DNA of 62,626 nucleotides, counting the filler, from Klebsormidium nitens (taxonomy: Eukaryota > Plantae > Klebsormidiophyceae): NCBI GenBank assembly GCA_000708835.1. It is 8 parts of 8 records of this genome, joined end to end, with 100 filler letters (N's around TTAATTAATTAA, not from the genome) between each part and the next. Parts side by side here need not be neighbours in the genome. Positions count along the whole stretch, not along the records: positions 50,045 to 56,216 come from DF238375.1; 7 more parts are not named here. The stretch is one strand, 5' to 3'. Below, piece after piece: positions 1-62,626 of the stretch. The notes beneath the pieces are model-generated. The model worked only from the letters and a program-made list of their open reading frames with translations, did not search any database and was not told the DNA's origin. Position numbers and translations under genes: made by a program. Position 1 is the stretch's first letter, and each line of letters opens with the position of its first letter.

Positions 1-58
1 GGTTATAGCAGTAGAGCCTGAAATTGCAGAAACTGAGAACCTGGAGGTATGTATAGAC

Positions 59-2577
59 ATGGAAAGCTTTCAAAAAGAGTTCGAGGTAGAACGAGAAGAA
101 GAGACGCCACAATGGGAACCTTGGAATGAAGAAGAACCATCTCAAAGGGGTTCAAACGAAGAGGGCCAGGAAAACAGGCTTGGAAGAAAGATTGCGGTAA
201 GCAGGCGGTCAAACTGGGGTATGAAGTACAGCGTGGTAGATATTCTCAAGGATCAGGAAGTCTTGAACTTCTTTCTGCAGAATGGCAGTTTGCCAGAAGA
301 AGCTCACAAAAGAAGAAGGGTCAGAGACAGAGCGAAAATGTACATGTGGGATGGGCAGTCGGTCAGAATGAGACCCAACGCCAAGTATCCAAGTGGTAGG
401 ATTGTTCCAGCTTACGAACGAAGAAAGGGATTGCTGGACTGGGGGCATAAGAGCACGAATCACATGGGAGCTTTAAAGCTGCAACAACTTATTCAAAAGA
501 GTAACTGGTGGCAGGGACTGAGGCGAGATTGTCAGAAAGTGTGCCATGAGTGTCCAGAATGTAAGCTGGCTGTGACGAACTTTTTCAAGGAACCTAAGAC
601 GGAATTGGAACCAGTGAAAGTCGAAAAGGGATTAGACAGATCCTGAGCAACAGACCTAACTTTTGGGTTCCCTAAGACAGCAAGGGGTAACCACGGGTTC
701 ATAGTGGCAATAGAAAGGCTGTCCAGATGGATCGAAGTTGAGCCGGTCTCAGATAAATCACCATCTACTGTGGCAAGGTTCATACTGAAGGAGATAATAG
801 CAAGGCACGGAGTTCCAAAAGTTATCTGCAGTGATCAAGGCAGGGAGTTCTTCACAGATGTTCAGGATTTGTTGAAGCGATACGGGATTGAGCACATAAC
901 AACCAGTGCTTTTCATCCTCAAGGAAACGGGTTAGCAGAAAGCTCTGTGAAGACTATGATAAACGGAATCAGGAAAAGGGCAGCAACAAGGCCAGATAGT
1001 TGGGACGATGAGGTGCCGTCAGTAGTGTTTGGGTATCGAGTTAGTATCCAGTCGAGTGTGGGGTATACTCCGTTTGAGCTTCTGTATGGTAGGGAGCCTG
1101 CGCTTCCTGAATCCTGTGGGAACTACGAATCAGATTCTCAGTGGTGGGGTTCTTGTACCGTACTACATTCACGGTGGGGTTCTTGTAAAGCGCGGTACAG
1201 TTTGCCCGGGGGACACCGGATCTGGGGCTGATCATCGGGCGGTGCCACGTATTTTGTACGGAAGTCTGCGGACCAATGAGAGAGGGGACTTGGTACCATC
1301 ACGTGGTCTGCTGATCAGATCTGCGGTACCGCCGGTCCGCAGATTGAAGCTGGCGGTACCCCGCAGCCACGGTACCTTCCGATAGGCTGCGGTACTACTT
1401 TTTAGTACCTCGGTAGGCTACAATTTTGAGTGAATGCTCTAGTAAAAATACTACCGGGAAGCCCAGCGCGGTAGGTACCTGGTTGGCTCTTGGGTAGAAC
1501 CTACCTATGTAGCCTACTACCTAGCTAGGCTGCGGCACTTGATCTACCTAGGCTAGGCTACCCTGGGCTCAACTATCGGGGGTAGCCTACCCCGGGCAGT
1601 CATACAAGCCTATGGTCACGGCGATGTGCGGCCGGTAGGTTCTTTGCCCCGGGCCTAAGAGCCTAGCCTACCTATCCTAGCTTACTGTTCACTGTCAGTG
1701 GTTTTGAAGGTACGGCTCGACGGTGACTCCAACTTTGAATTTCGCGACCCGTTGAAACTTACCGGGCGGTCGATCAGACCTAAGATTATAGTAAGCTAGA
1801 CCCCGGTGCGGCGGCGATTGAGTGCAGATCGAGTACCTCAGGATTTAACACAACGAGTCAAAATTGAGTGGCTCTGACGCTCTTCAGAAACTCCGGCGTT
1901 AAAAATAAAAAGTTGAAATGCCGACAGGCTGTACTTATGGTCTGATTTGCAGCTTCAGACCCAGTGTACCGGTCGGCACCGGTCCTACGCGGTACCCTCC
2001 AGAAGTTCCGAATATGTCGGGAGCTAGACTCCACGTGGTCTGGACGTGGGACTCATCGGACGGTGCAGGCTGCGGCCGCCGGCCGCTCGGATCCAGAAAA
2101 ATGGCCAAGTTCAACCGCGCTTTTTCACACTGAACTTGGCCGTGAATGTACGGTGTCTGCTTCCAGTAACGGATAATGAGGACTGGGATATTGAGGAGGC
2201 AACGGATCATCTGCTTAGAAAACTAGACACGCTCGACACAGTACATGAAAAGGCACTGAGGAATTTGGAGAAGGCTCAAACGAGGCAGAAGAAGGACTTC
2301 GACAATAGGCACCGAACGTTTGAGCATGCGACTGAGACAGACGAAGGGATCGAAGTGGGGGATTATGTGATAGCGAGGACGGCCAAACGTAGCAAGGTCC
2401 ATTCTCATGCTATCACGGGGGCTTTCAGAGTCGTGGGCATAAAGGCACGAAAGTTGGTCGAGGTCGAAGATAGAGTGGGGCATGTGTGTATCCATACCAT
2501 CTCAATAACGTGGAGCTTTTGCTGAAGAAAAGCCGGGTGGACGAGGACATGCTGGAACATGGGTTCCTAGGGAATTG
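59..2577 (+). pseudogene. Ty3/gypsy integrase (HHCC zinc domain, DDE core, C-terminal tail), disrupted
   Basis: H-x4-H...CHECPEC zinc motif; core motifs CSDQGREF and GNGLAESSVK. In-frame TGA at 644-646 where W is expected (DRS*ATDL). 7-bp insertion near 1110, 1017-bp insertion at 1139-2155, 2-bp frameshift near 2486. Purine tract AAGGGGGGAAGA at 2651-2662. Confidence 0.93.
1139..2155. mobile_element. Non-autonomous TIR DNA transposon (CACTA/EnSpm-like) inserted in the integrase
   Basis: Intact copies read AGAT-TCT-GCTTCC; here TCT is duplicated at 1136-1138 and 2156-2158 (3-bp TSD). The right end reverse-complements to CACCGTACATTCACGG; the left end has ACCGTAC(TAC)ATTCACGG and a shared subterminal AAAGCGCGGT. 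Confidence 0.8.
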
Positions 2578-2675
2578 AGAAGTAGGGAAGCAATTTGGAG
2601 CATAGGGTGAAAGGCCCGCAATTTTGTAGATATTGGGGACCAATAGTCTTAAGGGGGGAAGATTCACAGCTGTGG

Positions 2676-2804
2676 TGTAACGATTACGACTGGTTAAGCC
2701 TAACCTCGTTCTCGACAGGATTTCGTTGACCGCGAGTTAGCGAAACGGCGGTGGTTACGTCTTAACGACGCACTGCGTGGCTGTCTGCAAAATGGCGTAA
2801 TCAT
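2676..2804 (+). mobile_element. LTR start (family A, TGTAACGATTAC...), truncated by a gap
   Basis: Begins with TG and interrupts CACAGCTGTGG|CGCTC, which is continuous in the next two copies. Near-identical to the reverse complement of about 47862-47990. Confidence 0.8.
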
Positions 2805-2824
2805 NNNNNNNNNNNNNNNNNNNN

Positions 2825-3425
2825 AAAGACTATGATAAACGGAATCAGGAAAAGGGCAGCAACAAGGCCAGATAGTTGGGACGATGAGGTGCCGTCAGTA
2901 GTGTTTGGGTATCGAGTTAGTATCCAGTCGAGTGTGGGGTATACTCCGTTTGAGCTTCTGTATGGTAGGGAGCCTGCGCTTCCTGTGGGAACTACGAATC
3001 AGATTCTGCTTCCAGTAACGGATAATGAGGACTGGGATATTGAGGAGGCAACGGATCATCTGCTTAGAAAACTAGACACGCTCGACACAGTACATGAAAA
3101 GGCACTAAGGAATTTGGAGAAGGCTCAAACGAGGCAGAAGAAGGACTTCGACAATAGGCACCGAACGTTTGAGCATGCGACTGAGACAGACGAAGGGATC
3201 GAAGTGGGGGATTATGTGATAGTGAGGACGGCCAAACGTAGCAAGGTCCATTCTCATGCTATCACGGGGGCTTTCAGAGTCGTGGGCATAAAGGCACGAA
3301 AGTTGGTCGAGGTCGAAGATAGAGTGGGGCATGTGTATCCATACCATCTCAGTAACGTGGAGCTTTTGCTGAAGAAAAGCCAGGTGGACGAGGACATGCT
3401 GGAACAGGGGATCTTAGGGAATTGA
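2825..3425 (+). mobile_element. Gypsy integrase C-terminal fragment, copy 2 (open frame)
   Basis: Near-identical to 950-1138 plus 2156-2577 without the insertions; ORF 2832..3425. Confidence 0.9.
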
Positions 3426-3581
3426 GAAGTAGGAAAGCAATTTGGAGCATAGGGTGAAAAGCCCGCAAGTTTGTAAATATTGGGGACCAATAGTCTTAAG
3501 GGGGGGAGACTCACAGCTGTGGCGCTCAGGGATGATAGCATTCCAAGACATGCTATGGGATNNNNNNNNNNNNNNNNNNNN

Positions 3582-4287
3582 GAAGACTATGATATACGGA
3601 ATCAGGAAAAGGGCAGCAACAAGGCCAGATAGTTGGGACGATGAGGTGCCGTCAGTAGTGTTTGGGTATCGAGTTAGTATCCAATCGAGTGTGGGGTATA
3701 CTCCGTTTGAGCTTCTGTATGGTAGGGAGCCTGCGCTTCCTGTGGGAACTACGAATCAGATTCTGCTTCCAGTAACGGATAACGAGGACTGGGATATTGA
3801 GGAGGCAACGGATCATCTGCTTAGAAAACTAGACACGCTCGATACAGTACATGAAAAGGCACTGAGGAATTTGGAGAAGGCTCAAACGAGGCAGAAGAAG
3901 GACTTCGACAATAGGCACCGAACATTTGAGCATGCAATCGAGACAGACGAAGGGATCGAAGTGGGGGATTATGTGATAGTAAGGACGGCCCAACGTAGCA
4001 AGGTCCATTCTCATGCTATCACGGGGGCTTTCAAAGTCGTGGGCATAAAGGCACGAAAGTTGGTCGAGGTCGAAGACAGAGTGGGGCAAGTGTATCCATA
4101 CCATCTCAATAACGTGGAGCTTTTGCTGAAGAAAAGTCAGGTAGACGAGGATATGCTGGAGCAAGGGTTTCTAGGGAACTAAGAAGCTGGAAGAGAATTG
4201 CCACTTAGGGTGAAAGGCCCGCAAGTTTGTAGATATTGGAGACCAATAATCTTAAGGGGGGAAGATTCACAGCTGTGGCGCTCAAGC
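3582..4287 (+). mobile_element. Gypsy integrase C-terminal fragment, copy 3, with purine tract
   Basis: Same sequence with scattered substitutions; stop at 4180-4182; followed by AAGGGGGGAAGATTCACAGCTGTGGCGCTC. Confidence 0.9.
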
Positions 4288-7200
4288 NNNNNNNNNNNNN
4301 NNNNNNNNNNNNNNNNNNNNNNNNNNNNNNNNNNNNNNNNNNNNNNNNNNNNNNNNNNNNNNNNNNNNNNNNNNNNNNNNNNNNNNNNNNNNNNNNNNNN
4401 NNNNNNNNNNNNNNNNNNNNNNNNNNNNNNNNNNNNNNNNNNNNNNNNNNNNNNNNNNNNNNNNNNNNNNNNNNNNNNNNNNNNNNNNNNNNNNNNNNNN
4501 NNNNNNNNNNNNNNNNNNNNNNNNNNNNNNNNNNNNNNNNNNNNNNNNNNNNNNNNNNNNNNNNNNNNNNNNNNNNNNNNNNNNNNNNNNNNNNNNNNNN
4601 NNNNNNNNNNNNNNNNNNNNNNNNNNNNNNNNNNNNNNNNNNNNNNNNNNNNNNNNNNNNNNNNNNNNNNNNNNNNNNNNNNNNNNNNNNNNNNNNNNNN
4701 NNNNNNNNNNNNNNNNNNNNNNNNNNNNNNNNNNNNNNNNNNNNNNNNNNNNNNNNNNNNNNNNNNNNNNNNNNNNNNNNNNNNNNNNNNNNNNNNNNNN
4801 NNNNNNNNNNNNNNNNNNNNNNNNNNNNNNNNNNNNNNNNNNNNNNNNNNNNNNNNNNNNNNNNNNNNNNNNNNNNNNNNNNNNNNNNNNNNNNNNNNNN
4901 NNNNNNNNNNNNNNNNNNNNNNNNNNNNNNNNNNNNNNNNNNNNNNNNNNNNNNNNNNNNNNNNNNNNNNNNNNNNNNNNNNNNNNNNNNNNNNNNNNNN
5001 NNNNNNNNNNNNNNNNNNNNNNNNNNNNNNNNNNNNNNNNNNNNNNNNNNNNNNNNNNNNNNNNNNNNNNNCTCCTTATACCGTATATGCATCATTGGCC
5101 GCCGGAAAGTGAACTGAATACACGCCGCACGGTGCAATGAGTTCATTGGGCCCCCGGGAGGCGGTCGGACGGTTTTGGAGTTTGCAAGCCTTTTCACGTG
5201 ATGGATCACCGAGACATTGCTTTTGCAAACACCGGCCGTCCATTATCCTCCAATCACCTTCGTACCGTTCGATGCTCACTATATGCCGCGCGCGTGTAAG
5301 CAACTTCCTGGGTACGGTACCCGCTTCAAAGTCCGCAAACCGCTCAACACGCTACCGGTACCTACTGCCACTTGGACGTTACGGGCGAACCCGGGTCGGT
5401 CCCCGTGTCTGACATGGGGCGACCGCCCCCAAACAAAGTCACATTGATGCGTCGCTGTGCAAGGAACTTACCGAGGAGATCAGGAAGCTGCTCGGGCTAT
5501 CGTACCGGGTGTGTGTATGAGATGTACCAACGAACTCGCTCAAAGTGGGTACATTTGCATGGGGTCTCCTTTATTCTATTTGCAGGGTTCGTTTCGACTG
5601 TGGAATCCACCCGAATCTTCTGCCAAAAACAGTACCCAACTGTTCAGGAGGTGGAATCCCGTGCTCCTTCTCGACTGAGCGGAGAATCTTGGAACTACAG
5701 AAAATCGCAGCACGCGCCAAAACGTCTAAAGGTTCCCTCTGCAGAGCTTTCAAATTTCATGGTCTGTTATAGGTCATTCCGTCCTGCAATTGCCCCAACC
5801 TCGCACCTCAAAAGAGTCCGCGCCGAAGTTTATCCGGGGCGAAGTCGGTTTTCGCCAATCGAAATTCGGCAATATGAGTCAGGATTCACATGTGCGGGGA
5901 CAATCGGTGCACTGTACGGGCGACAGCTGTCACCGTGCCCCAAGTTCCGGGCCAATGCGCTGGTTCCAAAGTCCGAAAAGAACATTGCTCGAAATTCCGC
6001 GCAGGAATCAGCACCCCGAAATTCTCCGCTACCGCCAGCTGAGCTACCGCCAGCTAGTAGCGAAAAAATATTCCTTCCAACGAACCCCCTTCCTGCTGCT
6101 GTTCGCCACTCTTCTGGCCACTGCTGGCAGCTACAACTTACAAGGAGGGGAACGAAGTGAGAGGGAACGCAGGCTGTGAGCTGACTTTATTTGGACAAAA
6201 TTGTGAGAAATAATCCGGAGAACGAAACTGTCTGAAACTTTCGGGGGAGAGGACCTGGCGACACTTCCTCTGCGCGAAAGACATAGAAGTAAGGCCCTGC
6301 TCGGCCAGAGGCGTGCAACTTTCGGTGTGCAACTCTCAGAAGGGTTGCAGGCATGCTTCTTGGGCAGCTAAGGAGTCACAATTCAGCTCGCAGGGATGCA
6401 TTGGCATGCTTTAGGGGCACAAAACACAGGTCTCATCGCAGGTGAGTGACGCCCCAGACAGTGCCCCTAGAATAGTTTCATCTCTTTGATTTATAGACCA
6501 GAATTGTTGGGACAGTCCACTGTTCTGCTTGGGGCTATGAATTTAGTCTTAATGAGCTGCGTGTCCTTTAAAGCAGAGCATTAACCATTTTGCATTGATG
6601 GATGTCAGTTAAACCCTAGCTGCACTTGCATGGACCTTTCCTCACCTACTTCAAGAAGCCTGAAAGTATCCATGCCACCAAACTTGGTCATGAGCAAGCC
6701 TTTGCTGAGTGTTCCAGTCATGTATCACAGTGGACAATTGTACTCGAACAGGCTGCAGTAAGCCCTGGCTAATACACAATAGGTCCCCAGTACGGACTTT
6801 GTATTTCAGGCTTACAACTTCGAGTTGTATTGGGACTCACCTTGAGGGAGTTTGAAGCAATGGCTAATCTCATTGATAGCCTTCAGCAGTAATTGTTGCT
6901 CATTCCTTCCGGAAGAAAGGTTCTAATGTGAGATTGAATTGGCAGATTGTACATCAACGTCAAACGTTGCAAACAACGGACTCGCTTTGTCGATCGATGC
7001 ACCAATAAGCGCAGCTAGGAGTGACCTGAATCTACTGAGGATATTGCCCTTTTAACCCTCCCTTTTGTGCCACTTCGTTTTATGCTCTTCCTTGATCTTA
7101 TTGCAGTGGCGCCAAGCAAGACCCTGTGTTTCATTGTTCATTTGAAACTTACACCACTTATTGTGCCTTTTCTGTATACTGCTGTTCTCTATCTACACTT

Positions 7201-7837
7201 CAGAAGTTGTCTGCTGATCTTGAAGTATGTCGATCAGTTCCCCAATCCGTCCCACTCTTTCTGCTGGCGTCATTGGATTTGCAGGTTATTGAGAGAATGC
7301 ACACAGTTCCTGCTTGAAACCACGTCGATAAGCTGACATATGGCTATACTTGAATCTGGCCTGATCAACAGCTTGCATTGTGTCTTTGAGCACCCTTATG
7401 TGTTCTCTTTCAAAGAATCTGTTCTGCCTGAAAGGAATTTTTGCGTTAGCTGCCCCTCTTTGCTTCAAAAAGATCTTTCAAAGCCACCGAATGCACAACA
7501 AACTTCCTTGTTGATACGTGAGTACCATCTAGACTGACCGTCGCTAGTCACCGACTCATCTGATCTTCCTGAAATCAGCTGCCAATCCTTGGCTCCCTAG
7601 TTCCTCAAATGCACAGAGATTGAGAATGTGCCCTGAAATTCCATTCGTTCTTTGACTCTCTTTTGCACACCCGAGTCCATTTGACATAGACAAAGGAGAA
7701 TCAAAATCTACAGAATTCATCCTGATCATTGGCTCCACTAAATGCAGGTTGATCAGTATACAACCGCACACCAACCATCGAGCGGTTAAACATTAGCTGT
7801 TGCAACCAAGGGAAGCAGGGGCAATCGAACAACTAGG

Positions 7838-10800
7838 ATGGGCAACATCAAGATCCCGGGGGGCCTGACTGGTTACTACGTAGTGGACCGCCAGCGCTCG
7901 CTGCACGTCGACAACTTCCCCAAGAAAGTAACGCAAGCAAGCGTTCAGGAGCTGTTCGAGGAGTTGCTCCAGAGCAAAGGGGGAAACTTCCTCTCCCGCG
8001 CGGGGGGCACGCGCCGCACTTCCCTGGTGACATATGTCCTGCTGAGGTCGGAGGAGGACGGGAAGACGCACGCGTGGATCGAGTTTTCGACCGAGGCGCT
8101 TGCAGACCTGGCCCTGAACCTGTGCAAGCTGCACCCCGAGTCACTGAAAGTGGGACGCACGTGCCTGGCTGTCCAGCGTCCGAAAGGGTACGTGACAAAG
8201 GCCCCTGCCGCAACAGCCAACGGGGCAGTTTCCCTGGGGTCGCTGAACGCGTTGAACGCGAACGGGAGCCCGCCGCCGATGGATTCCCCGCCAATGGACC
8301 TCCCGAGTTTCGCGAACAACGTGCTCCAGCACAGCAGCCCCAACACCGTGGGGAATACGAACAACAAGGACTATGTGATCGATCGGAAGCGGGCGTTGTA
8401 CGCAGAAGGGGCGCCGTTCGACGCAACGGGCCAGGAGATCTGCAGGCTGTTTGAGGGGCTGCTGAAGGTGGGGGGTGTGGTGAAGACGGTGGGGCTCGTG
8501 ACGCACGTGATCTTTGCGCGGCGGTGCTGTGCCTGGGTGGAGTTTCTGAGTGAGGAGGTTGCAGACTACGCCCTTCAACAGGTAAGGAACTTTGTCTGGC
8601 TGTCTCGTTTCTGTTGTGGCTGATTGTCACCTTTGAACTTCGATTGTAGGTAACCTGTTTCTTGCCCTTGGGAAATCTAGGCCTCGTATAATTGCCACTT
8701 CAACGAACATCAACAGGGTCCAGATCCCCACTTGATTTGATTTTCAGCTGTTTTGACCAGATTTCGATGTGATGCTGGTGCTGTCAATATTGCCCCCTTC
8801 ATCTCGAAAGTGTAAGGCTGCTTCAATCCAATGGACTGACAGACACGAGGATTGAACACGAAATGCAAGAGAAGAAGGAAAAGCGCTCACTAATATCAGG
8901 CTACCTTCACTTTCTGAAAAGAACAGCATTGTATCAAAGCAGAGTACAGCGTTTCTTGGACTGGGGGCGGGGGTAAATTTAAGAACGGGGGATCGTAGTT
9001 TTTGCCCCTTCTGTTGGCAAGAAAACATGTACGCATCATTTCTAAAGCTCAAGTAAGAGAGGGAGCGTCTGGCAAGCGCAGGAGATTGTCTGCAATCATC
9101 CGATCGCGGAAATCTGTGTGGAAAAAGGTTTGAAGGGCGTGAAAAGAAGTAAGGAGTTTTTGTAACCTTGAGATTCCTATGTTTCGCAATCTTTGCTCTT
9201 TCTAGCTTGGAAACAAAGTTTTCAGCGTCTATGAGTTCGATCGACAATCACGGTTTTGAGAAGTGTTCTCGGATTGGAGCTGAGAGGTTCAAGGGGATGA
9301 CAGAAATTCCAAGATGCATCGGTCTTCTTTCGCAGTGCCACATAAACCCTGAGTCCCTTAAGCTTGGCAAGAGCGTTCCGAGCATCTGTTGCGAATACCG
9401 GTCTGTCTCTTTCTACCCCCGTTCCATACGTGTGACATCGGAGTTCAAAGTGTTGAGAAGGAACAGAACAGATCCCTTATTTTCTCGTGTTTCGCAGTGC
9501 CACATACACCCCGAGTCCCTCAAGATCGGCAAGAACGTCTTGAGCGTCCGGCGCGCGTACGAGGTCGTGCGGCTGCTGCGAGAGGAGCAGGAAAACGCGG
9601 TCATTCCGAAGGGTGTCTTCGACTGGGACTACAGCGTCGATCGGGGACGGGCTGTGGTCGCCAAGAACCTTCCGGACAACACGAGCGGGCCGGGAATCTA
9701 CCACCTGTTCCGGAACATCCTGCTGCACTCGGGAAAGGTCAGGCCTAGTGCTTTGGATATCTAGCTCGGGTGTTACGTCTCGTGGTTTGCTCTCCTGTCC
9801 TGTTTCCTCGTGATCACCTTATCCATTGGATGTATGACCTCGCTTGGACCAGTCTCCATCAGGCGAGAGAGGTCGGCACCATTGCTTTCGCTCTGGCGTT
9901 TGCATTCTGCTCCGTTTTAGTGATCCAGTCTTCTATTCAGTCTCCAGCCAAAGCTGTTCGCCATGGGGGAGCTTCCTGATACGTCTCTGTTCGCGTTCAA
10001 AACTTGTTCGAGTCCATTTTTTCTTCCATTTGATGTCCTTTCTACTCGATGTTTTGTCGGTTGGAGTTTCTCTGTGCTGCTGGCACATTCTCCTTTGGTC
10101 ACACCGTCAATCTTCAGTATTACTCCGAGCGAGCACTTGGTCAAATTAAGGGGTCGACAGTCAAGAACGTTGACAGTCGTTCTGTTTATTCTTCATTTTC
10201 CCTCAAAATTTGAGCAAAGATTTTGCAAGTTTTACAACTATCATTCGACTTGGGCCTAGTTTCTCTTTCCAGCGACGTTTCTGCTACGACTTATCTGAAA
10301 GCCGTACCTAGGCACCTCCTCCCTGAAGGCCATTGCGGTTTTGCGGACGACTGGTGTAATCAGCTTCAGGTTCAAGTGCCAGTTGGAAAAGTGACTTGGA
10401 CAAGTGTAATTCGGAAGAATGACAGTGTGTCCATCTTTTCCAGGTTGACACGTCCGCCGTCGAGCTGGTAACCCACGTGGTCTGGCAGCCCGGCAAGAGC
10501 TTTGAGCTCGTCGAGTTCGGCTCCAATGAACCTTTCTGTGCAGATTCGAATGTGCTCGCTTTTGCCCGTTCGCGGAAATCTGACTTTTCCATCTTATCCA
10601 TCTTTTCCAGGTCGACACGTCCGCCGTCGAGCTGGTGACCCACGTGATCTGGCAGACCGGCAAGAGCTTCGCGCTCGTCAAACTTGGCTCCAATTACCCT
10701 TCCCGGTCACATCTGCCCGTTCTTCGCTTCAGCGAAAACATGTAAACACCCTTCTGAGATCCAAATCTATTCATCTTTTCCAGGTCGACGCATCTGCCGT

Positions 10801-13800
10801 CGAGATGGTGACCCACGTCATCTGGCCGCCCGGCAAGACCTTTGCGCTCGTCGACTTCCGCTTCGAAGAACATTTCCGTACGGATTGCCTTTTTTTATCC
10901 TGCTTAGTGAAGCCAATTTGTTTATCCTTCACAGGTTGACACGTCCGCTGTGGAACTGGTGACCCACGTCATCTGGCAGCCCGGCAAGAGCTTCGCGCTC
11001 GTCGAGTTCGGCTCCGACGGCCTCGCGGACCTCGCGTACCAGCTGTGCAAGATCAAGCCCGACGCGGTGCGCCTGCAGCAGCAGCGCCTCCTCGTGGAGC
11101 GCCCCGCCGGGCCCAAGCCCAACGGCGCGCTCTCGCCCGGGGCCAACGGACTGGACCTGGGCCTGCACGTCAAGGTGAGAACACTCCTTTCAGACCGTGC
11201 ATGCCAATTTCGCTAGTTCCAGATTGTCCGTTTCGTCACCTCCAGATGCATCTTACTTGTTCGCTCGGCTCTTAAAGCCCAACGGCGCGCTCTCGCCGGG
11301 GCCCAATGGATTGGACCTCGGTCTGCACGTCAAGGTAAGAATTATTTTCATACTTGACTGTGTTTTTCTTGATTGGCTAGCTTTTCTTCTTGGATGCATT
11401 TTGCATAATGGGTGAGGCTTCAAAGCCCAATGGGACGCTCTCGTCGGGGGCTCACAGACTGGACCTGGGCGTGCGCGTCAAGGCGAGAACGACTGTGCTG
11501 TGGTTTTCTTCGGAACTCTCCTTTGCAGAACTTATTTTCAGGTCTATTCACTCTCCGCTCTCGACACCTTTTATTTAATGGTCGGTTATCAAAATCGTAA
11601 GGGGTCCGCTTGCTGGAGACAAACGGACTGGACCTGGGCCTGCACGTCAAGGTGAGAGCGATTGGTCTGCTTCGTGTCTTCGTTCATCTCGCGTGTTCGG
11701 GCTCGTTCGGTTTGGTTCGTCCCCTTTCAGTTGACTCTCTTTCAAAGCACTTCATTTGATGCTTGAGAAGAATCGGAAGGGTCTTGCCCGGGGCCGACGG
11801 ATTGGACTTGGGCCTGCACGTCAAGGTTAGAACAGTCTCTCTTTCCTTTCGCCGTTCCCAATCCTTCGTCTCGAAGCTGCTATTCAATGAATCCTTGTCT
11901 TCGTAGTCGACTCAATCGTCAAAGTCAATTTCCGTCTCAGGCAATTTGTTTGTTCCTCCAACAGTCTCTTATTTGACTGGTCGGCTTATAGTGGCCTGAG
12001 ACGTCATCTCCAGGTGTCTCACCGGTTCTTTCATGTGCGTAACAAGCATTCCAAACTTCGACACCGTTCAGCCTCAAGCCCCACCGACGATAATATGAGC
12101 GCCGCGCCAGCATCCTTATTTGCCCCCAAAACTGAAGGTACTCAGAAATGTCAGCAAGCAAGACCATGACGTCACCCCGTCCTCCCCGCAGGTCCCGCCG
12201 TCCCCCTCGGGCAGCCTGCCGTCCCCCGTTTCGGGGGGGCTCGCCCAGCAGCTGGCGCAGCAGGGGATGGGGTCCCCCTCCCCCGGAGGCAAAAAGAGCG
12301 CACTCCCCCGCGACATCTTCAGCCTCTCGTACTCGATCGACCGGCAGAGAGCGCTCCACGTGGACGCGCTTCCGGACGAGGAGGAAGGCCCCGGGATTCG
12401 CGCCATGTTCGAGAAGCTGTGCCTCGAGAGGGGGCTCATCGGTGGGTCTCCGATTAACCTTCCCCGGTCTATTCTCACCCACTTTGCCTGATATTTTTCT
12501 GCGTGATTAGTGGCGTGTGATCAGCGGTGATTTCCGCAGTGCTCGGCTCCAAGTCTTCAGTGGTGAGTTCACTGGTCGTCGATCAACGGAACTCTTAACT
12601 TCACAGGGGTCATCAGCGGGTCTCTGATCGACCTCTTCCCTTTTTTGTCATCCTCTCTGCAGCTTCCTGAGTGTTAAGTGGCGAGTAATCACTTGTGAGT
12701 TCGTCAGTGGTCAATCACCAATGGAAGTATGAACCCGGCAAGGAATTCTGCAAACCTGTCGGTAATGGTGGTTGTCTCAAAGGAGGGATAAAAGCAAACG
12801 ACGAGCGTTCCTCGTTTGAGTTTGAAATTGTCTGCCCTCGGCTGGGGCTCAGGGTGCTTCGCCAACAGGATTTCCCTATCTCCTCAATCGCCGGATCTTT
12901 CTTCGTGCTTTCAAGGACTTCGTCTTGTTCCATCGTCTGTCTATTTTATGCTGTTGCCTCTCAAAGTCATCCCCGTTCCTCTTCGTACTTTCCTGTCGCG
13001 TTTCTTGGTTCTTTGTCTTGTTGCTTTCCTCCACGAAGCTTTTACTTCCTCGTGCCTGATTGCTGCGTCCGTACACGCTCTCTTCTTTTACCCCGGCCGT
13101 TTCAGTTTGCAAAGTTTGTCCTGATCGGCTGACTTACTGAACGCCTTTCTCCTTCATGTCACTCGATAAGCAAGCGCGAACGGGCACGCAACCCGTGCTT
13201 TTAAGAACTGCAAAGCAAATACGACGGAAACTGACAGCTAATAGCTGATCCCCTGTGGCAGGCGGCGAGACCGGCCTGACAGCGGCAATCGCGCACATCG
13301 TGCGACCCCCCGGGCGCACCTTTGCATGGGTCGAGTTCAACACCGCCGAAATCGCCGACACCATTCTGGACCTCTTCGCCCAAGACCTGGACACAGCCAA
13401 GCTGGGGGGCCCGTCCGGACACCGGGTCATCGTCCAGCGTCCGAAAGGGTACAAGGCGAACTCGCCCTCGTCGAAACCGTCCCCGGGGCCGTTCCACTCG
13501 CCCAGCTTCGACGAGGACTCGTTCCCGAGCCTGCCCTCGAGCGGCAAGAGCGAGTCGTTCCTCGGGTCGAGCCTCAAGTCCGAGGCGTCGAGCTTCGCGT
13601 CAGCGGCCGCCAAGCGCAACGGGGGGGTCGGGTTCAACGGGCACATGCTACCCCCCTCCGCGTTTCATCCCGACGCTTTCCCCGCGCTGCGCGCGAGTCA
13701 CGACCTGGAGTCCTCGCAAAATGGGGACCACAAAACGGGGCTTCCGTTCGGAGACGATGGATTCCGGCTGCTGAGCCGCCACTCGAGCTTCTCGGGCCGC

Positions 13801-14553
13801 CAAGCCAGCCTCTCTGCCCGTGCGCGCCTCGACGCCTTCTCGTCGCTGACCGTCCCGGAGGCCACGTCGTCTGCTGACGTCAGCGGGGACGACCTCTTCG
13901 CGGCGTTCAACCTGCACACCGCCGTCGACCGGCTGCTCGAGGACAGTGCGTTCGCGAAACCGGCGCGCTTCATTCCTGCGGGGGCGGAAAGTGGGCGCCA
14001 CAACGGGAGCGCACTGCACGTCGGCTCCGGCCGTACGTCCGGAAGTGTGTCCCCGGCTTACGGCGCAATTTCCCCTCCCCTCGGGCCGATCGGACCGACG
14101 ACCCGGCCCTCGTCCGCTTCCTCGAACCAGTCCGCGTTTGGCTGGGGGTCCGAGTCCGACGTGCTCACAATCTCTGCGCTTACGCTCGAGCCTCCCGCCA
14201 ATGCGAATCCGTCTCCGTTCTCGGGCGCATCAAGCGAAGCGTCTCCGTTTGCGTCGAGTTACTTCAACTCGCCGGCCTTCTCGGCGGCCAGCCCGTTTTC
14301 GCTGACTCCGCGGGAGAACCCGGCGCCGTCCAATGTGCCGGCGTTGACGAGACAGCTGTCGGGGGGATCCAGTAACTTTTCCTTATACTCGTCGTCTCCG
14401 GTGGAGTCGATTTGGGGGGCGGCTGGGAGCAGCGGGGGCTGGAGCAACTTCGGAGGAGAGTCGAACGGACACGGGATGACTGGCGGGCGCAAGGGGGCCT
14501 TCGAATCGGTCGACAGATGGGGCATGGCCGCAGGCTCCTTCATCACAGGCTGA
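7838..14553 (+). CDS. Four-RRM RNA-binding protein with Ser/Pro-rich tail; join(7838..8581,9498..9737,10935..11174,12111..12441,13262..14553), about 948 aa
   Basis: GT-AG junctions with consistent phases (0,0,0,1), total 2847 nt. Four repeats of [Y/F]xxDRxRxLxVxxxP...LVTHV...[A/F]WVEF...AD...VxRP, corresponding to RNP2 and RNP1. The exon 4 acceptor could be 12138 instead of 12111. Confidence 0.85.
9336..9385 (+). repeat. Duplicate of the exon-2 acceptor and exon start
   Basis: TTTCGCAG|TGCCACATAAACCCTGAGTCCCTTAAG versus the real TTTCGCAG|TGCCACATACACCCCGAGTCCCTCAAG at 9498; 162 nt upstream and in frame. Confidence 0.85.
10430..10934 (+). repeat. Three tandem duplicates of the exon-3 acceptor plus about 85 nt of exon
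   Basis: ATCTTTTCCAG|GT(T/C)GAC at 10444, 10611 and 10784; the real exon starts at 10935. Confidence 0.92.
11275..11831 (+). repeat. Four tandem duplicates of the exon-3 end plus donor
   Basis: GGAC(C/T)T.GG..TGC(A/G)CGTCAAG followed by GTAAGA (11335), GCGAGA (11483), GTGAGA (11652) and GTTAGA (11826); the real donor is GTGAGA at 11175. Confidence 0.92.
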
Positions 14554-15584
14554 GGCCTTGGCCGGGGGTCGCGCAAATCGGAAAAGAAGGGTTGGGGAGC
14601 CTTTCGTTTAATTCAATTTTGCTCTGCGGTGTACAAAGACGCTTGTATAGATAGAACAGTGTACTGAGTGGTTGATCGGACAAAATCCTGGTTGATTCGC
14701 TGAAGCTCTTGAGGTGGGCACTGTGGGTTGGGGTCATGGGTTGGCAGCACGTCTGCTAGTACGCCTTTTTTATTTCTTTGTGCATGGTTGGTCAAGTCGG
14801 AGGGCAGACAATCTCTAGGTCGAGAACAGCTGTTCAGCTTCGACGATATTACAATTGCACATACGTCCTGAGGTCTCCTTTCTTCAACCACGTGCACTGC
14901 ACCCTGATTTGAAGAATGGTCACTTTTGCTTTTGCACGGAAATCTCACCTTACATGAAGCCTCCACCTCACTGCTACCTTTCATGCACGTGTAATTCTAA
15001 GCTGCACGGTTATGATTGACGGCCGAGCAGATTGGTTGCCAGATAGTTGATGTTCTTGATTTGGTTGTAAAGTTGACATGGAGGTTGGACAATGGCCTTT
15101 TATTTGCACGATCCTGCATCTTGTAAAACAACATTTTACCAGTTGTCAATAGCATCTGACAAAGGATATGATGCAAAGGGTAGGTATGTTAGTTGGATTT
15201 GTTTCGATAACGTACACTTGATATTCGAGGCCGAAACTGGTTGTTGAGGTGAACAAGTGCGTGCTCCATTGTGACGGAACACATGCAAAGACCTCATTTG
15301 GACTGACCGATTCCATGAACCAGAGCTAGCCAAGGTTGACATTTGGCGACCATTTGCCGCGATGCTCAGCGTGGTGAGTCTGGTAATGCGACTGCCATTC
15401 CTGCAGTGAAAACCTTCATGCAAGGTATACCGTCTTCGATGGTCTCTTTTAACACACTGCTGCGTGGCACCTGTAGAAGGCCTTGGATGGCCCGTTTCTG
15501 CTATAGACCAGATAGCCGCGCACGCATTTCCTGGAGAAGAGTGCGCCCGCCCCGCTATCCAGCAGTAGAAGGTGGTGACTCTTA

Positions 15585-18500
15585 AGTGCACCGTGAACAC
15601 ATCCTCGCCCATGGCCTCGACCCGAAGAACATAGGCCTCTGGATGGTCCGTTTGGTATCGCCGTAGCAGGCGGTTCGTCTCGACGCCCGTCAGAGGCCGT
15701 TGCGTGCGGCCTCTTTCCACAAACGTCCCCCGCACCCCCCGAGTCGATGCCTCAGTTGACGGGGCGCCGAGAGATGGACGCCGCCGGCTCCTCCCGTTGA
15801 TTGTAAACCGCCAGAAGGTTGCTGTCGGTTTTTGTGGCAGCCACTACCTCTGCCGCCCCATAGAAGCCGATTAGATGGTCGCCGATGTTGCAAGAGCTTC
15901 CCGCTGCGGGAGCGAGGGGGCGGCCCGACCCCTTCTTCTCGGAGTGAAGGGTTTGCCAGTTCTGGAAGCAGCTGTAGACCGTCGAATCAATGAGGCATCC
16001 CTCGACGAGGACGCCCCCCTTGTTCCCCTCGTAGAACAGGAACTCGCAGCTCCGGCGCAGCGCCTCGGGAGGCTTCTCAAGGAAGTGGGCAAGAGCTTTC
16101 TTCAGCTCCCGCCGCGCGGACGAATCCTCCAAGTAGAACCCTTGCAGGCAAACATGCGCGCTGTACTTGAAACTCCCGCTTCTGCACCTTCCGTGAGCGG
16201 TCGCCACCTGGAAGGTGATGGATTCGGCCGGGAGCAGGAGCACCAGCTCGAAACCCGCGGAGCACGATCTGGCAATGCTGAAACCGCTCCCCGAATTCCC
16301 CGTCATCTCGTCCTCCCACCGTGTAGTCGATATCGACGTATAACTTGGAAGGCGTCAGTGGCGTCGACGCACTCGTAGTGATTTGGGGTCTCCCCAGCTG
16401 CCTGAAGCTGCTTCAAGTAGTTCACAAACGCCCGAGAGTCCGAAAAGCTCGAAAAGCTCTTGAACCCTCCCGAGTCGCTCAGGTCGCAGGATCCGATCAG
16501 CGAGTGGGCGTTTGCCTGCTGGTGCTGAACGGCCGCCGCCTTCTTTGGGAACCAAGGCTGGCCCAGAAAGTCCTCGTGCGGCAGGTGATGCTGCGACCAT
16601 AGCAGAGATGTTCATCAGACCGACGTGCATGTGTAGGTGCCTTCTTGGATCTGAGAACGCATGCATTCATTCTAGTGTGGCAGTGAGGCATAAAAGTCAG
16701 ACGGACTCAGGCCATGCGAGTTCCCTGCGAGGTATTGAGGGCCCCCCCATTGCGTCTGCAGTCGAAAGGCCGGGAACGAAAATGGATTCTAATACTTAAG
16801 CATTTTGATATGTGGAATACGATTTGTTCCCGTGGACTTGGGGGGAGAGATTCGAATCTGCGCTGGCTTTCAAGTTCCGTGCCATGTTAGCATCTTGAAG
16901 CCGTCTCCCAAGGACTGTTGCACGGCCCACATCTCTTGGGTGCAGATTCTCAACCTAGGTCACGGTCAGCATGCCATGGAACCGACATGGGATTGGAGGA
17001 GGGAATCGCCCCCCCACCTGAGGCAGTTGCCCCACTTCGAGTGCTGCGAAGCCCTCGTCGTCGACAGCTGCGTGGCAAGTTGCAGCTTCTAGCAACGGGC
17101 TGGCGGCGGAGTTGTCTTGGAAGTCCTCGTCGCAGCGCTCCTCGAGGTTGTCGGTAGACTCGACGCTGTCGACGCGGTCAGCTGAAGACGGGCTGCTGAC
17201 TGAGGAACTTCCAGGGATCGGCGCTTGGTGCAGGCTCATGAATGCCTGCATAAAAATAATAGGCGATCATATAGGGACATGAAGCGGAGCGTCATCTCGC
17301 CGTTCCACTGCGAGCGGCCAGAAAGATGGCCGTTTGGCATTTAGCGGGCCCCAAAAAGCACCTAAAGCGCACTCGTTCCTCAACAGACACGGAAGGGACC
17401 TCGCGGGAATCATATCGTGCCTGAGATCGGTCGGGAACAAATATTGATTCCATTTCCATAGATGTCTTAATATTTGGAATACGATTTGTTCCCGCGCCGA
17501 TGGATGCACCCGGAATTGATAGGTCTTGTGCATCCAAGTCAATCTGGATGTGTTCAAAAAAAGGCGTTCAAATACAGGCGACAGATGAGGGGTGCCAGAT
17601 TCAAAACATCGTCTAGAGAATCTTCTGGTGTGCAACTTTGGCCGAACGGGCCTGGATCTCAGCAGTCAGCGAAGAGAGCCAGGGCGGGTTGTTCGATTTG
17701 AGATTGGCCGGGAACAAATATTGATTCCATTCCTACATATGTCTTAATACTATCTGGGATACGATTTGTTCCCGTGCCAATGGCTGCATCCGGTACTGAT
17801 AGGTCATGTGCATCCGAGTCAATCTTGATGCGCTTGATATGTGCCAAGATGCAGTCACGACGCAAACAAGCTTGTACATAGTAGCATCTCCAACACGGGC
17901 TGCTGACTGAGAAACTTCCAGGGATTGGCGCTTGGTGCAGGCTCATGAATGCCTGCATAAAAATAATAGGCGATCATATAGGGACATGAATCGGAGCGTC
18001 ATCTCGCCGTTCCACTGCGAGCGGCCAGAAAGATGGCCGTTTGGCATTTAGCGGGCCCCAAAAAGCACCTAAAGCGCACTCGTTCCTCAACAGACACGGA
18101 AGGGACCTCGCAAGAATCATATCGTGAATAAGATCGGTCGGGAACAAATACTGATTCCATTTCCATAGATGTCTTAATATTTGGAATACGATTTGTTCCC
18201 GCGCCGATGGATGCACCCGGAATTGATAGGTCTTGTGCATCCAAGTCAATCTGGATGTGTTCCCAAAAAGGCGTTCAAATACAGGCGACAGATGAGGGGT
18301 GCCAGACTCAAAACATCGTCGAGAGAATCTTCTGATGTGCAACTTTGGCCGAACGGGCCTAGATCTCAGCAGTCAGCGAAGAGAGCCAGAGCGGGTTGTT
18401 CGATTTGAGATTGGCCGGGAACAAATATTGATTCCATTCCTACATATGTCTTAATATCTGGGATACGATTTGTTCCCGTGCCAATGGCTGCACCCGGTAC

Positions 18501-20306
18501 TGATAGGTCATGTGCATCCGAGTCAATCTTGATGCGCTTGATATGTGCCAAGATGCAGTCACGACGCAAACAAGCTTATACATAGTAGCATCTCCAACAT
18601 ACCGTTGCAGCATCCAAATATAATTCGCCGCTTGCATAAGGCATGGCCGAAGGGCGGCCCACTTGCATAAGGCTTCATACTAGTTAGTCATCACGATTCA
18701 TTGACTCGGAGCTTCGGACACAGTCTGATTCATATCTGATACTGCGGAGTCTGAATATTACTGAGAACTCCCGAATCCTGCATCGGAAGCTACTTAGAAG
18801 CTGAAAGTCGATCGAAAAGATTTGATTGCGTCACTCCGTTAGTGAGTGTATCATTCTTCAGGAACAAGCATCCGACATTTGAAGCAACCGTTGCCATTAA
18901 CCTGAACTTCACGACCCTACTAAAAACTTAATAAGTACTATGCACAGTCGAGCAATTGATGTACCTGGCCTTGCTCGTCGACACCTGTCTGCTCCTGGCT
19001 GCATCCGAGAGCACGCGCTGCGAATCCGTCTTGAGGGCCCACTTCCTGCAAATATCATCAGTCATCGTCAAGGCTGGGGACCAGGCCGCCATGTGATGCA
19101 CACACAGAAAGATGCGCAATGCTAGCGCGCACATGTGGGCCTTCAACTAGTACGTATTGTATCTGCATCTTGGTGAAGTCACTAACTGCAAGCTCTATGC
19201 TGCAAGTACGATCGCATATATTCACCTCTGGAAGCAGTCGTGGGGACAGCAGATGCTCTTTCTCAGAGTCTTGCGAGAAGATGATGCGGCGACGCTTCCT
19301 GTCAAGCGCTGGCCCTGTCAATATCATGGGGCCAAGGTCCTCTTTGAGTGAAGCTTCGTTTGACAACTTGCCCACACCACCGTGATGCTGCTCAACCAAG
19401 GGGCGGCAAGACGGAGCCACCTATGAAATATGACAATTGCGGGATGTTAAATCTGGATGCAAGCCAACCCCAATGAGCAGCCATTAGCAAAGGGTGTTGC
19501 AGCGCATACAGCCATGTAGGATGAGCCTCAAAAACTTGGTGTTCATGCTTCAATGAAGTTAGAACACCCATCATAGCATGACAACCAGCTGCAACAAGTC
19601 ACTGTCAAGCTTGCACAAACAGCCGCCTTCATGCTTCCGTTCTTACCTTGCGTATGCACGGTGGTGGTGTGCTAAACCCCTTCTTGAAAGCGCTGCCAGA
19701 GGTCCAAGGGAACGGAGAGGTAGGTGAAAACCCCTGGACAAGTATAAAGGGGGACGAGAGAAAGTGAAGGTGCTCGTGCGTCAGCCGTGCCTGAGATCGA
19801 TCGGGAACAAATATTGATTCCATTTCTATAGATGTCTGAATATCTGGGATAGGATTTGTTCTCGACATGTTCATGAGCCCCGCAGCAACTGGTCTAGAGA
19901 CACATTTTATGAATGCAAGGTCACGCTAGACTGCACTCTGCCAGGATGCTAGAAGCAGACTAAAGCGCGGCTAGAATCCAACTGCGAAGTCCCTGATAGT
20001 TTGACCCCATGTATATGGACTTGGGATAGAGCAGGGCTTGCCAAACACATTGAAGCAATGTGTGAGAAACTCACCGGAGGGCGGATCTTCTTGCTCTTCT
20101 CAAGACGTTTCGGCAGTTGAGCTGGGCTGAGACTGTTTTCATTTGTGAGAGCCCGGTAGAAGTTCGGGCCTTGGATGCTTGCGGAGTCTCTATCATTCAA
20201 GAAATCCTCTAAAGAACGTCCAGACTTGGACCCGTCAACAGGCCGATCAGCGTACTCAACACCTTCAATGTCCTCGCCTTCGGTTTCTTCAGAAGCAGAT
20301 GAGCCG
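15585..20306 (-). CDS. Probable multi-exon gene of unknown function, possibly decayed
   Basis: Splice-bounded open exons such as 20075..20306 (GSSASEETEGEDIEG...KIRPP) and a short exon ending at 19647 (GFSPTSPFPW...PCIRK), with further candidates near 19225, 18965, 17020-17245 and 15750-16600. No recognisable domain; boundaries are uncertain. Confidence 0.45.
16772..19863. repeat. Six copies of a 60-64 bp hairpin (GGGAACAAAT...ATTTGTTCCC)
   Basis: Copies at 16772-16831, 17433-17493, 17710-17773, 18140-18200, 18417-18477 and 19803-19863; the first and last are more degenerate. Confidence 0.85.
17190..18600. repeat. Tandem duplication, unit about 707 bp
   Basis: GGGCTGCTGACTGAG...AACTTCCAGGGAT.GGCGCTTGGTGCAGG recurs near 17190 and 17897; the paired ORFs in the track are offset by 707. 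Confidence 0.92.
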
Positions 20307-20994
20307 CTGGAGAAGAGAAAAACAGGCGCACGTCAGCTGACTGTTGACCAGGGTTGGCATGAACAGCGGATGGCATTTTGATGTCAGCTCTCATGCAGCT
20401 TATCAGTCTATGACCTGCAATTGAGCTGGCAGCGCTACTAGCCAGCAGCCAGCTGAGATTCAGCTCAAAGCCCCCCATCTCTGCTAGCAGGATGGGCGAC
20501 GCACCCCGCTGCCTGACTACGCTAAGCAGTCTTGCTGACTTTCCTGACAGATGCATGAGCTGCCTGCTTACTGGTTTTTCCATTCTCATGAAGCCACAAG
20601 AGCTAGGCCTTGCAGACCCCGAGATCAAATCTTATTGAAGGCTCCTATTTGGCATGCAAATTGAGGGAAAGAACTTCTTCCTGCAACCTTCGCTAGGTGC
20701 AAAGAGCTATACTGTACTGACAAAGAGGCCATTCAAAAAGAAGCGTTTCCACAATCGATGCAAAGCCAGAGGTCACAAACACACAATGCAGCTAGCAGCG
20801 CTTACCTTTCCCAGTGGAAATGCAGGTTGGAAGCCATTGCTCGCAGCTCGTAATTGCGGCTTCAATGGTGGTGCTCTCTGCCGGCTATTTTGATGGCGCT
20901 GCTCCTATAATGCCGACGGCTTGGAGCTAGTGTACTGGAGCTCAACTTTGGCAGCTCAATGTCCGGTTCGATGCTGGTGTCGACCCCAGATCAA

Positions 20995-21206
20995 GGGGCG
21001 GTGTCAAAACACATTTCCAGTGACAACCGGTTCTCCGCACGGGCCGACCCCCCCGGGGGGGGGTGTGGTAGCTGGTTTGGCCACTCAGGGGGGGCAGTTT
21101 TACACTCTATATGACCCCCCTGGTGGGCTGGGGAAAGGGGGGGCTGGCCCCTGGCGAAAATTGCGGAGAACCGGTTGCATTTTGAAAGGTGTTTTGACAC
21201 GGCCCC
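20995..21206. mobile_element. MITE, PIF/Harbinger-like
   Basis: Imperfect TIRs of about 45 bp, GGGGC(G/C)GTGTCAAAACAC...CAACCGGTTCTCCGCA; 3-bp TSD CAA at 20992-20994 and 21207-21209. Confidence 0.85.
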
Positions 21207-22162
21207 CAAGCAGGCTGCGCACAGTTGCTGATGCCCAAGGCTGTGGAGCTGCCCTCCACCACCTAACCAGCTCAAATTGCTGGAAGCCGGCTTCCACCCT
21301 GGCAGATTAGGCCGGCAGTGTCAGAGTATTCTATGGTGAAAAGCGAAGCTAGTCAGATGTGACGCTGAGACTGGAGAGAATGCTTGTTGCGGCTTGCTCC
21401 AATTTGTGCATCTGCAAGGGCCAAGACTAAGCAATCAACCATGGCTCCAGCCACAGAAGAACAGGTCCCGGCCGCACAGGCACCACCCACAGAGGACGGT
21501 GCAGCAAGTCAGGACGCACAGGAGACAGCTCGGCGATCTTGCTCTTTGCCTTGAGCTGCACTCTAACGACGGGGCCAGCTCGGATGGATGCTGGGAAGGA
21601 GACGTTCGGAACTTCGGACCTTGGTTGGGGCGGTGGATGCTGGAAATAAGAATTTACGTTCAGAAATTTGGAATTTATAGGCCCGCATTGCTGCCACACG
21701 GGACGGTCCGGTCGGGACGGTCCGATCAGAAAGCCCCAATCGTCTACGTATACAGAGGCAAACTCCGGAATTTTGATTGAGCTTCCACGTGGTGGAATCA
21801 GGTGGAATGTGAGGGCCGCGAGGCCTGGCTTGCGTCCACGTGTATGTCCAGAACTGTCCAAATGCCGTGCGTATATGGCTTGGGGATTTTGAACTGTCCC
21901 GCTCGGGAGCAGAGCGGGTCGGGACCAACTTCAACTTGTTCAATTTTCAAAAATGTCGGCTTATATCCGGCTACCCATCAATTCAGTCGGCCTTTTTTTT
22001 CATATATGTGCATTTAGTCGGCCACATAGCGGCAAGTCGCCTATTTTTGAGCATTTTTGTCGGCGTCTAAGCCGGGTACTTCGCCCTTTTGTCGGCTTTT
22101 CGAAAATTTGAGTGTCCCCGGGATAACTAGAGGCCGGCTTATGCCGACCCCTAGTCGGGACG

Positions 22163-22216
22163 GAACCCTTAGCCGGGACGGTCGGGGGGACACGTGGCGG
22201 CATGGGAGTGGGTAGT
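22163..22216 (+). promoter_or_regulatory. G-box-containing upstream module, copy 1
   Basis: GAACCCTTAGCC...GGGGGGACACGTGGCGGCATGGGAGTGGG, about 100 bp upstream of the ATG at 22312. Confidence 0.45.
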
Positions 22217-22311
22217 TTTATGCCGGATTTCACAATTGTAGCGGCAATAGTTCCTTGCAAGGAGGGACGGTCGTATGTTACAGTAGTAGACTAAGGGTCG
22301 CAGTTGCAAAC

Positions 22312-25300
22312 ATGGCGGCCATCAGCACCAGCTGTACCGGTGGCACAATCATCTGGGGAAGGTCCTTTAAGAGAGAGTTGAGCCGTGGGTATAGGTCCCA
22401 ACGTTCAGCTGGACACCGTAGCATAACGTGTTCAAGCAATCCCGCACGAAGGGATGTCACTTTCCATGATCGGGTCCGCGAAATGCGCATGGCAGAAGAA
22501 TTCCTGCACGATGACCCAAGTGAAATATTGGTTGTGCTTGGTCCGAAAAGCTCAGGCAAATCTGCATTTTTCGAAAAGTACAAGTTGAAAGCGGAAGCTG
22601 AAAAGCGTCAGTCGTTTCTGGCAGTAGATTGCCGCGGGGTCAACTTACAGAGCCCTCAAGACTTGGGCCGGGAACTCGGCATGGAGTCTGGCAGGCTTCT
22701 GAATGCGCTCCCAGTGAATCTGAGAAAGTTTGTCCTAGAAGCATGGCCAGTGTTGCAGCAGCTCAAATTTTCTGAAAAGATTGCTGATTTCACTGTGGCC
22801 CTCCCGGAGCTGAAATCCCTGCTTCAAAAGGACATCAAGAGCGTCGGTGAAGTAATTAGATACTTGAACACGGTCCTCACTGCAATTGACGAAGAGCAGG
22901 CAGCAGTGGCAAAAACGGGCGGCCTTGTCAAATTTCCCCCAGTCATTCTCATCGATGAGGCCAACAAGTTAGCAACCTGGGGCGACGAAGGCCAAAAAGA
23001 TTTACAGGCGCTCCTGGATTGGCTCTTGTTTGTCTCCAAACAAAAGGGCCAAGCGCATGCTGTCCTGGTGACCTCAGAGTATGCCTTCAGCGACTGGCTG
23101 TCCCAGAGTAAGTAAACTCAAGCTACCAAACAAGCATACCATCAGGTTTGGAAGTTTTCTCAAAATGTGACTGCGTATTGACAGGGGAAAAGTGGAAAAT
23201 ACAAGCTGCAGAAGGGTTGGCCTCAGTGGGTGTCAAGCTGTATTGTTCCTACCCTGCTTTGTCATTCTAATTTGCAGCTAGGGAACCTGAGGTTGTCTTT
23301 GGCTGACCACCTCCATAGATTGCACTTTTAAAAGCAAGGCAATGCTTTACTTCTACAGGGATCCCTGCAGAGTTTGTGAGAGTCGCGGTCATTGGAAATT
23401 TCGAGGAGGGAGATGCGAGGTCCTTCTTTGAGAAAGAAGTTGGGACTCCAGTGGCCGATGCTGAGTGGGACATGTGCCACAAGGTGAACTTGACTGCTCT
23501 TGCTTGTCGATACGGGCCCTAGGCAGTGCCTCTTGCTTGTTGAAGTGCGTGGAGTACCTCAAGAAGCCTCTCTTTAAACTCCAGGCATCCGGCTAGTTCC
23601 TGCACTTTTCGCAGTCATGGGCCCGCTTGAATGAGGGGCTGCTGTATACCCTTCCTTTTATGTTTATTGTATGGTGTTCCCCCCTACTTTATAATTTTGG
23701 TGCTCCATGCAGTTTGAAAGGAACAATTCTATCTTGAACACTTCTGTGAACCAACTTAATCAATGTCAATTTTTTCCTTGCCAGCTCCTCGACGGAAACG
23801 CAGGGTTTCTCAAACGGTGTGCGGGTCCGTTCAGGAGGAAACAAGACATGTCAGCAGGTAAGGGCACCATGTGTATTGGTAAGGAAAGGCGACTATCTGT
23901 GTCAGTTGAGAGACCACTTGGCTTTTACCCCTGGGAAGGGGCACTTAGGATGTTTCTGTGAAGGGGTTCTTCATATGCTTTTATTGAGAAGGGCACTTTA
24001 AGTTTGAGTACTTCTGGGAGGTTTCCAGCCAGCTGCGAATGTGTGTGGAAGGGGAGAGAGTTTGCCCCTATGTTCGTGAATGTTCATATGGGCAACAGAG
24101 GAAGTATGCAGCACCCAGTTGCCTTTCAATCCTTAGTGGTCTTGAAGAGTGATCTGTGGCTGTGTAAAAAAAGCCGCCGTATTTACAGTGCACCGAGGTA
24201 GGAGGAAAAGTGAACACAACTGTCAATCATATGTAAGCCGCCGTGATTGCTGTTCCTCCTGCTCGGTGCACAGCTCAACAGACATGTCAGAATGTACCGC
24301 CAGACTTTTGCCCATGTCCACTTAACCTTGTCAGACAAGTGCATGGAGTCAGCTCCTGTTCACACCACTACTGCCTGACTTTAGCTTGTTGAACAAGTTG
24401 CGTTGGATTATGATCTTCTGATGGCAGGGCTGCATCAGTGACTAGGTCCTCTTAGGTGTTTGTTTGTAATGGAAATACTTTGCTGGCAAGGGCAGTGGTA
24501 CATAGGAGCCGTTATGCAGGCAGTAGTCCACATCAACTAGTAGTCCATATCAACTAATGTATACCTGATTGCTAGTAAGGATGCTCCTTCCTGACCTGTG
24601 CGTCCACCACTTGTTTGCAGCGCTTGATGACATCGTGCAGCCGATCAAGTCCGCTGTGCGAAGCTCCGTCAATCCCGTCAAGGCTGTGGGATACACGTCA
24701 GCAGCATTCTTGACGGTGGCACGCGCCGTGTTGGCTGCTGACGAGAACCGGGTCCCAACGGCAGAGATTCTGATGCTGCTCAAAGCGCTGGACACGGCAA
24801 CGAATGAGAATGCCACCCTGCGGGCGCTGGTTCAGTGCAACGTGGTGACTGTGCGCCCCGTCTCGGAGTGGGCCTTTGACATCCCGCGCAGTTCATTTGG
24901 CGACTGGGAGGAGTTGGTGATGGCCCCCTCCGCTGTCCATCTCTGCGCTTGGAAGATGGTCCTGCCGCCATTGATACAGGTTCGTCTCATCAACCATCGC
25001 AGGAAGTCGAGAGCATTCTGCGTGACTTCTTTGGGAGATGAAAGTGGCAGCAGTAGTACGTATGGTAGCGCTTGGTAGCGCTTAGGTGGAGGACAGGATG
25101 AATATCGACAGCAACCTGTGGGTTACACACTGTTACAATGTCGTCAGTGCCTTATGTGGAGCCTTAAACCTCAAACACTCTACTGGCTCAGAACAAAACG
25201 AGAACTCTGTGGTCGTGTGCTGGACTTGGTTATGTGGTTCTGACACCTCGCTGTGAAGAAACATGAAGTTGCTAGATTATGACAGGGGGGCCGTCGATTA

Positions 25301-25606
25301 AAGCAGTGATTACATGCGACAGGTCTTCCTTTTGACAGCCAGCTTTTGTCTGGCCACTTGTCGAGCTCAGCATGCTCAAAAAACAACCTCAAAACAATAG
25401 CTGCCTGTGCCCTCTTGCTTTTTCATCTTGCTTTTCATCTTGCTTTCTTACGCCATGTGTTATGTTTCCTTCCACAGGCTTGGGAAGCAGAGGAGGCCGC
25501 AGCGAAGAAGGCCACAGCTTCAGCTGGAGCGTGGGCGCTTCTTGCCCGAGCGTTCAATGCACGAAAGATGAGCGACAAGGACGACTCAAGTGGAGCGGCC
25601 AAATGA
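22312..25606 (+). CDS. P-loop ATPase (archaeal-ATPase/AAA-like) with transit-peptide-like N-terminus; join(22312..23107,23359..23483,23785..23857,24621..24979,25478..25606), 493 aa
   Basis: Walker A GPKSSGKS, Walker B VILIDEAN, then VLVTSE and a DGNAG motif. All junctions are GT-AG with consistent phases (1482 nt). Ser/Arg/Thr-rich N-terminus. Confidence 0.88.
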
Positions 25607-27544
25607 GCCGAGCTAGTGCTGCCTACTTGCCCACATGAGCAGGTGAACAGTCTGATACCCTTCGCTCATTCGTTCAGTCATTCGTATGCATCGTGCGCTC
25701 GGTGTCCAGTACTCTGTGGGACCTTGGTTAGGTTAGGGCCGCCTTTAAATTGAGCGCGGGAATGTCTTTAGCATAGGGTCAAAGCATTTCTCGTTTGTGA
25801 AAGCTTCGCTCAACAGTTGCTCGACAGCCTGTGCATGACGAGAAGGGTACCGAGGAGTGAACTTGCTTTGAGTAAAAAGGGGTAAGGCGCACTATACATG
25901 AAAGACTAGAGTTCGCTTTGGCCCCAAAGGGTGTGCTCATTTTGAGCACCCCGACCCTAGTGGCTCGCTGCAATTTCGTGCAGGGGCCCCAAGGCACCAG
26001 GGCGGTCTCTAAATTACTGTGTGCTACATCCAACGGCTGTGCGCGCGTGGCAATCAGACACATGTCCTTGAGTCGACAGTCCATTCTTGCCATTGGCAGA
26101 CTCCCATAACCAAACGCCAAACCTGATTCAAGTTTTGAAATATCTTGTGCAGCATGAGGGCAGTGGATGGTGGCATTAGTTAGGATGCTCCTTCAAAATA
26201 GGAGCCTGCGGGGGTCAATCAACGGGCATATTAAGCAAGACTACGAGCTTGAAAACAGAGCCTACAAACCCCAACAAGCACCAGGGATTTTGTGCGAAGT
26301 AGTAGCTCGATAGAGGGTTGCAAAATGCTGATTCGGAGAATCATGGGCATGCGCTTTAGGACGTTTCAAAAAAGCCAACTAGGAGCGCACGTCTATGTAT
26401 GTAGAATGTAGCGTCAAACTGCCGGATTGGCCTCCATGCTAAAGTTACTACTGGGGGTCTTGATCAAGTCCAGTGATTCACTTTAGAAAACCAATAAAAG
26501 AAACGGTTTTTTGCTCTTGAGAAACACATCATAGTTACCAACTTAGCATGAGGACTCTTGTTGCGTACTCTTTTGCAAAACCGTCAGTTCGACAATATGC
26601 CCATTGGTGTCACCTTAGTGATTTAGTTGGAGATATACTGCATGATGCAAGTGTATATAAAAATTTGAAGCGAGCAATCGCTATCGCCATATAGCGAGCT
26701 AGGTCCTCGAGGGAATGCGATAATTGAATCTCTGATGACCGCATATTTCAGTGCCAATCGGGTTCCTGCGTGCATGTTCGAATTGCACAATCATTGTCCG
26801 ATCATCTTGCAATATACATCGGGCACCAGCATTTTTTATTTGCAAAAGTCTCGGAGCATCCATGCGCTTTCTAAATATTTGTTCCGGTCACGTCAGGCAT
26901 GCACTTGATCTTAAAAGGCGTTTACGTTGATGTATAAAGCGGTTCTGTGCTGCACTTAAAAGACCACAGGGTCACTAGGCCCACCGGCTAGTGAAAGTCA
27001 AGCCCACTCTCACTTAACCCATGACCTGTACCCTAATGGTACCGGAGTTATACTAACCGGGACAGCTGTCACTACGTATAGCTTTCCAGTAGGAGAAGCT
27101 ATTGATTGAACTAGGTAACCCAGAATAGCAGGTTGCCTAAAGGAACCAAGTTAGGGTAGAATGCGGGCCGTCGTCGGCGGCAGCGAGGACTTCCGAGCTC
27201 TGGTCTTCGAGGGTCTTGGGGCTGCGTTGATGCTGGGAATGAGGATTTAGATTCGGATTGTTGGAATGTATGGGCCCGCAATACCGCAAGCCCTGCTGCA
27301 CAGGCAGCTTCTGTCGGGACAGTCCGACCACAAAGGCCCCATATGCGATCACGTATACCGTAAGAACTTCGCGATTTTCGTTGTGCCTCACATGGTGCAA
27401 AATGGGCAGCGAATTCTGGGTAGTCGGGGCCGCGAAAGCGAGGTGTGCGCCCGGTGTGCGTCCACGCACCTACCGGTATATGAAGGAAAGCCGATTACGA
27501 GTGCCACTGAATGGGTCACGCCGAGGAGCAGAGCGGGTCAGACA

Positions 27545-27618
27545 GAACCCTTAGCCATCTATTAAGGCCACCGGCTTGGACGGCCGGGGGGACACGTGGC
27601 GGCACGGGAGTGGGCAGT
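27545..27618 (+). promoter_or_regulatory. G-box-containing upstream module, copy 2
   Basis: Homologous to 22163-22216; GGAGCAGAGCGGGTC is also shared (21906 and 27525). Confidence 0.45.
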
Positions 27619-28111
27619 TCCGGATTCCAGATGGTTAGTTGGGGCCAACCATCTGAAGAATGGCATAAAAGGGACGGCCCAGATATCCCTCGGGAAGGAT
27701 CGACGGCGATCGGAGCTTTGAGGCAATTTAGCGGCATATTTAGCGGGAGTTTGGATTCAGGTACCGTAGAGGATTTTCCATTACCGACCCCCTCGGGACT
27801 GACCTATGTCACACCGTTTACTTTAGACGCCCCGGCGCTGATCCGGCACGTGTAAGGGACCATAGATATGATAATACGTATACTCGCGACGCACTTTTCA
27901 TCATACGTAATCGCACCCTGAGCCTATACGTGGCGCAATTTATGTTTAGTCCCAAACCTCCGTGACTCTTACGCAGCCTTCATGGTCCAGCGCTGTCTAT
28001 ATAAGGCCGATACGGGTCCCGAACCGTTATCATTTCCACATCAGCCATAAGCGAAGATTACTTTCAACCGGCCGCTAGCTTTGAGCCAAGTCCCGGCCCT
28101 GCTCAGGTAGC

Positions 28112-29277
28112 ATGACAGGGGTAGGATCATGCAACCAGACCAAGTTTTGTCCGACCTCATGGAAACAGGTCTCCACCGGGAAGTTCATTATTGACCCTAG
28201 GCTGCTTACAGCTGACTCCACCGCCTTCAAATGTGCAATATGCAAGCAGTCTCTACTCTCTTCTAAAAACGGAGTCTGCCGGATCTCATTCCGGAAATCT
28301 CAGCAAGCAGGTCGCAGCGGATTCGTCATCTCCGGCAAAATGAAAGGCAGCGGCAAGAGCCAGCCAGTGTGCATCGCTTGCATTGAGCGCTGGGTGGGGA
28401 GGGTCTTGGTTACAAAGACCAGCATCAGTGTCGCGCCAGCTGGATGGGTGGGTCCAGCAGAGGTTTGGTTCTCGCGTACAGATTCGACCGACTCATGGTG
28501 CCAGCAGAGAGTGTTGCTTGGAGAAGAGGTCATTCGGCTGCAAATGATGAATGCCAAGAGCATGGAGTCAGCTGGCGGTAAGCGGATCAAGTCTGCAGCC
28601 GAAGCTGCTTTGAACAGGGGGCGTCAGGCTGGACAGATCCCACGAACCCCACACCCGGTAAGTGCTTTTTGCAGACCTTTTTGTTGCTGGTCAAGGATTT
28701 GCAAGAGATAGAGTCTCATCGTTTCAAGCAATCAGCAGCGCCGTCCGGATCTCTAGATTAACCAGCCTAGCAAAGTCTAAAACTCCTATGGGCCGCATTC
28801 ATTTAGCTCCTCGAAGAATGTAAGTGTCTGATCTACGTTCTTGCCTCTTGCAGGCCCAATGCAACGTCGAAGAAGCCCGAGATGCGGGCGGGCAGCTCAC
28901 GCTTGTGGCTCAAGCTGGTCGGTTCCTGGCCAACCTTATGAGTGGCAATTGCGCAGTCTACAGCATTGACGAGGAGGGCTCCAGCAGCTATGTGTTTCTG
29001 ATGACCGCAACGCTGCGAGGCCAAAGCCTCTGGGGCGACCCACCAAGAGCAACGCCTTGCTGGAGACGGTATACTGGGACACAATGGGGAACCCGAGTTG
29101 CACGTGCAACCGTGGACGTTTGAGCTTTGGCGCAGCATGCGTTCACGTGACTGGTATTGGAAGCGCTCCAGGAACGTCGGCAATCAAGCCACCGGTCATT
29201 TCAGAAGGGGCAACGGGTGGTGGAGGCGCCGTGCAGTGGCGTGGGGCAGAGAGTGTTCGGAGTGTACTGGAACGCGA
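28112..29277 (+). pseudogene. 5' part of a RING-like/SWIM zinc-finger gene, probably a KDZ- or MULE-type transposase; frameshifted and truncated by a spacer
   Basis: Exon 28112..28657 has CAIC...CIAC. Intron 28658-28853. SWIM-like CTCNRGRLSFGAACVH follows a frameshift near 29040. Confidence 0.6.
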
Positions 29278-29377
29278 NNNNNNNNNNNNNNNNNNNNNNN
29301 NNNNNNNNNNNNNNNNNNNNNTTAATTAATTAANNNNNNNNNNNNNNNNNNNNNNNNNNNNNNNNNNNNNNNNNNNN
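29278..29377. other. Artificial contig spacer; also at 40055-40154, 45200-45299, 47399-47498, 49945-50044, 56217-56316 and 58411-58510
   Basis: Each is exactly 44 N + TTAATTAATTAA + 44 N, with stops in all six frames. Confidence 0.98.
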
Positions 29378-31851
29378 AGGGATTGACTTCGAAGAGGTCT
29401 ACGCCCCGGTGAGCAAGCACACAACGTTGCGTGCACTGCTGGCGGTGGTTGCGGAGCGTGACTTGGAGCTGCATCAGCTGCACGTCAAAACGGCGTTCCT
29501 TAACGGGGAGCTAGAGGAGGAGATCTACATGCAACAGCCGCCGAGATACGAGCAAGGTGGGCCGGAGATGGTCTGCCGCCTCAAGCGCCTTGTACGGGTT
29601 GCGTCAGGCGCCGCGTGCGTGGCACATACGTCTGAAGGAGGAGCTCGGGAACTTCGAGTTCGTGGCGTCCATGGCGGACGCAGCGCTTTTCAATTTTTGC
29701 CTTCTGGTTGTTGCAGTAGATCTGGACCGTTCCGAGGTCCAACTCGAGATCTTCACGAGCTCGCGGAACTACAGCGCCTCCTTCACCGCTTGCGCTGTGG
29801 TCATGTACTCCGCTTCTACTGTCGAGGCCGCCACCGTTGGCTGCAGCCTGCTCGACCAGCTCACCGCCCTTCCTTACATCACGAATCAGGAAGACGCACC
29901 CCGTTCTAGAGTGCCTCGTGTCCACGTTTCTTGCGTAATCCGCGTCACAATGCCAACGAGAGCCTCCTCGCTCCCCCCGAAGGTTATTCCGTCCTTCCGC
30001 CGTCCCCGCCGGATAGCGCACAACCCGAGCGGCGCCCACCAGTGCGCCTCCGTTGGCCCCGCCATGTAGCGCGCAAGCGCGCCCACCGCCTGTACTATGT
30101 TCGGCCTTGTGCACACACAGGGTTGGGTGTAGCAGACCTCCCACACACTTGCTGTATGGAAACCGCTTCTTGTCGAGGGGCTCACCCTCTCTCGTTAACT
30201 TGTCCCTCGGTCCAAGAGGAATGCTACGCGCTCGCGCGTTTGTTACTACTGTAACGTCCGACCAGCCCCCCCGTTAGCCTCTTCTCGTCAACTCTAGGGT
30301 GCCCGCCTTCGTGTCGCGCGTCAGCTCCATTCTGAAGAAGCACGTTGCCTTGTCCAAATCGCGCACGTCAAATTTCTTCGCCATTGCTTCTTCATCTTCG
30401 CAATGCGCTCCGCTCCACAGGCCGCCACAAGGATGTCGTCCACCCACACCACAAGGTGGACCGGCTTCCCGGCTACGATCCTGGTGAAAAGTGCTGCGTC
30501 CGCCATGGACGCCACGAACTCGAAGTTCTTGAGCTCCTCCTTTAGGCGCATGTGCCACGCACGTAGCGACTGGCGCAACCCGTACAAGGTGCGCTTGAGG
30601 CGGCATACCATCTCCGGCCCACCTTGCTCGTATCCTTGCGGCTGCTGCAAGCGACTCCTCCAGCTCCCCGGTGAGGAAGGCCGTTCTGACGTTCAGCTGA
30701 TGCAGCTTCAAGTCATGCAACGTCGTGTGCTCGCTCACCGGAGCGTAGACCTCGTCGAAGTCAGTCCCCGGATTCTGCAAGGAGCCCTTTGCCACCAGCG
30801 GGGGACTTATACCGCTCCAAATAACCGTGAGCGTCCCGCTTAATCTGGTAAGCCCACTTCATGGGACCGGCTTGACCCTTTCCGGTTTTTCGACAATCTT
30901 CCACGTCCCAGTGTCCAACAGGGAACGCATCTTGTCGTCCATCATGGACTTCCGCCAGAGGTCTCTCTTTTCTCCCCCTACGGCTTCCTGATAGTTCTCC
31001 GTTTCTGGGTGCTCCCACGTTCCTTGAGGTGCTCCCCGCTTCCGCATCCGCCGCCAAATGGGCGTGGTACAACTCTCCAGGCGCGTGTCTCTCATGCGTG
31101 AGGTTCCTTTTAGCAGCCAGTGTTGGCATCCCTACTTCCTCCGCAATCTCTTCCGGCTCTCCTCCGCTCTCTCGCAATAATTCCGAAACTTGCCCAATGT
31201 TGGTCGGTTCTAGAAATCGTGTGTGCTACGCGGCTGCGGTCCATCGCGGGCGCGTGCGCGTGTACACGCACGGGCGCGGGCGCTGTATCGCGCTCGCCTG
31301 CCGCCTCCGAGCAACCCTCTGTGGGGTCGGAACTCAGCTTAACAACTTACGGTGTGCCCCTCGCCCTCGTCAAAATTGACGTGTGGTGCGCCTTTTTACA
31401 AACAAGCTAAAATGAGGGCAAGTTTACAACTGTGCGCAAAGACAGAACGGAGCCGGAGAAGATCGAGGAGGATACCAGGATGCACCACCGGTTGCCCACA
31501 GGTACCCAGCGCGTGAAGAACGCGCTCCGGAGGAGTAGTACAATGCTAATTTAGCGACGGAACCTGAGGCGGGGGAGAACGTCAAAGGGACGGGGGAAGA
31601 CCTTGGACTGTAGACCTATCAGAAAGCCGTAGGGCGAGAGGAGAGTGAAGTATGGCGGAAGTCAATGGACAAGGAGATGCGGTCTTGCTAGAGAACGGGG
31701 CCTGGGAGCTCGTCGAAAAAACCAGGAGTGGTGAAGCCGGTTCCCATGGATTTACAAGATTACCTACCTAAGCGAAACGCTCTCAGAATGTGGAGCAGTA
31801 CAAGTCCCGGCTGGTGGCGAAAAGGTACCTGCAAAAGAAGGGATTTGACTT
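29378..31851. mobile_element. Jumbled Ty1/copia RT and RNase H fragments in both orientations
   Basis: IDFEEVYAPV...LHVKTAFLNGELEEEIYMQQP on + (29378-29690); RNase H-region pieces on - (about 29691-30240); RT on - (about 30270-31000); RT start on + (about 31600-31851). Many frameshifts. Confidence 0.9.
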
Positions 31852-32306
31852 TGTTAGAATTCGGTGATTATGGTCAGTCGAATTACTGAAATTACGGTTT
31901 GGACCGACTTAGGGTTTCGACTCAGTGCACATGACGTACGTGCAGGGAAGTTAGGCGGTTGAGAGGACCGTCAATATGAGCCGCAGATGAGTAATATACG
32001 GCACAGCTAGAGTGTGAGTGTGATCTGGGCTAGTGAGCCTAGTAGTGTGTTACTTAGGCTAGTGAGCCTCATAGGCTAGTAGCCTAGTGGAAGGAGAGAA
32101 CCGTGAGACAATGGTAAGGAGAAACACTATTGTCCTAAACCATTTTAAGAAAGGTTTGTGGAGCGAAGGAAGCTGCTTATGAGGCGTTTCGTGTGTTCCT
32201 CTTAGGATGCATGGTTGCCGTCAATGCGTGACGAGCATGAGTGCCGGGAACTACGATAAGACCCGATGACGAGCGAAACCTACACAAAGTCAGCCCAATC
32301 TCAAAA
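31852..32306 (+). mobile_element. Solo LTR (family C, TGTTAG...) inserted in copia RT
   Basis: 5-bp TSD GACTT at 31847-31851 and 32307-32311; RT resumes across it (GIDF|EEIY); ends TCTCAAAA (degenerate CA). Confidence 0.85.
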
Positions 32307-33539
32307 GACTTTGAGGAAATCTACGTCCCGGTGAGCAAGCACACGACTTTGGGTGAGCTATTGGCGGTGGTCGAGAGCGAAACTTGGAGCTGCATCAGCT
32401 GGACGTCAAGACGGCGCTTCTCAATAGAGAGGTGAAGGGGAAGATGTACATGCAATAGCCGCAGGGATACGAGCAAGGCGGGCCCAACATGGTCTTCCAC
32501 CTCAAGGGCACCTTGTATAGGTTGCGCCAAGTGCCGCGTGCGTGGCACATAAGCATGAAGGAGGAGCTCGGGATTTTGAGTTTGTGGCGTCAATAGCGGA
32601 CGCGGCACTCTTCACGTCACTAATAGCTAGAGACCGGATCTACCTAGTGGTTTGGGTGGACAACATTCTGATGGCGGACCGCCTTGCAAAGGTGAAGGCG
32701 CTTTTAAGGCAGAAGTTCGACGTGCGCAACTCGGGGGAGGCGAAATACTTCCTCGGCATGGAGCCGACGTGCAACAAGGAGGCGCGCACTAAGCTAAAGC
32801 AAAAGAACTCGACAGGAGAGCTAGTCCGACGGTACGGACTAGGGAGCCCTCGAGTGCGCAGCGTCACTCTCGGAAGGGGGGCCAATTGACGAAAGAGGGT
32901 GAACCTCTCGACACAAAGCGGAATCCCTGCAGTCAGTATATGGAAAGCCTGTTGAACTTTTGTGTGTGCACCAGATCCGACATTGCACAGGCAGTGGACG
33001 CGCTTGCGCGATTTTTTGTGAGGCCGACGAAGGAGCACTAGCGGGCGGCGCTTGGGGTTGTGCGCTGCCTGGCAGGTACGGCAGAGGACGGGGTAATCTC
33101 TAGGAGAGCGAGAAGACTCTCATCGCTTTTTGCGACATGGATTACGCGGATGAAATGGACATGAAGCGGTCCACAACGGGGTACGTCTTCCTAATGTACG
33201 CGGGGGCGGTGAGCCGGTCGACTAAACTGCAGCCAACGGTGGCGGCCTCGACGGGAGGGGCGAATCATGAGCGCAGCGTAAGGGGCGAAGGAGGCGCTGT
33301 GGTTCCGCAAGCTTAGGGAAGATCTTGAGTTGGATCGTGGGACGGTCCAGATATACTACGACAACCAAGGAGCAATACGGCTCCTCAAGCACCCGATCGC
33401 TTTGCAGCAATCAAAGCACATTGACGTGATTCATCACTTTGCACGGGAGCGTGTGGCACGCAAGGAGGTAGCGTTTGCATACTGCAAGACGGAGGACATG
33501 AAGGCGGACATAATGACGAAGGCGTTATCACCGGATTAG
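32307..33539 (+). mobile_element. Degenerate copia RT-RNase H
   Basis: YLVVWVDNIL, AKYFLGME, IYYDNQGAIRLLKHP...SKHIDVIHHFARE...DMKADIMTKAL. Confidence 0.92.
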
Positions 33540-33769
33540 GTCCAGAAGTAAAAGAGCGAGATAGAAACTGCACTTGTAAGTCATTAGTACCGAGTGCTGA
33601 GATTCGGGAATTTGAAGTGCGCGCGGTCTTTTGGTTACGTCATTAGGAGTTCGACGATAACCGGTATTGAATGCGCACGGGTTACAGCATTACACCCAAA
33701 TGACTAATTGAGATCACCGCCGTAATGAGTCGGTTACAGCCTTGATTATTCGGACTTGCTTATTCGCGG

Positions 33770-33940
33770 TCAACTGAGCCTACTAGGCTATCTGTGGAAA
33801 CCTAGACTAGGATTGTGACTCTACTTGACTTTACTATGAATCGAGCATAGCACACGGACCATATAGCTTTAGCGCCGCTAGACTCCAAACACTCGATATG
33901 TACTGTGTGAACTTGATCATTCGATCATTCATTCCCTCCA
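33770..33940 (-). mobile_element. LTR fragment (family B)
   Basis: CTGAGCCTACTAGGCTA...TGTGTGAACTTGAT shared with 61093-61209 and, inverted, with 39652-39745. Confidence 0.55.
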
Positions 33941-35039
33941 GCCGATTGCTATGATCTTTTCGCCGCAATCACGTGTAAGAGCTCAAGTTCACACAGTACA
34001 TATCAAAAGACAATGCTCACAGGGGATCATTCTAAGGGCAAAAAGCTAGGAAGTATTTTTGAACGGCCGGATAGTATCCAATGTCTGAAAATAAAAGTCG
34101 GTGACCCTCCTCCGAAAAGGCGACAAGCTTATATTGTAGTGCAAGTCGCCGGGGGCCTTAGAAATCTTGTGGAAGCAAAGTGCATTGCATGCCAAAAATC
34201 GATCGAGACTTACGAAACTTCATCATCGATGGTCTGTCCCGTTTGTGGTTGGGCCGCACCAAGGGCACGGGTTAAATTGAAGCAATCGGAGCATAGGAGG
34301 TCAAATACAGAACTCGAAAAAGTCAGCCTCAAACAGCTGGTGACTAGCTAAATATTGAGCTTTTGATCAAGGGTAAGCTGAGCTGCAAGATTGAACACGA
34401 ACATAGTGCGCACGGGGCAGTTATGGTGATTTTCGGCCCGGCGGAACTTTGCCGCAGACCAATATATTTGGGTCGCGCACCGTACCATATTCCGACGAAA
34501 TCGCGAATTTCGGCGGGCGAAACTGCGGGGTCATGTAGGACCTCGGCGAGTACTTCCCCCGAGAAAGTTCCCATATGCCCCCAATAATTTCTACTTTGTG
34601 GCAATGTGCCTTGAAAAAGGGCCTTGACATATCGCATTACAACTGCAAATTTAAGAGACATGTATGTGGGAAAGTTATGCAGCACCTCCATAAGGATGTC
34701 GACAAGACATACGGAGCTTTGTAGAGCCATCTCTTAAGCTTTTGTCATGATGCTGGCGCCATTCTTCATCCATGGTGGCTTGAGGCTTGTCCACCATTCT
34801 TCTTGCTTCTCTGTGGGAAGGTGGTCTCAATCCAGACCTTGACACTCAAACTCTTAGAGGCAAGAGATCGCCAGGTGGGGGTCATTCCGGTAGGCCAAGG
34901 GGGGGGGTCAGCTGCCGCGTTTGGGAAAAACTGAAATGTGCCCCGGGCACTTGCATGTGTCTAGCTGTTAGGTAGAACGTCCGCCCGGTGATTCACAACG
35001 GTCACGCAGAATTTCAAACTTGTTACTTTCAGTCACACG

Positions 35040-35530
35040 TACCTACTGGTAGGTACCAGTACGTGGTACAGTACGCACGGTACCTACCTGGGTACCCATG
35101 CAGGCCACTACCGGCATACAAATCAGCTACGGTACCTACCCTTCTACCTGCATACCTAGGTACATACTACATACTAGCTCCAGTACCGTACCGTGCCTAT
35201 CAATTTAGAAGGTACCGCTACCTTGGTGTACCGCAGGTACCCAGGTAGGCTTTACGTGATAGTCTACCTGGTACCTACCGCCTTGCTGACCCCGGTTGCT
35301 TGGTGCACCTCCAAGTGGCACACACCTAGAATGAAAAGTGCACCTACCAGCCTCCAGGTAGGTAGGTAGCAGCATGCGGCCTATAGGCAGACGGGAGGTT
35401 CTCGACCGGTGTACCGCTACCGCGGTACCGCCTACGGTACTACCTAGGCAGTGCAGGTACCTAGGTAGTACGGGTACCCCTTATCGGCCGCTCCGGCCCG
35501 CCGTAGGTATATACTATACCATACCGTACC
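35040..35530. repeat. GTAC/GGTACC/CTACC-rich low-complexity tract
   Basis: Dense GGTAC, GTACC, CTACC and GTAGG words, similar in composition to 1290-1700. Confidence 0.7.
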
Positions 35531-36927
35531 TAGAGCATTGGGCGGTGTCACACTTCCTCCGAAGTGCAAATGGCGAAGCTCGGGGCAAAATCGCCCGGGA
35601 TTTGCCCCAATTTTACGGCATTATTGCGCGCCACATAAAAAGTCCGGGCGCAGTGCCGGCGGGAGCACGGCGCACGGACATGTATTTAATCGTGCGATTT
35701 GTCCGCGGTCTTCGCGCGGAACCCGCCGCAATTTTGCCCCGGGCCGAAAAGCACCGTAGCTGTCCCGTGCGCCACCTATTCTATCTAACACCTGCGAAAT
35801 CGTTGAGAATGTACATGTATCTAGACATGAACCCGTCCATGTCCAGCGATGGCTTTCGTTTTGACAATGCATCAGGTCGAGATCCAATATTAGTTCCATA
35901 TTCGATTCTTGAAGGCCCTATCCAGATGTTGATGCCAAGTAATGTGATTTGTGCTCACCTTTCCAGAAAACTTGCTAGAGTCACAATCTCGAGGCTTCTG
36001 ATGATTTCAAATCGACGCCTTTGCCTAAAGGTGCTGAAACATTGTGGAATTATCCGCTATAGCATCTGTAATACAATCATCGTAGGGCATCTAAAAGCTG
36101 ATGAGGTGGATCAAAGGGATAAACCGCATCGAGAAACAAAGAGCACTTACTCCCAGTTCTTCAAGAGGGTGAGACAATCTTTAGCGGCACCAATAACCAA
36201 ATGCAATGGCTGTGGTCTATTCACCACTACGCTTGAGCTGTTCTACTTGTGTGTCCGGCTTGTGTGTCCTGAAAAGACGACGAAGCTTTGCTCATCCCCC
36301 GAAAGTAATCTATGCAGTTTGTACACTTTTTGTAACGCTCTTTCTAATGCAAGCTTGCAAAGTGACACAGGAGTCCGGAAGCCTTTTATTCTAAGATTTA
36401 TGGTGAGGGACTGATTGATGTAGTTGCTTACTTGTTATCGGATCTCATTGTGTTGCTCAGCACCCATGCTCATNNNNNNNNNNNNNNNNNNNNNNNNNNN
36501 NNNNNNNNNNNNNNNNNNNNNNNNNNNNNNNNNNNNNNNNNNNNNNNNNNNNNNNNNNNNNNNNNNNNNNNNNNNNNNNNNNNNNNNNNNNNNNNNNNNN
36601 NNNNNNNNNNNNNNNNNNNNNNNNNNNNNNNNNNNNNNNNNNNNNNNNNNNNNNNNNNNNNNNNNNNNNNNNNNNNNNNNNNNNNNNNNNNNNNNNNNNN
36701 NNNNNNNNNNNNNNNNNNNNNNNNNNNNNNNNNNNNNNNNNNNNNNNNNNNNNNNNNNNNNNNNNNNNNNNNNNNNNNNNNNNNNNNNNNNNNNNNNNNN
36801 NNNNNNNNNNNNNNNNNNNNNNNNNNNNNNNNNNNNNNNNNNNNNNNNNNNNNNNNNNNNNNNNNNNNNNNNNNNNNNNNNNNNNNNNNNNNNNNNNNNN
36901 NNNNNNNNNNNNNNNNNNNNNNNNNNN

Positions 36928-37304
36928 ACACGAAGCGCCTGAAAGGCGGCTTCCTTTTCTCCCCGAAATCCTCTTAAAATGATGTATCACAATAGTGGTT
37001 TCCACCATTACAAGGCTCACAAGTCTCTCCCGTTCCACTAGGCTCATTGGCCTTAGCCACACACTACTAGGCCCACTAGCCTAGCTCAAAGTCACCCGAT
37101 CAATCTGAGCCTTCGATATTCTCGTCTACGGGTTACAGTAACGGCTCTTGCAACCGACTAACTTTCAAATTGCCAAACGCTTTAACCGCCTAATCGCCGT
37201 GCACGCATGCCAACGCTCACTCGTCCAAACCCGAATCAGGTCGAACGTGGTGTGAACCCTGGTCACATAGGAAGTCGACTGATCAAAGTATTCAAATCCT
37301 AACA
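36928..37304 (-). mobile_element. LTR (family C), truncated by a gap
   Basis: Ends ATCCTAACA (TGTTAGGAT on the minus strand); TTAACCGCCTAA and CACACACTACTAGGC motifs match 31852-32306 and 58147-58410. Confidence 0.75.
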
Positions 37305-39009
37305 GTCTCAACATTCGACGTGTCCATTCTAATATCCTCAGTCTCGGTCTGATTATATGAAAGGTGCATTTTCAACGCTTGATTCTCAAAACTTGACTGC
37401 AAACGGGCAAACTTTTGCATCAAAATTTTCTAGTCAGATTATTCAATCAGTGGTATGAAATTTCCCTATCAATCTTGAGCCAGAAAGTAACGATCAGTTG
37501 TATTGATGGTTTTGCGAACAACAATCAGCAATAACAATTTTAACCTGCAAAATAATGAACAAACTTTGGACCGGATGGCATGTGTCGGATAAAAGGGACA
37601 TGCGCCAGACTGCTAGAAGGTGAAACACGACGAACGATGCAATATTGTAATTAACGTGGCAAAGTGATTAACCATATTCGGGTAACTAATTGAAAAGGTT
37701 CAAAGCACATTGAGATTTGCAACCGGATGATTTACTTGAAATAGGTTCAGACTTCCGGGCCGTAGTCCGTCTGTCTGTCTGTAGTCTGCAAAAGAGTGTA
37801 CAGCATTATAAATCAATTGTGCATGTACGATCAATTTTCTGCGACATAGAAGAATAAAAGTTTAGCAATCAACGATGACGGTTTTAGTCGGGTGTCATGT
37901 GAACTTCCTGTGTGGAATCATAAAAGTTGACATGCGTGTCGAGGTTTTCAAATGCAAAATTTCGGTCAAGCCTTCTCTACCTATGCATGCATGCTTGACG
38001 AACTACTTACGCACCTTTGAGGGTACCCAGCATATTATAGTTTCTTCAGAGTACATTTCGTCAACCCCTCAACCGCATTCCCTCCTTCGACAGGGCCCAA
38101 CGACCTTTTCACGAGCTCCTTTCTGTGCAATACGTATCCTTCCAAGACTTGCAAAATCGCGTGTACAACACTTTTTCTCCAAAAAACCCGCTTGATCTGC
38201 CAATAGTAGCTTACAAAGGACGCTTATTTCGTTTTTCATCATGGACCTATCATAGAAATGCACCTGCGCCCTAAGGCTGCCGAATCCAACGCCACTTCGC
38301 ATTTCCACTTCCTACCGAAGCTCCAGAAGAATGCCAATCGCTGTCAAGCGTGCCTTAAATTTTTCTTTGAGGCCCAATGCACCCACAGAGTACGTGGCAA
38401 AGATGGCCCGCAAACGCTTGTTCAATTTCGTATCCCAACGAACTGTGTCTTTGTTTGATGCATCGCTCATCCTTTTTTTCTGCCGCCTTGAGGGAAGCAA
38501 CAATAGCAACAAAACCTTCTTAGCGGACAGATATATGCGGTGGAGATTGAGATTAGATGTACCGGAGTGCAACGTTCCACGAACACAAGCCGTGACGACA
38601 CCATCGCAACCCTCGCTCTGTCTGAGATACAAATAGGCCCGACCACCGTTAAGATACTCTTTCCATGCGGCTTGTACCAAGCGCTCCGAACAACTTGCAC
38701 GGTGTTCATGAAGAACTCAACAGAATGCTTTGTTTCGCATCAAATAACCGAGAACATCATGAATCTTGAGACCAAAGAGCCGAATGCATACATCTAGCCG
38801 TCACTACCTATACATAGCGTTGTAGAGGAAGCGTGCAATCCCGCCCCTAACTGTTCCCGGTAGCTTGATGGAGAAGAGGTCGGGGCATTTCAGCCAGATT
38901 CGTTTGCAGGATAAGGTCCATTCAGAAACCGACACATGGCGTAGGTCGGAACTTTGGTGTTAGGGGCGGCTCGGCCCTCGATTTTGCAGGCCGGGAGCGA
39001 ATATTGTCA

Positions 39010-39410
39010 CCGGCTAAACCACCGGGCAACACTGCCGCGTGTACAACGACTACGGTAACTGCCCGGTCCAAAAAGTACCACGCTGTTTCGACTGGCCTAG
39101 CGGTATTGCCCGAGTTCGGAAAATTGCAGCTGGAGCAGGTGTTACGTAGATGACATAGACGCCGAGTTTAAAATGGTGGTGTCCTCTTCAAGGCATTGCA
39201 CAAATGTGTACAGAGTCGCGTTCAACCGAATTTGAGTCTACATTGACCGTAGAGGCTTGCCCGTAAAAGTCGGTCGACCGTACGGCGGCACGATGAAATT
39301 TTCTGAACATGGTTGGAAAAGTGTGCAAGTCGCCGCGCGCCGCGTGTCAACATTTAACGTCGGTGCGTGCGGCGGTCCAATTTGGTACAGTCAGTGTATG
39401 GTTTAGCCGG
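39010..39410. mobile_element. Candidate MITE
   Basis: 12-bp perfect inverted repeat CCGGCTAAACCA (39010-39021) / TGGTTTAGCCGG (39399-39410); no TSD seen. Confidence 0.4.
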
Positions 39411-39786
39411 GTTTCGTAACCATGGGGGCGCGATTGACACCATCGAACTCCACCGTTTTGGCTGAGGTTGCGTGGACCGTCGATACGAATATCTAGGGTC
39501 AAAACTGCCTTATCCTGCAAACGAATCGACTTTCCAATCTGGGAGTGATGGCTTCTGCGGACTCCGAGTTAGGGACGGGGTTGCGACGTTCGTCAACAAC
39601 GCTATGATACCTTAGATTTGACAATTCGCGTATGTAAAGCTTATACGAACGTCTTGAAACACCGCGTTGTTGAAAGTGATATTCACACAATCAAGTTCAC
39701 ACAATGTATATGGATTGTTCCGAGTCAAGGCCTATCTCTCGGTTTATGTTAGGATTAAGGTTGGTTGACGGCCAAATTGTGGACAT

Positions 39787-40054
39787 TAAGGACAAAGAGA
39801 ACAAGCACTTGTAAGTTTAAGATGAAAGAGACTGAGGGCTTGACGGATTAAGATGAAAGAAGTTGAAGACTTGCCAGATTAAGGAAGAAGGGATCGAGGG
39901 CTTTATAGATTAAGTTGAAAAGGATTGAGTGCTTGATTGATTAAGATAAGAGGAGCTGATTGCTTGGCAGATTAAGGTAAAAGAAGTTGAGTGCTTGATG
40001 GATTAAGATGGAAGGGATTGTGTGCTTGGCAGATTAAGGCCAAATAGCCCAATT
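39787..40054 (+). repeat. 31-bp minisatellite, 8+ units, after an LTR-like TGTTAGG start at 39747
   Basis: TAAG anchors at 39787, 39818, 39849, 39880, 39911, 39942, 39973, 40004 and 40035. Confidence 0.9.
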
Positions 40055-40154
40055 NNNNNNNNNNNNNNNNNNNNNNNNNNNNNNNNNNNNNNNNNNNNTT
40101 AATTAATTAANNNNNNNNNNNNNNNNNNNNNNNNNNNNNNNNNNNNNNNNNNNN

Positions 40155-43100
40155 AAACCCTGTCCAACCGTCACAGATGAACTACCATCTCGAAAGTAGA
40201 ATGCGCCTTCCACGAAGTTCCCTGACTCCGGCGTGTGTATGTCGCGACGATACCAGTGAATTCCAACCGGCAGTTTGCGCCAAGTTGTCGCGTTGGCAAC
40301 AGCGCGACCTTCCCTGTTCACAGTGTATCTGCCCCAAGCATGTGTATTCTGCCAGACCCGTGAGCTACAGAAGTACAGACCAGGTGTTTCTTTTTGTTCA
40401 TCCCATCTGTCAGGGATGCCATTCAGCACAACTTCCTGTCCGCCCTGAGTGCGTTGGGTGTCTGGTGCCTTGCTACCCCGTAGCTCAGAAACCACTGCCT
40501 TTTGGACCACAACTGGACTCCCTCGTGCCTCAACTCGTGCCTCAGCACGCTGCTGACGGTTCTTCACACTTTTGGACTGACTTGGCGGTGTCTCAACGGC
40601 CTGGGTCCGAGTCTCACCTAGTGTTGACGAACCTGGTAACTCCGGCTGCACGCGCTGGTCTCCCCCAGTCGTGACAGCAGGGTTCTGCAGTGGGGCCGCC
40701 TTGGGTGTCGTGAACCCAGGTGGCGTCACTGGAGTCGTAACTGGGGCCGGTGTTGTCGCTGCTGCTGGCCCAGGCACGCGTGGTGGCTGGAGCGCTGCAA
40801 CGGCCCTTGGAATGGCGGCTGCAAGCAGTCCGCCCGCTCGAATGAAGNNNNNNNNNNNNNNNNNNNNNNNNNNNNNNNNNNNNNNNNNNNNNNNNNNNNN
40901 NNNNNNNNNNNNNNNNNNNNNNNNNNNNNNNNNNNNNNNNNNNNNNNNNNNNNNNNNNNNNNNNNNNNNNNNNNNNNNNNNNNNNNNNNNNNNNNNNNNN
41001 NNNNNNNNNNNNNNNNNNNNNNNNNNNNNNNNNNNNNNNNNNNNNNNNNNNNNNNNNNNNNNNNNNNNNNNNNNNNNNNNNNNNNNNNNNNNNNNNNNNN
41101 NNNNNNNNNNNNNNNNNNNNNNNNNNNNNNNNNNNNNNNNNNNNNNNNNNNNNNNNNNNNNNNNNNNNNNNNNNNNNNNNNNNNNNNNNNNNNNNNNNNN
41201 NNNNNNNNNNNNNNNNNNNNNNNNNNNNNNNNNNNNNNNNNNNNNNNNNNNNNNNNNNNNNNNNNNNNNNNNNNNNNNNNNNNNNNNNNNNNNNNNNNNN
41301 NNNNNNNNNNNNNNNNNNNNNNNNNNNNNNNNNNNNNNNNNNNNNNNNNNNNNNNNNNNNNNNNNNNNNNNNNNNNNNNNNNNNNNNNNNNNNNNNNNNN
41401 NNNNNNNNNNNNNNNNNNNNNCTGCTGGCCCAGGCACGCGTGGTGGCTGGAGCGCTGCAACGGCCCTTGGAATGGCGGCTGCAAGCAGTCCGCCCGCTCG
41501 AATGAAGACTCGCCCCTGTTTGAACACTTGCGCCAGGTTGGTCAGAGTTGACCTCGCCAAGTCATCTCGGCCCGCGCTGGTTCGACTGCTCTCTTCTCCC
41601 GTTCTGCCACCAAGCGCCGCGCGCTGGCCAGTGCGGAATCTGCAGGGCAAACAAAGATGTCGCGCATGGTCCGGAATCCGGCCATCTCACAGTTGCGCAG
41701 GGCCCAGGCCAAATGTTTCCACAACCAGGATTGTGACCACCTGTCGGCCTGGTCCAAAATCACCTGGAGGTTGACCAATCCGTGACCCAAGTAACGCAAC
41801 TCAGTGCCAATTCCTTTTACGTTCCCCCTCACAAGGTACTCAGACCGCCACTGCAACCACCACCAGAACTCAGCAAGCAGCATGCACGCCGTACTGGTTG
41901 GGCCGCTTAGTGTCTTTGTCCCGTCGATCAGGCCGTGGGCAAGCTCTAACACATACTGCATCAAAGCCAACCCGTGCTCAATCTCAAGTGCTGTGTGCTC
42001 AGCAGTTCCGACAACCTCAGCTGGCGCTAGGTTCAAAGGCAAGAGAGAAAGTTCACTGAGCTCTTTTAACAGGAACAACAGACGTAACCCCAGCGCTTTG
42101 TACTGGCCAGGCGTCAGCAGGTCACCCGTTCTCAAAAGCAGACTCCCTGTCTCAATGCTGGGATCAAGCAGTGCGCTGCGGACTGCGCGCGCCTGTTTGT
42201 CCTGTTTGGGCACTGTCAGTGCAACTCGGTTCCAGCTCTCCCCAAGTGGGGTAACTCTCACGGCCTAGGAGCCGCCTAGTTCTGAAAGCCACACCGTCCA
42301 TACCTGGTCTCGGGCCCCCGGAGAACATTCCACGGACCACCCCAGGCAGAAAACCCTGTTCTGAGTTATCCCCAAGCGCTCGTTATCCCCAAGCGCTCGC
42401 ACAGCATCTCGGACATCATCAGTTACTGGGCCTCCTAGCAGCGCCTGCACCTCGACCGTGTGGTAGTTGGCGCGTACTGCTGGTGGCCAAGCCTCAGGGG
42501 CAATATCTCTGTATTCCCCCAACAACTCACCTCCCTCAATTATGACCGGCGGCTCTGCAAACGGATCCACCGTTCCATGCCGGCCTTGACGTCCCCCCAG
42601 TTCCATGTCCGCCGTCACGTCTCCCTCCAACTCTGCATGAGCAAAAGGACCGGTTAGTAACGTGTCAGGCACTTTACCAAGGGTGTCTAGCCCTGACTGG
42701 GCCTCACTGTCCGACCTGTCGCTGGTCAAACCGTCCCTGCTGGCAGCATTTCGGTACCCGTACAAGGGTTTTTGAACACCAAACAGGTCGGTCACAAAGT
42801 TTTCACCCGGAATCTCATCCTCAGGAACCGGATTCTTCACCACTTGCGACGTCGGCAGTTCGTAATCAGCCTTTCCCTGGTACCTGGGGTCCGTTGTGGC
42901 AAGCTCCTCAAACGACTGAGGCAACTCGCTGTCTCCACCTGCGCCAGGCACCTTTTCAAGCGCCTTTGGCAGCCCCGCGGTCTCGCTCTCACCTTGATCA
43001 GCCGAAACCTGAAACGGATCGTACTCCAGGTCCTTCCCCCCTCTGAGACGCTCAGTGGAAGTGGCGTCGTAGGGCAGGAAGCTCAGCGGCATGTTGCCTT

Positions 43101-43408
43101 GGACGCCCTTCAACTGCTGCGTCTCAGACGACCGCCGTTTCTTCTCCGTACCTGTAGCAAGAGCAGGAACAAGGGGTTCGTTTAGCTCAATGATCTCACC
43201 CGTGTAGGCGTCAGCAGGACCGTCGCACCCAGACTGTTTTGCCTGCCAATCCTCATAGGCTGCCTGCTTGTCTGCTGCGGACATGCTTGCAAAGTTAGCC
43301 TCCGTAGCTTTCTTTGCCGACCGCGCATGCTTGACTTGCGGCTTCTCCTTAGCAAAGTTTGGCGCCAGTTCTGGATGCAGTGCCCAGCATTGCTCGTTCG
43401 AGTGAGTG
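40155..43408 (-). pseudogene. Long non-pol reading frames downstream of gag, function unknown
   Basis: The frame continues from the gag frameshift to TAG at 42265 and stays in frame through 41542-42261; a further frame runs to the contig end. No protease, RT or integrase motifs seen. Confidence 0.5.
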
Positions 43409-44689
43409 TTAAATGTTGTGGTGCGAGCACCACGGCTTCCCCTTTTCCCTCTTCGACATCTCGCCGCCAGCTTGCCGCTTCGTGCAGTCCCTTGAAATGT
43501 GGCCTGTCTCGCCACATGTGTAACACGTCTTATCCGAGTTCTGAGGCTTGTTGTTAGCCCTTGGATTGGCAAAACGTGCAACAGAGGTGACTGGCTTGGC
43601 GGGCTTAGGCTTTCCCCGTGGCGGATGGGGACAAGCGTTCTGCAAGTGATTAGGGTCGCCGCAGTTATGACATGCTTTGCCAGTCTTCGCGGACCCACCA
43701 CCAGAACTAGTGCTGCCAAACTTGTTGCTCACAGTGTCAGAGTGACTGGATTTGCCTGTCCAGAGTTCCTTTTCACTACGTCCGCGTTCAATCTGGAGCG
43801 CTATGTTGGACACTTGGTCAACCGTCCACAGGTTCGGATCCAAATGCAGGTGATTCAAGTGACTCTCGACTTCGCTGGCCATGTGCTTGGCCTTCAGACA
43901 GTCTAGCAGCTTGAACACGCTTTTCTGCTCGGGTTGGTTGAGAGTGACCATGAGGAACTTCATTCTCTGAAACATGTTCGCCAGCGACTCTCCCTTGTTC
44001 TGCGTAAACAGGTTGTACTCGCTTATCTTGGCGCTCGAACGTTCAGGATGCAACTCCTCAAGCATCGCCCAAAACCTTTCCATCGGCTGAAAGTACAGCT
44101 TCTCAAAAGCAAGTGCCACTGGCCGAACAGGCCGCACTGTGTCACCACGCTCAGTCTCAGTTTTACCATCCCACAACTCACATTCAAGTTGCCAGGCCCT
44201 GGTGCGCGTCGCAAACTGGGCCCGCGCTGGCGCATTTGCAGCTAACAGCTCCACCTCCATCGTACTCTCCAAATGGAACGCCCGTTCTCGTGCCCCTCCT
44301 CCCAGCAGTCCAACTGCAAGGTGGAACCGATCATTGTCATTCAACAGCTCGTCTGACCGTGGCTTGAGTTTCAACTCTACCTCCTTGGCCCTCCAGGCCT
44401 GGCGGAGACTTTGCAAACTCGGACTTGCAGGATCACCAGTAAAGACCACCCCCCCGGGACGGAAAGTACTGTCCATGTCGTCAAGTCCTTCAAAGAACAG
44501 GCTTTGGAACGGACCAAGCGACTCTTCCCTAAAACCGTGGCTGCTTTGATCAACTTCGATTCGATCCTCACTGCCCGATTCGTCTAGAAGACTGACTTCC
44601 TCTTGCCTAGGTGGAATGCGCCTGGAGCGCAGATCGTACCCCCCAGACTGAGGACCACTCATGAGATTGACACCAAGATCGTCTACCAC
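43409..44689 (-). CDS. gag: Retrotransposon Gag with two CCHC zinc knuckles
   Basis: CHNCGDPNHLQNAC and CYTCGETGHISRDC; capsid-like FTQNKGESLANMFQR. A third knuckle (WCSHHN/THSNEQCWALHPEL) is split by a +1 frameshift. Confidence 0.88.
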   Translation of the reverse strand: MVDDLGVNLMSGPQSGGYDLRSRRIPPRQEEVSLLDESGSEDRIEVDQSSHGFREESLGPFQSLFFEGLDDMDSTFRPGGVVFTGDPASPSLQSLRQAWRAKEVELKLKPRSDELLNDNDRFHLAVGLLGGGARERAFHLESTMEVELLAANAPARAQFATRTRAWQLECELWDGKTETERGDTVRPVRPVALAFEKLYFQPMERFWAMLEELHPERSSAKISEYNLFTQNKGESLANMFQRMKFLMVTLNQPEQKSVFKLLDCLKAKHMASEVESHLNHLHLDPNLWTVDQVSNIALQIERGRSEKELWTGKSSHSDTVSNKFGSTSSGGGSAKTGKACHNCGDPNHLQNACPHPPRGKPKPAKPVTSVARFANPRANNKPQNSDKTCYTCGETGHISRDCTKRQAGGEMSKREKGKPWCSHHNI

Positions 44690-45299
44690 TAAACGAGGCC
44701 AGTTTCCACCACCAAAGAGAGTTTATGTGCTGATAAACTTCGGGCCTAGTGTGCAGTTGAGAAGCTGCCACAACGTGGTCAGGTCGACCGTTCCGAGTCA
44801 ACTCCAAGTGCCAGTGCCTAGCAAGCCGAAGCAAGCTGTCCGTCAAATGAACCAAAGTTCACTGTCCGCCCTAGCAAGCCGAAGCAAGCTGTCCACCAGA
44901 GCAAACCGAAGTTCGCTGTTCGACAAACCGGGCAGAAAGCGCCCGGCCGGCAAGTGGCACTGGTCCACTTGCCTCCACAATCCCTCCCACGGGATATGAC
45001 CCCCTGGTCTCGCAGCGTTTTGCTTTGAGAACGCAGGTTTCGGTAGTCAGGTGAGTCCCGCGGTGTGCATGACTGCAAGTAGGCGTAAAAGTGACACGCT
45101 CAAGCAGAAACAACGGGACGGTCACACGACCCAAGAAAGCAACCACAATGTCTTTCCTTGTAACGGCGCTAGCTTTCCGAGCCCCTCGCGGCGATCCCCN
45201 NNNNNNNNNNNNNNNNNNNNNNNNNNNNNNNNNNNNNNNNNNNTTAATTAATTAANNNNNNNNNNNNNNNNNNNNNNNNNNNNNNNNNNNNNNNNNNNN

Positions 45300-47288
45300 G
45301 GATCCGTGCATGCGCACATTATCCTTTGGGTACATAAGGATGATGTCGTTCGTGTAGCAAACGAAATCTTGGCTTGCATTCCGGGTGACCTTACTGAATC
45401 TGGTCAGATGTCTCGTCCCAGTGGCCCGCTCCGCGCGCGCTTGTATGACATTGTAAGTCGAAAGCAGATGCACGTGTGCCGCCCTGATGCATGTGTCCGC
45501 GAGGGCCCGTGCAAGGCTGGGTATCCTTTTGAGTCACATTACGGCTTAACGGTAATGGATCCTGTCAGCAACAGGTGGAAGTATTTTCGTCCCGGAACGG
45601 ACCACCGTAACGTGGTATCGTATCATCCGGATTTGTTAGTTCTGTTGAATAACCACATGAACATTCAGCGCGTGACCGAGACAAATTGGTCTGGTTACGT
45701 GCTTAAATACGCTCTCAAATCCGAGCCGAGTGGAGAGCTCAATTTGGACGCTGATTTGGCGAGACGTCTTGGAATCAACCATTTGTCGGAGCAACAGCTC
45801 AAGCTCCTTACTGCAGCCATATTGGCGAGGCCGGTGTCCCCTTGTGAGGCTGCTCTCACCTGCCTTGAGATACATGTCGTTTAGCGCAGCGACACCGTCA
45901 CGTATGTCGACTCATCACCACCTCAGCTTTGCACGCGCCGGTTTTCTACTTGGGCTTCCAAGCCAATCATACCCGCGATTGACTTATATTGTGGGCGACC
46001 GTCTGCGCTGAACGACGTGACGTTCTGTCAATATTTCAGAGACTATGTGGTCAAACGCGAGTCAGCGCAGGGATTTGTGGGCCATGACGCATTTGGCGGG
46101 TCAGTTTTCAAGTCCCCGCATCTAACTCGGTACACGAATTTTCATCCTGAGTCTCAGCCTGAGGCTTATTTCTACAACGTGCTGCTTGAAACTACCCCTT
46201 TTGATGACGAAGCCGACCTGATCTCTCCTGAGAACACCGATCGTTCCTACTTTCATGAATGCATCCTCCGTTCGATCATAACTACCGAATCCGATCTGGA
46301 AGCTCATCTTGACAGATATACAGCAAGGAATCTTTTTACTGATGAGCGGAGACAACATCTCGTCGACCTTATGCTGCAGAAATACCCGATATCTGACATG
46401 GATGACCTGACACCGCTCGATGATCTGCCGTTGAGCGAACGGCTCGATTTTGCCCGTCAAACCCGCGCTGATTGGAACGCGGAGAGTCTGTTTGACCTAG
46501 GTCTGCACGATGACTTTGCTGATGCCACTAATGCCCGGTTGACGGAAAGTCAATCTCGTGTGTCAAACGTCATCCTTACGGCTAGAGGTTCGCATCTGAT
46601 CTCTGGCGCTCCGGGCTCTGGCAAGACCATTTTAACACGCTACCTAGTAAAACAATGGCTGCTCGAAGGTAAAAAGGTGCTTTTATGTGCCACGACGGGC
46701 GCCGCGGCATGCCGCTTGAGTAGAACGGCCACCACCGTTCACAGTCTCTTTGGCATACCCCCGAGAGGAAAATATCTGACGCCTATCAGCTCGACCAGCG
46801 AATTATTCATTAAGCTTATGTTGGCAGAGATTATCGTTATTGACGAGATGTCTATGCTAACCGCCTATATGTTGGATCTCATATTTTATCGCCTCCAACA
46901 AATATGCGGAACTCTTGAAGCCGCGCTCCGCGGCAAACTGATCCTCCTCGTCGGTGATCACGCGCAACTACCAGCTGTGTGTTATCACAGACTGGATGCT
47001 GACGACCCGGTGTGCCTGCAGTGCCACGTGTCTCGGTCACTGAATTGGCCGTTGTTTTCCATTCACGGCCTGCTTGGATCTAAACGTCACACTGATCTCC
47101 CGTTCCTTGACTTTCTGAATGAAATCAGGTTCGATGTGCCTACGCAGGAACGCATCAATGAAGTGCTTGGAGGATGTTTTATAACTGAGGCGGCGGCAGA
47201 AGCTTCGATCGCGGGCGACGTGCTCGTGCTTTGTTCGCATCGCGCCGACGCTATGACGGCGGGGCTAGTTAGCACGCCGTTGAACTGA
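45300..47288 (+). mobile_element. Helitron Rep-helicase, intronless here, one in-frame stop
   Basis: HUH motif HAHIILW; YVLKY catalytic tyrosines; PIF1 motifs GAPGSGKT, ATTGAAA, IDEMSML, GDHAQLP. TAG at 45882-45884 is in frame with the ORF at 46017. Confidence 0.92.
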
Positions 47289-47498
47289 ATACCCTTACGG
47301 CTGTCAGTCTGCTTACACATGTGCGGAAACCATGGGCAAGCTTTACAGCCAACAGACAAGGAAGACACGCGAGAGCGCCTCTCTGTAAAAGTGTTGCTNN
47401 NNNNNNNNNNNNNNNNNNNNNNNNNNNNNNNNNNNNNNNNNNTTAATTAATTAANNNNNNNNNNNNNNNNNNNNNNNNNNNNNNNNNNNNNNNNNNNN

Positions 47499-47990
47499 CT
47501 CTGCCCTCGATATGGGTTGATCACGTCTCATCCACGATCAGAAAGCCATGTCAAGAGATAAGACAATTGAATCCACATATGTTGAGCACGTTGCGCTGTC
47601 GCGATGAGGATCACCACAAGTCGAGACAGATAAGCAAGTCATGATACATGATGTGACAAGATATGCATGAATAGCATACAGGCTCCACATACGACATGGA
47701 TTATGCGGCTAATCGTACAACTCATTCTTGTCCATTGCCTTTGACAAGACCAGCCACGCAAGCTGTGCAGAACACAGATATGCTTGGCCGCATCGAACGG
47801 CAAAGCCGAATACAGCTTATCCTGAACGGTGACATCGGCTCACTAAAGCCGATCCATCCGGGATATTACGCCGTCTTGCAGACAGCCACACAGTGCGTCG
47901 TTAAGACGTAACCACTGCCGTTTCGCTAACTCGCGGTCAACGAAATCCTGTCGAGAACGAGGTTAGGCTTAACCAGTCGTAATCGTTACA
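47499..47990 (-). mobile_element. LTR (family A)
   Basis: Ends CGTAATCGTTACA; reverse complement matches 2676-2804. Confidence 0.8.
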
Positions 47991-47991
47991 C

Positions 47992-49500
47992 TTGAGCTCG
48001 ACGTGCAACGGGAGCACTTGCGGCGGCAGCGGCTCTCTGTACACCTGAGGGAGCGAGCCGTTTATCTGGGAGCGGAAGCGGAACCGAGGTGGTGCGCTCA
48101 TCTGCCGTGCTGGGCACCTCCTCTGCCTTCGATGCGTGGAGGCTGAGTATGAAGCTGGGCGCCCCTTCACGTCGACCAGGACAGGACAAGCCGTCCTTCA
48201 AGAGGAGCTCTTTGCTAAGTATGAGGCGTTTCCAAAGGGACGGGAGCTTCGGGAGGTACAGTCGGGGGAGGAGGCGAGCGAGGGCGGCTATCAGTTCTTT
48301 GTGCAGAGGAGGGACCTCGCCTCATGTCCGTACTGCCGGGAGCCCAAGGCACACACTGCTTCGTCGAGGCGCGGTGTCAAGAGAGCGCTCGAAGAGGGGC
48401 CGAGTCCTCGAGAACTTGGCACGGTGGCGGTCCTATCGGAATTGAGACGGAGCAAGGGAGTCCCTCCAATTGCGATTGCCCCCGGCCTTTTTCTTGTGCC
48501 CCTGCTCGACGCCCGCAGTGGGCGCATTCTGGACGTTTCTGCAACGGATCGGGGGCTCGTCAATGTACCTCGACTCGTGAAGATCGACCACACGGGCAGC
48601 TTCCGGTGCCTCTGCGGTCAGAGGGCATGCCGTGACCACGACATGTCGTTCCTGGAGGCGACGCGTCTCATGGGCGGCTGGTGGCATACTGGCGAGGCCA
48701 TCTTCACGGCCTTTGATGACGGCCGCCCGTTCGAGCGGGAGGTCACGAGAGGCGTGCCTTGGGTGTTGCCTTTGGAACAAGGGGGGTGCGTGGGGGGTGC
48801 ACTCTTTGGGCTAAACGCGGAGGCTTGGAAAGGAGGGCCGCACCTCCAAGTGATTGTCGTGAGCAACCCTGGGGAGAAGCCCGTGGTTTGCGTGCTCTGG
48901 GGAGAGAATGCGCACTGCAGCGATGTCGACTGCTCGGGTCCGGAGCGGTGCCGGCACCTGTTGAGTGTGCTTTCGAAGCCAACCTTGCCCCTGATTGAGC
49001 GCGCAATTGATGGAGGCGGGAGCGAGGCGACGCGCACCCTTGCTGAGAGGCGGGCAGAAAGGGTCGAGCAGCGGGAAGCGGGGGCGAAGAAGCTCTGGAT
49101 CTGCAACGATCCTGTGTGCCGTCGACCAGACTCAAAAGTAGCGTGCACACACCTGGGGACTTTGGAGCCATGGGAGTGCCTTCCGGCGGCGGCCCTTGAC
49201 ACGGGGCACAGCCACAAAAGGATTGATACGGTCATGAGCCGTGGGGGGGGTTCAGGCGTCACGAGCCTGTGCGAGCGCTGGGGCGAGGAACGGGTCAAGC
49301 GGAGAGACGAGACAAGGCATTTTTGTGCCCCGCGGCCCGTCGATGTGCTTTCTCCTTGTGGCCGTCCATGGCAGCTGGAGAGCAAAAAAGGGGCTCTGAC
49401 GACGGCGGGGGCGCGCTACGAGATTACCGCTTACCGGCGTGTCTGTCGTATTGCTCCAGGACGGGAGGCGGCGTGTTGTAGCATCGCGTATGATGGCCAG
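47992..49500 (+). pseudogene. RING + SWIM-like fingers + CxC domain; N-terminal half of a KDZ-type transposase gene
   Basis: CNGSTC...CRAGHLLCLRC...CPYC (RING-like, TGA at 48046-48048). CLCGQRACRDH, CSDVDCSGPERCRH and CNDPVC...CTH. FCAP...PCG...YRRVC...CCSIAYDGQ, then donor GTACGA at 49501. Confidence 0.65.
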
Positions 49501-50044
49501 GTACGAATCCGGTCCCAAAACAGCGCGCGTACGCGTGATTCATTGGATAGAGCTTGCCGCTTGAAGATGCCGTACGATCTCTCGTTCGACAGTATTGGTG
49601 GCGCTTCCAATCGATCGAAGCGAGAGTAAAGATTGTCCGAATACCACTCTCGGAGATCCTCATGATCATTTTTCAACAATGTCTGTTGCTCATTGCCTTT
49701 TATGAAAGCCCGTTCTCTTTGAGCTGAAGGGCTCCAGAAGAGTCAGGACAGCAACGACAATTGTCGGTCGGCTTCCTCCACAAAGATCCGTTGGTTCCTT
49801 GCTTCGGGAGTCTGAAGTGACGATCGGAGGTCGGTGCAGTCTGCAAGGTTCAGGCCGGCTAAGTATGCTTGCATGTCAAAGTTTATTCCTAGATCATTGA
49901 GATCCCTGTAGTGCCTCACAAGGTTCTTTCTCCTTGTTGCTGTGNNNNNNNNNNNNNNNNNNNNNNNNNNNNNNNNNNNNNNNNNNNNTTAATTAATTAA
50001 NNNNNNNNNNNNNNNNNNNNNNNNNNNNNNNNNNNNNNNNNNNN

Positions 50045-50457
50045 AGGGGGGGAATTACCTTCTCGAATTTGCAAAGGGGCAATTCCGATTGGTATTGAAG
50101 AACTTCAAAACCGTCAAGACACATGGCGTCCAGACTATTGACTTGCCTACTCGAACCAACAACGTGATAGCTGAGAGTCTTCAGGTTTTCCCTCGAAAGT
50201 ATCTTTTGAGCCGCATGAGGACTCCCGACGCCCCAATGTCCAAAAACTACCTCACTAAGTTCTGCGGGTCAATCTTTCCTGACGCCAACATTGGTACTTG
50301 CTTGCTTCGTAAGATCTGTGTCTCGAATGCTATGAAAGATGCTCCCAGTTTGGCCGAAAGGGACGCTCTGGCAAAATCCATGCTTCATACATCCTTGATT
50401 GCTCAACATGTCTATGAAAAGAAGTACCTTCCGGATGGAAGCAAGATTCAATTCTAA
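50045..50457 (+). CDS. Tyrosine recombinase, C-terminal catalytic part (5' truncated)
   Basis: Frame is open from the contig start: GNYLLE...LVLKNFKTVKTHG (catalytic K), IGTCLLRKI (R), LAKSMLHT (H), QHVYEK (Y). Confidence 0.8.
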
Positions 50458-50542
50458 CGGTTGGATTGCTTTCCATTCGATTGAGTTGCATCATGGAACC
50501 CTACTAAACTATTGAAGCATTTTTGCAACGTCTGGCAAACGT

Positions 50543-50866
50543 TCATGATACCTCAATGCCTGCAAACGCTGACAATGTGTAGACTGGTGTTTCAGCTTGA
50601 TTTATATCAGAGGGCGAGACATCAAAGCCCGCGTTTGCCAAACGGATCAGCGTCTGTCTGTGGAACCTCTTTGTGTTGCCTTCAAGGAAGCGCTTGTACG
50701 CCTTCTGCATCAAAATCTTTTCAGAATTGCGATTATAGTACGCCTTGACATGAGCATTGTGCCTCTCGGGGTGCATTTGCTGATATCGTCGATGGTTCTC
50801 ACAAGCACGGCATGAGCATCGACGTTGGGTGGCGTCCTTGAAGCTGGCGGAGTCCTCATGGAACAT
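50543..50866 (-). CDS. Small basic protein, 107 aa, unknown
   Basis: ATG at 50866; CSCRAC and AYYNRNSEKILMQKAYKR; divergent from the primase across a 100-bp AT-rich gap. Confidence 0.55.
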   Translation of the reverse strand: MFHEDSASFKDATQRRCSCRACENHRRYQQMHPERHNAHVKAYYNRNSEKILMQKAYKRFLEGNTKRFHRQTLIRLANAGFDVSPSDINQAETPVYTLSAFAGIEVS

Positions 50867-50966
50867 GTTTTGTCCTGCAATGTAGCTACGAAAAAAAGAA
50901 ACACTCGCACAAATAGCCGCGTTCAAAACATTGTTTTATTTTCTTGACGACTGACTATAGAAAACA

Positions 50967-53765
50967 ATGGCTGAGCACGGCAAGCACGAATTTCATGATG
51001 GCTCTAGGGCCTTGGCCCCCCAAGAGACTAAGGCCCTAGGGCCCACGGGCATCAAGGACGAGGTTAAGCGCTTGGCCGGTCTTGGCTACTACGGAATCCC
51101 GGTTCATGTCACACAAAAATCAAACGGTAAAAAGAGCACCCGATTTCCCAACAAGTGGGAGCACATAAAGACTCCGCAAAGCTGGAAGGAGAACATCCAG
51201 GGCATACTCGATCAATTCGTCGATCCAAACGGCATTGCAATCCTAACGGGTCCAAGCAATCTCTATATTATCGACGTTGACGTGGACGGAGATGACAAAA
51301 AACCGTCCGGTATGAGCCTCTGGAAGACGTTGGTAGCCGAACACGGACAGCCGGATACCTTAAAAGTGATCTCTGGAAGGAATGGCCTGCATCTGTACTT
51401 TAAAAGAGATCAAACTATTGGCTTGAAAAAGCTGAACAACTTCCAAGGTTTGACATTGAAGAATGTGAGCTATACGCTGGATGGACGCGGGGTTGGCGGT
51501 GTGATTTTCGCGCCACCGACGGCCTATAGCGCAAACGGCAAGCTATTTCAATACAGATGGGTTTCGGAGCCGGTACAAGGTGAGAGGGGGGATGTAAAAG
51601 GGATCCCCAGATGGCTTGCAAATGTCATCAATACCGGACGTGACAAGCAACCGGCCGGTCCGAGCATTGCCTTGCCAAATACTATCCAAAGCGACCACAC
51701 ACACGCTCGCAATGAAGATTCCCAGCCGACAAATGGCGAGCGCGAACTAAGCAGCAATCAAGCCGCCGGCTTCAAGATGGATTCAGCAGCTGTACGTGAG
51801 GTGCAAGAGTTGCTACGCAAACACGCTGCGAACGACTCGACCGCACTCTATGGCGGCTCAACGACGCTCCCAAATGGCAATCGATCCTTTCAGTTTCGCG
51901 TGAAAGGGCCGAGGACTTGCTATCTTGGAAGCAACCACAATGGTTCGAACAACTTTACGGTGATTCAAGGATGCGCTGGGGACTTTCAAGAGGTCTACTA
52001 TCGATGTTTTGGAACGGCATGTTCCGGCCAGAGCACCAAACTTCTTGGAAAGTTGAGCATCGCCGCAGCTTTTGAGCAAGTGGGGGTGGTGGAGTTTGGA
52101 ATAAGAGATGGTGCGGTGAGTTGTGCAAGCACGTTAAATGCACGGCTGCCTCATCCGTTCTTGGAGGCAAATGTAGGCCGGAGCGACTGGGGTGCCGCTT
52201 CGATATTTGCCAACCTCTTCGAGCACGACAGGCGCGTAGTCTATGATGCGGGGGTGTTCTGGACGTGGAATGGGGTGGCGTGGGTGCAATGCGATTCAGA
52301 CGCCACGGAGATCAAGAGCGCTTTCATGTACCACATGGGTAGAGTGAAAGCGTATTGGCTCAACAATCTAACGACTATGTGTAATGAAGAGCTCGACAAG
52401 GCCAAATTAACAATGGCTGCAGGGTTGGAGAGTCTTCGAGCAGCTCAAGAGCATGCGGAACAGCTGTCGGAAGAAGACGTTCGCAAAAAAAAGAGCAATG
52501 AAAGGGCGATCTTGAAGGCCTTTCAGCAAAGTAAACAAGGTGCAGAGAAGATGACCAAATGGCATGGGCCCGATGTGGAGTCGGTACCAATTGCAAGCCG
52601 ATGCATCGTCCCATTGAGACGTCTCCTGAGGGTCAACAATTTTGCCAAGGAGCTCAACGCAGCTCGAGATTTCTTAAACACGACATCCGGCGCAGTACAC
52701 CTGCCGACAGTTCAATTGATACCTCACCATCCCCGTAATACTATGCTCTCAAAAGAGTCTTCAACCGAGTACGAGGGACCTACATACCCGTCTCCGTTGA
52801 TCGACGAATTCATGTTGCAGGTGCAGACTGCAGAAATCATCCCCATACTCCAAATGACACTTGGATACGGCATCACGGGCCATAGCAAAGAAAAGCAATT
52901 CATAATCATGTACGGGCCATCCAATTCAGGCAAGACGAGGCTCGTCGCAATGCTCTCAGGGGCAATCGGCCCATATTGCGTCACCATGGATAGAGATTGC
53001 GTCATCGGGGCCGGCTCTCGCTCGGAGGGCGCAGCAACGCCGCATCTTGTGACGCTAGAAGGCGCGCACGTAGCCGTCTTAGAGGAGACCAAGGACGAAG
53101 ACTCGTATAACGCTGCAAACCTCAAGTCCATTGCCTCTGGCAATGGAGCCATGACCGTTCGGGGGCTGCACATGAAGCCGATCGAAGTCAACATGCGTTG
53201 TCTACCTATCATCTGCACAAACGCTCTTCCTAAGTTCAATGTAAGCGATTCGGGGACACTGAAGAAGCTTCGCGTCTTTCCATTTACTCGCGAGTTTGTC
53301 GATAAGCCTCGCCCAAACACGAACGAACGGCTTATTGATTCCGACTTGGTCGACAAGATCAACACTTCAGAGTGGAGAAAGCAGATGCTTGCTTGGCTTG
53401 TTCGCGGAAGTATGGCGTGGTATGCAAAAGGCGGCCTTCCGAATGTGGAAGAGCTACCTGAAGCCATGCAACGTGCTCTCGACGGCTATATAAAAGCCAA
53501 CGACCACTTCAACAACTTTATCGTGGACCATTGTATCCTTCGTGAGGGCAAGGTGTGTCATGTAGACGTTCTCAAACAGGCATACGAGAACTATATTGGA
53601 AGACGCGACCGTCCCATGATCGTAACAGAGTTCAAGGTCCTCATGAAAGGCCTGAAGGGTGTCACTTATGAAAAGCAAATCAAGTTGCGAGGGCGGAATA
53701 CAACCGGGTACAGAGGCATATGCTTAAGTTACGCCGCTGATGACGCGGAAATCTCAAAGGACTGA
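50967..53765 (+). CDS. Primase-helicase: Prim-Pol (bifunctional AEP) domain, zinc-binding region, D5_N and SF3 helicase; 932 aa, intronless
   Basis: NGIAILTG, YIIDVD, SGRNGLHLYF, DGRGVGGVIFAPPT, YRW. C-x5-H...YYRC-x4-C. VYDAGVFWTWNG. Walker A GPSNSGKT, Walker B AVLEET, motif C IICTNALP. Confidence 0.95.
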   Translation: MAEHGKHEFHDGSRALAPQETKALGPTGIKDEVKRLAGLGYYGIPVHVTQKSNGKKSTRFPNKWEHIKTPQSWKENIQGILDQFVDPNGIAILTGPSNLYIIDVDVDGDDKKPSGMSLWKTLVAEHGQPDTLKVISGRNGLHLYFKRDQTIGLKKLNNFQGLTLKNVSYTLDGRGVGGVIFAPPTAYSANGKLFQYRWVSEPVQGERGDVKGIPRWLANVINTGRDKQPAGPSIALPNTIQSDHTHARNEDSQPTNGERELSSNQAAGFKMDSAAVREVQELLRKHAANDSTALYGGSTTLPNGNRSFQFRVKGPRTCYLGSNHNGSNNFTVIQGCAGDFQEVYYRCFGTACSGQSTKLLGKLSIAAAFEQVGVVEFGIRDGAVSCASTLNARLPHPFLEANVGRSDWGAASIFANLFEHDRRVVYDAGVFWTWNGVAWVQCDSDATEIKSAFMYHMGRVKAYWLNNLTTMCNEELDKAKLTMAAGLESLRAAQEHAEQLSEEDVRKKKSNERAILKAFQQSKQGAEKMTKWHGPDVESVPIASRCIVPLRRLLRVNNFAKELNAARDFLNTTSGAVHLPTVQLIPHHPRNTMLSKESSTEYEGPTYPSPLIDEFMLQVQTAEIIPILQMTLGYGITGHSKEKQFIIMYGPSNSGKTRLVAMLSGAIGPYCVTMDRDCVIGAGSRSEGAATPHLVTLEGAHVAVLEETKDEDSYNAANLKSIASGNGAMTVRGLHMKPIEVNMRCLPIICTNALPKFNVSDSGTLKKLRVFPFTREFVDKPRPNTNERLIDSDLVDKINTSEWRKQMLAWLVRGSMAWYAKGGLPNVEELPEAMQRALDGYIKANDHFNNFIVDHCILREGKVCHVDVLKQAYENYIGRRDRPMIVTEFKVLMKGLKGVTYEKQIKLRGRNTTGYRGICLSYAADDAEISKD

Positions 53766-53852
53766 GGCCGATTGGCTGGTCTCCCAATTTTGCGCATGAT
53801 TCTTGCGGACATGCATCATGTTCATGGCATGTTACATGCATGCTAGCAAAGG

Positions 53853-54138
53853 AGGTAGGTGGGGGGTAGGTATGGGGTAGGTGCTTCAAAAACCAGTTGT
53901 TTTGGAATAACCTAAGGGTTAATAATTAAAAGGTAGGTAAAGTAGGTATATATATTATATATTATATGAAAATTGTTTTCAAAATGCATCATCGTGACGT
54001 GTAAAACAAACAATTCTCTTCGAGAGCAAGCGGGCGCCTACCTACCTACTTACCTACCTCAAATTTAAGTGTATCGACCTTTCAACCCTGCTTCACCAAT
54101 TGCTTCACATTAGAGCGACCTACCCCCCAAACCTACCT
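53853..54138. other. Origin-like structure: two concentric inverted-repeat pairs around an AT-rich core
   Basis: Outer pair AGGTAGGTGGGGGGTAGGT (53853-53871) / ACCTACCCCCCAAACCTACCT (54118-54138). Inner pair AGGTAGGTAAAGTAGGT (53931-53947) / ACCTACTTACCTACCT (54044-54059). Both centre on about 53995. Confidence 0.75.
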
Positions 54139-54176
54139 GCTCCAAGGATCGCTCTTTTAGGATCGAAAATTTAATG

Positions 54177-56216
54177 TCAAATCGACCATCTTCCGTGGCC
54201 GCACCTACCTATCCCCGGAGCAGCACCGCACAGATTGCAATCGACCACACATGCACTCGCAGCAATTCCCACGCCTAGCTTTGCATCATCCACCCGCTTC
54301 AGCCCAGCATTGTAGGCATCGAGGAGAAGCGGGAGGATCACCATAAAGCTTTCAAGCCCCGAGTACCAGCCGAGAGACCGAAACCCCTTCAGAAAGGAGT
54401 TGACAGACTCCACGGCCGATGTGTTGACCCAGCGAAGCGAGTCGTAGCTGTCCGCGGAGTTGCTTGGCCCACACTTGTGGACCTCGGCGCCTGCCTTTGC
54501 GTAGTGAAACCTGCGAGCCCCACACAAAACGTGTACATGAGCATCAATGTTGTGGTTCAATACCCAACTCCAAAGAGTCACAAGCTCCAATGTATCACCT
54601 GCTCAAGTCCATTGGCGATATAGATACACATGTACACGTCCTCCATTCCTTGCTCAAGCTCACCTGTCCACCACGAACCGTACATTTGCAAAGTGCGCCG
54701 GTGCGCGTCTCATACAATAGTTGCGAAGGGCGCACGCGTTGTCGTAGACCACCACCTCCGGGAGATCCTCGCGCCTCAATCGCGTGTACAGAACCGCAAA
54801 TGGGTCCCGTGGGCTTTCGCCTCGAAGCATGACATGGAAGCCGTAGATCACCCGATGTGGACAGCAGAACACGAACACACCCCTGCTTCGAGTGGGCCGC
54901 TTTGCAGCGCCCCCCTTCTTGCCTCCTTTCCCTCCCCCCTTCACGAGGCCGGGGACGTTCTCAGAGTCCCAATCCGTAATAGACTTTCCCGTCGCACACT
55001 TGAACTCTTCCGAGCTTCGACTACGACCATCCGAGTGCTCAAAGCTGCTGTATTGTGGCAGGCCTCGCTTTTGCTCCCACCCCGGAAAGCTATAGTGCGC
55101 CAGCGCGTCTTGCTCGGCTCTGAAGGCGTGTCCCTTTGGCAATGGATGCAACTCAACCCCCTCCTCGTCGCGCCCCAAACGGTCCCAGAGCAAGGCCCTC
55201 TGCCTCTCGCTCATCGAGCGCCATTGCTGTGGGCTTGGACTCAAGTTCTCGACGCCCGGAAGGAGCTCGTTTGCCAGAGCGCGCGCCTTTTCCAAACGCC
55301 CGCTCTCCTCTTGCGACAGAGGTCTCTCTCTCGCCTCACGCAGCAGCCAAACGGCCTCGTCAAACGGCCGGACCGCTTGGTAAACCCACCCAAACTCCCC
55401 TTCCAACTTCGAACCCTGTCGTCCCTCTTGCGGCAAGCGTTAGAAGGTACAGCTGATGGAGGGTCCCCATGAAGAACGCAGGGAACGTGAGCCCTCCGTA
55501 TGCATCAAGGATCCGCCTCAGGATCGGGGCCGCTCCCCCCATTTGCCGCCGGTCCTCGAGCGAAGCCTCGCCCCCGAGAAGCAACTTGTGGATCACGCCG
55601 AGAGCGGCCCCTCCGATCAGATCCTCGTCCGAGTCGTGGGCCCCCAACGAGTAAAGCAACTCGGTCCACTCCCCAACCCAGCTCTCCCAGAGGTTGGGAT
55701 TCATCCCTCTCGCCTCAAAGTCCGCTTGGATGCCCCTTAGGAGCTCGTAAACCGCAAGGTTGCGGTCCCTCACCATGGTTCGCTGCTCCGTCAGCAGGCG
55801 CCTCTTGCCGTCCTCCGGGAGTGGACCCTCAGCTTCGCCCGGACCGATGCATTTCACCACGCGAGGGTCCTCGTGCGCTAGGCCGTTCAAGAGGCTCGTA
55901 AAGCCCGCTTTCGACAGCCTTGGCCCGAGCTTCTCATCCTTCGGTCGATGCTGCGACAGGCGAGCAATTGCGTCTCGTAGCTCAGGCTGAAGGAGAAGCT
56001 TTCGTTTCATCCCCGCTCCTTCCAGACCCGCCCCGCAATAGTCTCGACCAGAGATGGACCGCTTCTCAAGCAGCTCCCCAGTCGCTAACCGACTCGGATG
56101 CACCATTGTTCGTCGAGCATCTAGAGTTGTGCTGCCGAGACCCCCCGGCTTTCTTCCCCCATCCGAGTTGGCAAGCCCCACGATCCCGTCGCAAAGGAGA
56201 ACCTGTGTATGAACAC
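54177..56216 (-). mobile_element. KDZ (Kyakuja-Dileera-Zisupton)-type transposase core
   Basis: GVFVFCCPHRVIYGFHVM...ESPRDPF...VVYDNAC...FVVDR|FHY...NTSAVESVN. Intron 54511-54663 is phase-consistent. Frame change near 55430. Confidence 0.85.
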
Positions 56217-56316
56217 NNNNNNNNNNNNNNNNNNNNNNNNNNNNNNNNNNNNNNNNNNNNTTAATTAATTAANNNNNNNNNNNNNNNNNNNNNNNNNNNN
56301 NNNNNNNNNNNNNNNN

Positions 56317-58146
56317 ATCTCAACAGACGGTCATCGTAAAGAGTCATTCGGATGTTACCGTCAAAACTTTGACTCCGAATTACCGTCAAAAACCGTCGAC
56401 GTTTCTAACGCCTAATCTCTAAATTGCGCTTCTAATTTTCCAATTTTGAATTCCATGCGCATACGCTCTTGATCTCAAACTCCCCCACACTCTAATGACT
56501 TATGCAATTCCTAACAAAAGCTCTTGCACTTCTTCCGCTTCCTATGTGCTAACGCCTTGGTCAGGATGTCCGCCTTCATGTCCCCCGTCCTGCAATACGC
56601 GGTCCCGACCTCCTTGCGTGCCAAACCCTCCCGTGCAAAGTGATGAATCACGTCAAGGTGCTTCGAGCGCTGCACGAAGCAATCGGATGCTTTAGCCGTA
56701 TTTGCCTTTGGTTGTTGCTGTAAATCTGGACCGGATCCCGAGTTCCAACTCAAGATCTCCCCCAAGCTTGTGAAACCACAGCGCCTTCTTCATCGCTTGC
56801 GCTGCACTAAGGTATTCAGCTTCCACTGTCGAGGCCGACCCTGTTGGCTGCACCCTGATCGACCAGCTGACTACCCTCCCGTACATCAAAACGACGTACC
56901 CCGTTGTGGACCGCCTCACGTCCACGTCACACGCATCATCCGCGTCGCAGTAATCGACGACAGTCCCGTCGCTTTCCCCGTCCCCGCCAGGTAGCGCACC
57001 ACTCCAAGCGCCGCACGCCAGTGTGACTCCGTCGGCTTCGCCATGCAGCGCGCAAGCGCGCTCACCGCCTCTGCGATGTCAGCTGTGCACAACGCACACG
57101 TGCACACACTCAAGTATAGCACGCTTCCCACAGACCTGCTGTATGAAAACCGCTTCGTGTCCATGGGCTCACCTTCCCCCCTCAACTTGTCCTCCATTCC
57201 ACCGTGGAACCTCGTCGCCAAGTGCGCCTGAATGCACTTCGCTCACCAGTCTGGCACTGGGGTGTCGTCCACCCACACCACGAGGTAGACCCGTTCTCCG
57301 GCTATGATCCCCATGAAAATGTTGCGTCCGCCATGGACGCTACAAACTTGAAGTTCCCGAGCTCCTCCTTTAGGCGCATGTGTCGCACGCACGCGGCGGC
57401 GGGCGCAACACGTACAAGGTGCGCTTGAGGCGGCAGACCATCTCCGGCCCACCTTACTCGTATCCCTGCTGCTGCTGCACGCGTCAATCTCTTCCTCCAG
57501 CTCCCTATTAAGGAACTCCGTCTTGACATCCAGCTGGTGCAGCTCCACGTCGTGCTCCACGACCACTGCCAACAATGCACGCAACGTCGTGTGCTTGCTC
57601 AACGGGGCGGAAATCTCGTTGGAGTCAATTCCGTGCTTTTGCAAATAGCCTTTGGCCACCAGCCGAGGGTTGTACCGCTCCACATTCCCGTGAGCGTCCT
57701 GCTTGATCTTGTAAACCCACTTCATGCGAACCGGCTTGACCCCTTCCATTTTTTCGACGATCTCCCACGTCCTGTTATCCAACAAAGAACGCAACTCCTC
57801 GTCCATGGACTTCCGCTGGCTTGAGGTCACTCTCTTCTCCTCTACGGCTTCTAATAATGCTGCGCTTCTGAGTGCTTCCCTGTCTCTTTGGGGTGCTTCC
57901 CCGCTTCAGCGTCCGCCGCCAAGTTGGCGCGGTACCACTTCCATGGTACCTCTCTTGGTCCCCCTCCATCTCGTCCAGCTCTGCTCGGCTTAGCGTGGCG
58001 CTCAAGATCCAAAACCTCCCCAAATTGGCTGGTTCTTGGATTTGGCGCGTTAACTCGTTTCGGAGAGGCCTGGCGCGCGCCGACTCCGATCACGGCCCTT
58101 TTTAAACCATTGTCGGATCTTATGCGCCACCCTCTCTCACCGTGGG
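56317..58146 (-). mobile_element. Degenerate Ty1/copia RT-RNase H and 3' end
   Basis: KWVYKIK, RLVAKGY, HQLDVKT, RRSTTGYV, STVEAEY, SKHLDVIHHF, MKADILTKAL; purine tract near 56472-56493. Confidence 0.92.
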
Positions 58147-58410
58147 TGTTAGAATCCGGTGATTATGGTCAGCCGGATTACTCCGTGATTAGGGTTCGGA
58201 CCGAGTTAGGGTTTGAACTAGTGAGCGCCGGCGTGCGTGCACAGCGGTTAGGCGGTTAACCTTGGAGGTTAGGCGGTTGAGAGGGCCGCCGATATGGAGC
58301 CGTAGATGAGGATATCGATGGCTATGATTGAGTGTGAGTATGATCTAGGCTAGTGAGCCTAGTAGTGTGTGACTTAGGCTGTGAGCCTAGTAGGCTAGTG
58401 AGCCAAGTGG
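58147..58410 (+). mobile_element. LTR (family C), truncated by a spacer
   Basis: TGTTAGAATCCGGTGATTATGGTCAG matches the start at 31852. Confidence 0.85.
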
Positions 58411-58560
58411 NNNNNNNNNNNNNNNNNNNNNNNNNNNNNNNNNNNNNNNNNNNNTTAATTAATTAANNNNNNNNNNNNNNNNNNNNNNNNNNNNNNNNNN
58501 NNNNNNNNNNTGTTCTCGTGCCAGCTGTGCAACGTGGAATGTTCCGCGAGATGCTAAAGC

Positions 58561-59739
58561 ATGGACAGTGGTAAAAGATATACGTGCAGGTACACCATCT
58601 TGACTGTAAATGATGGTGTTAGTACACCCACCGTCTCGAAGTATCATATGCAAGTGCTTTATGATCCGGTAATGACGGAACAGCTTTCAGCTGTAGTGCA
58701 GAATGGTCGTGTGACTATGCATTTTGTTGGGCAAGCCGCTGGAACAGAAGTCAACTTCCTGTTCGACAGTGGCGCCAGTGCTAATCACGTTTCTAAAGCG
58801 TTTGCAAAGTTGCATGGCTTGGTAATTTCTCCTTCGAAGTCGAACGTAGAGCTAGGTACTGGTTCTGTTGTACAGCCCCACGGAGAGTGTACTCTCCACA
58901 TCCGTCTGGACAATTCTCGCGAGAAGGTCAAGTGCCTTGTCATTGATATGCTGTCCGATTTTCAGGTGATATTGGGATATGATTGGCTTACCAAAGTTGG
59001 CGCCATCTTTAACTTCCGAACGGCTCGTTGTACAGTCAAGAAGCATAACAGGAAGTATACGATGAAGTCGGCGACCAGGGCACAACGTTACTCGCGCGCG
59101 AAGTCGCCGCGAGCGGACCATACGCTATCCGCCATGCAGGTGAAACGCGCGCTCGAGCGACGTGATCATATTCTGGCAATCCAATTGGCTGAACTTAAGT
59201 TGGATATGGATTAACCTGCAGATGTGCCGCTGAAGGCCCTTCTGGAAGAGTTCGCGGACGTCTTTTCGCCGGAACTACCCTCTGAACTACCGCCCGCGCG
59301 CGGAGTGGGACACTCGATTCCGATCGAGCCAGGAGCGCCGCCTCCTTTTCGACCAATGTACATGTTGAGTCCCGTTCAACTTCAGGAAGTTAAAGCTAAG
59401 TTGGCTGACTTGCTCGAGAAGGGTTTGGTTGAACCGACCTCGTCTCCGTATGGTGCTCCGATTCTGTTTGTAGCAAAGAAGGATGGTTCCCTTTGTATGG
59501 TTCAGAATTATCCTTATCTTAACAATATTACGATTAAGAACCGTTATCCGCTACCCAGAATCCACGATCGTCTGGATATTATTTCTGGGTCGAGATACTT
59601 TAGTTCTTTGGACTTGACGTCTGGATACTATCACATTCGAATCACGAACGAAGACGTGCCTAAGACGGCATTTCGTACTCCGTTCGGGTTATATCAGTTC
59701 AAGGTGTTAAGCTTCGGGTTAACTAACGCTCCTGCTACG
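58561..59739 (+). mobile_element. pol: Ty3/gypsy protease-RT
   Basis: FLFDSGAS, ILGYDWL, SPYGAPILFVAKKDG, YPLPRI, KTAFRTPFG, FGLTNAPAT; in-frame TAA at 59212-59214. Confidence 0.95.
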
Positions 59740-60526
59740 NNNNNNNNNNNNNNNNNNNNNNNNNNNNNNNNNNNNNNNNNNNNNNNNNNNNNNNNNNNNN
59801 NNNNNNNNNNNNNNNNNNNNNNNNNNNNNNNNNNNNNNNNNNNNNNNNNNNNNNNNNNNNNNNNNNNNNNNNNNNNNNNNNNNNNNNNNNNNNNNNNNNN
59901 NNNNNNNNNNNNNNNNNNNNNNNNNNNNNNNNNNNNNNNNNNNNNNNNNNNNNNNNNNNNNNNNNNNNNNNNNNNNNNNNNNNNNNNNNNNNNNNNNNNN
60001 NNNNNNNNNNNNNNNNNNNNNNNNNNNNNNNNNNNNNNNNNNNNNNNNNNNNNNNNNNNNNNNNNNNNNNNNNNNNNNNNNNNNNNNNNNNNNNNNNNNN
60101 NNNNNNNNNNNNNNNNNNNNNNNNNNNNNNNNNNNNNNNNNNNNNNNNNNNNNNNNNNNNNNNNNNNNNNNNNNNNNNNNNNNNNNNNNNNNNNNNNNNN
60201 NNNNNNNNNNNNNNNNNNNNNNNNNNNNNNNNNNNNNNNNNNNNNNNNNNNNNNNNNNNNNNNNNNNNNNNNNNNNNNNNNNNNNNNNNNNNNNNNNNNN
60301 NNNNNNNNNNNNNNNNNNNNNNNNNNNNNNNNNNNNNNNNNNNNNNNNNNNNNNNNNNNNNNNNNNNNNNNNNNNNNNNNNAAAAGGCTACGCTAGCCCT
60401 ATAGCGGATCAGAATACACTTGCGGAAGCCCTTGTCTTGCTTCCCAGCTGCGCGCTCGTAAAAACTGCTTACTTCAGATCAGCACCAGAAGAAGTGTGAC
60501 CTTGTTCCTTGACCTTCTCCCTCAAG

Positions 60527-61627
60527 GCCATCCTTCCTGGTTCAGTACGTACAGAACGTACTACACACCCAGGTTGGCATTCCTATCAGGTACTCAGTCG
60601 AACACAGTAATCAGTACATGAGACTTGGCCGCATGGATAAGTCTAGACAGAGCTGAGTCGAGTCATCCCGTCATACATCATCATCCAATGATATGCATTT
60701 GTGTCACGTGTGAGTCGTCGCGTCCAATGCGCGCGCCGACTGATATGTGTACATCCAGATATACCACGTGTCCGGCAGTGCACATGGGTACGGGTGACAA
60801 CTAGACTGAGGCGACAAATGAATGTAGCTCAGAATCTTCAGAACAGCGGTTCAGAACAGATATTCGACTACCCTATTGGATAAGTCTTGCCGAACAGAAT
60901 TGATACGAGGCCGTCCGAATGGATATGCCACACGGATCGTAACACCTCGCCTCTTCCCGGGGGATNNNNNNNNNNNNNNNNNNNNNNNNNNNNNNNNNNN
61001 NNNNNNNNNNNNNNNNNNNNNNNNNNNNNNNNNNNNNNNNNNNNNNNNNNNNNNNNNNNNNNNNNNNNNNNNNNNNNNNNNNNNNNNNNNNNCTGAGCCT
61101 ACTAGGCTAGAGTGTAGATCTAAAGATAGGCCGTGACTCGGAACACTCCATATACATTGTGTGAACTTGATTGATTGAATATCACTTCCAACAACGCTGT
61201 GTTTCAACAGCCATCCTTCCTGGTTCAGTACGTACAGATCGTACTACACACCCAGGTTGGCATTCGTATCAGGTACTCAGTCGAACACAGTAATCAGTAC
61301 ATGAGACTTGGCCGCATGGATAAGTCTAGACAGAGCTGAGTCGAGTCATCCCGTCATACATCATCATCCAATGATATGCATTTGTGTCACGTGTGAGTCG
61401 TCGCGTCCAATGCGCGCGCCGACTGCTATCTGTACATCCAGATATACCACGTGTCCGGTAGTGCACATGGGTACGGGTGACAAGGAGACTGAGGCGACAA
61501 ATGAATGTAGCTCAGAATCTTCAGAACAGCGGTTCAGAACAGATATTCGACTACCCTATTGGATAAGTCTTGCCGAACAAAATTGATACGAGGCCGTCCG
61601 AATGGATATGCCACACGGATCGTAACA
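60527..61627 (-). mobile_element. Two 418-bp direct repeats (LTR family D, TGTTACGATCC on minus) at 60527-60944 and 61210-61627, with a family B LTR piece between
   Basis: Near-identical blocks. A purine tract (GGGAAGAGGCGAGG on minus) precedes the 60944 copy. The 61210 copy is cut by TGTTGAAACAC. Confidence 0.75.
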
Positions 61628-62149
61628 GGTGTGGATCAAAGGATCTGAGCGCATTAAAACGGCATTAATGCAAATCGGTGCAATCCAGGGTCCGGACTAT
61701 GATCGGCCAATACCAAGAATCTTGCATCACGCTCCTGTTGGACACCAAATGTGGGGGCCACGGTTGGCACCTAGATGTATTTTTGGAATTTGACGAGGCC
61801 CATCGCCTCCAGCAATGGGCCGCGGGGTGTGCGTTTGATGTGATATGTCCTCTTCGTATGGCAATTTTGCGGCAAAGGCCGCAGCCAAGATTGCAAAACC
61901 GGCCCAGTCCTTTCTCGAGTCAGGCACCGGGTCTCGCCGCCAGGGGGCCCGCACACGGGGCCAGAACCAAAACCGATGCTTCATCTGGTGGAACACAGGC
62001 GCCTCCGCCAAGGGAACCGGCTGCCAGTTCGCGCGAGCACACAAGCCTTGCCGGAAGCACGTCCCCGGCCCCTGCCCCAATCGCCCGACCACCAGCGGGG
62101 ACGCGGCCTCATCCCCCGACCACGCAGGATAACCGATGCCCCGGTTATT

Positions 62150-62626
62150 ATCTCGTCGTCCAAGTCTTCTAGGTCGACTTCCATGACCTTCACCGTCTTT
62201 TTCACCACGTCTTCCGCTCTTACCGGTCTCTTTGCCGTGGCGGTCACCCGGTTCTTCCTGACCGGTTCCCTCGCAAGAAATGCTGGCTGCTTCCCCACGG
62301 TCTCAATCTCCCACAGTCCACCACGCTTGACTGCCTCCATTCGGACCACGCCGTCCGACTCTATTTGCGCCTTTCGCCCCTCGAGCACTACCCGTGCGCC
62401 CGCATCCGTCGCCCTTCCCAAGGCGAACAAATTGGCCGTGCCCTTGGAGCGTGCCGGACCTCCTTCAAGGTCACCGTACTCACACCGCTCGGGGTCTCAC
62501 ACTTCAGCTCCACTTCTCCGATCCCCACTGCGATCAGAGGCTCACCACAGATCCCCGTGATCTCTTCTTCATTCACAAGCTTTCTATAGCTCGTGAAATG
62601 GCTCCGATCTGCCGTGACGTGCCGGG
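62150..62626 (-). mobile_element. Copia protease-region fragment
   Basis: GICGEPLIAVGIGEVEL...TLKEVRHAP and GARVVLEG...AVKRGGLWEI resemble the copia segment between protease and integrase. Confidence 0.7.

What the first reader, a model, noticed from the sequence alone, without database searches (positions are those of the whole stretch)
50045..54138. Compact tyrosine-recombinase + primase-helicase + origin module: a candidate self-replicating integrative element in a eukaryote
Seen: within one contig, about 4.1 kb carries an intronless YR catalytic domain, a small basic ORF, an intact 932-aa Prim-Pol/Zn/D5-SF3 protein and a symmetric repeat structure right after its stop codon. These ORFs show no stops or frameshifts, unlike almost every other mobile element in the window. 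Established: D5-like primase-helicases and YRs occur in Polinton-like viruses, virophages and NCLDVs, and integrase + primase + ori is the core layout of bacterial phage satellites such as P4 and PICIs. Known eukaryotic YR transposons (Crypton, DIRS) lack a primase. Inference: this is a satellite- or plasmid-like element that excises by YR and replicates from its own origin, or else the end of an endogenous PLV.
Basis: partly seen in the sequence, partly recalled or inferred. Interest (0 to 1): 0.88.

Follow-up and report, generated by a model that had tools for sequence, protein, structure and literature searches.

The report
Algal virus end with satellite-style origin
A recombinase gene, a small gene and a primase-helicase gene followed by a mirror-image repeat array sit in the chromosome of what is likely a Klebsormidium-type green alga; they are most likely the replication-and-integration end of a small integrated virus (a Polinton-like virus) whose capsid genes would lie beyond the contig break, and the array is a predicted replication origin built like those of bacterial phage satellites.

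Summary
The observation mostly holds. The contig starts at an artificial spacer (50045) inside a tyrosine recombinase gene, so only its last 136 of about 350 codons are seen and the left end is unknown. The recombinase is real (catalytic K, R, H, Y present; family model folds like Cre) and of the virophage/Polinton-like-virus/giant-virus type. The 932-aa Prim-Pol/Zn/SF3 gene is intact; the small ORF is conserved. The repeat array is far beyond chance: five GTAGGT units face five inverted ones across an AT-rich centre, the layout of SaPI origins. The module is integrated (one 4.2-kb assembled piece runs into a host-type KDZ transposon remnant), multi-copy, and its best named relatives are Klebsormidium nitens genes. 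The order recombinase, primase-helicase, inverted repeat is the published end module of Polinton-like viruses, and K. nitens has seven published PgVV-group capsid loci. Linkage to capsid genes was not shown: only a weak numbering match supports it. Best reading: end of an endogenous Polinton-like virus (about 0.62). A capsid-less satellite stays open (about 0.2). The lasting value is a sharply defined, testable origin candidate.

The parts
49945..50044 (.). Artificial contig spacer (44 N, a 12-base tag, 44 N); not biology; hides the left part of the element
   Evidence: 7 identical spacers in the window
50047..50457 (+). 3' part (136 codons) of a virophage/PLV-type tyrosine recombinase; K at 50107, R at 50308, H at 50386, Y at 50413; first catalytic R lies upstream of the contig start
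50543..50866 (-). Small basic ORF, 107 aa from the conserved ATG, CxCxxC motif plus conserved helix; family found only as unnamed proteins; regulator role inferred
50867..50966 (.). 100-bp gap between the divergent small ORF and primase-helicase starts; shared promoter inferred
   Evidence: sequence
50967..53765 (+). Intact 932-aa primase-helicase: Prim-Pol 51096-51614, Cys/His cluster 51918-52022, D5_N 52197-52823, SF3 ATPase 52911-53237 with Walker A at 52914
53810..53842 (.). Short CATG-rich hairpin after the stop codon; role unknown
53851..53947 (+). Left arm: GTAGGT at 53855, 53866, 53877 (11-bp period), 53933, 53942
53948..54036 (.). AT-rich centre (71% A+T over 85 bp; up to 85% in 40-bp windows at its left side); predicted unwinding site
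54037..54143 (-). Right arm: inverted GTAGGT at 54040, 54044, 54052, 54118, 54131 plus one variant at 54048
54177..56216 (-). Frameshifted KDZ transposase remnant, multi-copy host-type flank; the junction with the element lies somewhere after 54143
   Evidence: (PF18758, E 4e-4, below cut-off)

Best explanation
The stretch is an integrated, multi-copy recombinase / small gene / primase-helicase / repeat-array module, most likely the replication-and-integration end of an endogenous Polinton-like virus (probably PgVV group) of a Klebsormidium-type alga, whose capsid and packaging genes would lie left of the contig break. Shown: gene identities, order, intact primase-helicase, polarised repeat array, continuity with host-type DNA, diverged copies in the same and other samples. 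Inferred mechanism: the tyrosine recombinase integrates and excises a circular form; primase-helicase hexamers bind the opposed GTAGGT units through their C-terminal domain, melt the AT-rich centre and prime replication in both directions; the divergently transcribed small protein regulates this; virion production probably needs a giant-virus helper.
For: Recombinase family: nearest Atlas clusters are 100% viral, mostly Preplasmiviricota; best BFVD folds are algal giant-virus and virophage recombinases; the distant relatives whose loci I examined carry Sputnik-type capsid genes (L002, L003, L125). Order recombinase / primase-helicase / inverted repeat is the PLV 'end module' of PMC11296320. 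K. nitens has 7 published capsid loci (PMC10120064 Table S5; PgVV group by main text, and my column count), and I met 7 K. nitens scaffolds with this recombinase or primase family. Recombinase is the commonest information gene of PgVV-like PLVs. One K. nitens gene model joins the same recombinase to an unrelated SF3 helicase, the replicase turnover described for PLVs. Post-hoc numbering test: 4 of 5 testable capsid contigs fit 4 replicase scaffolds at one break rate. Origin layout matches the SaPI description (PMC9371898).
Against: No capsid, ATPase or terminal repeat gene or sequence was seen next to any copy. The numbering match arises by chance in 4-43% of random draws depending on null and tolerance, assumes contigs are numbered in scaffold order, and could not be calibrated. 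The array has no near-identical partner in the same sample (unbroken 4218-base piece), so no classical terminal inverted repeat is visible. No close relative in IMG/VR. Many copies are truncated, as for a transposon family. No binding, replication or excision data.
Confidence: 0.62

Rival explanations
1. A capsid-less, self-replicating integrative element of about 5-7 kb (recombinase, regulator, primase-helicase, origin), a eukaryotic counterpart of P4/SaPI-type satellites that rides on Polinton-like or giant viruses.
For: Three-gene order kept in a copy whose primase is 28% identical (proteins P0007 and P0020 on contigs of the same length, 6906; P0007's N-terminal extension is the antisense of the small ORF). 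SaPI-like origin layout. No terminal repeat partner. A host-linked recombinase clade of 18 rows with 99% support and many broken copies.
Against: Rests on absence where the DNA is unseen; the same order is a known PLV end module; the host genus has as many published capsid loci as I found replicase loci, with a weak numbering match; examined relatives of the recombinase sit in capsid-encoding viruses.
Confidence: 0.2
2. A mobile cassette inside a larger giant-virus (NCLDV) insertion.
For: K. nitens carries several distinct NCLDV inserts (PMC5294986 section 3.3); top BFVD matches of the recombinase include algal giant viruses; giant viruses and PLVs exchange these genes.
Against: Right flank is a host-type transposon, not viral genes; a K. 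nitens copy is gene 2 of a scaffold whose gene 4 has a moss orthologue; a dedicated origin right behind the replicase suits a small replicon (inference).
Confidence: 0.13
3. Bacterial, phage or free-virus contaminant or chimeric contig.
For: Intronless genes; 829 phage records match the helicase, the 15 listed at 21-25% identity; short contig.
Against: A 4218-base piece with no differences bridges primase, array and KDZ remnant at depth 15.9, like neighbouring pieces (probably the source sample); all named close relatives are K. nitens; no relative in 185,579 prokaryote genomes by two pattern scans; no phage match for the recombinase.
Confidence: 0.03

Closest known systems
Polinton-like viruses with a replicative end module (AHEV_PLV2, CBEV_PLV1, Gezel-14T; PMC11296320, parts 1-4 of 8 read)
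   Same: Primase-SF3 helicase between a tyrosine recombinase and an inverted-repeat region proposed to be the origin; helicase swapping between related elements.
   Different: Here the primase domain is Prim-Pol (PF09250), a small divergent ORF lies between the two genes, the repeat is an iteron-like array with an AT-rich centre and has no visible partner copy, and capsid genes are unseen.
PgVV-group endogenous PLVs of green algae and K. nitens (PMC10120064 passages and Tables S1, S4, S5 rows; bioRxiv 2022.07.28.501842 passages and one section; PMC4642659 passages)
   Same: Host lineage, integration, OLV11-like type of recombinase, primase-helicase in place of pPolB.
   Different: Membership rests on the capsid protein, which could not be seen; Gezel-14T itself uses a PolA-type TVpol-helicase.
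SaPI/PICI and P4 satellites (PMC9371898, PMC7145576 passages)
   Same: Fused primase-helicase; 6-12 hexamer iterons right behind the rep gene, in opposite directions around an AT-rich centre; tyrosine integrase.
   Different: Eukaryotic host; recombinase of the virophage/NCLDV family; no att site, tRNA target or helper shown. Works like, not a member.
Archaeal plasmid pRN1 (PMC4234260, abstract)
   Same: Small regulator gene plus large replication protein, origin in a stem-loop directly downstream. That ORF904 is a Prim-Pol/SF3 protein is recalled.
   Different: Free plasmid without recombinase; regulator co-transcribed, here divergent.
Crypton, DIRS and other eukaryotic tyrosine-recombinase transposons (recalled; Crypton named in PMC12220804 passage)
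   Same: Tyrosine recombinase, many chromosomal copies.
   Different: They have no primase-helicase or origin; this recombinase groups with viral proteins.

Membership tests
Tyrosine recombinase superfamily | Catalytic R-K-(H)-R-H/W-Y set | tested here: met
   In 119 rows: R 117, K 119, R 118, H 116, Y 116; window holds K, R, H, Y; first R is off-contig; the HxxR histidine is replaced family-wide
Tyrosine recombinase superfamily | Integrase fold | tested here: met
   Model of relative P0020 (74% identical to the fragment), pLDDT 95; top PDB hits Cre, XerA, lambda Int, E 2e-4, TM about 0.55 for Cre; profile hit to integrase 3NKH E 5.5e-5
Prim-Pol / SF3 primase-helicase | Primase domain, Zn-type cluster, Walker A/B and motif C in one open frame | tested here: met
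   motif names from own knowledge
Polinton-like virus (PgVV group) | [quoted passage not shown] | tested here: inconclusive
   Not in the 6.2-kb contig; upstream DNA unavailable; only a weak numbering match in K. nitens
Polinton-like virus (PgVV group) | Minor capsid protein and A32 packaging ATPase | not testable with these tools
   Left of the contig break
Polinton-like virus (PgVV group) | Replicase plus integrase near one end | tested here: met
Polinton-like virus (PgVV group) | Terminal inverted repeats (47% of good loci in PMC10120064) | tested here: inconclusive
   No near-identical second copy of 53766-54428 in the same sample, judged from an unbroken piece at even depth; other end unseen
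Polinton/Maverick | pPolB and rve integrase | tested here: not met
   Replicase is Prim-Pol/SF3 and the integrase is a tyrosine recombinase in the part seen
SaPI/PICI/P4 satellites | Opposed iterons round an AT-rich centre just behind rep | tested here: met
   (layout only; function untested)
SaPI/PICI/P4 satellites | Bacterial host, att site, helper phage | tested here: not met
   Algal relatives only; none in GTDB scans
NCLDV insertion | Neighbouring NCLDV core genes | tested here: inconclusive
   None to the right; left unseen

The most novel reading that the evidence does not exclude
A capsid-less, 5-7-kb family of integrative replicons in streptophyte algae, built exactly like a bacterial phage satellite (tyrosine recombinase, small regulator, fused primase-helicase, SaPI-type iteron origin), that multiplies in the nucleus and hitch-hikes on resident Polinton-like or giant viruses: a eukaryotic PICI.
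Probability: 0.2. Interest if true: 0.8.

Novelty: new member of a known kind. Interest (0 to 1): 0.4.

Why it matters
Where primase-helicase Polinton-like viruses start replication is hypothesised, not mapped, in the papers I could read (PMC11296320; search). This locus gives a crisp candidate: ten hexamers in SaPI-like layout behind an intact replicase, testable with one purified protein and a 300-bp probe. It also describes the replication module of such elements in an early-diverging streptophyte alga, close to the land plants that are reported to lack PLVs (PMC11296320 introduction). If full copies lack capsid genes, it would be a new class of self-replicating eukaryotic mobile element.

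Tried and rejected
No whole genome is held, so upstream DNA and other copies could not be read. Pfam, PHROGs and a single-sequence PDB search missed the recombinase fragment; a 19-row model was poor (pLDDT 58) and gave only weak Cre hits. Pattern scans found no close relative in IMG/VR, GTDB (37, 76); JGI metagenome and IMG/VR scans gave only distant recombinases at 24-29%. A repeat-motif scan of IMG/VR gave 119 loci; none held the recombinase or small ORF, one held a D5-type helicase 4.5 kb away, and of 3 with polarised repeats the two whose ORFs I listed are phage-like: rejected as unrelated. A second GTAGGT-rich patch at 35041-35530 scores 6, lacks the clean polarity and has no replicase: rejected as a second origin. 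Rest of the recombinase elsewhere in the window: none. Sigma-70 promoter and terminator scans at chance level. No clear recombinase core site in 53760-54300. No RNA holder listed. Depth equal to neighbouring pieces gives no sign of amplified circles but is no measure of copy number. Calibrating K. nitens contig-to-scaffold numbering failed. Dataset S1 of PMC10120064 draws K. nitens loci, but gene arrows are not readable as text; the 'BANV01 / Pri-Hel' rows are legend labels, not annotations. Contig-length overlap in JGI proteins was low: 1 of 7 small-ORF contigs and 0 of 5 primase contigs share a length with a recombinase contig; searches were length-limited and capped, so this may mean decay or missed hits. 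The recombinase tree is the quick version; the careful search did not finish.
Full report
Setting. The window is eight contigs joined by seven identical 100-base spacers. The finding lies at the start of the contig 50045-56216, so 50045 is an assembly break, not an element end. No whole genome is held. The host is inferred to be Klebsormidium-like: every named close relative of the genes is from K. nitens (4 of the top 10 primase hits; 2 of 19 recombinase hits; one more). The rest of the window is transposon debris and a few host-like ORFs.

Recombinase. Frame 3 is open from 50047 to the stop at 50457. Pfam, PHROGs and PDB miss it, but 19 of 263 longer candidates match at 65-87% identity and show a protein of about 350 aa, of which the window has the last 136. 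A profile finds 2199 representatives at E 0.001 or better, 16 at 1e-30. In 119 aligned rows the near-invariant columns are R, K, R, H and Y in integrase order; the window keeps K, R, H, Y, and the first R is off-contig. The profile hits integrase 3NKH at E 5.5e-5. A model of relative P0020 (pLDDT 95) matches Cre, XerA and lambda integrase and, better, recombinases of algal giant viruses and a virophage. The nearest Atlas clusters are viral, mostly Preplasmiviricota. Six loci with distant relatives were fetched; the three whose genes I examined carry Sputnik-type capsid genes. This fits the OLV11-like recombinases of PMC4642659 (passages); the label is my inference from those matches. The window's protein lies in an 18-row clade with 99% support that excludes the virophage proteins (quick tree).

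Primase-helicase and small ORF. 50967-53765 is one open 932-aa frame with Prim-Pol, D5_N and an SF3-type domain, an invariant Cys/His cluster, an intact Walker A and weak matches to solved primase-helicases. Phage matches are remote, 21-25% in the 15 rows listed of 829. The small ORF has 8 relatives among 11 candidates; they start at the ATG at 50866, leaving a 100-base gap to the divergent primase start. Its function is unknown to the Atlas; regulator is an inference from size, charge and position.

Repeat array. Ninety bases after the stop, five GTAGGT units (three at an 11-base period) face five inverted units across an AT-rich centre. A motif-blind polarity score gives 10; 1000 shuffles reach at most 5, and tiles over the array rank first to third of 532. 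It folds at z -4.85. PMC9371898 (passages) describes SaPI origins as 6-12 penta- or hexamer iterons immediately behind rep, in opposite directions on either side of an AT-rich region; pRN1's origin also lies just behind its replication gene (PMC4234260, abstract). The match is of layout; function is untested.

Integration and copies. In runs X1/X2 (one sample, perhaps the source) a 4218-base piece covers 50211-54428 with no differences at depth about 16, bridging genes, array and the KDZ remnant; KDZ-side pieces have similar depth (32 of 503 pieces and 24 of 171 loose ends were shown). Loose ends and joints there translate as diverged paralogues of the recombinase and primase, and one contig links the small ORF to the primase upstream region. 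Two other studies (X5, X8) hold close copies in the same order, including pieces bridging recombinase to small ORF, primase to left arm, and both arms; one X8 contig keeps both inner repeat clusters around a different centre. The unbroken piece argues against a near-identical second copy of the array, so no classical terminal repeat is visible. The right junction is undefined; the KDZ remnant could be target or later invader. By equal contig length (an inference), a Logan contig of 6906 bases holds a recombinase and a 28%-identical primase whose N-terminal extension is the antisense of the small ORF, and a JGI contig of 43596 holds recombinase and small ORF. K. nitens model KFL_001520110 joins recombinase and primase-helicase; KFL_008920020 joins the recombinase to an unrelated SF3 helicase. 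Against tight linkage, few JGI contig lengths overlap (see Tried and rejected).

What is known. PMC11296320 (parts 1-4 of 8 read) defines a PLV end module of recombinase, primase-helicase and inverted repeat, proposes the repeat as origin, and reports helicase turnover. PMC10120064 (passages and supplement rows) finds primase-helicase and recombinase commonly beside capsid genes, terminal repeats in 47% of good loci, and 7 capsid loci in K. nitens, in the PgVV group. The Gezel-14T preprint (passages and one section) calls the recombinase the commonest information gene of that group. PMC5294986 (section 3.3) reports several giant-virus inserts in K. nitens. PMC12220804, PMC11161782, PMC7145576 and bioRxiv 2025.04.19.649669 were seen as passages. 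Searches found no paper that describes this Klebsormidium module, an iteron origin in a PLV, or a capsid-less eukaryotic recombinase-plus-primase element; many subscription papers are not held.

Capsid linkage. Not shown. I met seven K. nitens scaffolds with these genes (ranks 152, 375, 816, 892, 1006, 1407, 1768). Assuming contigs are numbered in scaffold order, four capsid contigs fit ranks 375, 816, 892 and 1006 at 17.4-18.3 extra contigs per Mb, all within size limits. Two capsid contigs and scaffold 152 were left out as outside the modelled range. Random sets do as well in 4% to 43% of draws, the pairing was noticed before testing, and calibration failed (sizes from PMC4052687 supplement). 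It is a hint only.

Verdict. Real module, real recombinase, real origin-like array, integrated in an algal genome. Most likely the end of an endogenous Polinton-like virus (0.62); capsid-less satellite 0.2; giant-virus insert 0.13; contaminant 0.03. New member of a known kind; interest 0.4, carried by the testable origin and the open capsid question.

Noticed in passing
window 35041-35530: Dense patch of GGTACC/TACCTA-type palindromic repeats inside transposon-like DNA; polarity score 6, no replicase nearby.
   Followed up: partly
window 54203-54216: One more inverted GTAGGT unit lies inside the 3' end of the KDZ remnant, 60 bases beyond the array; chance, element extension or a target-site likeness.
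   Followed up: partly
window 45306-47288: Helitron-like Rep and PIF1 helicase frames on a 2.1-kb contig (PF05970 E 2e-16).
   Followed up: no
window 48136-49629: 497-aa Cys-rich ORF without Pfam match, resembling the N-terminal part of KDZ transposases (resemblance recalled); on a separate contig.
   Followed up: no
window 1-4200: Several near-identical tandem copies of a retroelement integrase end (rve), separated by short gaps; possibly an assembly artefact or tandem array.
   Followed up: no
window 39800-40054: Tandem units of about 42 bases (GATTAAG-containing) at a contig end.
   Followed up: no
window 51000-51043: 14-base inverted repeat within the first codons of the primase gene.
   Followed up: no
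L125:8799-11453: Virophage recombinase fused in one 884-aa ORF to a lipase-like domain (GHSLGG motif, recalled).
   Followed up: no
L012:750-1030 and L081:1540-1830: Phage contigs with GGTAG-rich and CCTAC-rich tracts in opposed order between genes; unrelated to this element.
   Followed up: partly
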